38,170 nucleotides of DNA from a virus (taxonomy: Duplodnaviria > Caudoviricetes), in the IMG/VR virus record IMGVR_UViG_3300030392_000880, positions 1 through 38,170 of that record; one strand, given 5' to 3'. Both the position numbers and the translations under genes were made by a program. Positions 1-38,170 of this stretch are shown piece by piece. Below the pieces are notes generated by a model. The model was not told the origin of the DNA. It saw only the letters and a list, made by a program, of their open reading frames with translations, and made no database searches. Each line of letters opens with the position of its first letter. Position 1 is the first letter of the stretch.

Positions 1-755
1 ACATTGGCACAGTCACAACAGTTATATGCAAGACCAACATCTATACCGGCAGGGTATGTAAGACAGTTGTCTATCGAGCCACGTATGGATGCTAAATCTT
101 ATGGTAATAATATAGTAGGGTCATTAAATTGTGATTTTGAGAATAGTACGATAGGTACAGATTGGACAGCCACATATATTACATTAGCAGCAGAAGAAGA
201 AACTACAGGTCCAGATAATTTTATGGTCTATGCAGGAACTCAATCCGGTAAATGTACTGTTACAGCTAGTCAGACAGCTACTTTGCTTATGACTGTACCA
301 TCAGGTACAAATTATGTCGGGGAAGAAATAAATGTCGGCATATGGGTATATAGTAGAACTGCAAGTAGAGTAAGTGCTGCAATACAGCTTGATTCTGGTA
401 GCGTTAGTTTAGGTTCTACACATAGTGGTCTTGGTTGGGAAAGACTAACTCATACATTAGTAGCAGATGGAGTCAGTTCCAGTATCAAGGTAGGTGTCTC
501 CGCAACTAGTGGTACTGCATTTGTATTCTATGCTGACGAGATAGTAGCTACATCAGGCCAGTCAGAAATACCAAGAGTTCCTATAAATAAATTATTTGCA
601 TGGAGAGAAGAAGGTGATTCTATAAGATTATTAGAAGGGTTTGCAGGAGATAGAAATTTATTGATTACAGGTATGGGAATGATAGATTTTTCTCAGGTAG
701 ATACTACAGGTTCAAACACCATAGAACTAAACCAGTCTCAGAGACGTATGTTATA
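1..755. repeat. Terminal direct repeat, copy A
   Basis: Colinear without indels with 37416-38170; about 71 substitutions by manual count (about 90-91% identity), mostly at third codon positions. Confidence 0.97.
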
Positions 756-915
756 TAACTATGCTGCTATGCAACTGTATCAAGGGGAAATAGATACCCT
801 AGATACATCTGAACAGCAACAAGCATTGAATAGGTTTAATCATTACCGTAACCGAGTAAATGAAGGAGCGGGGATGATGCCACCTATGGCAATGGTAAGG
901 AATGTAGCAGTATAA
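1..915 (+). CDS. C-terminal part of putative head-to-tail adaptor protein with inserted jelly-roll/CBM-like domain (true start at 37008, about 440 aa across the junction)
   Basis: In frame with the ORF starting at 37008; lies just before the nozzle-like gene; NCDFEN..W..VWVY..GWERL..FYADEI pattern resembles CBM_4_9-type domains. Confidence 0.6.
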   Translation, partial: TLAQSQQLYARPTSIPAGYVRQLSIEPRMDAKSYGNNIVGSLNCDFENSTIGTDWTATYITLAAEEETTGPDNFMVYAGTQSGKCTVTASQTATLLMTVPSGTNYVGEEINVGIWVYSRTASRVSAAIQLDSGSVSLGSTHSGLGWERLTHTLVADGVSSSIKVGVSATSGTAFVFYADEIVATSGQSEIPRVPINKLFAWREEGDSIRLLEGFAGDRNLLITGMGMIDFSQVDTTGSNTIELNQSQRRMLYNYAAMQLYQGEIDTLDTSEQQQALNRFNHYRNRVNEGAGMMPPMAMVRNVAV

Positions 916-3447
916 ATGGCACAACATTCTGATATAGTAATACAACACACAGATGGTTCTTCTAATACTGTAGAACTTACTTTGTGGAAAGACTCCCCTA
1001 CCCTAACAGGTGGATATCAGACAGGTACATTACCCTTTCTACCACCTAGGCAACCAACAGATGATGCCAATTACCAACAGATAGACCCTCAGTTAGCTAT
1101 GGCATATGACGTATCATCGTTCCATAGAGGGTTTGGACAGGGTAATGACAAGGAATTTGGTAAGGAAGCGAGATACGGGTATTCTGATGGCGTTTTGGCA
1201 CAGTTTAAAGACGAACTAACTTTAGGGTATCAAGAGGATGAAGTAGATTTATTCTTAATAGACCCAAGATTTGAAGGTGACTTTACAGGTGCTTGGACTA
1301 CATCTAACATAACTCTAGCGGCAGAAACGTCTACAACAGCAGATATACATTCAGGTAGCCAATCTGCAAAACTTACAGCAGGTGCGACAAATGGAACTAT
1401 TTTACAGGCAGTAGGTACTACAACAAAGAACGCATTACAAGGAGTAAAGGTAACTGTAGTAGCATACGTAAAACGCAAATCAGGTTCTGGCAATATAAAA
1501 ATGACAGTAGATGATGGAGTTTCATCTGCTACTGATTCGTCATCAGTAACTTCTACAGATTGGACATTGGTGCAAGTAGATAAAACACTAAGTGGTTCAG
1601 CTAGTAAAGTAGAAGTAAAATTTACAGTTGGAACTAACGGTGATGTATTTCATATAGATGACTTATGTATTATTCCGTTGGGTGGAGTTGACTTCCCTGC
1701 ACAAGCGGTAGAATTTCAGGGTTCTTTATATATGCCTTGTGGATATCATATTCTAAAGTGGGATGAGGCTAATATGAAATGGGATAGTGTAGGTCCTAAA
1801 GCGAACACTACTGCATATACTGATATAGCGGTATATTCAGGGGATGGAACAAATAGACTTTTTGTAGCTAGAGGTGATACTACAGCTTATCAGACTGCAA
1901 CAGCACCAGACGGTACAACAGCAGCATTTACAGCAGCAGCTTCAGGTACGGCCAATCAGAATTATGCTAAATATTTTGCAAGAGCAAGAAATGCTAATGG
2001 TGATTTTGCATTAGCAAAGACAAGAAGTAATACAGTATCATTTTCAACCAACCCTGATGACGCTACAAGTTGGGGGTCGGAGATGACTGTTGGTGATAGT
2101 GATAAATCCGTAACAAATTTATTTGCTGCGAATGATGTTTTATTAGTAGGTAAAGAAGATGGACTATTTTCATATGACAGAAACTTCAACCAATTCGAGG
2201 ATATTTCACCTGAGGCAAACTTCTTTTCAGGAAGTAACAACTTTAAAAAGGTTATTTCCAGAGCAGGAAGAATTTATGCTACTTCAGGAGATAGAGCCTT
2301 TTGGTCTATTCCATTTCTCATCCCCGGCGACCAGTGGGAAGATGTCTCCTATTTGTTTAGAGCCACCAGTTTTATAGGATTTGGTGGTAGAGCATCTGCT
2401 ATAACACAGGATGTAAACAATATCTTTGTAACTGTACCTGATGATTTAAAAGATGACTTTACATCATTTCCTTATTCTTTTCCGTTTTCGTTTCCAACAG
2501 CAGCGAACAAAAAACAAAGAATATATTTGATTGCTATGACAAATCAAAGAGATAACCCACAAGCACCATCTGAATTAGTTTCTCATACGATTAGTAGTTT
2601 TTTGGTAGATGAAATACAAGAGTTAGCTAGATATAAAGATGATACGAATAGTAAATCTAGTCTTTTTGCATTTGGTAAATTTGATAATTCAGATATCAGT
2701 ACAAGCAGTTCTGATGGAGCGCAATCAAGAGTAGAACCTAGAATAATTAGACTAAGATTACCTATAGAAAACCAACACCCTGCCCTAAACTCTAGTCGGT
2801 TATTACGTAAGAGCGGTGTCTTTTATACATCATTTATGGATTTCAATTTTCCTGACCAGGATAAAGCAGCAGTTAAACTTACTCTTGAAGGGGAAAATTT
2901 AGATTCTAACAGAACAGTTACAGTTTCCTACAAAATAGAAACTTCAGGGTTAGATGATACTGATGATAGTACATGGACTACATTTGGTGATTCAGGAGTT
3001 ATTAATTCATCAGGTAGTCAAACATTAACTGCATCACTTACATCACCGGTTACATTCAAACGTATTAGATTTAGGTTTGAGTTCGATTCTAACTCGACAA
3101 CTGCTATGCCACCAAGAATAAAGAATATGGTGTTTCATGCAGTTTTCAATCCAGTGAACTTCTTAAATTGGAAAGTACAATCAAAATTATTAGATGCTAG
3201 AATGACAGCAAAAAGGTTAAGGGGTGCGAGTGACACACAAGTGTTATCTAATGTATTATCTAATATAAATACATTAAGGCAACAACCCTTTGTACTATTT
3301 ACAGATTTAGATGGTACACAGTATAGAACAAGAATAACCGACAGGACATTAGTACCTGTGGGTAGAAATATAAGAAGGACATCTTCGGCAACGATAGAAA
3401 GGTCGTACATATTATCACTAGATTTATCTGAGGTTAAAACAAGCTAA
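916..3447 (+). CDS. Putative tail nozzle/tubular protein (P22 gp10/T7 gp12-like) with CBM-like insertion
   Basis: 843 aa, beta-rich; C-terminal SFMDFNFPDQDK...FKRIRFRFEF pattern resembles podovirus nozzle proteins; lies between adaptor and fibre. Confidence 0.6.
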   Translation: MAQHSDIVIQHTDGSSNTVELTLWKDSPTLTGGYQTGTLPFLPPRQPTDDANYQQIDPQLAMAYDVSSFHRGFGQGNDKEFGKEARYGYSDGVLAQFKDELTLGYQEDEVDLFLIDPRFEGDFTGAWTTSNITLAAETSTTADIHSGSQSAKLTAGATNGTILQAVGTTTKNALQGVKVTVVAYVKRKSGSGNIKMTVDDGVSSATDSSSVTSTDWTLVQVDKTLSGSASKVEVKFTVGTNGDVFHIDDLCIIPLGGVDFPAQAVEFQGSLYMPCGYHILKWDEANMKWDSVGPKANTTAYTDIAVYSGDGTNRLFVARGDTTAYQTATAPDGTTAAFTAAASGTANQNYAKYFARARNANGDFALAKTRSNTVSFSTNPDDATSWGSEMTVGDSDKSVTNLFAANDVLLVGKEDGLFSYDRNFNQFEDISPEANFFSGSNNFKKVISRAGRIYATSGDRAFWSIPFLIPGDQWEDVSYLFRATSFIGFGGRASAITQDVNNIFVTVPDDLKDDFTSFPYSFPFSFPTAANKKQRIYLIAMTNQRDNPQAPSELVSHTISSFLVDEIQELARYKDDTNSKSSLFAFGKFDNSDISTSSSDGAQSRVEPRIIRLRLPIENQHPALNSSRLLRKSGVFYTSFMDFNFPDQDKAAVKLTLEGENLDSNRTVTVSYKIETSGLDDTDDSTWTTFGDSGVINSSGSQTLTASLTSPVTFKRIRFRFEFDSNSTTAMPPRIKNMVFHAVFNPVNFLNWKVQSKLLDARMTAKRLRGASDTQVLSNVLSNINTLRQQPFVLFTDLDGTQYRTRITDRTLVPVGRNIRRTSSATIERSYILSLDLSEVKTS

Positions 3448-5897
3448 TGGCAAATGAATTTAAACACGTTACGGTAGGAACGGAAATAACACAAGCTGAA
3501 TATGAAGGAACTGCGGGTCACGTATTCAACTCTCAAGCTACCGGGGATATCATGTACGCATCATCCTCAAGTCAACTGACCCGATTAGGAATAGGTTCTA
3601 CAGGAGCAGTTCTAACTGTAACTGGTGGAGTTCCTGCTTGGGATACCACATGGACACCAACAGGACATTTAATTCCTGCGACAGATGATTCTTACGACCT
3701 TGGTTCAGCAAGTGCTGCATGGCAGGATTTATTTTTAGAAGGTGATATTACATTAACTGATGCAGGAACTATAGCTACTTCCGCAGGTGCATTAACAATT
3801 ACATCAGCGGCGGCCTCGACATGGTCTACCAGTGCAGGAGCATTGACTATTGACGGAGATGATGGGATTACCTTACAAACTACAGGGTCAGGAAACGTAA
3901 CTGTAGCCGAAATTTTAGATATTACTGATTCTACAGATTCATCTGATGCGTCTGGGGATACTGGTGCTTTGAGGACAGAGGGTGGAGCTAGCATAGCAAA
4001 AAAATTATATGTAGGTACGGACCTAGACGTAGACGGAACCGCAAACCTAGATGCTGTTGATATAGATGGTGCAATACAAATTGACAATACAATAACTGTA
4101 GGTGCTGACGACCAAGGCTACGACATTATATTTTATGGAGATGCGGCATCTGCAAACATGACATGGGATACAAGTGTTGATGATTTAATTCTTAATGGTG
4201 CGGCTAGAATAGTAATACCAGATGGACAACTTGTTCTTGGGAGTACAGCAGTTGGTTCAACAGCAGCAGAGTTAAATCTTTTAGATGGTTCAGCTAAATC
4301 TACATCATCTATTACATTAGCTGACGCTGATGCGTTTATTGTTATTGATGGAACTACTACCAAACAGATTCCTGCTTCCGATTTGTCAGCATATGTAACA
4401 GCAGAAGGAGCAATGAGTTCCTTTCAATTAGAAGATGATGATGGTACTGAAGTAACCATAAACAATGCTAATGAGATTAAGTTTATTGGTTCAGGTATAA
4501 CAACCAACTGGACTGATACAGACAACGGTACTGATGGCGACCCTTATGATATGACATTTACTGTAGATGCGGCACAGACAGGCATAACTTCTATTTATGC
4601 TACAGACTTGATTATGGGTGAGGACTCTCAAACTGCTATTGATTTTGGTACAGCTAATGAGATTGACTTCAAGGCAGATAATGCAGCAAGATTGACGCTC
4701 ACTTCGGGAGCATTGTATCCAGTTACTAACAATGAAATAGACTTAGGTACGAGTTCATTAGAATTTAAAGATGCCTTCTTTGACGGTACAGTAACAGCCG
4801 ATGCGTTTGCAGGTCCATTAACAGGCAATGTAACAGGTAATGCTTCTGGTACTGCGGCAACTGTTACAGGAGCAACACAAAGTGCTATTACAGCGGTAGG
4901 AACTCTTGGGTCTATTGATATTGATGGTGGTGCTATTGACGGTGTAACACTAGGAACAAATTCAGCAGTAACCCAAGCAGTTATTGACAATATAAATATT
5001 AACGGAACAACCATAGGTCATACTTCAGATACTGATTTACTTACTCTTACAAGTGCAAACCTAGCGGTAGCAGGAGATATAGAGGTAAGTGGGAGTGTCG
5101 AGGTAGCAACTATTGACTACACAGATGGTGACAATGCTCTAACAATAGCAGATGGTGGTGGAGTTACGTTTGCTCAAGACACTACGTTTAGTGGAATCAT
5201 AGATATCACAGACGCTACGGATTCTTCCGATGCTTCTGGAGATACGGGAGCTTTACGAACAGAAGGAGGAGCAAGTATAGCCAAGAAACTATACGTGGGT
5301 ACAGACTTGGATGTAGATGGTACAGCCGAACTTGATAATATAACTATAGGTGGAGCGCAAGGCTCTGATGGGCAGGTATTAACTTCTACTGGTAGTGCAG
5401 TAGCATGGGAAGATGCAGCTAGTGGTGGTGGCATAACCCAAGCATCTACGTGGCTAATGACAAGTGACTTTGACCCTAGTAGTGATGGAGTGATAACAGC
5501 AAACCTTTCAGAAAAAAGTAGTGCCGCTGGAAGATGGGGAAAGATAGGTTCTTCTATGACAGAAAGTAGTGGAGTATTTACTTTTCCTGCAACCGGTATA
5601 TGGATGGTAACTTGGGGGATTTCTGTATATGGTTCAGGAAGCGACACAGCAATGCTTTTTACTATGCAAACTAGCAATGATGGTTTTAGTAGTGATTCTA
5701 ATGATACAGGCAGAATCCTACTGGCTAAATCTGCAAACGAAGAAACTTCAGGTTATGCTTCACTCATAATGGATGTTACGAATACCAGTAATGACAAAAT
5801 TAGGTTTCATCAGGGATATGTCGCGGCTAATATAACGATAGCAGGAGCAGTTAATAACAATACATGGTTTGAATTTGTAAGATTAGGAGATACATAG
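3447..5897 (+). CDS. Tail fibre protein
   Basis: 816 aa rich in G/T/D/A; TGALRTEGGASIAKKLYVG and GSDGQVLTSTG..W fibre motifs; C-terminal GVFTFPATGIW C1q-like tip. Confidence 0.85.
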   Translation: MANEFKHVTVGTEITQAEYEGTAGHVFNSQATGDIMYASSSSQLTRLGIGSTGAVLTVTGGVPAWDTTWTPTGHLIPATDDSYDLGSASAAWQDLFLEGDITLTDAGTIATSAGALTITSAAASTWSTSAGALTIDGDDGITLQTTGSGNVTVAEILDITDSTDSSDASGDTGALRTEGGASIAKKLYVGTDLDVDGTANLDAVDIDGAIQIDNTITVGADDQGYDIIFYGDAASANMTWDTSVDDLILNGAARIVIPDGQLVLGSTAVGSTAAELNLLDGSAKSTSSITLADADAFIVIDGTTTKQIPASDLSAYVTAEGAMSSFQLEDDDGTEVTINNANEIKFIGSGITTNWTDTDNGTDGDPYDMTFTVDAAQTGITSIYATDLIMGEDSQTAIDFGTANEIDFKADNAARLTLTSGALYPVTNNEIDLGTSSLEFKDAFFDGTVTADAFAGPLTGNVTGNASGTAATVTGATQSAITAVGTLGSIDIDGGAIDGVTLGTNSAVTQAVIDNININGTTIGHTSDTDLLTLTSANLAVAGDIEVSGSVEVATIDYTDGDNALTIADGGGVTFAQDTTFSGIIDITDATDSSDASGDTGALRTEGGASIAKKLYVGTDLDVDGTAELDNITIGGAQGSDGQVLTSTGSAVAWEDAASGGGITQASTWLMTSDFDPSSDGVITANLSEKSSAAGRWGKIGSSMTESSGVFTFPATGIWMVTWGISVYGSGSDTAMLFTMQTSNDGFSSDSNDTGRILLAKSANEETSGYASLIMDVTNTSNDKIRFHQGYVAANITIAGAVNNNTWFEFVRLGDT
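3933..4043 (+). repeat. Fibre internal repeat 1 (37 aa)
   Basis: TDSSDASGDTGALRTEGGASIAKKLYVGTDLDVDGTA, identical in protein to 5217-5327. Confidence 0.95.
5217..5327 (+). repeat. Fibre internal repeat 2 (37 aa)
   Basis: Same peptide as 3933-4043 with 25 of 37 codons synonymously different. Confidence 0.95.
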
Positions 5898-5898
5898 A

Positions 5899-6234
5899 AT
5901 GGACAGTACAACAGGTAGACCAAATCATATTCAAGATGTCTTGGTCAAAATGCACAAAGGGCAATGGTTTGGATTTCACCCATACGATAATAAGGTTTAT
6001 GCAAATCTGGTTATACATGATGGTTCAAAAAGTAAACCGACAGAATCTGAATTGAATACAGAACTTGCGAGTATGCAATCATTGTTTGATGCGGCTGAGT
6101 ACAAGCGAAAGCGTGAGGCAGAGTATCCATCTGTCCAGGAGCAACTCGATATGCTTTACCATGACCAAGCAGATTCTACTACGACATTTCAAACAGCAAT
6201 AAAAACGGTTAAAGATAAATATCCGAAACCATAG
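5899..6234 (+). CDS. Tail fibre-associated protein (assembly chaperone-like)
   Basis: YKRKREAEYPSVQEQLDMLYHD...VKDKYPKP motif commonly follows fibre genes in marine phages. Confidence 0.7.
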   Translation: MDSTTGRPNHIQDVLVKMHKGQWFGFHPYDNKVYANLVIHDGSKSKPTESELNTELASMQSLFDAAEYKRKREAEYPSVQEQLDMLYHDQADSTTTFQTAIKTVKDKYPKP

Positions 6235-6243
6235 GAGAGGTTA

Positions 6244-6465
6244 ATGACACAAGAAAACGCAAAAAACGTAAATATAAAAGTTGAGGACATATTAGTAGTT
6301 GCTCATATGTATTTAGCTGAAGATGAGAATTTTAGAAAAGGCGTTATGGTAGCCGCTAAATCAAGAGAAAATGCTACCAAGAACTCATGTACCTGTGGTG
6401 CAGGAGAAAAAAAAGGAGAGCAAGATGTCTCTACTAAAAATGGTCAGACCGTTTCTGCCAAGTGA
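6244..6465 (+). CDS. Hypothetical protein
   Basis: AGGAGAGG Shine-Dalgarno upstream; 73 aa. Confidence 0.6.
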   Translation: MTQENAKNVNIKVEDILVVAHMYLAEDENFRKGVMVAAKSRENATKNSCTCGAGEKKGEQDVSTKNGQTVSAK

Positions 6466-6697
6466 CCTTAAGAGTCTAGTGGATTTGATGATACGAATAT
6501 ACGAGTCTTTGGATACACCAGCAGAAAGAAAGGCTGCCTTCGATTACGGAGCTACAATGCTAAAAGATGGCAAGGTAACTGTACCTGAATGGGCTACATT
6601 TGGGGGAAAACTTGGGATATTAACGGGAAATGGTAGACCAAAGAAATCTAGTCGAGAAATTTACGTAAAGGAAAAAGAACATGCCAAAAGTAGGTAA
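6425..6697 (+). CDS. Hypothetical protein (MSLLKMVRPF...)
   Basis: AAGGAG Shine-Dalgarno before ATG 6425; the ORF-track start at 6371 is probably too early. Confidence 0.6.
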   Translation: MSLLKMVRPFLPSDLKSLVDLMIRIYESLDTPAERKAAFDYGATMLKDGKVTVPEWATFGGKLGILTGNGRPKKSSREIYVKEKEHAKSR

Positions 6698-6794
6698 AAA
6701 GCATTATAGTTATACTGCTAAAGGTCGTGCTGCTGCAAGGAAACAAGCTAGAAAAACCGGGCAGAAAGTAACCAATAAACGAAAGAAATACTGA
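6681..6794 (+). CDS. Small basic protein MPKVGKKHYSYTAKGRAAARKQARKTGQKVTNKRKKY (not in ORF track)
   Basis: AAGGA Shine-Dalgarno; stop overlaps next ATG (TGATG); resembles a common small K/R-rich phage peptide. Confidence 0.7.
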   Translation: MPKVGKKHYSYTAKGRAAARKQARKTGQKVTNKRKKY

Positions 6795-7042
6795 TGGTAA
6801 TAGAAGTAGATACTTATCCAGAAGAAGGCACACTTACAGCCGATGGATTTGAAGATGCTCTTATAGGATATGGCCAACAGTTTAGTTATCCTGTTGCAGT
6901 ATATGATGTAGAAAAGTGTATAAGTATTCTTCAGCTACGTGATGGTATGACCGAGGAGGATGCGGTAGAATATTTTCAGTTCAACGTACAGGGAGCGTAT
7001 GTAGGAGAATCAACTCCTATTTTTATATATAGCTATGTCTAA
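6794..7042 (+). CDS. Conserved phage hypothetical protein (ADGFEDALIG...EYFQFNVQGAYVGESTPIF)
   Basis: Recognisable widespread phage family of unknown function; translationally coupled. Confidence 0.75.
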   Translation: MVIEVDTYPEEGTLTADGFEDALIGYGQQFSYPVAVYDVEKCISILQLRDGMTEEDAVEYFQFNVQGAYVGESTPIFIYSYV

Positions 7043-7190
7043 GTTAAGACCTCAAATATTTGTAGCATTACTAATACTAGGTGTAATCGCTGTAATAGGA
7101 ATGTTCAAAGGACTGAATGAGGTAACTGTTGGTTGTGTGGCAGGAATAATTGCTCTTGCTAAGGATGTTCTTCAGTCGGATAGTAACTAA
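7035..7190 (+). CDS. Small two-TM membrane protein, holin-like (not in ORF track)
   Basis: MSKLRPQIFVALLILGVIAVIGMFKGLNEVTVGCVAGIIALAKDVLQSDSN; two hydrophobic segments. Confidence 0.7.
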   Translation: MSKLRPQIFVALLILGVIAVIGMFKGLNEVTVGCVAGIIALAKDVLQSDSN

Positions 7191-7191
7191 A

Positions 7192-7314
7192 ATGTCTACC
7201 CTAAATGAAAATGAAGGATTTTTACGATTGATGAAATCTTATGTATCTACTGCAAAAGATAAAAAGAAAGCAATAGAAACATTGAAAAATATTTTGGATA
7301 AATGGGATGCGTGA
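7192..7314 (+). CDS. Hypothetical 40-aa protein (not in ORF track)
   Basis: Fills the gap exactly between neighbours and overlaps the next start. Confidence 0.45.
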   Translation: MSTLNENEGFLRLMKSYVSTAKDKKKAIETLKNILDKWDA

Positions 7315-7585
7315 TTATTGGAGATGGACTGCCCTGATAACTTATTTGGTAATATGCGTCTATGACTTCGTTCTAGTTCCGATTTATTATGGCGTTGCTA
7401 GGATGGGGTTAGACGTAGATTCTTATATGTTAAACCTACAACTAATTGATGACCCTTTAGTACAAATGGAATACCTAAAGAAACTGGTAAGTCAGCACGA
7501 ACCATTCACGCTTAAGGGTGGAGGATTATTTCATTTATCTTTTGGTGCGTTGCTGACAGGTTCAACACTAGGTAATAGGAAATAA
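7307..7585 (+). CDS. Holin, GTA 3TM-holin-like family
   Basis: WRW..YLVICVYDFVLVP...PFTLKGGGLFHLSFGALL matches the family signature as I recall it. Confidence 0.75.
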   Translation: MRDYWRWTALITYLVICVYDFVLVPIYYGVARMGLDVDSYMLNLQLIDDPLVQMEYLKKLVSQHEPFTLKGGGLFHLSFGALLTGSTLGNRK

Positions 7586-7902
7586 TGACCACTGATACTA
7601 AGATACAGGAGCAGCTAATAGAGGCGAGAGCTAAAATTGCTGAACTTGAACAAAAGACTAAGACTACCTTATCGGGTAGTCAGTTTTTAGTAATCGTATT
7701 AATTGGTCCACTTTTCCTTGCTTTTGTTTCCCTTGGGGTTTTGATAGTATGGAAAACTACAAGTAACCCTACAACAGTTGCACCACATTTGGATATAATT
7801 TTAGTAGCATTTAGTATATTTGCTAATCCAGTGAGCGCAGCGGCAGGAGTTATAACGGGCTTATTAGTAGATTCTGAAAAAGGAAAGAAAAATGAAACGT
7901 AA
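7585..7902 (+). CDS. Membrane protein (coiled-coil N-terminus plus 2 TM)
   Basis: Hydrophobic segments FLVIVLIGPLFLAFVSLGVLIVW and IILVAFSIFANPVSAAAGVITGLLV. Confidence 0.75.
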   Translation: MTTDTKIQEQLIEARAKIAELEQKTKTTLSGSQFLVIVLIGPLFLAFVSLGVLIVWKTTSNPTTVAPHLDIILVAFSIFANPVSAAAGVITGLLVDSEKGKKNET

Positions 7903-8767
7903 GTTTAAAATATCTATGCCTAGTATGAAAATACCCGGCTTTGCATGGCTAAATTCAGTGAGGTTACCACTTCCAGGAGGGTTATATCTTGGTGGAGGTA
8001 AGCTACTCTTTGGTGCTTTTGGTACTGTGGGTCTTGGATTCCTGGCTAGTTTGGTTTTATTGGTTCAAACAGGAGATGAAGATATAACATGGCCACAAGC
8101 TGGTGCAGTATACACTGTACCTTCCAGAACAGGTGACCCAGTGATTGGTTATAGAGACATGGAGGATATTTCTGCTGACAGGAATCAAACCTTACAAGTC
8201 AACATCCCCGGTGGTGCAAGGATATCAGACATGGTGTTCTCTAATGTATCTCTTGGTAAAGCAGGACTTACAAATGCCATCGAAGTATCAGGTACATCGG
8301 TACAGAAAATAGTCGTAGACGATTTGAAGATAATAAATAGTAGCTTCCCTACCATGACTATTTCAGGATTGACTAGGATGCACACGATAACGATATCAAG
8401 TGGGGTAGAGGTTGCAGGTCACACGTTTCTAGCTACATTATCAACAACTGATACAGTCGATATTTCTGTCGGTAGTACGAGAGGAGCTGGAGATTATAAC
8501 GCTGAAAACATGATTGTTGACCGCATATTATTGAAAGTCGTTGGAGGAACGGGAGATGTGGTAATTGATAACCTTACATTTGATAACGTCAATGCGAATA
8601 TAGGAATGGCAGTTTTTGAGAATATAGATGTTGGAGAGTTCTTCATGCAGAATGTTCAGATAGGTGATGATGCTGACATAAATTCAGCAGACTTCATCAT
8701 TGAGAATACTGTCAAGTACAGGTCAATGTCAGATGGAACTGTGGAGAAACCCATCAAGGTTCAGTAG
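7892..8767 (+). CDS. Membrane-anchored protein with beta-solenoid-like extracellular region
   Basis: N-terminal hydrophobic segment followed by alternating I/V-D/N beta repeats. Confidence 0.7.
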   Translation: MKRKFKISMPSMKIPGFAWLNSVRLPLPGGLYLGGGKLLFGAFGTVGLGFLASLVLLVQTGDEDITWPQAGAVYTVPSRTGDPVIGYRDMEDISADRNQTLQVNIPGGARISDMVFSNVSLGKAGLTNAIEVSGTSVQKIVVDDLKIINSSFPTMTISGLTRMHTITISSGVEVAGHTFLATLSTTDTVDISVGSTRGAGDYNAENMIVDRILLKVVGGTGDVVIDNLTFDNVNANIGMAVFENIDVGEFFMQNVQIGDDADINSADFIIENTVKYRSMSDGTVEKPIKVQ

Positions 8768-8769
8768 TC

Positions 8770-8994
8770 ATGCAAGACTATATACTTATTCTAGTTGGCT
8801 TTGTGTCGGCAACAATCTTCATACTCAATCTAGTACACCGAGCATGGTTACAGAAGGCTGTGATACGTGAGATTGAGGAGCTTTCAATGGATGTCCATAG
8901 ATATACAAGTTTGGCTAGTACGATATATCAGAGAGTACCTTGCGTACATTGTGGAAGATATCCACCTCCGCCTCTAAGAGATGTAAACAAATAA
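8770..8994 (+). CDS. Small N-terminal-TM protein with CxxC
   Basis: YILILVGFVSATIFILNLV; PCVHCG. Confidence 0.6.
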   Translation: MQDYILILVGFVSATIFILNLVHRAWLQKAVIREIEELSMDVHRYTSLASTIYQRVPCVHCGRYPPPPLRDVNK

Positions 8995-9064
8995 TAACAA
9001 ATCCCTGCTAGGTGGAAATGCTTCATAAAAACACCTAACAGGGAATAAAAGGAATAAAACTATA
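8995..9064 (-). ncRNA. Candidate anti-RBS small RNA ending in a terminator-like hairpin
   Basis: 12-bp stem CCCUGUUAGGUG/CACCUAGCAGGG (U-G wobble only on - strand), U-rich tail, 5' single-stranded UUUUAUUCCUU; own extended -10 promoter. Confidence 0.5.
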
Positions 9065-9070
9065 GAATTT

Positions 9071-9079
9071 ATTATAGCA
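9071..9079 (-). promoter_or_regulatory. Extended -10 promoter TGCTATAAT
   Basis: Perfect TGnTATAAT with no downstream ORF before the hairpin. Confidence 0.55.
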
Positions 9080-9136
9080 CCTATATTCTAAACTTATAGA
9101 TTATTCGGAACGTATTCCAAATTATTAAAGACAGTT

Positions 9137-9310
9137 TTATTTTTTACTCTTTAGACTTTTGGGGTGAGGTTTGATATATCCATGTACTTTCCATTGTGTC
9201 CAATCAAACGAGTTGTAGTGCATTTGTTTTTTTCCACAATGACGACATATACCCATTGCCTCTTTACCATTAGGTGAAGGTAACATCCAATGATGAACAC
9301 ATGGTTTCAT
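9137..9310 (-). CDS. Small zinc-ribbon protein MKPCVHHWMLPSPNGKEAMGICRHCGKKQMHYNS... (57 aa, not in ORF track)
   Basis: CxH...CxxC; ATGA overlap with upstream gene. Confidence 0.8.
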   Translation of the reverse strand: MKPCVHHWMLPSPNGKEAMGICRHCGKKQMHYNSFDWTQWKVHGYIKPHPKSLKSKK

Positions 9311-9666
9311 TGTTCTAATTGGTGGGAATCCGTACCGTCAAATCCAAAACTATGGGTTTCAGCACAATGGTGTTTTTCATATGCAAATTCGGATTCTGTA
9401 CAATTTGCATCTCTACATAGTTGTTTTTCCCTATTCCAATAATGGCATATATTAGCATCGCAAATTTCCCATTCAACCTGAGTGAACCATACATTTTTTG
9501 TTTCTGTTTTTGTTTTTCTTTTTATAGCTTTAAAAGTACCTATAAAATTTTCAATATTACGTATCGTTCCACCACTTCGTACTGTGTCTCCCATTAGGAA
9601 TATTTTTATAGTGTCATTTTTGACTATTATCGGTAGTACAGATTTAGTTTTAATATTATTTTTCAT
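9307..9666 (-). CDS. Hypothetical protein with Cys/His-rich C-terminus
   Basis: 119-aa ORF coupled by ATGA overlaps at both ends. Confidence 0.65.
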   Translation of the reverse strand: MKNNIKTKSVLPIIVKNDTIKIFLMGDTVRSGGTIRNIENFIGTFKAIKRKTKTETKNVWFTQVEWEICDANICHYWNREKQLCRDANCTESEFAYEKHHCAETHSFGFDGTDSHQLEQ

Positions 9667-10181
9667 TTATTATCTTCTGTCATAAATTTATCAGGCAGTA
9701 TATTTTGTTTTTTAAATAGGTCACTCAATGGAATTAGGATACCTTTAGTAGGATTCCGTTCACTTCCACCTGATACTTTTTGCCATTCACCTTTTTGGTA
9801 CATAGTCTTTACCATTTTGTGTAACATAGACGTTTCAAAGATAAGGCCACAAAATATTTCATTATCGTATTCTAGGACCTGAATCCAGTATTCAGCTTTG
9901 GTTGTTTTTATTCCACTACTGTGACCAGAAGATGATACTTCAATAAAAACATTACCACTTTCGTTCCATTTATTTTTCTTATCCTTTATACCACGTTCTG
10001 TTTTGACTTCTACTTTTTTGTTAGCAAGTATTTGACCTAACTTATGTTCAAACTCTTGACCGAATTTTAAATCATATTCAAAAGTGTCATTACTTTTTAC
10101 TGTCCGCCCTGATTTTTTAATAACATTTTCGAGTATCTTTTGTTCTTTTTTTGATAAGGGTGTACTATCATTTTCTATCAT
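9663..10181 (-). CDS. PD-(D/E)XK-like nuclease family phage protein
   Basis: FEYDLKFGQEFE...VEVKTE...GNVFIEV...SGIKTTKAEYW; start set at coupled ATG 10181. Confidence 0.6.
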   Translation of the reverse strand: MIENDSTPLSKKEQKILENVIKKSGRTVKSNDTFEYDLKFGQEFEHKLGQILANKKVEVKTERGIKDKKNKWNESGNVFIEVSSSGHSSGIKTTKAEYWIQVLEYDNEIFCGLIFETSMLHKMVKTMYQKGEWQKVSGGSERNPTKGILIPLSDLFKKQNILPDKFMTEDNK

Positions 10182-10507
10182 AATAATTTTGCCTTTCTTG
10201 CAATTTTTATAAATGTATCCGACTCCATCATTACCCAATTAAGATTTCCAACATTTCCTTTTCGGCTTTGAGTAACACATAGTATAGGTAGTTGGTCACC
10301 TCTAATACTTGCCTTAGCCTGTTCCATACCATCAGATAAGCGTGTTGAAATAGTTTTACCTGCCTTGACCTCTATGGATAGGGTAGGGTGTTCTACATCA
10401 GGAGCGTCACCTCTCTGTCTACCTGTTATTGGTACACGCTTACCACCTAGTAACTCAGCCCACCATCTTTCGATAGCTTTCCAAGCACCTCTGGTTTTAA
10501 GTGCCAT
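10178..10507 (-). CDS. Putative Holliday junction resolvase (Hjc-like PD-(D/E)XK)
   Basis: IERWWAELLGGKR...GDAPDV...SIEVK...PILC motif order. Confidence 0.7.
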   Translation of the reverse strand: MALKTRGAWKAIERWWAELLGGKRVPITGRQRGDAPDVEHPTLSIEVKAGKTISTRLSDGMEQAKASIRGDQLPILCVTQSRKGNVGNLNWVMMESDTFIKIARKAKLL

Positions 10508-11171
10508 CAGGAGTCCATTCTCCGTCAGGGAATACTTCATCAGGGTCTATCAAAGGTTTATCTTCTGTATAATCAGCAAATGGTGTCTGTCCTTTCTTCA
10601 AGGCATAAAAACCATCCCAAAAATCTTTACGTAACTGAGTTATGTTTTGAATTTTGTTAGCTTTAATTAATGCAGAATCTGACTTACCCTGTTCAGAAGT
10701 CAAAAACTGTAACAGTAAGTTTAGTGATTGAGCCTTCTTGATAGATACATCAGTTGTTAACTTTGCCGTACTTGTTGGTTGGGTAGGTTTAACCTCACCA
10801 GATTCAACAGGTGTTGGTGCTACAGGAGTAGTGGTGGGTGTGTCAGAAGATAATTCCATTTTCTTTATCCTACCTTTATCTCCACGTAGTACAAGAGATA
10901 CTTGAACTACTGCTCCTTCGTCAAAGGTTGGTCCTTCGTACTTATCATATCCTAGAAAATTACCATCATCTCCTAGTCTAGCTTTACCTTGTACGTTCCA
11001 AATAAGACCTGTATATCCATTTTTATTTTTATTCTCATCTTCTTCAAAAGAGTATCCAGGGTTCTCAAAGTTGTTGAATACCCTTCGTACTGTAGCAGTT
11101 ACAGGTAAAAACCCTGTTCCTGAACCCTTAAACTCTTCATCTACTTCATATGGCCAACTATCTACTCTCAT
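10497..11171 (-). CDS. Putative single-stranded DNA-binding/recombination protein
   Basis: Beta-rich N-terminal half, P/T linker, acidic aromatic C-tail (DPDEVFPDGEW); AGGAGG before ATG 11171; replication module context. Confidence 0.4.
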   Translation of the reverse strand: MRVDSWPYEVDEEFKGSGTGFLPVTATVRRVFNNFENPGYSFEEDENKNKNGYTGLIWNVQGKARLGDDGNFLGYDKYEGPTFDEGAVVQVSLVLRGDKGRIKKMELSSDTPTTTPVAPTPVESGEVKPTQPTSTAKLTTDVSIKKAQSLNLLLQFLTSEQGKSDSALIKANKIQNITQLRKDFWDGFYALKKGQTPFADYTEDKPLIDPDEVFPDGEWTPDGT

Positions 11172-11374
11172 TATTGCCCTCCTTTTAGGGTGTTGATTTC
11201 TGATTCCCATTTCTCGAAATTGTCTTTGTATAGTCCTGATGGACCACCATCACCACGTCTCCACCTACGAACAGTTTCGATACTTGTACATCCTACCCTA
11301 TCTTGTATTTGTCTCATCGTAATACCACTTTTTACTAAAATGTCTATACGTTCAGCCCAACTTATATCATTCAT
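11171..11374 (-). CDS. Cro/XRE-like helix-turn-helix regulator
   Basis: GITMRQIQDRVGCTSIETVRRWRRGDGGP; AGGAGGT Shine-Dalgarno before ATG 11374. Confidence 0.8.
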   Translation of the reverse strand: MNDISWAERIDILVKSGITMRQIQDRVGCTSIETVRRWRRGDGGPSGLYKDNFEKWESEINTLKGGQ

Positions 11375-11410
11375 AATACCTCCTTTAGGTCTAGCTATAA
11401 GTTTAATAAT

Positions 11411-11440
11411 ATTATATAACAACAACCACGAAAACATCAA
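11411..11440 (-). promoter_or_regulatory. Sigma70-type promoter TTGATG-18-TATAAT
   Basis: Directly upstream of the HTH gene. Confidence 0.65.
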
Positions 11441-11775
11441 CTATCAATCCACCATTTTTCTACTTTTTCTGAGTTATCTTCACATCCCCCACAAACAAAT
11501 GGTGCTTTCTCTGGACATTCTTGACCTTCTCCAAAGATACAACCTTCAAACCATGCGTGTTCACGTAACCATCTATCCTCGATAACACCTTTGAGAAGTT
11601 CATCCCAAAAGTCATCCCAATTCGGGCTATCATCTGTTACTTTCCAAGCAGGATGAGTTCGGTTTTCACACATTTCGTTATATATGTCGTGGATTTTTTT
11701 CATCCTGGTTATAACCGACAGTTGAAATGCTTCCTCTTGTTGTTTATTCATTTTTACCATTTTTTTGGATTCCAT
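11437..11775 (-). CDS. Hypothetical protein with C-terminal Cys cluster
   Basis: 112-aa ORF; GCIFGEGQECPEKAPFVCGGC. Confidence 0.7.
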   Translation of the reverse strand: MESKKMVKMNKQQEEAFQLSVITRMKKIHDIYNEMCENRTHPAWKVTDDSPNWDDFWDELLKGVIEDRWLREHAWFEGCIFGEGQECPEKAPFVCGGCEDNSEKVEKWWIDS

Positions 11776-13898
11776 AATTTATTATCTGTCACATCTTGTT
11801 GCGTTTCAGAAACACCACCATCACCCCCCTTAAAGGGGGTGAGTGGTTCATTGTGTGTTTTTGTCACAGGTGAAACGCTTTGTGAAACGTCTTTAGGTAT
11901 ATAATATTGACTACTGTCATTATGTTTAATTTCGTTTCTGTCTAACATTCTTTTTAGTGTCGTTCTTATAGTATTGTTGGGAACATTTGTTTGTTCCGAT
12001 ATTTCAGCAGGTGTTAATTGCATACCATTTTTTAAGAGTGCTAATATCTGTTGCTTGACAGGTAATTTTGTAACCAAATTTTCATATTCTGCTAATTCAG
12101 CTTCTGAGTAATGAATAGAAGTTGTATTGCCATTATCGTCTGCTTCAAATTTTGCAGTCAATCCAATCGGATTTAATAAACCATTTGTTCTGTTACCTTT
12201 TTTGTGAAATAATCCTATAGTAGAAAAGTTTTCACCTTGTTCTTGTTGTTTTTCAATTTTCCATATATTTCGTGCATAGTTCCAATAAAATATAGAACCA
12301 AAAGGTGTATTGTCATCACCACTTTTTTTGGTGTGTGTAATACCAATACTAGAGATATCTAGCATATTCATACATTCAAAATAAATCCTCGCTGCCTCAG
12401 CGTCATTTACATCTTGCCCTGCACTTGCAACTATTGAATCGACAAGAACAAGTTCTACCATGTTTTCAGAAATATCTCGTTGAATATCATCCATATGGTC
12501 CACTAACGAACCTGCCATTTTTTTATACATGATTGGATAATCAGGTTCTGGTTTATTTGCACCATAAAGTAGAGCATTTTTTACATAATAAAATTCATCT
12601 TTACTTGATTCCCAATCTAACATAAGAACAGCTTTTGGATTACTTTCTACCCATGTACCTGGGATTATAGTATGCCCTAAAGCAACACTTAGTAATATTG
12701 CTATACCAACTGTTGATTTACCTTCACCACCCATACCCATTATCAAACTAGGTTGTTTTACCCTAGCAAATGGCCTTAACATCCAAGGAGATGTACTCTC
12801 TGGAGTGTAATTCCTCATATCAATAGCATCAGACCTAGGGTCGATACTATCAGCTACAAGTTTTGCCACCTGGTCTATTGCTACCAACCAATTCTGTTGC
12901 TCTCTATCGTTTAGTTGTCGAATAAGACCTGCTCTTGCAGAAGATGACAGTAAATTTATTCTTACTGGTCCATAAAATTGTGGATTCGATTCTATTCCAA
13001 TACGTATCCAACAATGGATTCCATCATTCTTCATATTTATTCTACTGGCTTCAATAGAGAATCCTGCATCTAACCAACGAAATACTCTTTTATTCGCTAT
13101 ATTCACATCTACTATTGGATTTTCTAATCCTTGACCTTGATATGTAGTATCGGATATTTGATATCTCCATGCACTTTTTACAATGTTTAGTAATTCAGTC
13201 TCTTTCATTGGTGGAGAACATCTCTCTCTAAACTGTTGCATTATTGCAGTAGTCATATCTTCTGCGATTCCCTTTTTTCTAAAATAACCAGCTAACCTAA
13301 TCCCTGCATCATTTCTTTGACCTTCAGGTACACCATCAGTAAGGTACTCGGTTACCCATGTGGGTTGCTCTGATACTGTTTTGTTCTCTGAAACGTCTCT
13401 TTGACGATTCTGTGGGTCGTATGACCTAAAGAACCGTGATAGTGAATCCCATGTTGAAACATCTTTGTCTTTATGAACAGAATATTTTTGTCCGTCTATC
13501 TCACTAGGAGGTGCAACGATATATCCACCTTCATTTCGTATGTCTAGTTTTTCAAGAAATCCTGCACCCTGTGGATAAATAGGATTGTATAACAAAATGT
13601 AATGATAACCTTTTATAGTTTTATGTGTTAGAGTTTCTGGTCTGTCTGTTATGCCACTGTCTGTTAAAGCTTTCATTGCTTCTTTTCCATCAATATCAAT
13701 TACTGATATCCCAGACTGTTGACCTGTAGCTATCCCAATATTGTATTTAGGATTCTGTTTCCACCATTTAGTTATCTGTTCTATGTCGGTGGTGGCACTT
13801 TTAAAACCATCAGAGGTTGCAGGTGCTTTAGCATTTTCTTTTAGGGGAAAAACTCTCCACCCTTTTTTTGCGTATTTTATAGCTTCATTTAACATCAT
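11754..13898 (-). CDS. Bifunctional primase-polymerase + PriCT + RepA/AAA_25-type helicase + winged HTH
   Basis: GWRVFPL..K.P, NIGIATG..VIDID, GYHY, DIRNEGGYIVAPPS (PrimPol); GQRND (PriCT); GMGGEGKST Walker A; LVLVDS Walker B; TPAEISEQT..TIRTTLKRM wHTH. Confidence 0.93.
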   Translation of the reverse strand: MMLNEAIKYAKKGWRVFPLKENAKAPATSDGFKSATTDIEQITKWWKQNPKYNIGIATGQQSGISVIDIDGKEAMKALTDSGITDRPETLTHKTIKGYHYILLYNPIYPQGAGFLEKLDIRNEGGYIVAPPSEIDGQKYSVHKDKDVSTWDSLSRFFRSYDPQNRQRDVSENKTVSEQPTWVTEYLTDGVPEGQRNDAGIRLAGYFRKKGIAEDMTTAIMQQFRERCSPPMKETELLNIVKSAWRYQISDTTYQGQGLENPIVDVNIANKRVFRWLDAGFSIEASRINMKNDGIHCWIRIGIESNPQFYGPVRINLLSSSARAGLIRQLNDREQQNWLVAIDQVAKLVADSIDPRSDAIDMRNYTPESTSPWMLRPFARVKQPSLIMGMGGEGKSTVGIAILLSVALGHTIIPGTWVESNPKAVLMLDWESSKDEFYYVKNALLYGANKPEPDYPIMYKKMAGSLVDHMDDIQRDISENMVELVLVDSIVASAGQDVNDAEAARIYFECMNMLDISSIGITHTKKSGDDNTPFGSIFYWNYARNIWKIEKQQEQGENFSTIGLFHKKGNRTNGLLNPIGLTAKFEADDNGNTTSIHYSEAELAEYENLVTKLPVKQQILALLKNGMQLTPAEISEQTNVPNNTIRTTLKRMLDRNEIKHNDSSQYYIPKDVSQSVSPVTKTHNEPLTPFKGGDGGVSETQQDVTDNKLWNPKKW
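11787..11890. other. Candidate replication origin inside the 3' end of the primase-helicase gene
   Basis: Palindrome TCACCCCC-CTTAAA-GGGGGTGA flanked by GTTTCA/TGAAAC and TGTCAC repeats. Confidence 0.5.
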
Positions 13899-13916
13899 AA
13901 TCCTTTCTTAAATAAA

Positions 13917-14010
13917 TGTGGTAACACAAGAAGATGACTACGAGATGAAACGTAGAATTGACAGGGAATTTTTTATTTACCAGGAAGGATTCCCTACTTG
14001 CGTTACCACA
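13917..14010 (-). ncRNA. Three-way-junction RNA with antisense loops (C4/CI-like architecture)
   Basis: 14-bp closing stem UGUGGUAACGCAAG/CUUGUGUUACCACA (G-U on - strand), hairpins AGGGAAU/AUUCCCU and CUACG/CGUAG; intergenic. Confidence 0.7.
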
Positions 14011-14019
14011 ATAAATAGT

Positions 14020-14028
14020 TTACTTCAT
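14020..14028 (-). other. Minigene ATG-AAG-TAA with GGAAGG Shine-Dalgarno (14033-14038)
   Basis: - strand reads GGAAGGTTAG ATG AAG TAA immediately 5' of the three-way-junction RNA. Confidence 0.4.
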
Positions 14029-14046
14029 CTAACCTTCCATGTGTAC

Positions 14047-14451
14047 CTATTTTGCTTTTATTTCTATGTATCTTTTTTCTTGTACTTTAGCATTTCTGAT
14101 AATATCTCCCACATCACCAGAAGAAGTTATGTACTTGTTAGCTTCTCTTACGCTAACTTCTTTCTTTTCTTTTGTAACAACTAACTTATCAAATTCTTCA
14201 TCAGAAATAAACTCTTTTATGGGTTCAAGAAATGATGGTTCATAGACAGGCGTTCTCTGTATCCGAACATTATATTCATTTGACCAAAGTTTCTTATGGT
14301 CCTTACCAATACGTTTGTCGATTTCATCATCTAGCATTTGCCTTCGGTATCGTAGAACATTTTGTTCCTCTCGTACCTGTTTAGCTAATGCAATGACTGT
14401 TTCGTCATCCATTCCTGGTAAATCCATTTGTAATGTATGCCAATTATCCAT
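14047..14451 (-). CDS. Hypothetical protein
   Basis: 134 aa, AAAGGA Shine-Dalgarno. Confidence 0.75.
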   Translation of the reverse strand: MDNWHTLQMDLPGMDDETVIALAKQVREEQNVLRYRRQMLDDEIDKRIGKDHKKLWSNEYNVRIQRTPVYEPSFLEPIKEFISDEEFDKLVVTKEKKEVSVREANKYITSSGDVGDIIRNAKVQEKRYIEIKAK

Positions 14452-14479
14452 AATTATTAATTCCTTTCTTTATTTGAAA

Positions 14480-14551
14480 TGGTGGAGGTGGTGGGAATCG
14501 AACCCACGTTAGTAGAAAATAAGGAAAATCTACTGTATACCAATCACCCCC
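14480..14551 (-). ncRNA. Mini-tmRNA: tRNA-like domain only
   Basis: GGGGGUG-AUUGGUAUAC-AGUAGA-UUUUCCUUAUUU-UCUACU-AAC-GUGGG-UUCGAUU-CCCAC-CACCUCC-ACCA: 7-bp acceptor stem with G3-U70, discriminator A, encoded CCA, canonical T arm, no D stem, 3-nt linker. Confidence 0.85.
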
Positions 14552-14558
14552 ATTGTTA

Positions 14559-15017
14559 TTATTTATTATCTAAAAAATGTTCATCACATGGTTCATAGAT
14601 ATTTAATCTATAACTTTTTGTTAATCCCTTTTGACTAGAAATAAGACATCCTAGACGTTCCATACGATTAATTCGTTCTTTAGTCCAACTTACCCCTAAT
14701 CCAGATTTTGATGCTATTTCTTTTATTTTCATAACTGATGTTCTACCATCAAGTGATTCTCCAGCAAGTATCATTAATATTGCTAAATCAACTGGGAGTT
14801 TTTCCTTAATTTGTTCCCAGTGTTTACTAGCCGATGAGGAAGCTCTAATCATCAACCCTAATGATTCATAGTGATTTCTTTGATGTATTTCGTGATTAAG
14901 TTTTATTACTTCCTTTTCTAATTCTGTAACTCTTTTCTTCAAGTCTCGTACCCAACTTTTAGTTTGGATATAGATTTGTGTTATATCGTGTTCAGTTTGT
15001 GTTATTCTGTCCGTCAT
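14559..15017 (-). CDS. Coiled-coil plus C-terminal winged-helix DNA-binding protein
   Basis: MKIKEIASKSGLGVSWTKERINRMERLGCL...KSYRL wHTH pattern. Confidence 0.65.
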   Translation of the reverse strand: MTDRITQTEHDITQIYIQTKSWVRDLKKRVTELEKEVIKLNHEIHQRNHYESLGLMIRASSSASKHWEQIKEKLPVDLAILMILAGESLDGRTSVMKIKEIASKSGLGVSWTKERINRMERLGCLISSQKGLTKSYRLNIYEPCDEHFLDNK

Positions 15018-15174
15018 TTCTTTTTTTTACTCCTTCGTTCCATATGTTATTTACGGAAAAAATTACATTTCTATGTTTATTATTAATCACTACTCCGTTT
15101 TCTCTTATCACTGTTGATACTTCAACATTGGTAATTTTATTGTCTTTCATATCTATATAAACTTCTGTTGTCAT
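14992..15174 (-). CDS. Hypothetical protein (MTTEVYID...)
   Basis: AGGAGGA Shine-Dalgarno; TAATG coupling. Confidence 0.65.
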   Translation of the reverse strand: MTTEVYIDMKDNKITNVEVSTVIRENGVVINNKHRNVIFSVNNIWNEGVKKRNDGQNNTN

Positions 15175-15380
15175 TATTCCTCCTTTACACAATCTGATAT
15201 ATCTATTTCTAAATCACCAGCTTCCTGAACCAACATTTCTTCAGGAAGGGTTTCTAAATATTCCTGTACTGCTAGTTGAATCAAAGCTACTGTCTGTGTA
15301 GATATTCCTTTACGTTCTATAGCATAATTTGTGTCGTCAAGTATCCTATCCACAAGTGATAATCTATCGTATATACTCAT
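15174..15380 (-). CDS. Hypothetical protein
   Basis: AGGAG Shine-Dalgarno, TGATG coupling. Confidence 0.7.
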   Translation of the reverse strand: MSIYDRLSLVDRILDDTNYAIERKGISTQTVALIQLAVQEYLETLPEEMLVQEAGDLEIDISDCVKEE

Positions 15381-15625
15381 CAGTTATTCTCCTGTTCTTT
15401 CTTTGTTTTCTCGCAAGATGTTTGACATTCTATGCACATATAACCTTCTACAGTTACATGATATGTTTTACCGGATAGAACGAGTTCTGCATCAGCATCA
15501 CTAGGTATTCGATTGACGAATAATCCAGTACCAAACGAGGTATCTTTTCCACAAGACGTACAACGATTTCCTAAATCTATGTCTGGAAAGTTGAAGTCCA
15601 TAGTTATGTCTAAATGTTTACCCAT
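15380..15625 (-). CDS. Small CxxC...CxxC zinc-binding protein
   Basis: RCTSCGKDTSFG..FVNRIP...YMCIECQ. Confidence 0.75.
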   Translation of the reverse strand: MGKHLDITMDFNFPDIDLGNRCTSCGKDTSFGTGLFVNRIPSDADAELVLSGKTYHVTVEGYMCIECQTSCEKTKKEQENN

Positions 15626-15846
15626 CAGTTATTCTCCTTTTGCATTTTGTTAAATTCTTTTTTTGCTCTTGCTATCTGATTGTCAAAATGCACGTTACTC
15701 ATTTCGTTATGAATAAACGCTAACTTTTCGTCAGATAAAGTAGCAACATATATTGGATTTTGTTTTCTCCACGATTTGATAAAAGTTTCTAGATGTGGAA
15801 AGAATTTATCCTTTGGATACCCTGTTATAGGGTCTAATTTACTCAT
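15625..15846 (-). CDS. Hypothetical protein
   Basis: AGGAG Shine-Dalgarno, TAATG coupling. Confidence 0.7.
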   Translation of the reverse strand: MSKLDPITGYPKDKFFPHLETFIKSWRKQNPIYVATLSDEKLAFIHNEMSNVHFDNQIARAKKEFNKMQKENN

Positions 15847-16034
15847 TACTTATTCTCCTGTTCGATTTCGTTTATTTCATATTCAACATTTAACAACTTG
15901 GTATCAACTCCATGAGTGAGTTGAGTGAGTTCGTTCCAAGTAGAATTATCTTGTAGCATTTCGTTAGCTTCCTCTTCACTGTTTGCTTCTATTTCTTCGT
16001 GCCAAGTAGCTACAAATATTACTTCATATCTCAT
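15846..16034 (-). CDS. Small acidic phage protein (IEANSEEEA motif)
   Basis: YEV...EIEANSEEEA pattern common in small phage early proteins; coupled. Confidence 0.7.
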   Translation of the reverse strand: MRYEVIFVATWHEEIEANSEEEANEMLQDNSTWNELTQLTHGVDTKLLNVEYEINEIEQENK

Positions 16035-16273
16035 TATTTATTCTCCTGTTCTTCTAGTACATCAAACGAAAACGTATACGTTATGTAGTCGTATTCGTAA
16101 GGTGCAATTAGTTTTTCTCCTGTTTTATGCCATATGACAGGACACTTGTCTAGCCATGTTTCAAACTCTTCTGGTATGTTATATCCAGGTCTGTCCATTG
16201 GTACGTTGCTATTCTCCAGTTCCTTATTTTGTTTCTTCAGTTCATCATTTTCTTTTTGTAAATCTTTATCCAC
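16034..16273 (-). CDS. Hypothetical protein (GTG start)
   Basis: AAGGAG Shine-Dalgarno; FETWLDKCPVIW. Confidence 0.7.
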   Translation of the reverse strand: MDKDLQKENDELKKQNKELENSNVPMDRPGYNIPEEFETWLDKCPVIWHKTGEKLIAPYEYDYITYTFSFDVLEEQENK

Positions 16274-16394
16274 CGTTATTCTCCTTGTATATTTCGTTGC
16301 CCATTAATCCACTCATCATCTCTATAAATGCAACTTTTGAGTCTGCATCGTCTAGGTGGTTCAAGATATATTGAATTTCTTTTGTGTAAATCAT
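16266..16394 (-). CDS. Hypothetical 42-aa protein MIYTKEIQYILNHLDD... (not in ORF track)
   Basis: GGGAG Shine-Dalgarno, ATGA overlap; its end supplies the next gene's RBS. Confidence 0.6.
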   Translation of the reverse strand: MIYTKEIQYILNHLDDADSKVAFIEMMSGLMGNEIYKENNGG

Positions 16395-16582
16395 CTGTTG
16401 TTCTCCCTGTGTTTATATTCCATTTCATCTCGATATTCTATGTAACATTCAATGCACATAGACTTTACATTTGGTGGTAATGAAACACCACCTACGAATC
16501 TGTCATCAGTAGCTAGTATCTTTTTATCAACAAACTCACTACACGTCTGACATTTTATCTTTATCATCTTTAAAACTTTCAT
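16391..16582 (-). CDS. Small CxxC...CxxC zinc-binding protein
   Basis: KCQTCS...MCIECY; AGGAAGGA Shine-Dalgarno. Confidence 0.7.
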   Translation of the reverse strand: MKVLKMIKIKCQTCSEFVDKKILATDDRFVGGVSLPPNVKSMCIECYIEYRDEMEYKHRENNR

Positions 16583-16727
16583 CTTTATTTTCCTTCCTGG
16601 AAATGTTAGTTGTTACGTCTTTGTTATCTGGTAATAATATTGGTTTTATTATTGCATCAATCATCATATCCATAGCTTTCGCATACTGTTTCATAACTTG
16701 TTCATCGTTATTATTTATTTCTTTCAT
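16539..16727 (-). CDS. Hypothetical protein
   Basis: AAGGT Shine-Dalgarno; 62 aa. Confidence 0.5.
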   Translation of the reverse strand: MKEINNNDEQVMKQYAKAMDMMIDAIIKPILLPDNKDVTTNISRKENKDESFKDDKDKMSDV

Positions 16728-16737
16728 TTTATAACCT

Positions 16738-17187
16738 TTATTTATCCTTGTTTAATTCTTTTAGGCTTTCTTCTCTACCCACATGGTCATTATGGTCGCA
16801 ATGCTCAATGATGTCATCATACTGAAAGATAGCCGTATTCTCTAAATCGATAAACCTAGAGGTAATCCCTGTACCATAATCCTTTAGATATACAACCATT
16901 GCACGACCATCTTCTGTGTAATGTACTCCAAGTTTCGGCTCTTTATATACTTGATTTATTACATCGAAATATTGTAAAGGTTTATTATTACCAATATAAA
17001 AAGCTTTTTCTTTTGGACAAAATTCAGGACACCACCAAAAATCCCTATCATACATATGAAATTTTATATGTGTATCTCTTTTGGTATTATCCCAACACCA
17101 CACTTCGTGTGTGAATTTTGAATCTGACCAATCAAGATTGTTATTGATTGTACTTCTTCTTATCCACCTTATTTCGTCATTTGTCAT
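16738..17187 (-). CDS. Hypothetical early protein
   Basis: 149 aa, AGGAAGGT Shine-Dalgarno, first gene after a consensus promoter. Confidence 0.75.
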   Translation of the reverse strand: MTNDEIRWIRRSTINNNLDWSDSKFTHEVWCWDNTKRDTHIKFHMYDRDFWWCPEFCPKEKAFYIGNNKPLQYFDVINQVYKEPKLGVHYTEDGRAMVVYLKDYGTGITSRFIDLENTAIFQYDDIIEHCDHNDHVGREESLKELNKDK

Positions 17188-17230
17188 AATTTATAACCTT
17201 CCTTTTTAGATTATTTTGTTTATATTATCT

Positions 17231-17259
17231 ATTATACCACAACCACAACAACTTGTCAA
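17231..17259 (-). promoter_or_regulatory. Consensus sigma70 promoter TTGACA-17-TATAAT with TG extension
   Basis: TTGACAagttgttgtggttgtggTATAAT. Confidence 0.9.
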
Positions 17260-17292
17260 TTCTTATTTGTATCTCCTTCCTTAATTTATTAC

Positions 17293-17469
17293 TTACAAAT
17301 AACCGACAAAGTATCCATCTTCATCAGTTATAGAAATTCTTGCTTTGTTTGGGTTCTTGTCAATCTTTACAACTTTGTAAATCCAATCATCATCATTGTT
17401 TAATTTTGATGTAAGCTCAATTGCTTTGGATATTGAAAAGATTGTTTCTATATGTTTTATAATTTGCAT
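17293..17469 (-). CDS. Hypothetical 58-aa protein MQIIKHIETIFSISKAIEL...DEDGYFVGYL (not in ORF track)
   Basis: TAAGGA Shine-Dalgarno; open frame fills the gap. Confidence 0.75.
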   Translation of the reverse strand: MQIIKHIETIFSISKAIELTSKLNNDDDWIYKVVKIDKNPNKARISITDEDGYFVGYL

Positions 17470-17470
17470 T

Positions 17471-17653
17471 TTATTTTTTCCTTATTATATGGTCATGTAA
17501 CTCCAGGTATTCTTTCATACCTTCAATTGCATCTAATCTATCAGTTAGGCAGGGAACACCAGAATCATTGATGTTACATTCAAGTCCTAGCTTAATTCCT
17601 TTCCCTAATTCAGCTAATCTTTTTAAGTCATTATCTGTTAGAGTATTACTCAT
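17471..17653 (-). CDS. Hypothetical protein (MSNTLTDNDL...)
   Basis: GGAG Shine-Dalgarno before ATG 17653. Confidence 0.7.
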   Translation of the reverse strand: MSNTLTDNDLKRLAELGKGIKLGLECNINDSGVPCLTDRLDAIEGMKEYLELHDHIIRKK

Positions 17654-17864
17654 CGTTATTCTCCAATTCATTTATCCATGTTTTCCATATTTCTTCTTCC
17701 GTTACCGTTCTTCCCAGTTGTTTTTCTACCAATCTCCATTGCTTTAGTAACTTCTTTTCTTTCTGGTATGCTTGACGATTTGAAATTTCCCCATCTTCAT
17801 GTAAATTTTCGGGGGATAATTCTCCGACAAGGAACTCAAACTTCTGTCGTTGTTCTTTGTTCAT
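17646..17864 (-). CDS. Hypothetical phage protein (LSPENLHEDGE motif)
   Basis: 72 aa, TAAGGA Shine-Dalgarno; its RBS is complementary to the mini-tmRNA loop. Confidence 0.75.
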   Translation of the reverse strand: MNKEQRQKFEFLVGELSPENLHEDGEISNRQAYQKEKKLLKQWRLVEKQLGRTVTEEEIWKTWINELENNDE

Positions 17865-17884
17865 AATTATTTTCCTTATTTTTG

Positions 17885-18002
17885 TTAGTTACTATATCGT
17901 GATAGTGATTTTGCACCATCACTAGGTTTTATATTTATTGCAATGTGTACAATGTTCACCTATATCAATATTTAAATTATTTATTTTTATTTCAGTCATC
18001 AT
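17885..18002 (-). pseudogene. Truncated/frameshifted paralog of the 15380-15625 zinc protein, or a 26-aa peptide
   Basis: MMTEIKINNLNIDIGEHCTHCNKYKT-stop versus IDLGNRCTSCGK; shifted frame continues PSDGA versus PSDAD; strong AAGGAAGG Shine-Dalgarno. Confidence 0.45.
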
Positions 18003-18183
18003 AATTTCCTTCCTTATCCATTTGGATATTCATAGAAATAATTTTTATTGGATTACATTGATTCGTTAATTGGTGTACTCCATCTATACCAATTTCGTCT
18101 CGATATTCGGAACATTGAACATAAATCACTATACCGAATTTATTTAAGAATTTTGTTAAATCTTTATTCAAATAATTTTGCAT
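17992..18183 (-). CDS. Hypothetical early protein
   Basis: AGGAAGGT Shine-Dalgarno. Confidence 0.65.
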   Translation of the reverse strand: MQNYLNKDLTKFLNKFGIVIYVQCSEYRDEIGIDGVHQLTNQCNPIKIISMNIQMDKEGNYDD

Positions 18184-18200
18184 TTTAACCTTCCTTTATT

Positions 18201-18449
18201 TTAGTTTGATGTTACTTTTATATATTGTCTGTGGTTTATACATTTGAAATAATCATAATCAGAATCTGAATACACATACATATAATTATTTCTTATATCT
18301 GTACATTCTTCTAGATGTTCATCATTTACACTTTGATTGTATATTTCCAATGTATTAACTTTTAAATGTTCTTTGAAATGCTTGTTGGCATCTGTAAAAA
18401 CCTTTTCAACGTTATCTTTTATAAAATAATTTGTACTTTTTACTGTCAT
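18201..18449 (-). CDS. Hypothetical early protein
   Basis: GAGGA Shine-Dalgarno; YMYVYSDSDYDYFK. Confidence 0.7.
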   Translation of the reverse strand: MTVKSTNYFIKDNVEKVFTDANKHFKEHLKVNTLEIYNQSVNDEHLEECTDIRNNYMYVYSDSDYDYFKCINHRQYIKVTSN

Positions 18450-18452
18450 AAT

Positions 18453-18668
18453 TTATTCCTCATTATTAACTTTATTTTTCCAATTTTTTAACTGTTCTTT
18501 TTGATTTTCTAATTCTTTACAATATTCATTAACATTGAATGAACGTTTTCCAGTGAAAAAATCAATATGATATCTACCATCAGAAATATTTTTAATCAGC
18601 ATCTTTACGTATTCTATTTCTTTATCAATTGCTTGATTAAAATGTTTATGTTTATCTGAAATTTGCAT
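18453..18668 (-). CDS. Hypothetical early protein
   Basis: TAAGGA Shine-Dalgarno. Confidence 0.7.
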   Translation of the reverse strand: MQISDKHKHFNQAIDKEIEYVKMLIKNISDGRYHIDFFTGKRSFNVNEYCKELENQKEQLKNWKNKVNNEE

Positions 18669-18679
18669 TTTTTTATTCC

Positions 18680-19057
18680 TTATTTCACTAATTCTTCATA
18701 CTTTAATTTTTCAAATTCTTTTATATCTTCTTTACTGATAGATTTTTTCAAGAATTTTTTATGTTTTATTCCTAATGCTTTCCCTTTTAAGTTTGTAATT
18801 TTTCCATACAAAACATCGTCATAATCTATTTTTCTTTTATTCGATTGACTTCCTTCTATCATGTTTTGAATTAAAAATAGTTTAGATGCTATTGGAACAC
18901 TTGCGTTATATTTTCGATTCCATGAATAATTCCATGTATCCCTATATAACTTTTCTTCTTTTTGTATATCCCTATACAATGAACGTATTAAGTCATCGCT
19001 ATCAGGTAATTTACCAAATAACTTATTTATTAATTTTTCCTGTTCAGATGTAATCAT
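18680..19057 (-). CDS. Hypothetical early protein
   Basis: 125 aa, AAGGGAG Shine-Dalgarno. Confidence 0.75.
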   Translation of the reverse strand: MITSEQEKLINKLFGKLPDSDDLIRSLYRDIQKEEKLYRDTWNYSWNRKYNASVPIASKLFLIQNMIEGSQSNKRKIDYDDVLYGKITNLKGKALGIKHKKFLKKSISKEDIKEFEKLKYEELVK

Positions 19058-19084
19058 CTTTTAATTTCTCCCTTATTTTTTTTT

Positions 19085-19143
19085 ATAAAATTAGTAGTTT
19101 TATTTTCATTTTGGTTAAAACTACCAAAAACCTCAAATTTTAT
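19085..19143 (-). ncRNA. H-type pseudoknot enclosed by an 8-bp stem in the leader of 18680-19057
   Basis: GGUU/AACC and GGUAGUUUU/AAAACUACU with UUU loop 1 and A-rich loop 3; closing AUAAAAUU/AAUUUUAU. Confidence 0.5.
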
Positions 19144-19245
19144 TTCAATTAATTTTTCTCCTGTATTTGAATTGTTTACATACATAAATAAAGTTATGCA
19201 TCAAATTTATTAACTCCCTTCTTTTTTTATTTATAATTAATAAAA

Positions 19246-19521
19246 CTATTTTTTAGTTATCGAAATAATTTTCCAACTTTTTTTATCCAGTTCAATAGCA
19301 CGTTTTATTAAACCTATATGTTGTCGTGTTGTTACACTTCTAAAACCTGTACATTCTTCTATTTTATCTATGGAATAATCCCAAATATACTTATCGTAAA
19401 TATTGGCAATTTTTAATCCATAACTAAAAAGACTTCCATCTCTAACAGTTAAGTTTTGACTGTTCATAGATATTCCCCAATCATTTTTGAGAAATTTTTG
19501 TATGACTTCTTGATTTGTCAT
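19246..19521 (-). CDS. Hypothetical early phage protein
   Basis: MTNQEVIQKFL...LFSYGLKIA...SVTTRQH pattern recurring in phage early genes; TAAGGA Shine-Dalgarno. Confidence 0.75.
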   Translation of the reverse strand: MTNQEVIQKFLKNDWGISMNSQNLTVRDGSLFSYGLKIANIYDKYIWDYSIDKIEECTGFRSVTTRQHIGLIKRAIELDKKSWKIISITKK

Positions 19522-19549
19522 TTTATTTAATCCTTATTTTTTTATTTAT

Positions 19550-19707
19550 AAACCTGGATTCGATTCGGTGATAGTGAAAACTAAATAACTTTTATATTGT
19601 CAGTTAATAAGTAAAGTATTGTAGAAACAATAATTATAATCTTCTAGTTACTAACCGAATCAATTGATTATTTAGTTTTCATTTATCACATTTTTGAATC
19701 TTGGTTT
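19550..19707 (-). ncRNA. Large structured 5' leader or ncRNA
   Basis: Nested helices AAACC/GGUUU, GAUUC/GAAUC, GUGAUA/UAUCAC, UGAAAACUAAAUAA/UUAUUUAGUUUUCA, UCGGUUAGUAA/UUAUUAACUGA; G-U pairs favour the - strand. Confidence 0.65.
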
Positions 19708-19745
19708 GATTTTTTTTATTAAGTTTTATTTTTTTGTATACTACT

Positions 19746-19774
19746 ATTATAACATATATTATTGTTGTTGTCAA
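19746..19774 (-). promoter_or_regulatory. Consensus sigma70 promoter TTGACA-17-TATAAT with TG extension
   Basis: TTGACAacaacaataatatatgtTATAAT. Confidence 0.9.
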
Positions 19775-19778
19775 GTGT

Positions 19779-20003
19779 TTATACTTTTATTTTATAAGTT
19801 TTAGTTATTCCTATAACTCTAGTATTAACGCTCTTCTCTTTGTATGGGTTTATAGTAAAGCCATCAGTACTGTTTAAAAAGTGCATGTGTATTTTTGATT
19901 TATGACTATTCGCGAATGAAGTATTTATCATTCTTGAATTTCCGACAAACCGTCTTACCCTTTTACCCTTCACTTCTATATTCATAAAGTTTGATTGTCT
20001 CAT
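19779..20003 (-). CDS. Hypothetical basic early protein
   Basis: AGGAG Shine-Dalgarno; lies directly downstream of the hammerhead. Confidence 0.65.
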   Translation of the reverse strand: MRQSNFMNIEVKGKRVRRFVGNSRMINTSFANSHKSKIHMHFLNSTDGFTINPYKEKSVNTRVIGITKTYKIKV

Positions 20004-20026
20004 CTTTTTAACTCCTGGTTATAATT

Positions 20027-20080
20027 CCTGTTTCGACCTTGTTTTTGGTCCTCATCAGTAACGTTCTTACGCTAGACAGG
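20027..20080 (-). ncRNA. Type III hammerhead ribozyme
   Basis: CCUGUC|UAGCGU-AAGA-ACGUUA-CUGAUGA-G-GACC-AAAAACAA-GGUC-GAAA-CAGG: full core, three stems, GUC cleavage triplet. Confidence 0.93.
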
Positions 20081-20082
20081 TT

Positions 20083-20113
20083 AGGGTTTTTGAATAGATA
20101 CCCTCAAACTATT
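20083..20113. other. Compact H-type pseudoknot adjacent to the hammerhead
   Basis: - strand AAUAG-UUUG-AGGGU-AU-CUAUU-CAAAA-ACCCU; strand not resolvable from pairing alone. Confidence 0.45.
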
Positions 20114-20116
20114 TAT

Positions 20117-20365
20117 TTATTCACTTCTAAAATATCTATCAGGAAAACATTCAATTTCTGGAGCTATTTTCATAAAACTTAATAACTCTTTTATTCTTTT
20201 TTCATAATATAGACTGAAGCCGTTATCGTATTTATCTAGATTTTTTTTGTTTTCATTTTCCATCAATCTTTCGTATTTATCCCGGAGGTTTTGATTGAGA
20301 AAAAATTCTCTTGTTATTTGACCCTCAATTACTTTAGTTAAATTTAATTTATTTAAATCTGACAT
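20117..20365 (-). CDS. Hypothetical first early gene
   Basis: 82 aa, TAAGGA Shine-Dalgarno. Confidence 0.7.
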   Translation of the reverse strand: MSDLNKLNLTKVIEGQITREFFLNQNLRDKYERLMENENKKNLDKYDNGFSLYYEKRIKELLSFMKIAPEIECFPDRYFRSE

Positions 20366-21032
20366 AATATTTATAATCCTTATTTATTTATTAGTTAATA
20401 ATTTATATTAATAATAGTACGTGTTATTGTTGCTATTGTATATAGTTGTCAAGTCTTTTTTAAACTATTTTTAAAATGGGTAAGTATTCCTTAAATGATT
20501 AATTGATGAGTTAAGCAGTAGTGCACCACATAAGGAAATCATAAGACAATGAATAAGCCCATCCAATTGTTAAGCAGTATGTAACCACCATTTTATTTAA
20601 TGGGTGTCTTATTTAATAATCCTCCCGCGTGAGTAAAAAAAATAATTAATTAGCTCATAGTTAAATGATGCGATTTTTTAGGGATTATATATTTAATGTT
20701 CATCGTCAATCATTCCCAGATATTTTAGCTCATATGTTCTATTTTTAAGGGTATAATCACCAGTAACGCCGATACACGAAGGGAGGTATATATATATAGG
20801 GGTACACCCTTCTTGCGCTGAGTATGATATATTAGTTTAGGTGTTTCAGTAGCGTTTCTTAAGTGTGACAAGTGTTTCACTGAGTATAGAATCTACCGTT
20901 TCACCTATTACCCCCCCCTTTTAAGGGGGGAATATGAAACGAAACATTAACTAAGTTAATTAGGTTAATATTAAGTTAATTAAGTTAAGTTAAAAAAAGA
21001 AAATAGATAAAGAAAAAAGGATATGTTGATAT
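20366..21032. promoter_or_regulatory. Divergent non-coding control region (early/late promoters, probable packaging and origin signals)
   Basis: No ORFs; strand switch point; TTAAGCAGTA direct repeat (20511, 20570), TA run, CCCCCCTT-TT-AAGGGGGG palindrome, GTTTCA repeats, TAAGTTAAT repeats. Confidence 0.7.
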
Positions 21033-21275
21033 ATGGCTTCAAAGAGTGCTGAGTATTACAGGAGTCATCCTGAGGCTAGGGAGAGGAAGATGTTGTATGA
21101 TAGGAAGTACCATAGTACTCCTGCGAGGAAGGCTTACAGGAGAAAATTGGCCAGGGTGAGACGTGCTAAAGGTGTTATGGGTAAAGGTGGTAAGGATGTA
21201 TCTCATACAAAGTCTGGTGGTTTTCGTATGGAGTCGGTGAGTAAGAATCGAGCAAGGAATAGGGGGAAATCATAA
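21033..21275 (+). CDS. Small basic HNH-like protein
   Basis: GKDVSH..GG..ESVSKNRARN resembles minimal HNH motifs found next to terminases. Confidence 0.55.
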   Translation: MASKSAEYYRSHPEARERKMLYDRKYHSTPARKAYRRKLARVRRAKGVMGKGGKDVSHTKSGGFRMESVSKNRARNRGKS

Positions 21276-21850
21276 TGGCTGGTAGGGCAAGGAACTATTC
21301 TGCTAGGACAGCAGGAGAAGTATTGAGAGACAAGGTTCTTTACTTGTATCCTGAGTGGAGAAGTTGGAATAAGTTGTTGAGGAGGATATTTATATTGCTT
21401 CCTAGTTATGGAGCTGGTGAAGATGCCATAGAAAATATCTGTGACGATTTTGAATTGAAAATTGATAAGACGATGGATGCCGTAAATAAATCAGCTAGTT
21501 TTCAAAAGGCCATGCAGGAATATGTCGATAACAATTATGAATACCGAACCGGTAAAGTTGCTGTTGGATGGCTAAAGTCAAAACCAAGATTCATAACTTT
21601 TGCAGTAAAATGGTCACATCTTCAACACGTATATATGATGGAATCCGCAATGCCAGCGTTCATAAAGGCAGAAACCGGAAAGGTATCTGCTCCTGAAACA
21701 AAACTTATAGAAAAAGCAGGACTTCTTGGTATAGAATCCATAGTACATCAGCAAAAAGAACCCAAAACTGAAGAAAATGGTGCTATTACATATAGCGACA
21801 GCGAAGAATCGTTATACGAACTAGATAAAACATTCTCCAAGGAGGAGTAA
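21275..21850 (+). CDS. Hypothetical protein, positional candidate for terminase small subunit
   Basis: 191 aa immediately upstream of and coupled to terL; no motif recognised. Confidence 0.4.
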   Translation: MAGRARNYSARTAGEVLRDKVLYLYPEWRSWNKLLRRIFILLPSYGAGEDAIENICDDFELKIDKTMDAVNKSASFQKAMQEYVDNNYEYRTGKVAVGWLKSKPRFITFAVKWSHLQHVYMMESAMPAFIKAETGKVSAPETKLIEKAGLLGIESIVHQQKEPKTEENGAITYSDSEESLYELDKTFSKEE

Positions 21851-23368
21851 ATGGCTTTTCAATATACTGCAAGTCCATGGCAGAAAAAACTCCATGAATC
21901 TGATGCACGTATAAAAGTCATATGGGCTGGTCGTAGAGCAGGTAAAGGTAGAGCAGTTTTAACGGAACTGATGAGAGCCATTACCCAAGCATCAAATTCT
22001 CCGTTCTTAGCATCAAAAGAAGTTGCCGAAGCTACCGGTGTAAGAATCGGACATAACTTAACCCCTACCCTTGAGCCTCAAATTCATATATGGATAGTCG
22101 CTCCTTCATACGCTCAATCAAGACAGGCATGGAACGAACTAAAACAATTCATGCCGAGTAACCTTGTCGTAAGACGAAAACCCGGACAAGGTGGTGGTAG
22201 AGGTTCTGGATGGAACGAAGATGAAAAAACCGTATGGCTCAATTTACAAAAACCTAACCTGGCCAGACGAGAAGTGTATCTGGAGATAAAATCCGCTGAC
22301 GACCCAGAATCCTTACAGACAGCAGGTCCTGATTTTATATGGATTACTGAGTCTCAAGATATAAAAGAAGCCGCATGGAATAAGTTACGACCAATGCTGA
22401 ACTCAGCAGGTAGACTAGGAAAAGCCTGTGTCGAAGGTATACCACCTTTCTCCAGGTCACACTGGTTTGCAAGATTATATAGATACGCTTCAGAAAATCC
22501 TACATCCGAATATCAAGGTTTCCACGCAACAAGTTTTGAAAATGTATTTCTGACAACCAGACAGAAAAAATCTATTGATGAAGAAAAAAATACCATGCCA
22601 GACCAAGTATGGGAACGTATGTACCTGGCAAAACAACCAGACGGTGGGTCAGGATTCTTCCGTGGCACTAAAATTGACGAAGCATCTATCGGAAAAGAAA
22701 CCTGGAGTCCAGAAAAAAATAGAAGATACGTAGCCGGATTGGACTTGGGTAAAAGCCAAGACTATACAGTATTTATCGTAAAAGATTCACGAACAAGAGA
22801 AAGTGTTTATTCTTTGGAAATGTCCGGTACGGATTGGGTAAATCAAATAGAAAGTATAGCAGCAGAGATTGACAGATGGGGAGTTGATGATGTACGAATA
22901 GATAGTACAGGGCTTGGAGATGTGGTCTTTGACCATCTAATGTCAGCAGGGTTACCTGTGACACCTTTCAAGTTCAGTATGCAAAGTAAATATCAGTTAT
23001 TTCAGAATTATTACATTGCTTTAGAGAACGGAGATGTCTCCTTCCCAAGTGAATGGATAACACTGAAAAAACAATTAGAAGATATATCTATCCGCCCTAC
23101 GGGCAACGGTGGTTATACATTTTATACAGAATCACAGCAACATGATGACTGGGTAGATTCGGAACTCTTAGCCTTAATGGCTTGTGACCCTCCCGGCTCA
23201 GAAAGCGGTGATTATGGATTTGGCAGACCAATAAAAGGCATGACACCGATAAGACCGACACCAGTAAAAAGACCATCGAACTTTATTCAAAAGGTTCGAG
23301 AACGAAAACGCAAGAAATTTTTAGACAACCTTCCTGATGAAGTCAGAGAAGAAATTCTTACAGGATAA
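21851..23368 (+). CDS. terL: Terminase large subunit
   Basis: WQ Q-motif, GRRAGK P-loop, WIVAPSYAQS, KSADDPESL, YVAGLDLGKSQDYT, IDSTGLGD, HDDWVDS nuclease motifs. Confidence 0.95.
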   Translation: MAFQYTASPWQKKLHESDARIKVIWAGRRAGKGRAVLTELMRAITQASNSPFLASKEVAEATGVRIGHNLTPTLEPQIHIWIVAPSYAQSRQAWNELKQFMPSNLVVRRKPGQGGGRGSGWNEDEKTVWLNLQKPNLARREVYLEIKSADDPESLQTAGPDFIWITESQDIKEAAWNKLRPMLNSAGRLGKACVEGIPPFSRSHWFARLYRYASENPTSEYQGFHATSFENVFLTTRQKKSIDEEKNTMPDQVWERMYLAKQPDGGSGFFRGTKIDEASIGKETWSPEKNRRYVAGLDLGKSQDYTVFIVKDSRTRESVYSLEMSGTDWVNQIESIAAEIDRWGVDDVRIDSTGLGDVVFDHLMSAGLPVTPFKFSMQSKYQLFQNYYIALENGDVSFPSEWITLKKQLEDISIRPTGNGGYTFYTESQQHDDWVDSELLALMACDPPGSESGDYGFGRPIKGMTPIRPTPVKRPSNFIQKVRERKRKKFLDNLPDEVREEILTG

Positions 23369-23373
23369 ATTTA

Positions 23374-25284
23374 ATGGTTACAATACAAGGAAATCCTAAC
23401 GTAATAGACGAAGCAATAAATTTAGAATCTTCTAATCCTATTGACGAACCCGAAATGTCTATGCAATGGGTACGAGAGATGAAGGAAAAAGGAGGACATG
23501 AATTTAGAGCCTTTAGGAATCAATGTGAAAATGCCGATGAATTTTTCCTAAATAATTTTGAATTCTCCGCACCAGATGGTGGTACTATGATACGTCTAGG
23601 TACAGCTCAATCGGTGATAAATACCCTTGTATCACACGTAAAACCCCAATTTCTGGATATATCAGTACCACCTCCTGGACCAAGAGGTCAAGCAAGAGCA
23701 GAAATGATGGAAAAGTTTCTAACAGGCGCACATCATATGATAGAACAAAAAAGCCCTGTTCATAGAGAACTGACAAAACACGCAGGACTATACGGAATCG
23801 CATGGGAAAAAGTAGAGTTTATCGCTAATGAATGGTCAGACTTCCCTGAAGTTCCACCAGAAGATGGAGGAACTGAATATAGAGAACTCGTAAAAGAAGC
23901 ATTAGAAAAAAGGTCAGTATCATGGCCGATAAAAACAGTTGCGGTAAATCCACAAAGTCTTATATGGGATACAAATAATGGAACTGCTCCTAGATGGGTG
24001 ATAAGTGAATCCGAAGTAGACGCTCAATGGGTACAGGCACATTTTCCAGAGTGGAATAATCACAAACGAGGTTATGTACAATTCTGTGAAATTTGGACTC
24101 AAACTCAGGTAGCATATATGGCTGACGATAAATGGTGCATGATGCCAAGAAAACATGGATATAAAAGATTGCCATGGGTTATGTATTGGCCGATGATGGG
24201 TTTACAAACAACCGAACTTGCACCAGATGATTTGTATAAGGGAATACTAAATGGTTCGTTTGATATGTTGAAAGCACAAAGCCAGTTAGCATCTCATTAT
24301 ATTGATATCGTAGCAAAATCTGCATGGCCTACCCTAGAATTTACAGGTCCAATCGGAATAACCGAAGAGGTTCAATCAAGATGGGATGATACACCAGGTG
24401 CTAAAAATATAAAACCACCCCAAGTCAACGTCAATGTTTCTGAAACACCAAGACCACCGAGTGAAATTGGTGTAGCTAAAGAATTTTTAGATGAAGCAAT
24501 AGAAGCCAATACAGTACCGGCAGTTGCGAGAGGACAAAGACCAAGTGGAGCAGCATCAGGATATCATACTGCTGTACTCGCAGGAATTGCGTCACTGAAC
24601 TTCGGTGCAGTAAAAGAAGCTATGGAACGAGGATTGCAGGATAAAGGTGAAGTTATATTACAAATAGTAGAAAATGTTATACAAGACAGAGTAACTGTAT
24701 TTGGAAAAACCGAAGCAGGTACATTAGATGCAACAATTAAACCATCTGATATAAACGGACATTATGTAAATATTGTTAGAATTAATTCAGTCTCTCCAGA
24801 AGAACAAGAACGTAGGTTGAATCTCTGGTCGAACCTTTGGAGAGCAGGATATGTCGACTTGGATACCGCACTTAGAAAAGGTGGAGTCGCAAACCCGTTG
24901 GAAGTAAGAGCAAAAATATTGGAAGAACAATTTTTGACATCACCAGAAATACAACAACAGTTGCAATTAGCAGCAGCACAACGTATTCCTACAATACAAA
25001 ATCTATTACAAGCAGCAGGTGGTACATCTGATGCAGAAATAGAACAAACTGCTCAAAATATTCTAAATACACAGGGAGCGCAACAATTACCGAATCCCGG
25101 AAATTTCTCTAGTGTAAATCAACCACCAAGAACTAACGAAGCGGCAAGAGTTGCTCCAACAACAAGACCGGTAATGCCGGGTTCTATTCAGGAGATGAAT
25201 CAAACAGGTGCTGCAATAGCTGGACCTCGAACAGGAAATGTACGAGTACCAGCAGCAGATATTTCTCCAGGAGCAAGAGGATAA
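23374..25284 (+). CDS. Portal protein
   Basis: 636 aa after terL; LYGIAWEKV, KHGYKRLPWV, VARGQRPSGAASG patterns of podovirus-type portals; low-complexity C-tail. Confidence 0.85.
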   Translation: MVTIQGNPNVIDEAINLESSNPIDEPEMSMQWVREMKEKGGHEFRAFRNQCENADEFFLNNFEFSAPDGGTMIRLGTAQSVINTLVSHVKPQFLDISVPPPGPRGQARAEMMEKFLTGAHHMIEQKSPVHRELTKHAGLYGIAWEKVEFIANEWSDFPEVPPEDGGTEYRELVKEALEKRSVSWPIKTVAVNPQSLIWDTNNGTAPRWVISESEVDAQWVQAHFPEWNNHKRGYVQFCEIWTQTQVAYMADDKWCMMPRKHGYKRLPWVMYWPMMGLQTTELAPDDLYKGILNGSFDMLKAQSQLASHYIDIVAKSAWPTLEFTGPIGITEEVQSRWDDTPGAKNIKPPQVNVNVSETPRPPSEIGVAKEFLDEAIEANTVPAVARGQRPSGAASGYHTAVLAGIASLNFGAVKEAMERGLQDKGEVILQIVENVIQDRVTVFGKTEAGTLDATIKPSDINGHYVNIVRINSVSPEEQERRLNLWSNLWRAGYVDLDTALRKGGVANPLEVRAKILEEQFLTSPEIQQQLQLAAAQRIPTIQNLLQAAGGTSDAEIEQTAQNILNTQGAQQLPNPGNFSSVNQPPRTNEAARVAPTTRPVMPGSIQEMNQTGAAIAGPRTGNVRVPAADISPGARG

Positions 25285-25457
25285 TGGCAAAACCACAACA
25301 CCCATTAGAAATAGCATATAGTAACTTTGACGAAACGGTAAAAAGACATTTATCGCAAGTAGAAAAGAATTTTAGAAACGTAAAAAACATACCCGAAGTA
25401 AAAACACCACGGAAAAAAAGAGGAGTTTTTGAAACTCCCTTTGGAGGTCAAATCTAA
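25284..25457 (+). CDS. Hypothetical 57-aa protein MAKPQHPLEIAY... (not in ORF track)
   Basis: TAATG coupling at both ends. Confidence 0.75.
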   Translation: MAKPQHPLEIAYSNFDETVKRHLSQVEKNFRNVKNIPEVKTPRKKRGVFETPFGGQI

Positions 25458-28276
25458 TGCCCTATGTAACACGATATAATGAATTTACAAATTCAAATGA
25501 AAGAGTATGGATTCCAGAGACTAATACTACATCTCCTTCTTTCTCCTCAATGCCAGAGTTTCTTCCTGGTGGAGGTGGGATGCCTTCTGCGGTAGGACCA
25601 TTTCCAGGAGGAGTAACGACTGGTGGAGGAAATCAAGATGGAAGGCGTGTATTACGCGGTGATAAAGGGTATGACGATTTTTATGGGATGTATGAAGATT
25701 TTGGTATGCCAGGAGCGATGCCACAATTCACCCAAAGAACAGATTCCTCACCAGGTTTTACATCAGAAGAAGATACGTTTGGATATAGTTTAAATGCTAA
25801 ACCACGTAGATTTAAGAATAAAACAGGAGAAGAAGTTTATAGAGATGTCCAGGAAATGGGAATACATAAAAGAAAAAAATCTCCTACATGGTCAAATGAA
25901 AGATGGTCAGATTATAAAAAATCATTCATAAATAGATGGTTAGAATTGAAGGGTTATTCTCCAGAGGAAATAGCAAGTTATCAGAGCTATTCGATGAATC
26001 CTGAAGGTACAAGGAATAAACCTTTTTATGAAACACAAGAAGAAGAGATAGAAAGAGAAGAAAGAGAAAAATTTGGATTGAAACCAGATATAAGAGTAAA
26101 AATATTTGATTGGGATTCCATTCCCGGTTCAACCATAATGGATGAATATGATGAATTTCAAAATATATATAAAGGTGTCTTTGATGATGATTCTTTATAT
26201 AGAGGTCAATGGAAATCTTTTGAAGATGTCTTACGTGAAAAAATAGGTGAAGAAATACCAAAGTCAGGTGTACCAGGATTTAATCAAAAACGTAATAGTC
26301 TTTTAAAATTAAGAGATTGGTATAATGATGAACGCTCAATAAATCAAAGAAGCAGAACAGAAGAAGAATGGAAAAAAGCAGGATTACCAGTAGGAGATTT
26401 TGGGGTTAATGGTAGATATGAAATTACACAAGAAGATTGGGAAAAATCTGATATAGGTAAAAAATACCTAAAAGATAATCCACCTGCAATTCCTTCAAAG
26501 GGGTATTCGAGGACTGAACGTGAGAATTTAAAAGATGCGTTTAGTAATTTTAATAGTCAATGGAGTCAAAATTTCAGCAAAGGGAATCCTATTTCTAATC
26601 TGGATTTCTTTGTATCAGGTGAGGATACGGAAGTTGTTGAAGATGATAGGGCAGGAATAGATGATGCTTTTGGAGATGCTTTTGATGTTGATGGGGATGA
26701 TGGTGAAGTAATAATTCCTGAGCCTGAGGGTATAAGAGAAGGTGATGCGAGGCAAAATTACATAAGTGATTTCTTGGCGGGTCAAATCCCAGATTGGGAA
26801 TGGTTAGCTACTGTAGGCCCAGATGAAATGTCAGATGAAGCTAAAAGAGAGTTGGCAGAAGCATCATGGAAAGATGCAACCGATGAAACTAAAAGTAAAT
26901 ATGGAGTAGTAGGACCATCACCAGAACCAGTAGTAACAACCGAAGGTACAGATGGAACAAAGATACTAACTGATACTTCAGCAGAAATTAATGCGTTTCG
27001 GGCATTAGCTGATTATTCAGGTCAATCATTACCATCCATTATAAAAATGAGTGTTGATGGTACATTACCTTCAATACCACCAGCTTTATTAGAAGAACTC
27101 AAACGACCACTTATTAGGATAAAACAGGCAGGAAAAGATGCTTTTGATAACCCAATTACAATAGATGTCGATATACCTAATCCTAATATAGAACCGTTAT
27201 TTAATATTTATAGAACACAGTTAGATACACAAGTAGAAGCGTTTAGGTTAGCAAAACAAAAAGACATATCTGATGCAGATAATGCTGCAAGATTTAATCA
27301 AGCGTTAATATCTGCAACAGGTGGTCTTGCCGGTAGAGGAGCAGAAACAGATTTTGACCCAGAAGATTTAGCGAAACAAGAACAAACAATGGCACGAATC
27401 GGTGCTACAGGAGGTTTAGAAACTTTAACACCTGAGGCATTACAGAAATTTCAGCAGCAACAGGCATTAATAGGTGCTACCGGTGGATTGAGTGGAAGAG
27501 AAGGTGGGTTGACACCAGAGGCACTTGCTCAACAAGAATTACAAAGACAACAAATATCAGCAACTGGAGGATTGTCAGGACTTACTCCATTCTCAGGCGC
27601 ACCTACTGCATCAGAAGCCTCTAAAATACAGCAACAGTTATTTGGAGCAGACCCGGCACGAGCTATATCTTCAGCAAGAAGCCTTACCCCATTTGAAATG
27701 GCACAACTTCAATTACAGCCATTACGTATGCAGCAAGCACAAGAACAAGCACGTAGAGAGGAAGAGCAAAGACAATTTAATGAACAACTAGCAATAAATC
27801 AAAGAGCGCAGCAACTTGCAGAATTAGAATCCCAACGTAGATTAGGATTACAGTCTGGCCAGTTACAGCAACAAAGACAATTAGAATTAGCAAGATTATT
27901 TTCAGACCCTACTGCTGTAGGTTCGCTAAGTGCAATATATGGTCCACAGTTCTTTGAACAAGAGCAAGTATTTGGAAGTCCGTTTGGAGGACAACCACCG
28001 TTACCAGATACTTCTTTTAATCAATTACAAAATCCCCAGCAACCGTCTTTTACACCAGCTACAAATGTATCTACACCTTTTGGTTCGAGTCTTACGACAG
28101 GTCAATTTCAAGAAATGTCACCATATGGTCAAAGTCAATATTTGACTACCCAAGCACGACAAAAAGGTAAAGGTAGACAGGAACTAGAAAGAGAAATGGA
28201 AGCAGTAACACCGTTTGGAACTCCAACAGGTAGAGGAGGATTAGACAAATACTTTAGTGGTACAGGTGAATTATAA
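25457..28276 (+). CDS. Putative DNA-ejection/pilot (internal virion) protein
   Basis: 939 aa; Gln-rich coiled-coil C-terminal part with four I(S/G)ATGGL repeats. Confidence 0.5.
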   Translation: MPYVTRYNEFTNSNERVWIPETNTTSPSFSSMPEFLPGGGGMPSAVGPFPGGVTTGGGNQDGRRVLRGDKGYDDFYGMYEDFGMPGAMPQFTQRTDSSPGFTSEEDTFGYSLNAKPRRFKNKTGEEVYRDVQEMGIHKRKKSPTWSNERWSDYKKSFINRWLELKGYSPEEIASYQSYSMNPEGTRNKPFYETQEEEIEREEREKFGLKPDIRVKIFDWDSIPGSTIMDEYDEFQNIYKGVFDDDSLYRGQWKSFEDVLREKIGEEIPKSGVPGFNQKRNSLLKLRDWYNDERSINQRSRTEEEWKKAGLPVGDFGVNGRYEITQEDWEKSDIGKKYLKDNPPAIPSKGYSRTERENLKDAFSNFNSQWSQNFSKGNPISNLDFFVSGEDTEVVEDDRAGIDDAFGDAFDVDGDDGEVIIPEPEGIREGDARQNYISDFLAGQIPDWEWLATVGPDEMSDEAKRELAEASWKDATDETKSKYGVVGPSPEPVVTTEGTDGTKILTDTSAEINAFRALADYSGQSLPSIIKMSVDGTLPSIPPALLEELKRPLIRIKQAGKDAFDNPITIDVDIPNPNIEPLFNIYRTQLDTQVEAFRLAKQKDISDADNAARFNQALISATGGLAGRGAETDFDPEDLAKQEQTMARIGATGGLETLTPEALQKFQQQQALIGATGGLSGREGGLTPEALAQQELQRQQISATGGLSGLTPFSGAPTASEASKIQQQLFGADPARAISSARSLTPFEMAQLQLQPLRMQQAQEQARREEEQRQFNEQLAINQRAQQLAELESQRRLGLQSGQLQQQRQLELARLFSDPTAVGSLSAIYGPQFFEQEQVFGSPFGGQPPLPDTSFNQLQNPQQPSFTPATNVSTPFGSSLTTGQFQEMSPYGQSQYLTTQARQKGKGRQELEREMEAVTPFGTPTGRGGLDKYFSGTGEL

Positions 28277-31200
28277 ATGACCAACAGATATCGCTCTCCT
28301 GAACCTACAAGATTTAGTAGACCTCAGACACAATCCCCAAGAGCATTAGCTGAGTTAGCAATGCGAGCAGGCCAACAAAGAGCCATAATGGAAGGTGGGC
28401 AACAAATACTTGGAACAGAACAACCTACCCCATTTGTAAAACCTGAGGATAGACTCGAAAATCAACCAAGAAGAGAACCAGATAGAGGTTTTTTCGCAAA
28501 GGCTGGTATGGGAGCTTTGAAAGGTTTAGTTGCAGGACAAGAAATAGGTGGTGGATTACTTAGACTTGGACTACAAGGACTAACACCAGGTGAACAAGGT
28601 GTAGAAACAGCATTTAAAAATCAAAAAGAAGGAAATTTTTTCCAAAGAGTTAGAAAAGCGTCAGTATCTACAGAAGGATTTGAAATAGATACACCTTTTG
28701 ATAATGTGCATATAACGATAGGTGGTAAAGATATAAAATTATTACCATCAAGAATTACAGGTCGTGGTGTAGCCGAAGTAATAGGTGACCCACTTAATGT
28801 AGTTGCCCTTGTACCATTTGTAGGTGCGCCAATTAGAGCGGCAGAAATGGCTGCATTTGGAGCAATCAAAGGTGCAGTTGGAGGAGTAGCAACAGGGGTA
28901 GCCCGAACAGCAGCTCAAAAATCTCTAGGGGGAGTAATTAAATCCGCAGGTGTAGGATTACCCGTAAATACAGTAGCAAGTGTTGCCGAAGAAACTCTTA
29001 AGGGAGCAGCAAAATCTTTTGACTTTGAAAAAAGAATTATCGGTAGGTATGGTAAGGCAGGAGTAACACCTACTGCAACAGCACCTGCTGTAGATGCAAA
29101 AGTACCAGATATTGAATTTGGAGCAGGTACTACCCAAGCAACAAAGGAAGCTGAGATAGCTGCTCTTGAAAATTCGGTAGACAATACTATTAGTGGTATT
29201 ACAAAACCATTTGAAAGATTTAGAAATTCACGAACAGGAAAATGGGTTGCAGGTAACGAAACACGTACATTTAGACAATTATTTGGAACAAGTAAGGTAG
29301 GTAGAGCATTTACAGAAAGAGTAAATGGATTACGTGGAATAGTGAGAGCAGGAGGAACAGATGCTTTTGCTAAAGTATCTAAAGCATTACATTTGCATAA
29401 TATCGCACAAGCTAGAGGATTGCAGCAAAACGGATTTAAAGCAAGATTTATGGAGTTAGCAGAAAAAGCAATGGATAAGGCTACTGGAAAACAGACCCTT
29501 ATATATGATGATGACGGATATCTACAAAATGCTTTACATCAAGCAGGCGAACTGGTAACAACTATTGCACCAAATATACGAAATAGAACTCATTCTTTAT
29601 CTATTTTGGAAAATATATTTTACGACCCTATAGAAAAACGTGTTGTAACAGGAAAGAGTAACTTAGATGTTCTAGCTCCAAACCCAAAAAAGCAAGGAGA
29701 ATTTAGGCTTCAGAAGCAAGAAGTTAATACAGTTAGAAACCAAGATGGAAGTGTCGAAATACAATATAGAGATGGAAATAATATTAGGTTAACTAATGAC
29801 CAAGTAAATATTTTAGAAGATACTTTGACTTACTTAAATGATGCAGGATTGCACGCATTTAAAAAAGAAATACAAATAATAAAGGGTATATATAAAGGTA
29901 CACCTAAAAATAAAGATTTACAGAAACAAGCATTACTAATAAGAAAAGATATTGCAAGACGAATCAATCTTGCTGAAAGAAAAAAATTAGGTACAGGTAA
30001 AGCAAAAAGAGATGTTTTAGATATCTACGGATTAAGTCAAAAACGTATTGTAAATGAACAAACTATAACAGATGGAGATATATTAAATTATATAGGTCAA
30101 AATCCTTTTACCGTGATTAACGGAAAAAAACGTTATTTATTAGTTGACGCATTTGGAGATGCTGACAAGTTTAAAATCCATAATAGTAGTTTTTTTCTTG
30201 ACTTAAAAAAAGGAGGAGGAGTAGAACCTGGAGTAAATTATGTAACTAGAGTATTAAAAGATGTCGCTTCGGCTAACGAAGAAATGAGTGACGCAATGTT
30301 AATACTTGGACATAATACCAGTAGAAGGGTAACAGGTGGTAAAACTCGATTAGAAATAGGTAGAGATTATACTCTTGACCAATTACTAGATACTGCTAAA
30401 ACTTCTGGAACATTGATATATAGGCCATCAGAAATTATAGAGGCATACAGTAAGGGAGCAATAAAAAAATCAATAAGAGACGAACTAAATGATGCTCTAT
30501 CTAAAATTGCAATAAAAGAATTATCTACAAATAATAAAAAATTACAACAAAAAATTGTAGAAATAATGTACCCGGAAGGCAAAAAAGGAATAAAAAAAGG
30601 TACACCAGGCCCAACATTTACGGAAGCACAAGCTCTTTTATTTAAACGAGATGCAAACACAAAAGATATTGGTAATTTACTTATAAGGCAATTAGGAATA
30701 GGAAATGCAAAAAGTAGTAATGCTGCATTTTTCAAATGGATAAACGAAGAAATATTTGCACCTATGAGAGGATTTAGAGCAGGATTAGATTTAGGTTTTA
30801 TGGGGATAAATACCTTGCCTGTGCTATTTATAAATCCTGTAGCCTACGGAAAAACATGGAGTAATATTATAAAAACATTTGGTCAAAAAGATAGATATAA
30901 ACATTTTTTACAAAGTAAAGCAAATGTTATAGAAGAAATGACTGAAAGTGGAATACATATGAGTAGTTATGGTGCTGACTTATATGATGCCCTACAAAGA
31001 CCAGGGAGTTCTATAGGGTTATTATCACGAACACCTGGTGTTGGAAATACTCTTGAAAAAGTTGCATCTAAAACATTATCACCATTTGAGCAATCTTTTT
31101 ATGCTGCTGTAGACTCGGCAAGAATTAGTTTATTTGAATTTTATAGTCCGTTATGGAACAATATAGATGATGCTGCCTTACAATTAGCTACACGAAGGCA

Positions 31201-32947
31201 AATGGCAGATTTCATAAATTATTCAACTGGTGGATATAGTACAGTTGAAGCAGGATTAACTCCTACACAACGAGATATAGAATCTTCATGGGTATTCTTT
31301 TCACCAAGATATACTAGAGCATCAATGGGATTAGTAAGTTTAGTATTTGATGGGTCGGTACAAGGTGCAGAAGCTAGAAGATTGTTAGCTAATGCTTTAA
31401 CAGCAGGAACTATGATGTATGCAAGTACCTGTGAGGCTTTAGGTGTCGAACCAAACTTTGACCCTACATCTTCTGAATTTTTTTCAGTACCAATAGGTGG
31501 TGACCTCGTTGGTCCTGGTACGTTCTATAGACAACTACTAACACTTAATGCTCGAATGATAGAAAACCCTGAAGCATTATATTTTTCAGACGACAAACCT
31601 GGTGTCCAATTTGAAGAAAAATTATTTAATCATCCTATAGTAAGATTTTTTAGGGGTAGAACACCGATAGGTACAGGATATGCAATAGACCTTGCAACAG
31701 GTTCAGATTATTTAGGTAGAGAATTAGATGGATGGCAAGATAATATAGAACACGCAGCTACGCTAGGAGTTCCGTTTTGGGCTGAGAGTTTGCTTTTCGC
31801 AGACCCTTACAGAGCAGGTCCAGCAGGGTTTGTATCAGAAATGTTAGGTGCTAGGTCATTTCCACGTAATCCATATCAACGTAGGCGTGAATTAAGAGAT
31901 GCCTTAGCTGCTAAAGAATATGGACATGAATTTGAGTGGAATACCTTAAATCAAGCAGAAAAAAATAATATTCAATTTGCAAGTGTAGAATTAGAAAACT
32001 TAGATGAAGAAGTAAGAAAAGTAAAAGGTGATAGAGCTGGAGGATTTGATATAAGAATGGAAGAATATTTAGGAAAAAGAGATGTAATAAAAGATACTTT
32101 TAGGAATACGATTATTGAAAAAGCAGAAGCGGTTAACCTTTCAAATACTTCTGATACTTTAGATGAATTATATAGTGTAACTTATCCACAAGCTATGGCT
32201 GCAAAAAGAAGGGCAGAAATAAAATTAAAAGAAGAATATGCGGATATTATAAATTATTTTGACGAAAAGCTACAGAGTGGTGAATATGTAAAACAATATC
32301 CAGATATGGTATATGACGAATATAGAGAACAAGTTAACGACCCAACTATTCGAGCTGATGGTACTATAGATGGTGCTAGAAGAAGGCGATTACAGCAAGT
32401 TTTTTTTGATACCCACCTAGGATTTGAAGATTACGCAACACAATATTGGGATACATTTAATAATGACCCAGATAGTATACCTGCTATACAAGAAAGAAAT
32501 ACCTTTTTAGGTAAATGGGGAGATAGATATTTTGAAGGTGTCCAAAATCATGTCTTTAACGAAGCACCTAGACTACAACCATACGAAACAAGTTATAATT
32601 ATTTTAGAGAATTAACACAGGAACAAAGAGATTATGTTCGTAGTGCAAAGCAACCTGTGGTTGCAGTGAAAATGCCAACAGATAAAGAAGGCGACCCAGT
32701 TGTCATACGAGAATTTAATGTTCTAGCTATAAAAGAAATATCAAATAGAATAAATAAATACCAGAAAGCCATGAGACAGCAAAACGTTGAATTAGACACA
32801 GGTATATATAGATATGGTATAGAAGGTTCACGAACCGTATACCACCCTGAGAATAAGGCAAAATTGGACTCAGAACGTAGGTTAGCAGGTCCGTTTGGAA
32901 TAGAGAAACAATCATCCTTTAAATTACTAAACTATGAAAGTAGTTGA
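28277..32947 (+). CDS. Large internal virion/ejection protein
   Basis: 1556 aa; G/A-rich hydrophobic N-terminal segment (GDPLNVVALVPFVG); size and composition typical of podovirus ejectosome proteins. Confidence 0.55.
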   Translation: MTNRYRSPEPTRFSRPQTQSPRALAELAMRAGQQRAIMEGGQQILGTEQPTPFVKPEDRLENQPRREPDRGFFAKAGMGALKGLVAGQEIGGGLLRLGLQGLTPGEQGVETAFKNQKEGNFFQRVRKASVSTEGFEIDTPFDNVHITIGGKDIKLLPSRITGRGVAEVIGDPLNVVALVPFVGAPIRAAEMAAFGAIKGAVGGVATGVARTAAQKSLGGVIKSAGVGLPVNTVASVAEETLKGAAKSFDFEKRIIGRYGKAGVTPTATAPAVDAKVPDIEFGAGTTQATKEAEIAALENSVDNTISGITKPFERFRNSRTGKWVAGNETRTFRQLFGTSKVGRAFTERVNGLRGIVRAGGTDAFAKVSKALHLHNIAQARGLQQNGFKARFMELAEKAMDKATGKQTLIYDDDGYLQNALHQAGELVTTIAPNIRNRTHSLSILENIFYDPIEKRVVTGKSNLDVLAPNPKKQGEFRLQKQEVNTVRNQDGSVEIQYRDGNNIRLTNDQVNILEDTLTYLNDAGLHAFKKEIQIIKGIYKGTPKNKDLQKQALLIRKDIARRINLAERKKLGTGKAKRDVLDIYGLSQKRIVNEQTITDGDILNYIGQNPFTVINGKKRYLLVDAFGDADKFKIHNSSFFLDLKKGGGVEPGVNYVTRVLKDVASANEEMSDAMLILGHNTSRRVTGGKTRLEIGRDYTLDQLLDTAKTSGTLIYRPSEIIEAYSKGAIKKSIRDELNDALSKIAIKELSTNNKKLQQKIVEIMYPEGKKGIKKGTPGPTFTEAQALLFKRDANTKDIGNLLIRQLGIGNAKSSNAAFFKWINEEIFAPMRGFRAGLDLGFMGINTLPVLFINPVAYGKTWSNIIKTFGQKDRYKHFLQSKANVIEEMTESGIHMSSYGADLYDALQRPGSSIGLLSRTPGVGNTLEKVASKTLSPFEQSFYAAVDSARISLFEFYSPLWNNIDDAALQLATRRQMADFINYSTGGYSTVEAGLTPTQRDIESSWVFFSPRYTRASMGLVSLVFDGSVQGAEARRLLANALTAGTMMYASTCEALGVEPNFDPTSSEFFSVPIGGDLVGPGTFYRQLLTLNARMIENPEALYFSDDKPGVQFEEKLFNHPIVRFFRGRTPIGTGYAIDLATGSDYLGRELDGWQDNIEHAATLGVPFWAESLLFADPYRAGPAGFVSEMLGARSFPRNPYQRRRELRDALAAKEYGHEFEWNTLNQAEKNNIQFASVELENLDEEVRKVKGDRAGGFDIRMEEYLGKRDVIKDTFRNTIIEKAEAVNLSNTSDTLDELYSVTYPQAMAAKRRAEIKLKEEYADIINYFDEKLQSGEYVKQYPDMVYDEYREQVNDPTIRADGTIDGARRRRLQQVFFDTHLGFEDYATQYWDTFNNDPDSIPAIQERNTFLGKWGDRYFEGVQNHVFNEAPRLQPYETSYNYFRELTQEQRDYVRSAKQPVVAVKMPTDKEGDPVVIREFNVLAIKEISNRINKYQKAMRQQNVELDTGIYRYGIEGSRTVYHPENKAKLDSERRLAGPFGIEKQSSFKLLNYESS

Positions 32948-32972
32948 AAAATTCTAATTTATTTTGTATATT
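32944..32972 (+). promoter_or_regulatory. Sigma70-like promoter TTGAAA-17-TATATT for scaffold/capsid operon
   Basis: Correct spacing in the intergenic gap before the scaffold gene. Confidence 0.55.
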
Positions 32973-33028
32973 CAGATATGTAACCTATGGGTTATTTAAC
33001 AACAACTCACCTAAGGGCAGAGAAAATA

Positions 33029-33799
33029 ATGGCTGAACAAGAAAACGTACAAGAACCGACTGAGCAAAATGCTGTAAGCCCACAAGCTGAAGCAGTTGCA
33101 AAAGAAATTATCGAAGATAATAACGCAAAAGCTGCCGAACCTACGGGGGAACAGCAAGTAGAAACAAAACCAGTCGTACCCGAATATGAATCTATCCTAC
33201 GGGATTTTGTTGGAAAAGAACAAGGTCGTATAGCAGATACGTTTGGAAGGAAAGCCGATGAGTTGGAACAGCGAATTAGTAGTAAAGTTGATTCTGCGTT
33301 AAAACCTTATCAGGAATTAATGCAAAAACAGGAACAGGCTCATATAGAAACTCTTGATGAAACTGAACAAATAGATTATTGGAAGGGAAAGGCGATGAGG
33401 ACTGAAGAACCTGTACAGGCAGAACAGTCTATGTCACCTGAACAATCAATACTCGCACAAGAAGTTCAGTCGATGGTAAATCAATCAGGAGCAAATATTT
33501 CTATAGGAGATACAAGGTTATGGCAAGGTTATAATCAAGGGATGTCGGTAGGTCAATCAATAAGACTTGCTGAACAGAACTTACGAAGATTAACTACACC
33601 AGCACCTGCGAACCCTGCTCCTACATCATCTTCTCAACCTAATACCGCACCTACAACCCAAGGCGCACCTCAACGCACAGCCAAATCGGTAAATACATTA
33701 TCCGATGCTGCAACATTGTTTGCTGATGGCAATATAAACTCTGCTCAATACAGAGATATAAAGAATCAGCTCAAGCAAGGCGGCTCGGCAACTTTATAG
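33029..33799 (+). CDS. Capsid scaffolding protein
   Basis: Acidic, helical, P/T linker and short C-terminal helix pair; directly before the capsid gene; start MAEQENVQ preferred. Confidence 0.75.
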   Translation: MAEQENVQEPTEQNAVSPQAEAVAKEIIEDNNAKAAEPTGEQQVETKPVVPEYESILRDFVGKEQGRIADTFGRKADELEQRISSKVDSALKPYQELMQKQEQAHIETLDETEQIDYWKGKAMRTEEPVQAEQSMSPEQSILAQEVQSMVNQSGANISIGDTRLWQGYNQGMSVGQSIRLAEQNLRRLTTPAPANPAPTSSSQPNTAPTTQGAPQRTAKSVNTLSDAATLFADGNINSAQYRDIKNQLKQGGSATL

Positions 33800-33811
33800 G
33801 AAATTAAGACA

Positions 33812-34708
33812 ATGGCAACAGGATTATCCCTTTCAGACTCATCGAGTTTGGAAGATATGTCAAAAATCATTGTCGCTGAAGCAATAGATAACGTAGAACA
33901 CGCTGCACCAATGGCAGACCTTGTTTCTCGCTATGACATACCGTCTGGCAGTAAACAAGTCAATGTTCCAATTTGGGGTAGACAATCTGCGGTAGCTTTA
34001 ACAGAAGGTGTAGATATCTCTGTTCCGCAACAAGTAACAGCAACAGTTGTTAACTTGACTGCATCAGAACACGGTATTTTATCTTTTGTAAGCGACAGAT
34101 TAAAACATGAGAATAATGAGAACGTATTGTCAGCAGTTGGTACAATGCACGGAAGAGCAGTTGGCCGATTACTAGATAGCGACCTTATTACACTTCTTGA
34201 CGGTTTTAGCACCACTGTTCCCGGTGCAGGTACTGCTGCATCAGTGCAGACAATAGCCGGAGCTGTAGCTTATCTTCGTACTAATAACAGTGACACTTAT
34301 GGACCTGCTCCAAGCAAACCTCATGCAGTTTTGCACCCAGAGCAGATACGTAGGTTGACAGAAGATTTAGCAGGCTTTGATACAGGTGTTAGAAATAACA
34401 ATGCAATCCCTGATGGACCATCAGCGGATATCATCAGCTCATACTGGAGAGGAAACGACCCGGTATTTGGAGTACCTATCTATGAAGATGGAAACATCTC
34501 CAGAGACGATAACGGTGATTCCAAAGGTGGAGTTTTCGCAAAGGAAGCACTTGCTCTCGCAATGGAAATAGAAATCCATGCGGAAGAAGAACGTGACGCA
34601 TCCCTTCGTGGTACTGAAATAGTTACCGTGGGAACTTGGGGTGAGTCAGAAATTGTTGATGTATGGGGAGTAGAAATATTCTCTGCTACAGACGCATCAA
34701 CTACATAA
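33812..34708 (+). CDS. Major capsid protein (HK97 fold)
   Basis: QVNVPIWG...ALTEG.D...VNLTASEHG...AVGRLLDSDLI...AVLHPEQ...FGVPIYE...EEERDASLRGTEIV pattern. Confidence 0.92.
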   Translation: MATGLSLSDSSSLEDMSKIIVAEAIDNVEHAAPMADLVSRYDIPSGSKQVNVPIWGRQSAVALTEGVDISVPQQVTATVVNLTASEHGILSFVSDRLKHENNENVLSAVGTMHGRAVGRLLDSDLITLLDGFSTTVPGAGTAASVQTIAGAVAYLRTNNSDTYGPAPSKPHAVLHPEQIRRLTEDLAGFDTGVRNNNAIPDGPSADIISSYWRGNDPVFGVPIYEDGNISRDDNGDSKGGVFAKEALALAMEIEIHAEEERDASLRGTEIVTVGTWGESEIVDVWGVEIFSATDASTT

Positions 34709-34732
34709 GATAACGGTTAGGAATTACTTATT

Positions 34733-35101
34733 ATGGTTACTCAGGATACCTCGCAATGGATAGCGAAAAAACAAGGGAAAGTAAAACAGTTCCTTGGCAA
34801 TTCCATCGCAGAGTTAAACCTTGATACTCCGCCTGGTGCGGAGAAGGTGACACTTTACGACCAAAGAGATGGTTCAAAGTTAGTCGTTCCGAGTTACAGA
34901 ACAGGTAAATTACTAGCCGCACCTTATAGAACATCTACAATAGTAGATGGAACTATTGTGTCTAAAGTAAATGAATCAAAAAAATTATATGATTGGACTC
35001 CACCTCCTAATATTGAGAACAATGTAGACAGCGCGGTCAAAACTGTTTCTAAAATTAGTGGGAACAAACGTAAACGAGGAAAGAGAGGTCGTAGAAAATG
35101 A
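34733..35101 (+). CDS. Hypothetical protein with basic C-tail
   Basis: Ends KRKRGKRGRRK. Confidence 0.7.
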   Translation: MVTQDTSQWIAKKQGKVKQFLGNSIAELNLDTPPGAEKVTLYDQRDGSKLVVPSYRTGKLLAAPYRTSTIVDGTIVSKVNESKKLYDWTPPPNIENNVDSAVKTVSKISGNKRKRGKRGRRK

Positions 35102-35571
35102 GACAACCAGTAGTATCTCCCCCTGAATCTATGCAGAAATATTGGAAAGACGAGGTTATTCGTAACCGCCCTGACCAAGTGACTGCATATCTAAAGAGGC
35201 ATGGGCTGGATTCACTGCCCTCACCTACGTACATTACTCCAGATACTGCGATATATTATCGTCAGGAGAAGGGTGAATGGGTATCTCTTGAATATCCCGG
35301 ACAAACTCACGGACTCGCTACCGCAGTAGAGAAAAATTGGCTCATGGCTCCCCCTGTGGTTGAGACGTTAGAAGCCGATTCTACGGTTGCAACAGGTAAG
35401 AGCGATTTAGAGGTGGGGTTAGAACAATTATCAGATAATTTAAAGAAACGTGATACTAGACAACAATCGAAAATTGAGAAACCTTTCAAGTGCAGTAAAT
35501 GTACGAGAAGGTTTAAATCCGAAGCTGGTGTTAAAGTACATATTAACGCTAGACATCGAGAGGAAAAATAA
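35098..35571 (+). CDS. Hypothetical protein with C-terminal C2H2 zinc finger
   Basis: KPFKCSKCTRRFKSEAGVKVHINARH. Confidence 0.8.
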   Translation: MRQPVVSPPESMQKYWKDEVIRNRPDQVTAYLKRHGLDSLPSPTYITPDTAIYYRQEKGEWVSLEYPGQTHGLATAVEKNWLMAPPVVETLEADSTVATGKSDLEVGLEQLSDNLKKRDTRQQSKIEKPFKCSKCTRRFKSEAGVKVHINARHREEK

Positions 35572-35572
35572 A

Positions 35573-35908
35573 ATGACAGCAGGTACAAGACAATATACGT
35601 CTAGTGCTGATTCAGCTACGCTAGCAGCGGGGGATATAACTGTCACCAATGCTACCGACAAGATTCTTACTTACGACCCAGGTGGTGGAGCAAGAACTGT
35701 CGACCTTGTATTCGTAGATACCTCTGAGACTGGTGTAACTACATCATTCGCAGAATTATTTATTGACAACGTGGCTGATGGAGCAGAGGCAATTACAGTC
35801 AGAGATGGAAACAACTCAGATTCTGCCCTTTGTTTAATTGAGCAAAATAAAATGGCTCATTTTCAATGGACAGGAGCGAAGTGGGTAACAACCACTGGTG
35901 AGACTTAA
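35573..35908 (+). CDS. Small beta-rich virion protein (decoration-like)
   Basis: GAGGA Shine-Dalgarno before ATG 35573; last gene before the terminator. Confidence 0.55.
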   Translation: MTAGTRQYTSSADSATLAAGDITVTNATDKILTYDPGGGARTVDLVFVDTSETGVTTSFAELFIDNVADGAEAITVRDGNNSDSALCLIEQNKMAHFQWTGAKWVTTTGET

Positions 35909-35929
35909 GTCGATAAACTAGCAATTAGT

Positions 35930-35962
35930 GTAGGGGGGATTTATTTCTCCCCTACCTTATTT
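35930..35962 (+). terminator. Intrinsic terminator-like hairpin after the capsid operon
   Basis: GUAGGGGGGA/UCUCCCCUAC followed by CUUAUUU. Confidence 0.6.
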
Positions 35963-35973
35963 GAGGAAACAAT

Positions 35974-36279
35974 ATGGCTAATATAGGATATGAAAAACTA
36001 GCAGTAGCAGACTCAGCAGTTGGATTGGGAGAAATTCCATCTATGGCAACACGGGCATATATCCAATGTGATACAGCAGCAGTTCGTTTCAGATATGATG
36101 GAACTGCACCTACAACCGCAGAAGGTACGTTAATAGCAGCAGATGGAAGCATCACTCTTAAGGGAGAAGATATTTTATCTACTGTTAGATTTATACGAAC
36201 TACTTCAACAAGTGCATCTTTAAAAGTTGCATACGGTACAGCAGGTTCAGGCGTAGAATCATCAATGGATGCGATTTAA
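35974..36279 (+). CDS. Small beta-sandwich virion protein
   Basis: AYIQCDTAAVRFRYDGTAPT..G motif; GAGGA Shine-Dalgarno. Confidence 0.6.
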   Translation: MANIGYEKLAVADSAVGLGEIPSMATRAYIQCDTAAVRFRYDGTAPTTAEGTLIAADGSITLKGEDILSTVRFIRTTSTSASLKVAYGTAGSGVESSMDAI

Positions 36280-36707
36280 TGCCACATGGTAAGAACCATT
36301 TTGTAAATAAGCAAGACGAGACTTGGGCAGAAGTGGATGTTGAGGGTAAGGACATGAGAGTCTTAATACCTGACAACAAGTATGCTTATGGCGATAACGA
36401 ATCTGTAGCTCAAATGGCTCAGGATGTAGCAGGTAAACACGCTGATAACAGCGATACTGCCGCAACTAAAGCCTATGAACAGGCAAGAGAACAGTTGGAA
36501 ACGACTGATTTCAAATCTGTTAAAAGACAACACGCTATAGAAAGATTAAACGCTAAAAGGCCCAAGTTTGTGTTATTACCCCATGAAGATGACTTTGGTA
36601 CGATAAAAGGGTATACAGTTTTAACACAACTTACTTACCCTGATGGTCGGCAGGAATTAAAAGATAAATATCTTTCTGTCGAAGAAATAGCAAAGCATAT
36701 GGGGTAA
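36279..36707 (+). CDS. Hypothetical protein
   Basis: 142 aa, TAATG coupling. Confidence 0.75.
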   Translation: MPHGKNHFVNKQDETWAEVDVEGKDMRVLIPDNKYAYGDNESVAQMAQDVAGKHADNSDTAATKAYEQAREQLETTDFKSVKRQHAIERLNAKRPKFVLLPHEDDFGTIKGYTVLTQLTYPDGRQELKDKYLSVEEIAKHMG

Positions 36708-36711
36708 TGAG

Positions 36712-37008
36712 ATGGCTACGTTTACAGCAGGTACAGTTACAGTAAGTTCAGCAGGAACTAGAGTACAAGTTACATCAACACCAACACCGATAAGGCGTGT
36801 GAGATTCCAAGCACCTCCGGGAAACTCAGGAATCACGTATGTCGGTGCATCTACCGTTTCGGCTTCTGTAACAGGTATAGAATTTGCCGCAGCAGGTGGG
36901 AATGAATCGGTAGATTTTACTGAAGGCAGACCAGGAGACTTATCAGAGTTTTACTGTGATGCTGCAACTAACGGAGATAAAATACATTACATGGCGGTAC
37001 AAGTATAA
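36712..37008 (+). CDS. Small beta-sandwich virion protein
   Basis: VTVSSAGT...FQAPPGNSGITYVG...G motif. Confidence 0.6.
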   Translation: MATFTAGTVTVSSAGTRVQVTSTPTPIRRVRFQAPPGNSGITYVGASTVSASVTGIEFAAAGGNESVDFTEGRPGDLSEFYCDAATNGDKIHYMAVQV

Positions 37009-38170
37009 TGCCAGCAACTATTTCAACAACTTCAACGGTAGATACTATACTTCCTGAGTACGCAAGATTTATTGGTGCTTGGGTAGGTTCTTTTTCTACT
37101 ACAACAAATATTGGTGCAGGAACAAGTGTAATATCTACAGGATTAACTGATAGAGGATTTACAACAGACGATACACTTAATGACTTTTATGTCAGATGCA
37201 CAAGTGGTAATAACGATAATACCATTAGAAGAATAAGTGATTTTACAGGTTCTTCAGGAACTATTACAATAACAGGAACAAATTTATCAGCAGAATCAGG
37301 GTCGACAACATTTGAACTTTATAGATATGACCCGAATTTACTAATAGAAACCTTAAATGCTGGTTCACAAAACTCATTTCCTGCTCTTTATGTAGAAGTC
37401 AATGACAGAAATGTAACATTGGCACAGTCACAACAGTTATATGCAAGACCAACATCTATACCGGCAGGGTACGTAAGACAGTTGTCTATCGAGCCACGTA
37501 TGGATGCTAAATCCTATGCAAACAATATTGTAGGAACACTTAATTGTGATTTTGAAAATAGTACGATAAGTACAGATTGGACAGCATCAAATATTACTTT
37601 AGCAGCAGAAGAAGAAACTACAGGACCTGATAACTTTGTAGTATACGCAGGAACACAATCAGGTAAGTGTACAGTTTCCGCTAGTTCTACTGCAACTCTG
37701 CTTATGACAGTTCCGTCAGGAACTAACTATGTAGGAGAAGAAATCAATGTCGGAATATGGGTATATAGCAGAACTGCCAGTAGAGTTAGTGCGGCTATTC
37801 AGTTAGATTCTGGTAGCGTCAGTTTAGGTTCTACACATAGTGGTCTTGGTTGGGAAAGACTAACACATACATTAGTAGCAGATGGAGTCAGTTCCAGTAT
37901 CAAGGTAGGTGTGTCCGCAACTAGTGGTACTGCATTTGTATTCTATGCTGATGAGATAATAACTACAGCAGGTCAGTCAGAAATACCAAGAATCCCTGTA
38001 CGAAAATTATTTGCATGGAAAGAAGAAGGTTCTTCTATAAGATTATTAGAAGGGTTTGCAGGAGATAGAAATTTATTGATTACAGGTATGGGGATGATAG
38101 ATTTTTCTCAGGTAGATACTACAGGTTCAAACACCATAGAACTAAACCAGTCTCAGAGACGTATGTTATA
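37008..38170 (+). CDS. Putative head-to-tail adaptor, N-terminal part (runs off the end; not in ORF track)
   Basis: ATG 37008 coupled to upstream TAA, open to the window end, in frame with ORF 4-915. Confidence 0.7.
   Translation, partial: MPATISTTSTVDTILPEYARFIGAWVGSFSTTTNIGAGTSVISTGLTDRGFTTDDTLNDFYVRCTSGNNDNTIRRISDFTGSSGTITITGTNLSAESGSTTFELYRYDPNLLIETLNAGSQNSFPALYVEVNDRNVTLAQSQQLYARPTSIPAGYVRQLSIEPRMDAKSYANNIVGTLNCDFENSTISTDWTASNITLAAEEETTGPDNFVVYAGTQSGKCTVSASSTATLLMTVPSGTNYVGEEINVGIWVYSRTASRVSAAIQLDSGSVSLGSTHSGLGWERLTHTLVADGVSSSIKVGVSATSGTAFVFYADEIITTAGQSEIPRIPVRKLFAWKEEGSSIRLLEGFAGDRNLLITGMGMIDFSQVDTTGSNTIELNQSQRRML
37416..38170. repeat. Terminal direct repeat, copy B
   Basis: Begins acattggcacagtcacaac and ends gtatgttata, matching 1-755; implies a circular map of 37,415 bp. 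Confidence 0.97.

What the first reader, a model, noticed from the sequence alone, without database searches (positions are those of the whole stretch)
8995..18681. Possible multi-RNA antisense shut-off system for early genes
Three separate intergenic - strand RNAs with unrelated scaffolds (mini-tmRNA 14480-14551, three-way junction 13917-14010, hairpin sRNA 8995-9064) each expose a pyrimidine-rich single strand. Each is complementary to a different RBS flavour in the early cluster: UAAGGAAAA, CCAGGAAGGA and AAGGAAUAAAA. Two of them also carry anti-AUG segments. All lie transcriptionally downstream of their targets. Inference: delayed negative feedback that silences probably toxic host-takeover genes once replication genes are expressed. 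Caveat: the genome is AT-rich and short SD-like matches can arise by chance, and the same loops could instead target host mRNAs.
Basis: inference. Interest (0 to 1): 0.85.

Follow-up and report, generated by a model that had tools for sequence, protein, structure and literature searches.

The report
Phage RNAs mirroring own ribosome sites
This marine phage carries three non-coding elements predicted to fold into small RNAs, one built on a tag-less tmRNA head, whose open loops are complementary to the ribosome-binding sites of its own early genes, and related phages each carry an element matched to their own different sites, so these RNAs likely switch off blocks of early genes by base pairing.

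Summary
Observation confirmed; core idea supported; timing and toxicity not shown. The window is a near-complete 38-kb marine phage. All three elements exist on the - strand and fold better than shuffles. The mini-tmRNA loop has a 14-nt complement at an early start site and matches 7 of 20 early sites at >=9 nt (P=0.001 with the Shine-Dalgarno core fixed). The three-way junction's 10-nt match is also beyond chance (P=0.005). The hairpin RNA's match alone is not (P=0.41), nor are most anti-AUG segments. The deciding evidence is comparative. Ten related phage genomes each carry a structured element, mostly where early and late transcription converge. In 9 of 10 it fits its own early start sites best (0 of 200,000 permutations). 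Against: one later-found lineage failed; a prospective test in cluster K mycobacteriophages failed; 10 of 20 early genes are unmatched; no RNA product was seen. The hairpin RNA has its own promoter box, so 'delayed' is unproven. Closest known: P1/P7 c4 antisense RNA and the DS6A tag-less tmRNA. This scan noted such anti-RBS RNAs and mini-tmRNAs before on other DNA; a guide loop inside a mini-tmRNA (1 of 31 here) gave no earlier hit.

The parts
14480..14551 (-). Tag-less mini-tmRNA (acceptor stem, T arm, encoded CCA, G3-U type pair) whose only extra arm ends in an open 12-nt loop
   Evidence: Rfam RF00023, 51 bits; fold; 72 nt identical in L046; in L047 identical up to the discriminator region while both flanks differ
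14517..14528 (-). Guide loop UUUUCCUUAUUU of the mini-tmRNA
   Evidence: unpaired probability about 0.9; 7 of 20 early start regions match >=9 nt, P=0.001
13917..14010 (-). Three-way-junction RNA, 19 nt before the primase-polymerase start
   Evidence: z -7.5; 2 compensatory changes and 1 broken pair among 27 pairs in 3 sequences, 44 of 500 shuffles as high
13980..13989 (-). Guide segment UCCUUCCUGG in loop 1 of the junction RNA
   Evidence: 10-nt complement at 16591-16600, P=0.005; UCCUUCCU core kept in L047 while the rest of the loop changed
13931..13950 (-). Loop 2 (13943-13950) and junction strand (13931-13937), each with a CAU (anti-AUG) triplet; weak evidence
   Evidence: 7-nt matches to the AUG of ORF 16391-16582, mostly not significant; both CAU kept in L047
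14017..14045 (-). Possible promoter of the junction RNA (TACACA-17-TAAACT, ending 6 nt before 14010); weak
   Evidence: read from the sequence; -10 kept, -35 changed in L047; not listed by the promoter scan
8995..9063 (-). Hairpin small RNA: single-stranded 5' tail (9044-9059, two UUUAUUCC repeats), 13-bp stem with a G-U pair, U-rich tail; sits where early and late transcription converge
   Evidence: z -5.1; one of two terminator-type hairpins found in the genome; positional counterpart of guide RNAs in relatives
9071..9079 (-). Extended -10 box TGCTATAAT, 7 nt before the predicted 5' end of the hairpin RNA
   Evidence: TGnTAnnnT box 45-59 nt before the terminator hairpin in G001, G002, G003, G004
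17869..17882 (-). Best target of the mini-tmRNA loop: RBS of ORF 17646-17864 (14 nt)
   Evidence: net -10.1 kcal/mol
17476..17486 (-). Target: RBS of ORF 17293-17469 (mini-tmRNA, 11 nt)
18671..18685 (-). Target: RBS of ORF 18453-18668 (hairpin RNA 11 nt, mini-tmRNA 10 nt)
16587..16600 (-). Target: RBS of ORF 16391-16582 (junction RNA 10 nt, mini-tmRNA 9 nt)
18452..18460 (-). Target: RBS of ORF 18201-18449 (hairpin RNA, 9 nt)
19071..20385 (-).
14992..20365 (-). Cluster of about 20 small AT-rich ORFs taken as early genes (inferred from two 12-of-12 sigma-70 promoters at 19746-19774 and 17231-17259); mosaic between close relatives
11754..13898 (-). Primase-polymerase/helicase gene directly after the junction RNA
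   Evidence: Pfam Prim-Pol, PriCT_1, AAA_25

Best explanation
The three elements are likely small RNAs of the phage whose exposed strands are predicted to pair with lineage-specific tags around the Shine-Dalgarno sequences of its own early genes and would so block ribosome loading on many of them at once. Shown: the complementarity, its enrichment on early start sites, the RNA-type stems with G-U pairs on the mRNA strand, and the matched change of guide and tag between lineages. Inferred: that the RNAs are made as discrete species. The hairpin RNA would come from its own promoter and terminator. The mini-tmRNA would be cut from the early transcript by tRNA-processing enzymes, its tRNA-like head serving as a stable carrier. 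The junction RNA would come from a promoter at its 5' end. Also inferred: that pairing represses, because the duplex covers the SD; and that the purpose is to end early synthesis as the RNAs accumulate. The hairpin RNA is the clade-wide component. The loop in the mini-tmRNA looks like an addition of this lineage. The junction RNA is the least certain of the three.
For: Window statistics. With accessibility, mini-tmRNA duplexes favour early over late start regions (p=0.0009; 7 of the top 10 early). Matches >=8 nt through the SD: 10 of 20 early, 2 of 10 middle, 2 of 26 late (early vs late p=0.002). In a 10x10 table of RNA against early-strand start regions, the own genome is best or tied in 9 of 10 by mean top-5 match; 0 of 200,000 permutations reach it, and P=0.0002 among the 7 lower-GC genomes. 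Summed over the ten, matches >=9 nt fall on 45 of 209 own early-strand starts and 3 of 200 own late-strand starts. Of four lineages found after the pattern was noticed, three rank their own genome first (G044, G046; G034 tied), and G034's RNA was found at the predicted place. Several guides match tag sequence outside the SD (GAGAAUCAAU in 11 of 19 G003 starts; AUGAAUAAG in G008). Among 31 distinct tag-less tmRNAs, only this one has an open loop matching start sites. The mini-tmRNA loop still matches 7 start regions in L046, whose early cluster is largely different.
Against: No transcript evidence: the one RNA run laid gave no contig on the hairpin RNA, and contigs cannot show ends. The hairpin RNA's own match is within chance (P=0.41-0.56), and its row in the matrix is nearly tied by G034 (8.8 vs 8.4). 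Junction and hairpin RNAs show no class-wide preference with accessibility (p=0.09, 0.13). Net predicted energies are only -8 to -10 kcal/mol. 10 of 20 early genes are unmatched at >=8 nt, among them seven with GGAGAA-type sites, and no UUCUCCU exists on the - strand at 8.9-21 kb. G005's RNA fits other genomes better than its own (rank 5-6 of 10), and G013's best match is 8 nt. The mini-tmRNA loop also matches 3 of 22 G008 starts at >=9 nt. RNA boundaries in relatives were set by hand after seeing them, and lineages are not fully independent. The unselected hairpin set shows no bulk own-genome excess (strong 9 of 59, weak 21 of 154 own-best). The prospective cluster K test failed.
Confidence: 0.62

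Rival explanations
1. Same pairing, other purpose: the RNAs are made constitutively and keep early genes silent in a carrier or pseudolysogenic state, and block superinfecting kin with the same tags. Tags and guides diversify because that gives heteroimmunity, as with c4 of P1 versus P7.
For: Own sigma-70-type box in front of the hairpin RNA and of four of six relatives checked. Lineage-private tags. c4 differences underlie P1/P7 heteroimmunity (PMC12197685, passages).
Against: No integrase or clear repressor among 53 ORFs scanned. Half of the early genes are unmatched. The mini-tmRNA and junction RNA lie inside the early/replication unit.
Confidence: 0.17
2. Only the terminator-ended hairpin RNA is a guide. 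The mini-tmRNA acts only as an SmpB decoy or tag-less rescuer with an incidental U-rich loop, and the junction is a cis element of the primase-polymerase leader.
For: Tag-less tmRNAs without such a loop are common (44 loci; 30 of 31 lack it). The DS6A form or a similar molecule inhibits host tmRNA (PMC4131195, PMC11915505, passages). The junction ends 19 nt before the prim-pol AUG, its AAUCCUU can pair with that gene's AAGGAUU, and G008's hairpin at the same place has an 11-nt match just downstream.
Against: The mini-tmRNA loop has the strongest statistics of the three. The prim-pol RBS is unpaired in the predicted fold. The junction's best predicted target is an early gene.
Confidence: 0.12
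3. The loops are aimed at host mRNAs or are generic anti-SD sponges, and matches to phage genes follow from shared SD sequence.
For: All three window guides contain UCCU. G005 and G014 loops are near-generic anti-SD. The host is unknown, so host start sites could not be scored.
Against: Own late-strand starts, which use the same ribosomes, match in 3 of 200 cases against 45 of 209 early-strand starts. Guides follow lineage tags outside the SD.
Confidence: 0.05
4. Chance or neutral relics: AT-rich composition, or inverted scraps of RBS DNA left by recombination in a mosaic region.
For: The hairpin RNA's match and most anti-AUG segments are within chance.
Against: Placement in loops of stable stems between promoter box and U tract in many lineages; permutation result among low-GC genomes P=0.0002-0.0008.
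Confidence: 0.04

Closest known systems
c4 antisense RNA of phages P1 and P7 (PMC12197685, passages; original work not read)
   Same: Phage-encoded, trans-acting, short complementary segments exposed in loops, binds around a ribosome-binding site of the phage's own mRNA and blocks translation; sequence differences between relatives.
   Different: c4 controls the ant (antirepressor) message of a temperate immunity region. Here each RNA matches a tag repeated before up to 11 unrelated early genes, scaffolds differ between lineages, and no Rfam C4 hit exists.
TLD-only tmRNA of mycobacteriophage DS6A (PMC4131195, PMC11915505, passages; Mao et al. 2009 not read)
   Same: tmRNA acceptor stem and T arm without the tag reading frame, in a phage.
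   Different: The single extra arm ends in an open 12-nt anti-RBS loop; the other 30 distinct forms seen have predicted loops of 3-10 nt with no match >=8 nt to nearby starts.
T4 RegB endoribonuclease and RegA repressor (PMC3014915, passages)
   Same: Class-wide post-transcriptional inactivation of early messages through a motif at the translation start.
   Different: Proteins, with a fixed motif; here the reader of the motif would be RNA and the motif differs by lineage.
Start-associated sequences (SAS) of cluster K mycobacteriophages (PMC3203893, passages)
   Same: A repeated, one-orientation motif over the RBS of non-structural genes, extending beyond 16S pairing; the authors left open whether an RNA or protein binds it.
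   Different: No cognate RNA was named there. In K1 phages the single reverse copy lies in a hairpin loop (4 of 10 phages examined), but loop and SAS did not covary in three other phages.

Membership tests
tmRNA (standard, RF00023) | tRNA-like domain: Ala-type acceptor stem with G3-U pair, T arm, CCA | tested here: met
   cmscan alignment, 51 bits
tmRNA (standard, RF00023) | mRNA-like domain with tag reading frame and pseudoknots | tested here: not met
   306 model positions replaced by 19 nt
TLD-only phage tmRNA (DS6A type) | Both tmRNA ends kept, no tag frame, phage genome | tested here: met
   type described in PMC4131195
TLD-only phage tmRNA (DS6A type) | SmpB binding and inhibition of host trans-translation | not testable with these tools
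   needs bench work
c4 / C4 antisense RNA | Sequence-structure match to Rfam C4 models | tested here: not met
   no hit at E<=1 in the window; none at gathering score in 7 relative loci
c4 / C4 antisense RNA | Target is an antirepressor (icd-ant) leader in an immunity region | tested here: not met
   no antirepressor, integrase or repressor family named among 53 ORFs
c4 / C4 antisense RNA | Loop-exposed segments complementary to the phage's own RBS region (works-like feature) | tested here: met
Trans-encoded base-pairing sRNA | Own promoter, unpaired seed, intrinsic terminator | tested here: inconclusive
   motifs present for the hairpin RNA; consensus matches only; weak for the junction RNA; none for the mini-tmRNA
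Trans-encoded base-pairing sRNA | Discrete RNA is expressed | tested here: inconclusive
   only contigs of one RNA run; no contig on the hairpin RNA
Trans-encoded base-pairing sRNA | Pairing-dependent repression of targets | not testable with these tools
   covariation only
SAS-type repeated start motif | Repeated one-orientation motif over the RBS of non-structural genes, conserved beyond 16S pairing | tested here: met
   AAUAAGG-type and GGAGAAUA-type repeats in the window; lineage tags

The most novel reading that the evidence does not exclude
A phage-wide addressing system: early genes carry private tags at their ribosome-binding sites, newly acquired genes pick up a tag by recombination, and interchangeable RNA scaffolds (terminator hairpins, a three-way junction, even a tag-less tmRNA) display the matching guides. 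In this lineage a tmRNA head has become a guide carrier, possibly one molecule that both titrates SmpB and silences early mRNAs. Tag-guide divergence would separate self from kin.
Probability: 0.35. Interest if true: 0.9.

Novelty: new variant of a known kind. Interest (0 to 1): 0.76.

Why it matters
How lytic phages stop making early proteins is understood in few cases; the T4 case is protein-based (PMC3014915). An RNA-guided, class-wide switch that re-matches itself in each lineage would be a second solution. It would give a testable reading of the repeated start motifs left unexplained in cluster K mycobacteriophages (PMC3203893). The natural cognate and non-cognate pairs found here form a ready cross-test matrix, and possibly orthogonal translation switches. 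A tag-less tmRNA carrying a guide loop would add a new use for these common, mostly unannotated phage RNAs.

Tried and rejected
Prim-pol searches of viral contigs with the single protein and the close alignment, and of GTDB genomes with the prim-pol and terminase alignments, found nothing; so no host was identified. The only hint is one 38%-identical homolog labelled Chloroflexi; cluster look-ups gave no organism names. Pattern scans for the junction stem (26 loci) and the hairpin stem (3 loci) returned unrelated sequences. A scan for mini-tmRNAs holding UCCU gave 3 loci, none with an open anti-SD loop. BLAST of 13900-14600 against cultured phages gave one 41-nt tRNA match. The L086/L088 hairpin first flagged lies far upstream among opposite-strand sequence and was dropped. 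Cluster K prediction, written beforehand: changed loops in Amohnition, Amgine and TClif should go with changed SAS. It failed: they keep GGGATAGGAG in 14-16 copies and their loops match at most 6-7 nt. One search missed G005, G013, G028, G034 and G046 (threshold, contig end, spurious ORF, wrong strand); they were found on a second look. G030 (29% complete) has none. G014 has only a generic anti-SD loop and G015's element lies in the early cluster; these two and truncated G028 were left out of the matrix. L280 was fetched but not scanned. Runs X3 (possible source of the DNA) and X20 (share 0.11) are not used as support.
Full report
Context. The window is a virus record of 38,170 bases, 98% complete, whose first bases recur near its end. 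It has a terminase, a major capsid protein and very long + strand genes, and a - strand arm with a primase-polymerase/helicase, a resolvase-like gene and about 20 small AT-rich ORFs. Two 12-of-12 sigma-70 promoters lie in that cluster. I call it 'early' by inference. Runs holding it are marine. The host is unknown.

The observation. The three elements are real sequence features that fold better than shuffles. The first is a tmRNA reduced to its tRNA-like domain. That form is published for phage DS6A (PMC4131195, PMC11915505; passages) and recurs in 44 viral loci. What is unusual is its loop. It is open, 12 nt long, and the exact complement of the commonest early RBS; among 31 distinct tag-less tmRNAs only this one has such a loop (start sites of the others were known only within 6-10 kb). 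The longest complement of this RNA in the whole genome is an early RBS (14 nt). With target SD cores fixed, 7 of 20 early starts match at >=9 nt against 1.6 expected (P=0.001). The junction's 10-nt match has P=0.005. The hairpin RNA's 11-nt match has P=0.41. Shuffling the guide instead is less kind to the mini-tmRNA once UCCU is kept (P 0.14-0.27) because its flanks are nearly all U; with random flanks the match length has P 0.002. The anti-AUG segments are mostly within chance. Together the RNAs cover 10 of 20 early, 2 of 10 middle and 2 of 26 late starts at >=8 nt through the SD.

Close relatives. L046 (98% prim-pol) keeps the mini-tmRNA unchanged and the junction with one loop change, while much of its early cluster is different; its loop still matches 7 starts. 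L047 (95%) keeps the mini-tmRNA between changed flanks. Its junction shows two compensatory pair changes and one broken pair, with changed loops that keep UCCUUCCU and both CAU triplets (three sequences only, 44 of 500 shuffles as high). L047's early genes are not held, so retargeting could not be tested. Contigs from three other runs show a variant 5' tail of the hairpin RNA on a nearly unchanged hairpin; it matches two other start sites of the window at 10 nt.

Distant relatives. Prim-pol and terminase searches gave related phage records (regions). An unselected scan of 389 intergenic hairpins showed a tail of long matches to own start regions (15 of 389 at >=9 nt). These belonged to a few elements with a common plan: an extended -10 box, one or two hairpins with open loops or linkers, and a U tract, usually where early and late transcription meet, the place of the window's hairpin RNA. 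Each guide fits its own tags: G003 GAGAAUCAAU, G004 AGCGAAAGGAA, G008 AUGAAUAAG and GAGUAAGA, G001 AGAAGAGAG and GGAGAAUCA. With six lineages the own genome was best in 6 of 6 (rank 1 of 720). With seven, and three choices of upstream length, it was best in 5-7 of 7 (rank 1-5 of 5040; 1-4 of 144 within GC class). Of 15 records scanned, 13 have such an element and a 14th (G014) a generic anti-SD loop; G030 is a fragment without one. In the final 10x10 table the own genome is best or tied in 9 of 10 by top-5 match and in 8 of 10 by fraction >=9 nt (one of these, G013, a tie at zero). The permutation counts are 0 and 1 of 200,000; among seven lower-GC genomes P=0.0002 and 0.0008. Own early-strand starts match at >=9 nt in 45 of 209 cases, own late-strand starts in 3 of 200. 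Caveats: the rule was formed after seeing six lineages; boundaries were set by hand; gene starts come from a simple caller; G004/G005 are kin; G005 fails. Three of the four later lineages rank first by top-5.

Beyond the clade. Pope et al. (PMC3203893, passages) left the cluster K start-associated sequence unexplained and noted one reverse copy in K1 phages. That copy lies as a 10-nt terminal loop in a long hairpin on the coding strand in Anaya, Angelica, Niklas and SgtBeansprout, within an element found in 150 records. But 6 of 10 phages examined lack the exact loop, and my advance prediction of covariation failed. It is a lead, not support.

Mechanism. Most likely the RNAs pair with SD-spanning tags and block 30S binding on blocks of early genes (0.62). 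Shown: complementarity, enrichment, covariation. Inferred: expression, processing, repression, purpose. Timing is open because the hairpin RNA has its own promoter box; constitutive silencing or kin exclusion is the main rival (0.17). Toxicity of the targets is untested. Half of the early genes are unmatched.

Known and new. It works like c4 of P1/P7 (PMC12197685, passages) but fails the family tests. Its logic parallels T4 RegB/RegA (PMC3014915, passages). Nine literature searches (listings, plus passages of five papers) showed no phage RNA that targets a tag shared by a class of the phage's own genes, and no tag-less tmRNA with a guide loop. The library lacks most subscription papers, and no supplements were read. 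This scan's earlier notes describe anti-RBS phage RNAs and mini-tmRNAs in other genomes; these are unchecked AI notes, and one search came after my covariation result. A search for the combination returned none, and none were found for this clade. Verdict: new variant of a known kind, interest 0.76.

Noticed in passing
window 15380-17653 (-): Seven early genes not matched by any of the three RNAs have GGAGAA-type sites; six read GGAGAAUAA, close to the T4 RegB consensus GGAGRAYARAA given in PMC3014915. No RegB family hit among the ORFs scanned.
   Followed up: partly
L164 31871-31883 (phage Anaya, gp96-gp97 gap): The single reverse SAS copy is the terminal loop of a long hairpin inside a conserved multi-hairpin element (150 records, no annotation as RNA in the listed rows). 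Exact anti-SAS loop only in 4 of 10 phages examined.
   Followed up: partly
L089 8809-8844 and 9120-9199 (G013): In this relative the anti-RBS hairpin and an ordinary mini-tmRNA are separate neighbours about 280 nt apart; in the window guide loop and mini-tmRNA are one RNA.
   Followed up: no
L083 9920-9958: Hairpin just before the prim-pol gene (the place of the window's junction RNA) whose loop matches a leader motif 18 nt downstream and three other leaders at 11-14 nt: cis pseudoknot, trans guide, or both.
   Followed up: partly
window 14412-14423 (-): The junction's loop 1 has a 12-nt complement inside the coding region of the gene directly upstream (codons 9-13), longer than its RBS match.
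   Followed up: no
L047 673-800: About 126 extra bases directly 5' of the mini-tmRNA, absent from the window and L046.
   Followed up: no
window 19540-19745 (-): Non-coding stretch after the first strong promoter, 94% identical in L046 although neighbouring genes differ; not folded or explained.
   Followed up: no
L079 4170-7400; L259 1399-4283: Early genes of G004 sit in repeated promoter-gene-terminator cassettes, and a GTGTACAC palindrome recurs after terminators or before start sites in G004, G005 and G030; possible operator.
   Followed up: no
L046 13775-15454: Two ORFs that look like DNA methyltransferases by eye replace window 9310-10180 in this 98% relative.
   Followed up: no

What the first reader, a model, noticed from the sequence alone, without database searches (positions are those of the whole stretch)
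14480..14551. Mini-tmRNA whose message domain is replaced by an anti-RBS loop
Seen: a 72-nt - strand element with a GGGGGUG/CACCUCC acceptor stem (G3-U70, discriminator A, encoded CCA), a stemless 10-nt D-loop, a 3-nt linker and a canonical T arm. Where tmRNA carries pseudoknots and the tag ORF there is only a 6-bp stem with a 12-nt loop. That loop plus its closing bases, AUUUUCCUUAUUUU (14516-14529), is the exact 14-nt complement of the ribosome-binding site of early ORF 17646-17864 (17869-17882). It also matches 11 nt of the RBS of ORF 17293-17469 and 10 nt of the RBS of ORF 19246-19521. Established: this geometry is the tmRNA tRNA-like domain recognised by RNase P, AlaRS, EF-Tu and SmpB. 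Inference: the phage uses a tmRNA scaffold as a host-matured, stable carrier for an antisense guide, possibly doubling as an SmpB/trans-translation decoy. I do not know of a described example.
Basis: partly seen in the sequence, partly recalled or inferred. Interest (0 to 1): 0.92.

Follow-up and report, generated by a model that had tools for sequence, protein, structure and literature searches.

The report
Phage mini-tmRNA carrying anti-RBS guide loop
This marine phage carries a cut-down copy of the bacterial ribosome-rescue RNA (tmRNA) whose only free loop is complementary to the ribosome-binding motif shared by its earliest genes, and related phages without it carry other small hairpin RNAs matching their own motifs, so the loop likely acts as an antisense off-switch for early genes.

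Summary
Confirmed: 14480-14551 (-) is a tRNA-like-domain-only tmRNA (Rfam 51 bits). The scaffold is not new: mycobacteriophage DS6A has one (PMC4131195), about 160 distinct copies lie in IMG/VR, and this scan reported the kind before on other DNA. In those copies the anti-RBS loop is absent. Here it is real: the RNA complements 7 of 28 early-strand start regions by 9-14 nt (shuffle mean 0.5, P 0.001) and is the top window of the 12-kb strand. New: related phages lacking the mini-tmRNA carry a terminator-type hairpin RNA at the end of the same operon whose loops complement their own, different start motifs (own versus cross, P 2/720; 5 of 6 kin versus 3 of 94 unrelated loci). This copy also lacks the G19 needed for SmpB binding. 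Best reading (0.5): a tmRNA head reused as host-matured carrier of an antisense guide against the early-gene RBS cassette, working like P1/P7 C4 RNA. No expression, processing or repression is shown; duplexes are weak; a plain decoy with an incidental loop remains possible.

The parts
14480..14551 (-). TLD-only mini-tmRNA gene (acceptor stem with G3-U70, D-loop, 6-bp P2, linker, T arm, CCA)
   Evidence: bases 14483-14551 identical in L185 and L186
14516..14529 (-). 12-nt pyrimidine-rich loop plus closing pair; predicted antisense guide
14535..14544 (-). 10-nt D-loop ending in AC instead of GA; no G19 equivalent
   Evidence: PMC8363625 passages
17869..17882 (-). 14-nt complementary RBS of ORF 17646-17864
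   Evidence: -13.5 kcal/mol
17476..17486 (-). 11-nt complementary RBS of ORF 17293-17469
18676..18685 (-). 10-nt complementary RBS of ORF 18453-18668
19071..19079 (-). 9-nt complementary RBS of ORF 18680-19057
19531..19540 (-). 10-nt complementary RBS of ORF 19246-19521
20377..20385 (-). 9-nt complementary RBS of ORF 20117-20365
16587..16595 (-). 9-nt complementary RBS of ORF 16391-16582
17231..17259 (-). perfect sigma-70-type promoter match upstream of the block that holds the mini-tmRNA; 6 of the 7 matched genes lie upstream of it
   Evidence: 12 of 12, TG extension; consensus match only
14452..14479 (-). leader of the next gene (ORF 14047-14451); pairs 6 bp with the loop here but 14 bp (two G.U) in variants L185/L186
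8994..9079 (-). operon-end unit (extended -10 motif seen by eye, U-rich tract, 13-bp hairpin 9044-9002); positional counterpart of the kin's anti-RBS RNAs, matches only 2 of 28 start regions exactly
   Evidence: the -10 motif is not listed by the promoter scan

Best explanation
The element is a tmRNA reduced to its tRNA-like head, and in this phage its single long loop likely serves as an antisense guide that would block the ribosome-binding cassette shared by the earliest genes. Shown: the structure, the conservation of all 69 core bases across strains, the 9-14-nt complementarity to 7 of 28 start regions, and the presence in related phages of other hairpin RNAs that match their own cassettes. 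Inferred: the RNA is co-transcribed in the leftward operon, cut out by RNase P and 3' trimming like a tRNA, stabilised by the tRNA-like fold (and perhaps EF-Tu after alanylation), and then pairs through the loop with the A-rich SD cassette, lowering 30S loading on the first gene block whatever genes currently fill it. The outcome would be an early-gene shut-off (or damping of a superinfecting relative). SmpB binding is likely weak or lost.
For: Top 72-nt window of the 12-kb early strand, 7 of 28 start regions, P 0.001; only 0-2 in five kin genomes. In 5 of 6 genomes of the group the top window reaches 5 or more start regions and is a discrete hairpin RNA; the G001 RNA was found blind by the sliding test and lies just after the last early-strand ORF; the sixth (G004) is cut by the contig end (3 hits). 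Unrelated loci: 3 of 94 reach 5, none more. Position-defined operon-end units match their own genomes better than others, P 2/720. Hairpin census: 5 of 131 kin hairpins versus 2 of 751 background (P 0.001; 0.025 without the window's own and a duplicate). In L365 two successive loops match two different repeated leader motifs. The loop is the most pyrimidine-rich of the 12 loops of 8 nt or more among 81 family loops; only 7 of 68 parsed copies lack a G in the last two D-loop bases, this one among them. Core identical in L185/L186 against 18% divergence at four-fold sites (P 1e-6 for 69 nt, 0.009 for the stem-loop). One strain keeps the cassette but appears to swap the gene behind it (X7 loose end at 17871; inferred from the loose letters).
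Against: No expression, processing or repression data; one RNA-library contig covers the element but runs through both flanks and may be DNA. The loop alone is not significantly conserved (P 0.09) and no variant loop was found, so loop-target covariation could not be tested within the lineage. Duplexes are weak (-9 to -13.5 kcal/mol before target opening), and with G.U allowed kin genomes lacking this RNA hold equally good sites (-13.7 in G002, -12.9 in G003). Kin without it also have 9-10-nt matching RBSs. Repeated cassettes inflate counts, two counts include a duplicated start call, and 14 of 94 background loci reach a fraction of 0.2. The G001 RNA hits more starts in G004 (7) than in its own genome (5), as they share a cassette. 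The window's own operon-end unit scores only 2 of 28 (P 0.53). No other mini-tmRNA shows the trait.
Confidence: 0.5

Rival explanations
1. Ordinary TLD-only tmRNA: it is alanylated, competes with host tmRNA for SmpB/EF-Tu or enters stalled ribosomes without tagging; the loop is a neutral spacer whose sequence arose by inversion or local copying of an A-rich stretch.
For: DS6A precedent and reported inhibition of tmRNA by such a molecule; TLD plus SmpB makes poly-Ala without template; family stems covary at pairs not fixed by the search (79-80 of 80 paired); loop inversions by template switching are documented (PMC8794818); the reversed loop resembles the family's A-rich/GGA apical flanks (by eye); one hit among about 120 loci tested could be selection.
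Against: No G19 equivalent; G19C abolishes binding in E. coli. Does not explain why kin carry analogous anti-RBS loops at a fixed place.
Confidence: 0.27
2. Cis lock: in the unprocessed operon mRNA the loop pairs with the RBS of the next gene, and tRNA-like processing releases it.
For: In L185/L186 the loop pairs 14 of 14 with the next leader (-13.6; P 0.001, 0.011 with UCCU kept). The G003-type hairpin before the primase also has an 11-bp partner in the primase leader.
Against: The window's own leader pairs only 6 bp (-6.3) and the X20 variant only partly; the nested alternative fold is 8 kcal/mol worse than the tRNA-like fold; the L365 and G001 RNAs have no gene directly behind them on that strand.
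Confidence: 0.12
3. DNA-level or protein-mediated role: the cassette is a binding site of a phage protein, and the inverted copies are operators or titrating sites rather than base-pairing guides.
For: G003 carries three copies at 11-nt spacing; the operon encodes HTH-like proteins (below cut-off); the cassettes coincide with gene-swapping joints.
Against: The copies sit in single-stranded loops or tracts of terminator-type hairpins, on the antisense side only (sense matches 0-1), and here inside a tRNA-like RNA.
Confidence: 0.07
4. Integration-site (attP) remnant of a host tmRNA gene.
For: The last 27 nt are identical to tmRNA 3' ends of many bacteria.
Against: Both ends are present and paired; no integrase among 52 ORFs scanned with PHROGs or 17 with Pfam; the whole core is conserved.
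Confidence: 0.04

Closest known systems
TLD-only (CDS-less) tmRNA of mycobacteriophage DS6A (PMC4131195, PMC11915505; JN698994 region)
   Same: Acceptor stem with G3-U70, stemless D-loop, single P2 arm, T arm, no tag frame; operon-embedded in a phage.
   Different: DS6A keeps the UCGAC D-loop end and a two-part P2 with a 4-nt apical loop; this copy lacks G19 and has a 6-bp P2 with a 12-nt anti-RBS loop.
C4 antisense RNA of phages P1/P7 (passages in PMC5320573; P4 CI and N15 CA recalled, not checked)
   Same: About 75 nt, predicted RNase P maturation from a longer transcript, loop that occludes an RBS of phage mRNA.
   Different: No Rfam C4 match; tmRNA-derived fold with CCA end; one loop, many predicted targets sharing a cassette; no ant/icd operon seen.
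T4 RegB early-mRNA inactivation (passages in PMC3014915)
   Same: Proposed outcome: shut-off of early genes through a shared SD motif.
   Different: RegB is a protein nuclease; here the reader of the motif would be an RNA.
CDS-less organellar tmRNAs (PMC11915505)
   Same: About 65-nt tRNA-like domain without message.
   Different: Organellar, paired with SmpB; no antisense role reported in the passages seen.

Membership tests
tmRNA (RF00023), full function | tRNA-like domain with G3-U70, discriminator A, T arm | tested here: met
tmRNA (RF00023), full function | pseudoknots and tag reading frame | tested here: not met
   306 model positions replaced by 19 nt
TLD-only phage tmRNA (DS6A type) | both tmRNA ends joined by a short hairpin, 59-85 nt, in a phage | tested here: met
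TLD-only phage tmRNA (DS6A type) | SmpB-binding elbow (G19-A20 with G333-A334) | tested here: not met
   AC/AA here; GA/GA in 33 of 68 parsed copies, a G in the last two D-loop bases in 61 of 68
TLD-only phage tmRNA (DS6A type) | alanylation and inhibition of host tagging | not testable with these tools
   needs biochemistry
C4-type antisense RNA | three-stem C4 fold / Rfam C4 match | tested here: not met
C4-type antisense RNA | loop complementary to RBS regions of the same phage | tested here: met
C4-type antisense RNA | loop and target change together between relatives | tested here: inconclusive
   no loop variant of this RNA found; own-versus-cross pattern holds for the kin's RNAs
C4-type antisense RNA | RNase P maturation and repression of targets | not testable with these tools
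   only contigs available
tRNA-Ala | D stem and 7-nt anticodon loop | tested here: not met

The most novel reading that the evidence does not exclude
A clade of marine phages controls its swappable early genes with small RNAs antisense to a shared ribosome-binding cassette, and this lineage has moved such a guide into a tmRNA head that has lost its SmpB elbow: a natural tRNA-scaffolded, host-matured multi-target antisense RNA.
Probability: 0.45. Interest if true: 0.86.

Novelty: new variant of a known kind. Interest (0 to 1): 0.72.

Why it matters
TLD-only tmRNAs are common in phages but have one published example and are assumed to be SmpB decoys. This copy suggests a second fate: reuse as a stable carrier for an antisense guide. 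The comparison also uncovered an unannotated set of phage small RNAs (no Rfam match) whose loops track each genome's own RBS cassette, which would give mosaic early regions a content-independent off-switch. Both claims are testable with short synthetic RNAs and reporters in laboratory E. coli.

Tried and rejected
ARAGORN misses the element and of 54 family copies. No annotated phage record covers 80% of the element. Single-protein locus scans with the primase and the wHTH alignment gave nothing in viral contigs; a pattern for near copies gave 45 loci, none a mini-tmRNA. 0 of 21 kin records hold an RF00023 match; 3 handles were not searched and most records are fragments. A family-wide anti-RBS role was rejected (3 of 55 at P<=0.05, one the window, one an off-SD stem match), as was a family-wide cis pairing (6 of 80). 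Six TLD-like copies with TCCT out of 89 pattern matches have it in stems. The first hairpin census was spoiled by self-matches and replaced. The structure given was mis-registered in two of three helices; only helix 2 is usable. The primase-leader structure and the L185 insert show no significant antisense count. Host not identified: the 3' end matches many phyla, terminase relatives are under 27% identical, cluster look-ups name no organism. The downstream protein has no family beyond a DUF7173 lead. Read mapping gave contigs only, so no ends or levels. Mao 2009, Shimizu and Ueda 2006 and the C4 primary papers were seen only as cited; no supplements were read, and those of the tmRNA database paper may list more short phage forms.

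Full report
Setting. The window is a near-complete 38-kb marine phage record (marine runs) with terminase, capsid and prim-pol genes and no integrase among the ORFs scanned. Small early genes, then replication genes, run leftward from about 20400 to 9137. The element lies on that strand between a conserved ORF (14559-15017) and ORF 14047-14451, 2.7 kb behind a perfect promoter match at 17259 with no terminator-like site between.

The core is under selection: 69 of 69 bases are identical in L185 and L186, whose primase differs at 18% of four-fold sites, and contigs of other runs show it unchanged while the upstream context and the CCA/TCA end vary.

The scaffold is a known kind. A TLD-only tmRNA of phage DS6A is in print, with a note that a similar molecule inhibits tmRNA (passages of PMC4131195 and PMC11915505). 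G3-U70 is fixed by the patterns, but pairs not fixed by them covary (79-80 of 80 paired). Earlier notes of this scan reached the same kind on other genomes.

The anti-RBS loop is not a family trait. Own-locus tests were null: 3 of 55 at P<=0.05 including the window; at most 2 start regions in 49 loci; at most 4 of 104 in 68 further loci. Most apical loops are 3-6 nt. This copy is an outlier twice: a 12-nt loop that is 92% pyrimidine, and no G at the end of the D-loop (7 of 68), where G19 is needed for SmpB binding in E. coli (passages of PMC8363625).

Inside the genome the match is more than one 14-mer. The single best match has P 0.007 by loop shuffling and 0.04 once UCCU is granted. But the RNA complements 7 of 28 early-strand start regions by at least 9 nt (expected 0.5, P 0.001), six of them in the first gene block, and it is the top-ranked 72-nt window of the strand; the next peak is a poly-U tract near 20650-20704.

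The decisive new evidence comes from kin with about 70% terminase identity or 30-42% primase identity, none of which holds a mini-tmRNA (0 of 21 records; none seen). In G001, G002, G003 and L365 the top window is a hairpin of 11-14 bp followed by a U tract at the end of the same operon (L352 near 11294, L354 near 3577 minus, L357 near 13526, L365 near 15865), and its loop or 5' tract complements that genome's own repeated start motif: 5 of 19-20, 4-5 of 25, 7 of 24 and 8 of 25. G004 shows the start of the same RNA at its contig end. The G003 group has a second such hairpin before the primase, with a compensated stem change in L358. Taking units by position alone, own matches exceed permuted ones (2 of 720). 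Unrelated loci reach five start regions in 3 of 94. These RNAs have no Rfam match. The window has the positional counterpart (about 9065-8994), but it scores 2 of 28; with a one-base bulge it may address the second cassette of the 15380-16273 block (lead only). So in this lineage the strongest anti-RBS sequence sits in the mini-tmRNA.

Mechanism. Shown: structure, conservation, complementarity, the kin pattern. From established knowledge: such a head is a substrate for RNase P and AlaRS; C4 RNA of P1/P7 is a 77-nt RNase P product whose loops occlude an RBS (passages of PMC5320573); T4 shuts off early mRNAs through a shared SD motif by RegB (passages of PMC3014915). Inferred: excision from the operon transcript, accumulation as a stable RNA, loop pairing with the cassette (loop opening costs 0.1-2.3 kcal/mol) and reduced initiation on early genes. 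Because genes are swapped at these cassettes, a cassette-directed guide would control whatever genes are present.

Against this reading: nothing shows expression or repression; no loop variant exists in the data; duplexes are weak and, with G.U pairs, as good in kin without this RNA (3 of 232 start regions reach -13: one each in the window, G002 and L186); repeated cassettes inflate counts; 14 of 94 background loci reach a 0.2 fraction. In L185/L186 the best partner is the leader of the very next gene (14 bp), which supports a cis lock or a local inverted copy, but the window's leader pairs only 6 bp. Loop inversion by template switching is documented (passages of PMC8794818) and could have made the loop without selection. 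A plain decoy role is backed by the DS6A note and by template-free poly-Ala synthesis with TLD plus SmpB (passages of PMC3929946 and PMC2481249) but is weakened by the missing G19.

Novelty. Searches listed no paper on a tmRNA-derived antisense RNA or on this phage group's RNAs; the library lacks most subscription journals. Verdict: real, conserved, a new variant of a known scaffold with a credible new job; confidence 0.5, interest 0.72.

Noticed in passing
L352:11250-11345 (+), L365:15820-15910 (+), L357:13455-13570 (+), L354:3520-3610 (-), L367:19100-19161 (+); window 8994-9079 (-): Unannotated operon-end small-RNA candidates (extended -10 motif by eye in some, 11-14-bp hairpin, U tract) whose loops complement each phage's own repeated RBS cassette; no Rfam match. 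Worth a study of its own.
   Followed up: yes
L357:7361-7399 (+), also L151, L154, L157, L358: 11-bp hairpin 40 nt before the primase start; its U-rich loop matches the primase leader (11 nt) and other start regions (12-16 nt); one compensated stem change.
   Followed up: partly
window 13915-14011 (-); L186:1343-1436: Three-way-junction RNA before the primase gene (z -8) with a conserved CCUUCCU loop that could pair with the primase SD; one compensatory pair between two strains.
   Followed up: partly
L185:3002-3123: About 125-nt insert between the upstream ORF and the mini-tmRNA, closed by an 8-bp stem; another strain (run X20) has a different 82-nt replacement; no Rfam match above noise.
   Followed up: partly
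window 14480-14482: CCA is encoded in the window but reads TCA in L185, L186 and runs X5, X20; only 31 of 80 family copies encode CCA.
   Followed up: yes
window 15371-16300 (-): A second repeated RBS cassette (four 27-nt copies) marks gene-swapping joints in other strains.
   Followed up: partly
window 1-915 and about 37250-38170: The two ends carry similar but not identical copies of the same gene stretch, consistent with an assembly overlap of two strains.
   Followed up: no
proteins P0008, P0009, P0034, P0035: Gene callers run ORFs into or through the mini-tmRNA in other records, which hides the RNA gene in annotations.
   Followed up: yes
L466:678-757: The DS6A TLD-only RNA is not annotated in its GenBank record; it shares the internal-loop plus small-hairpin P2 of many IMG/VR copies.
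   Followed up: yes
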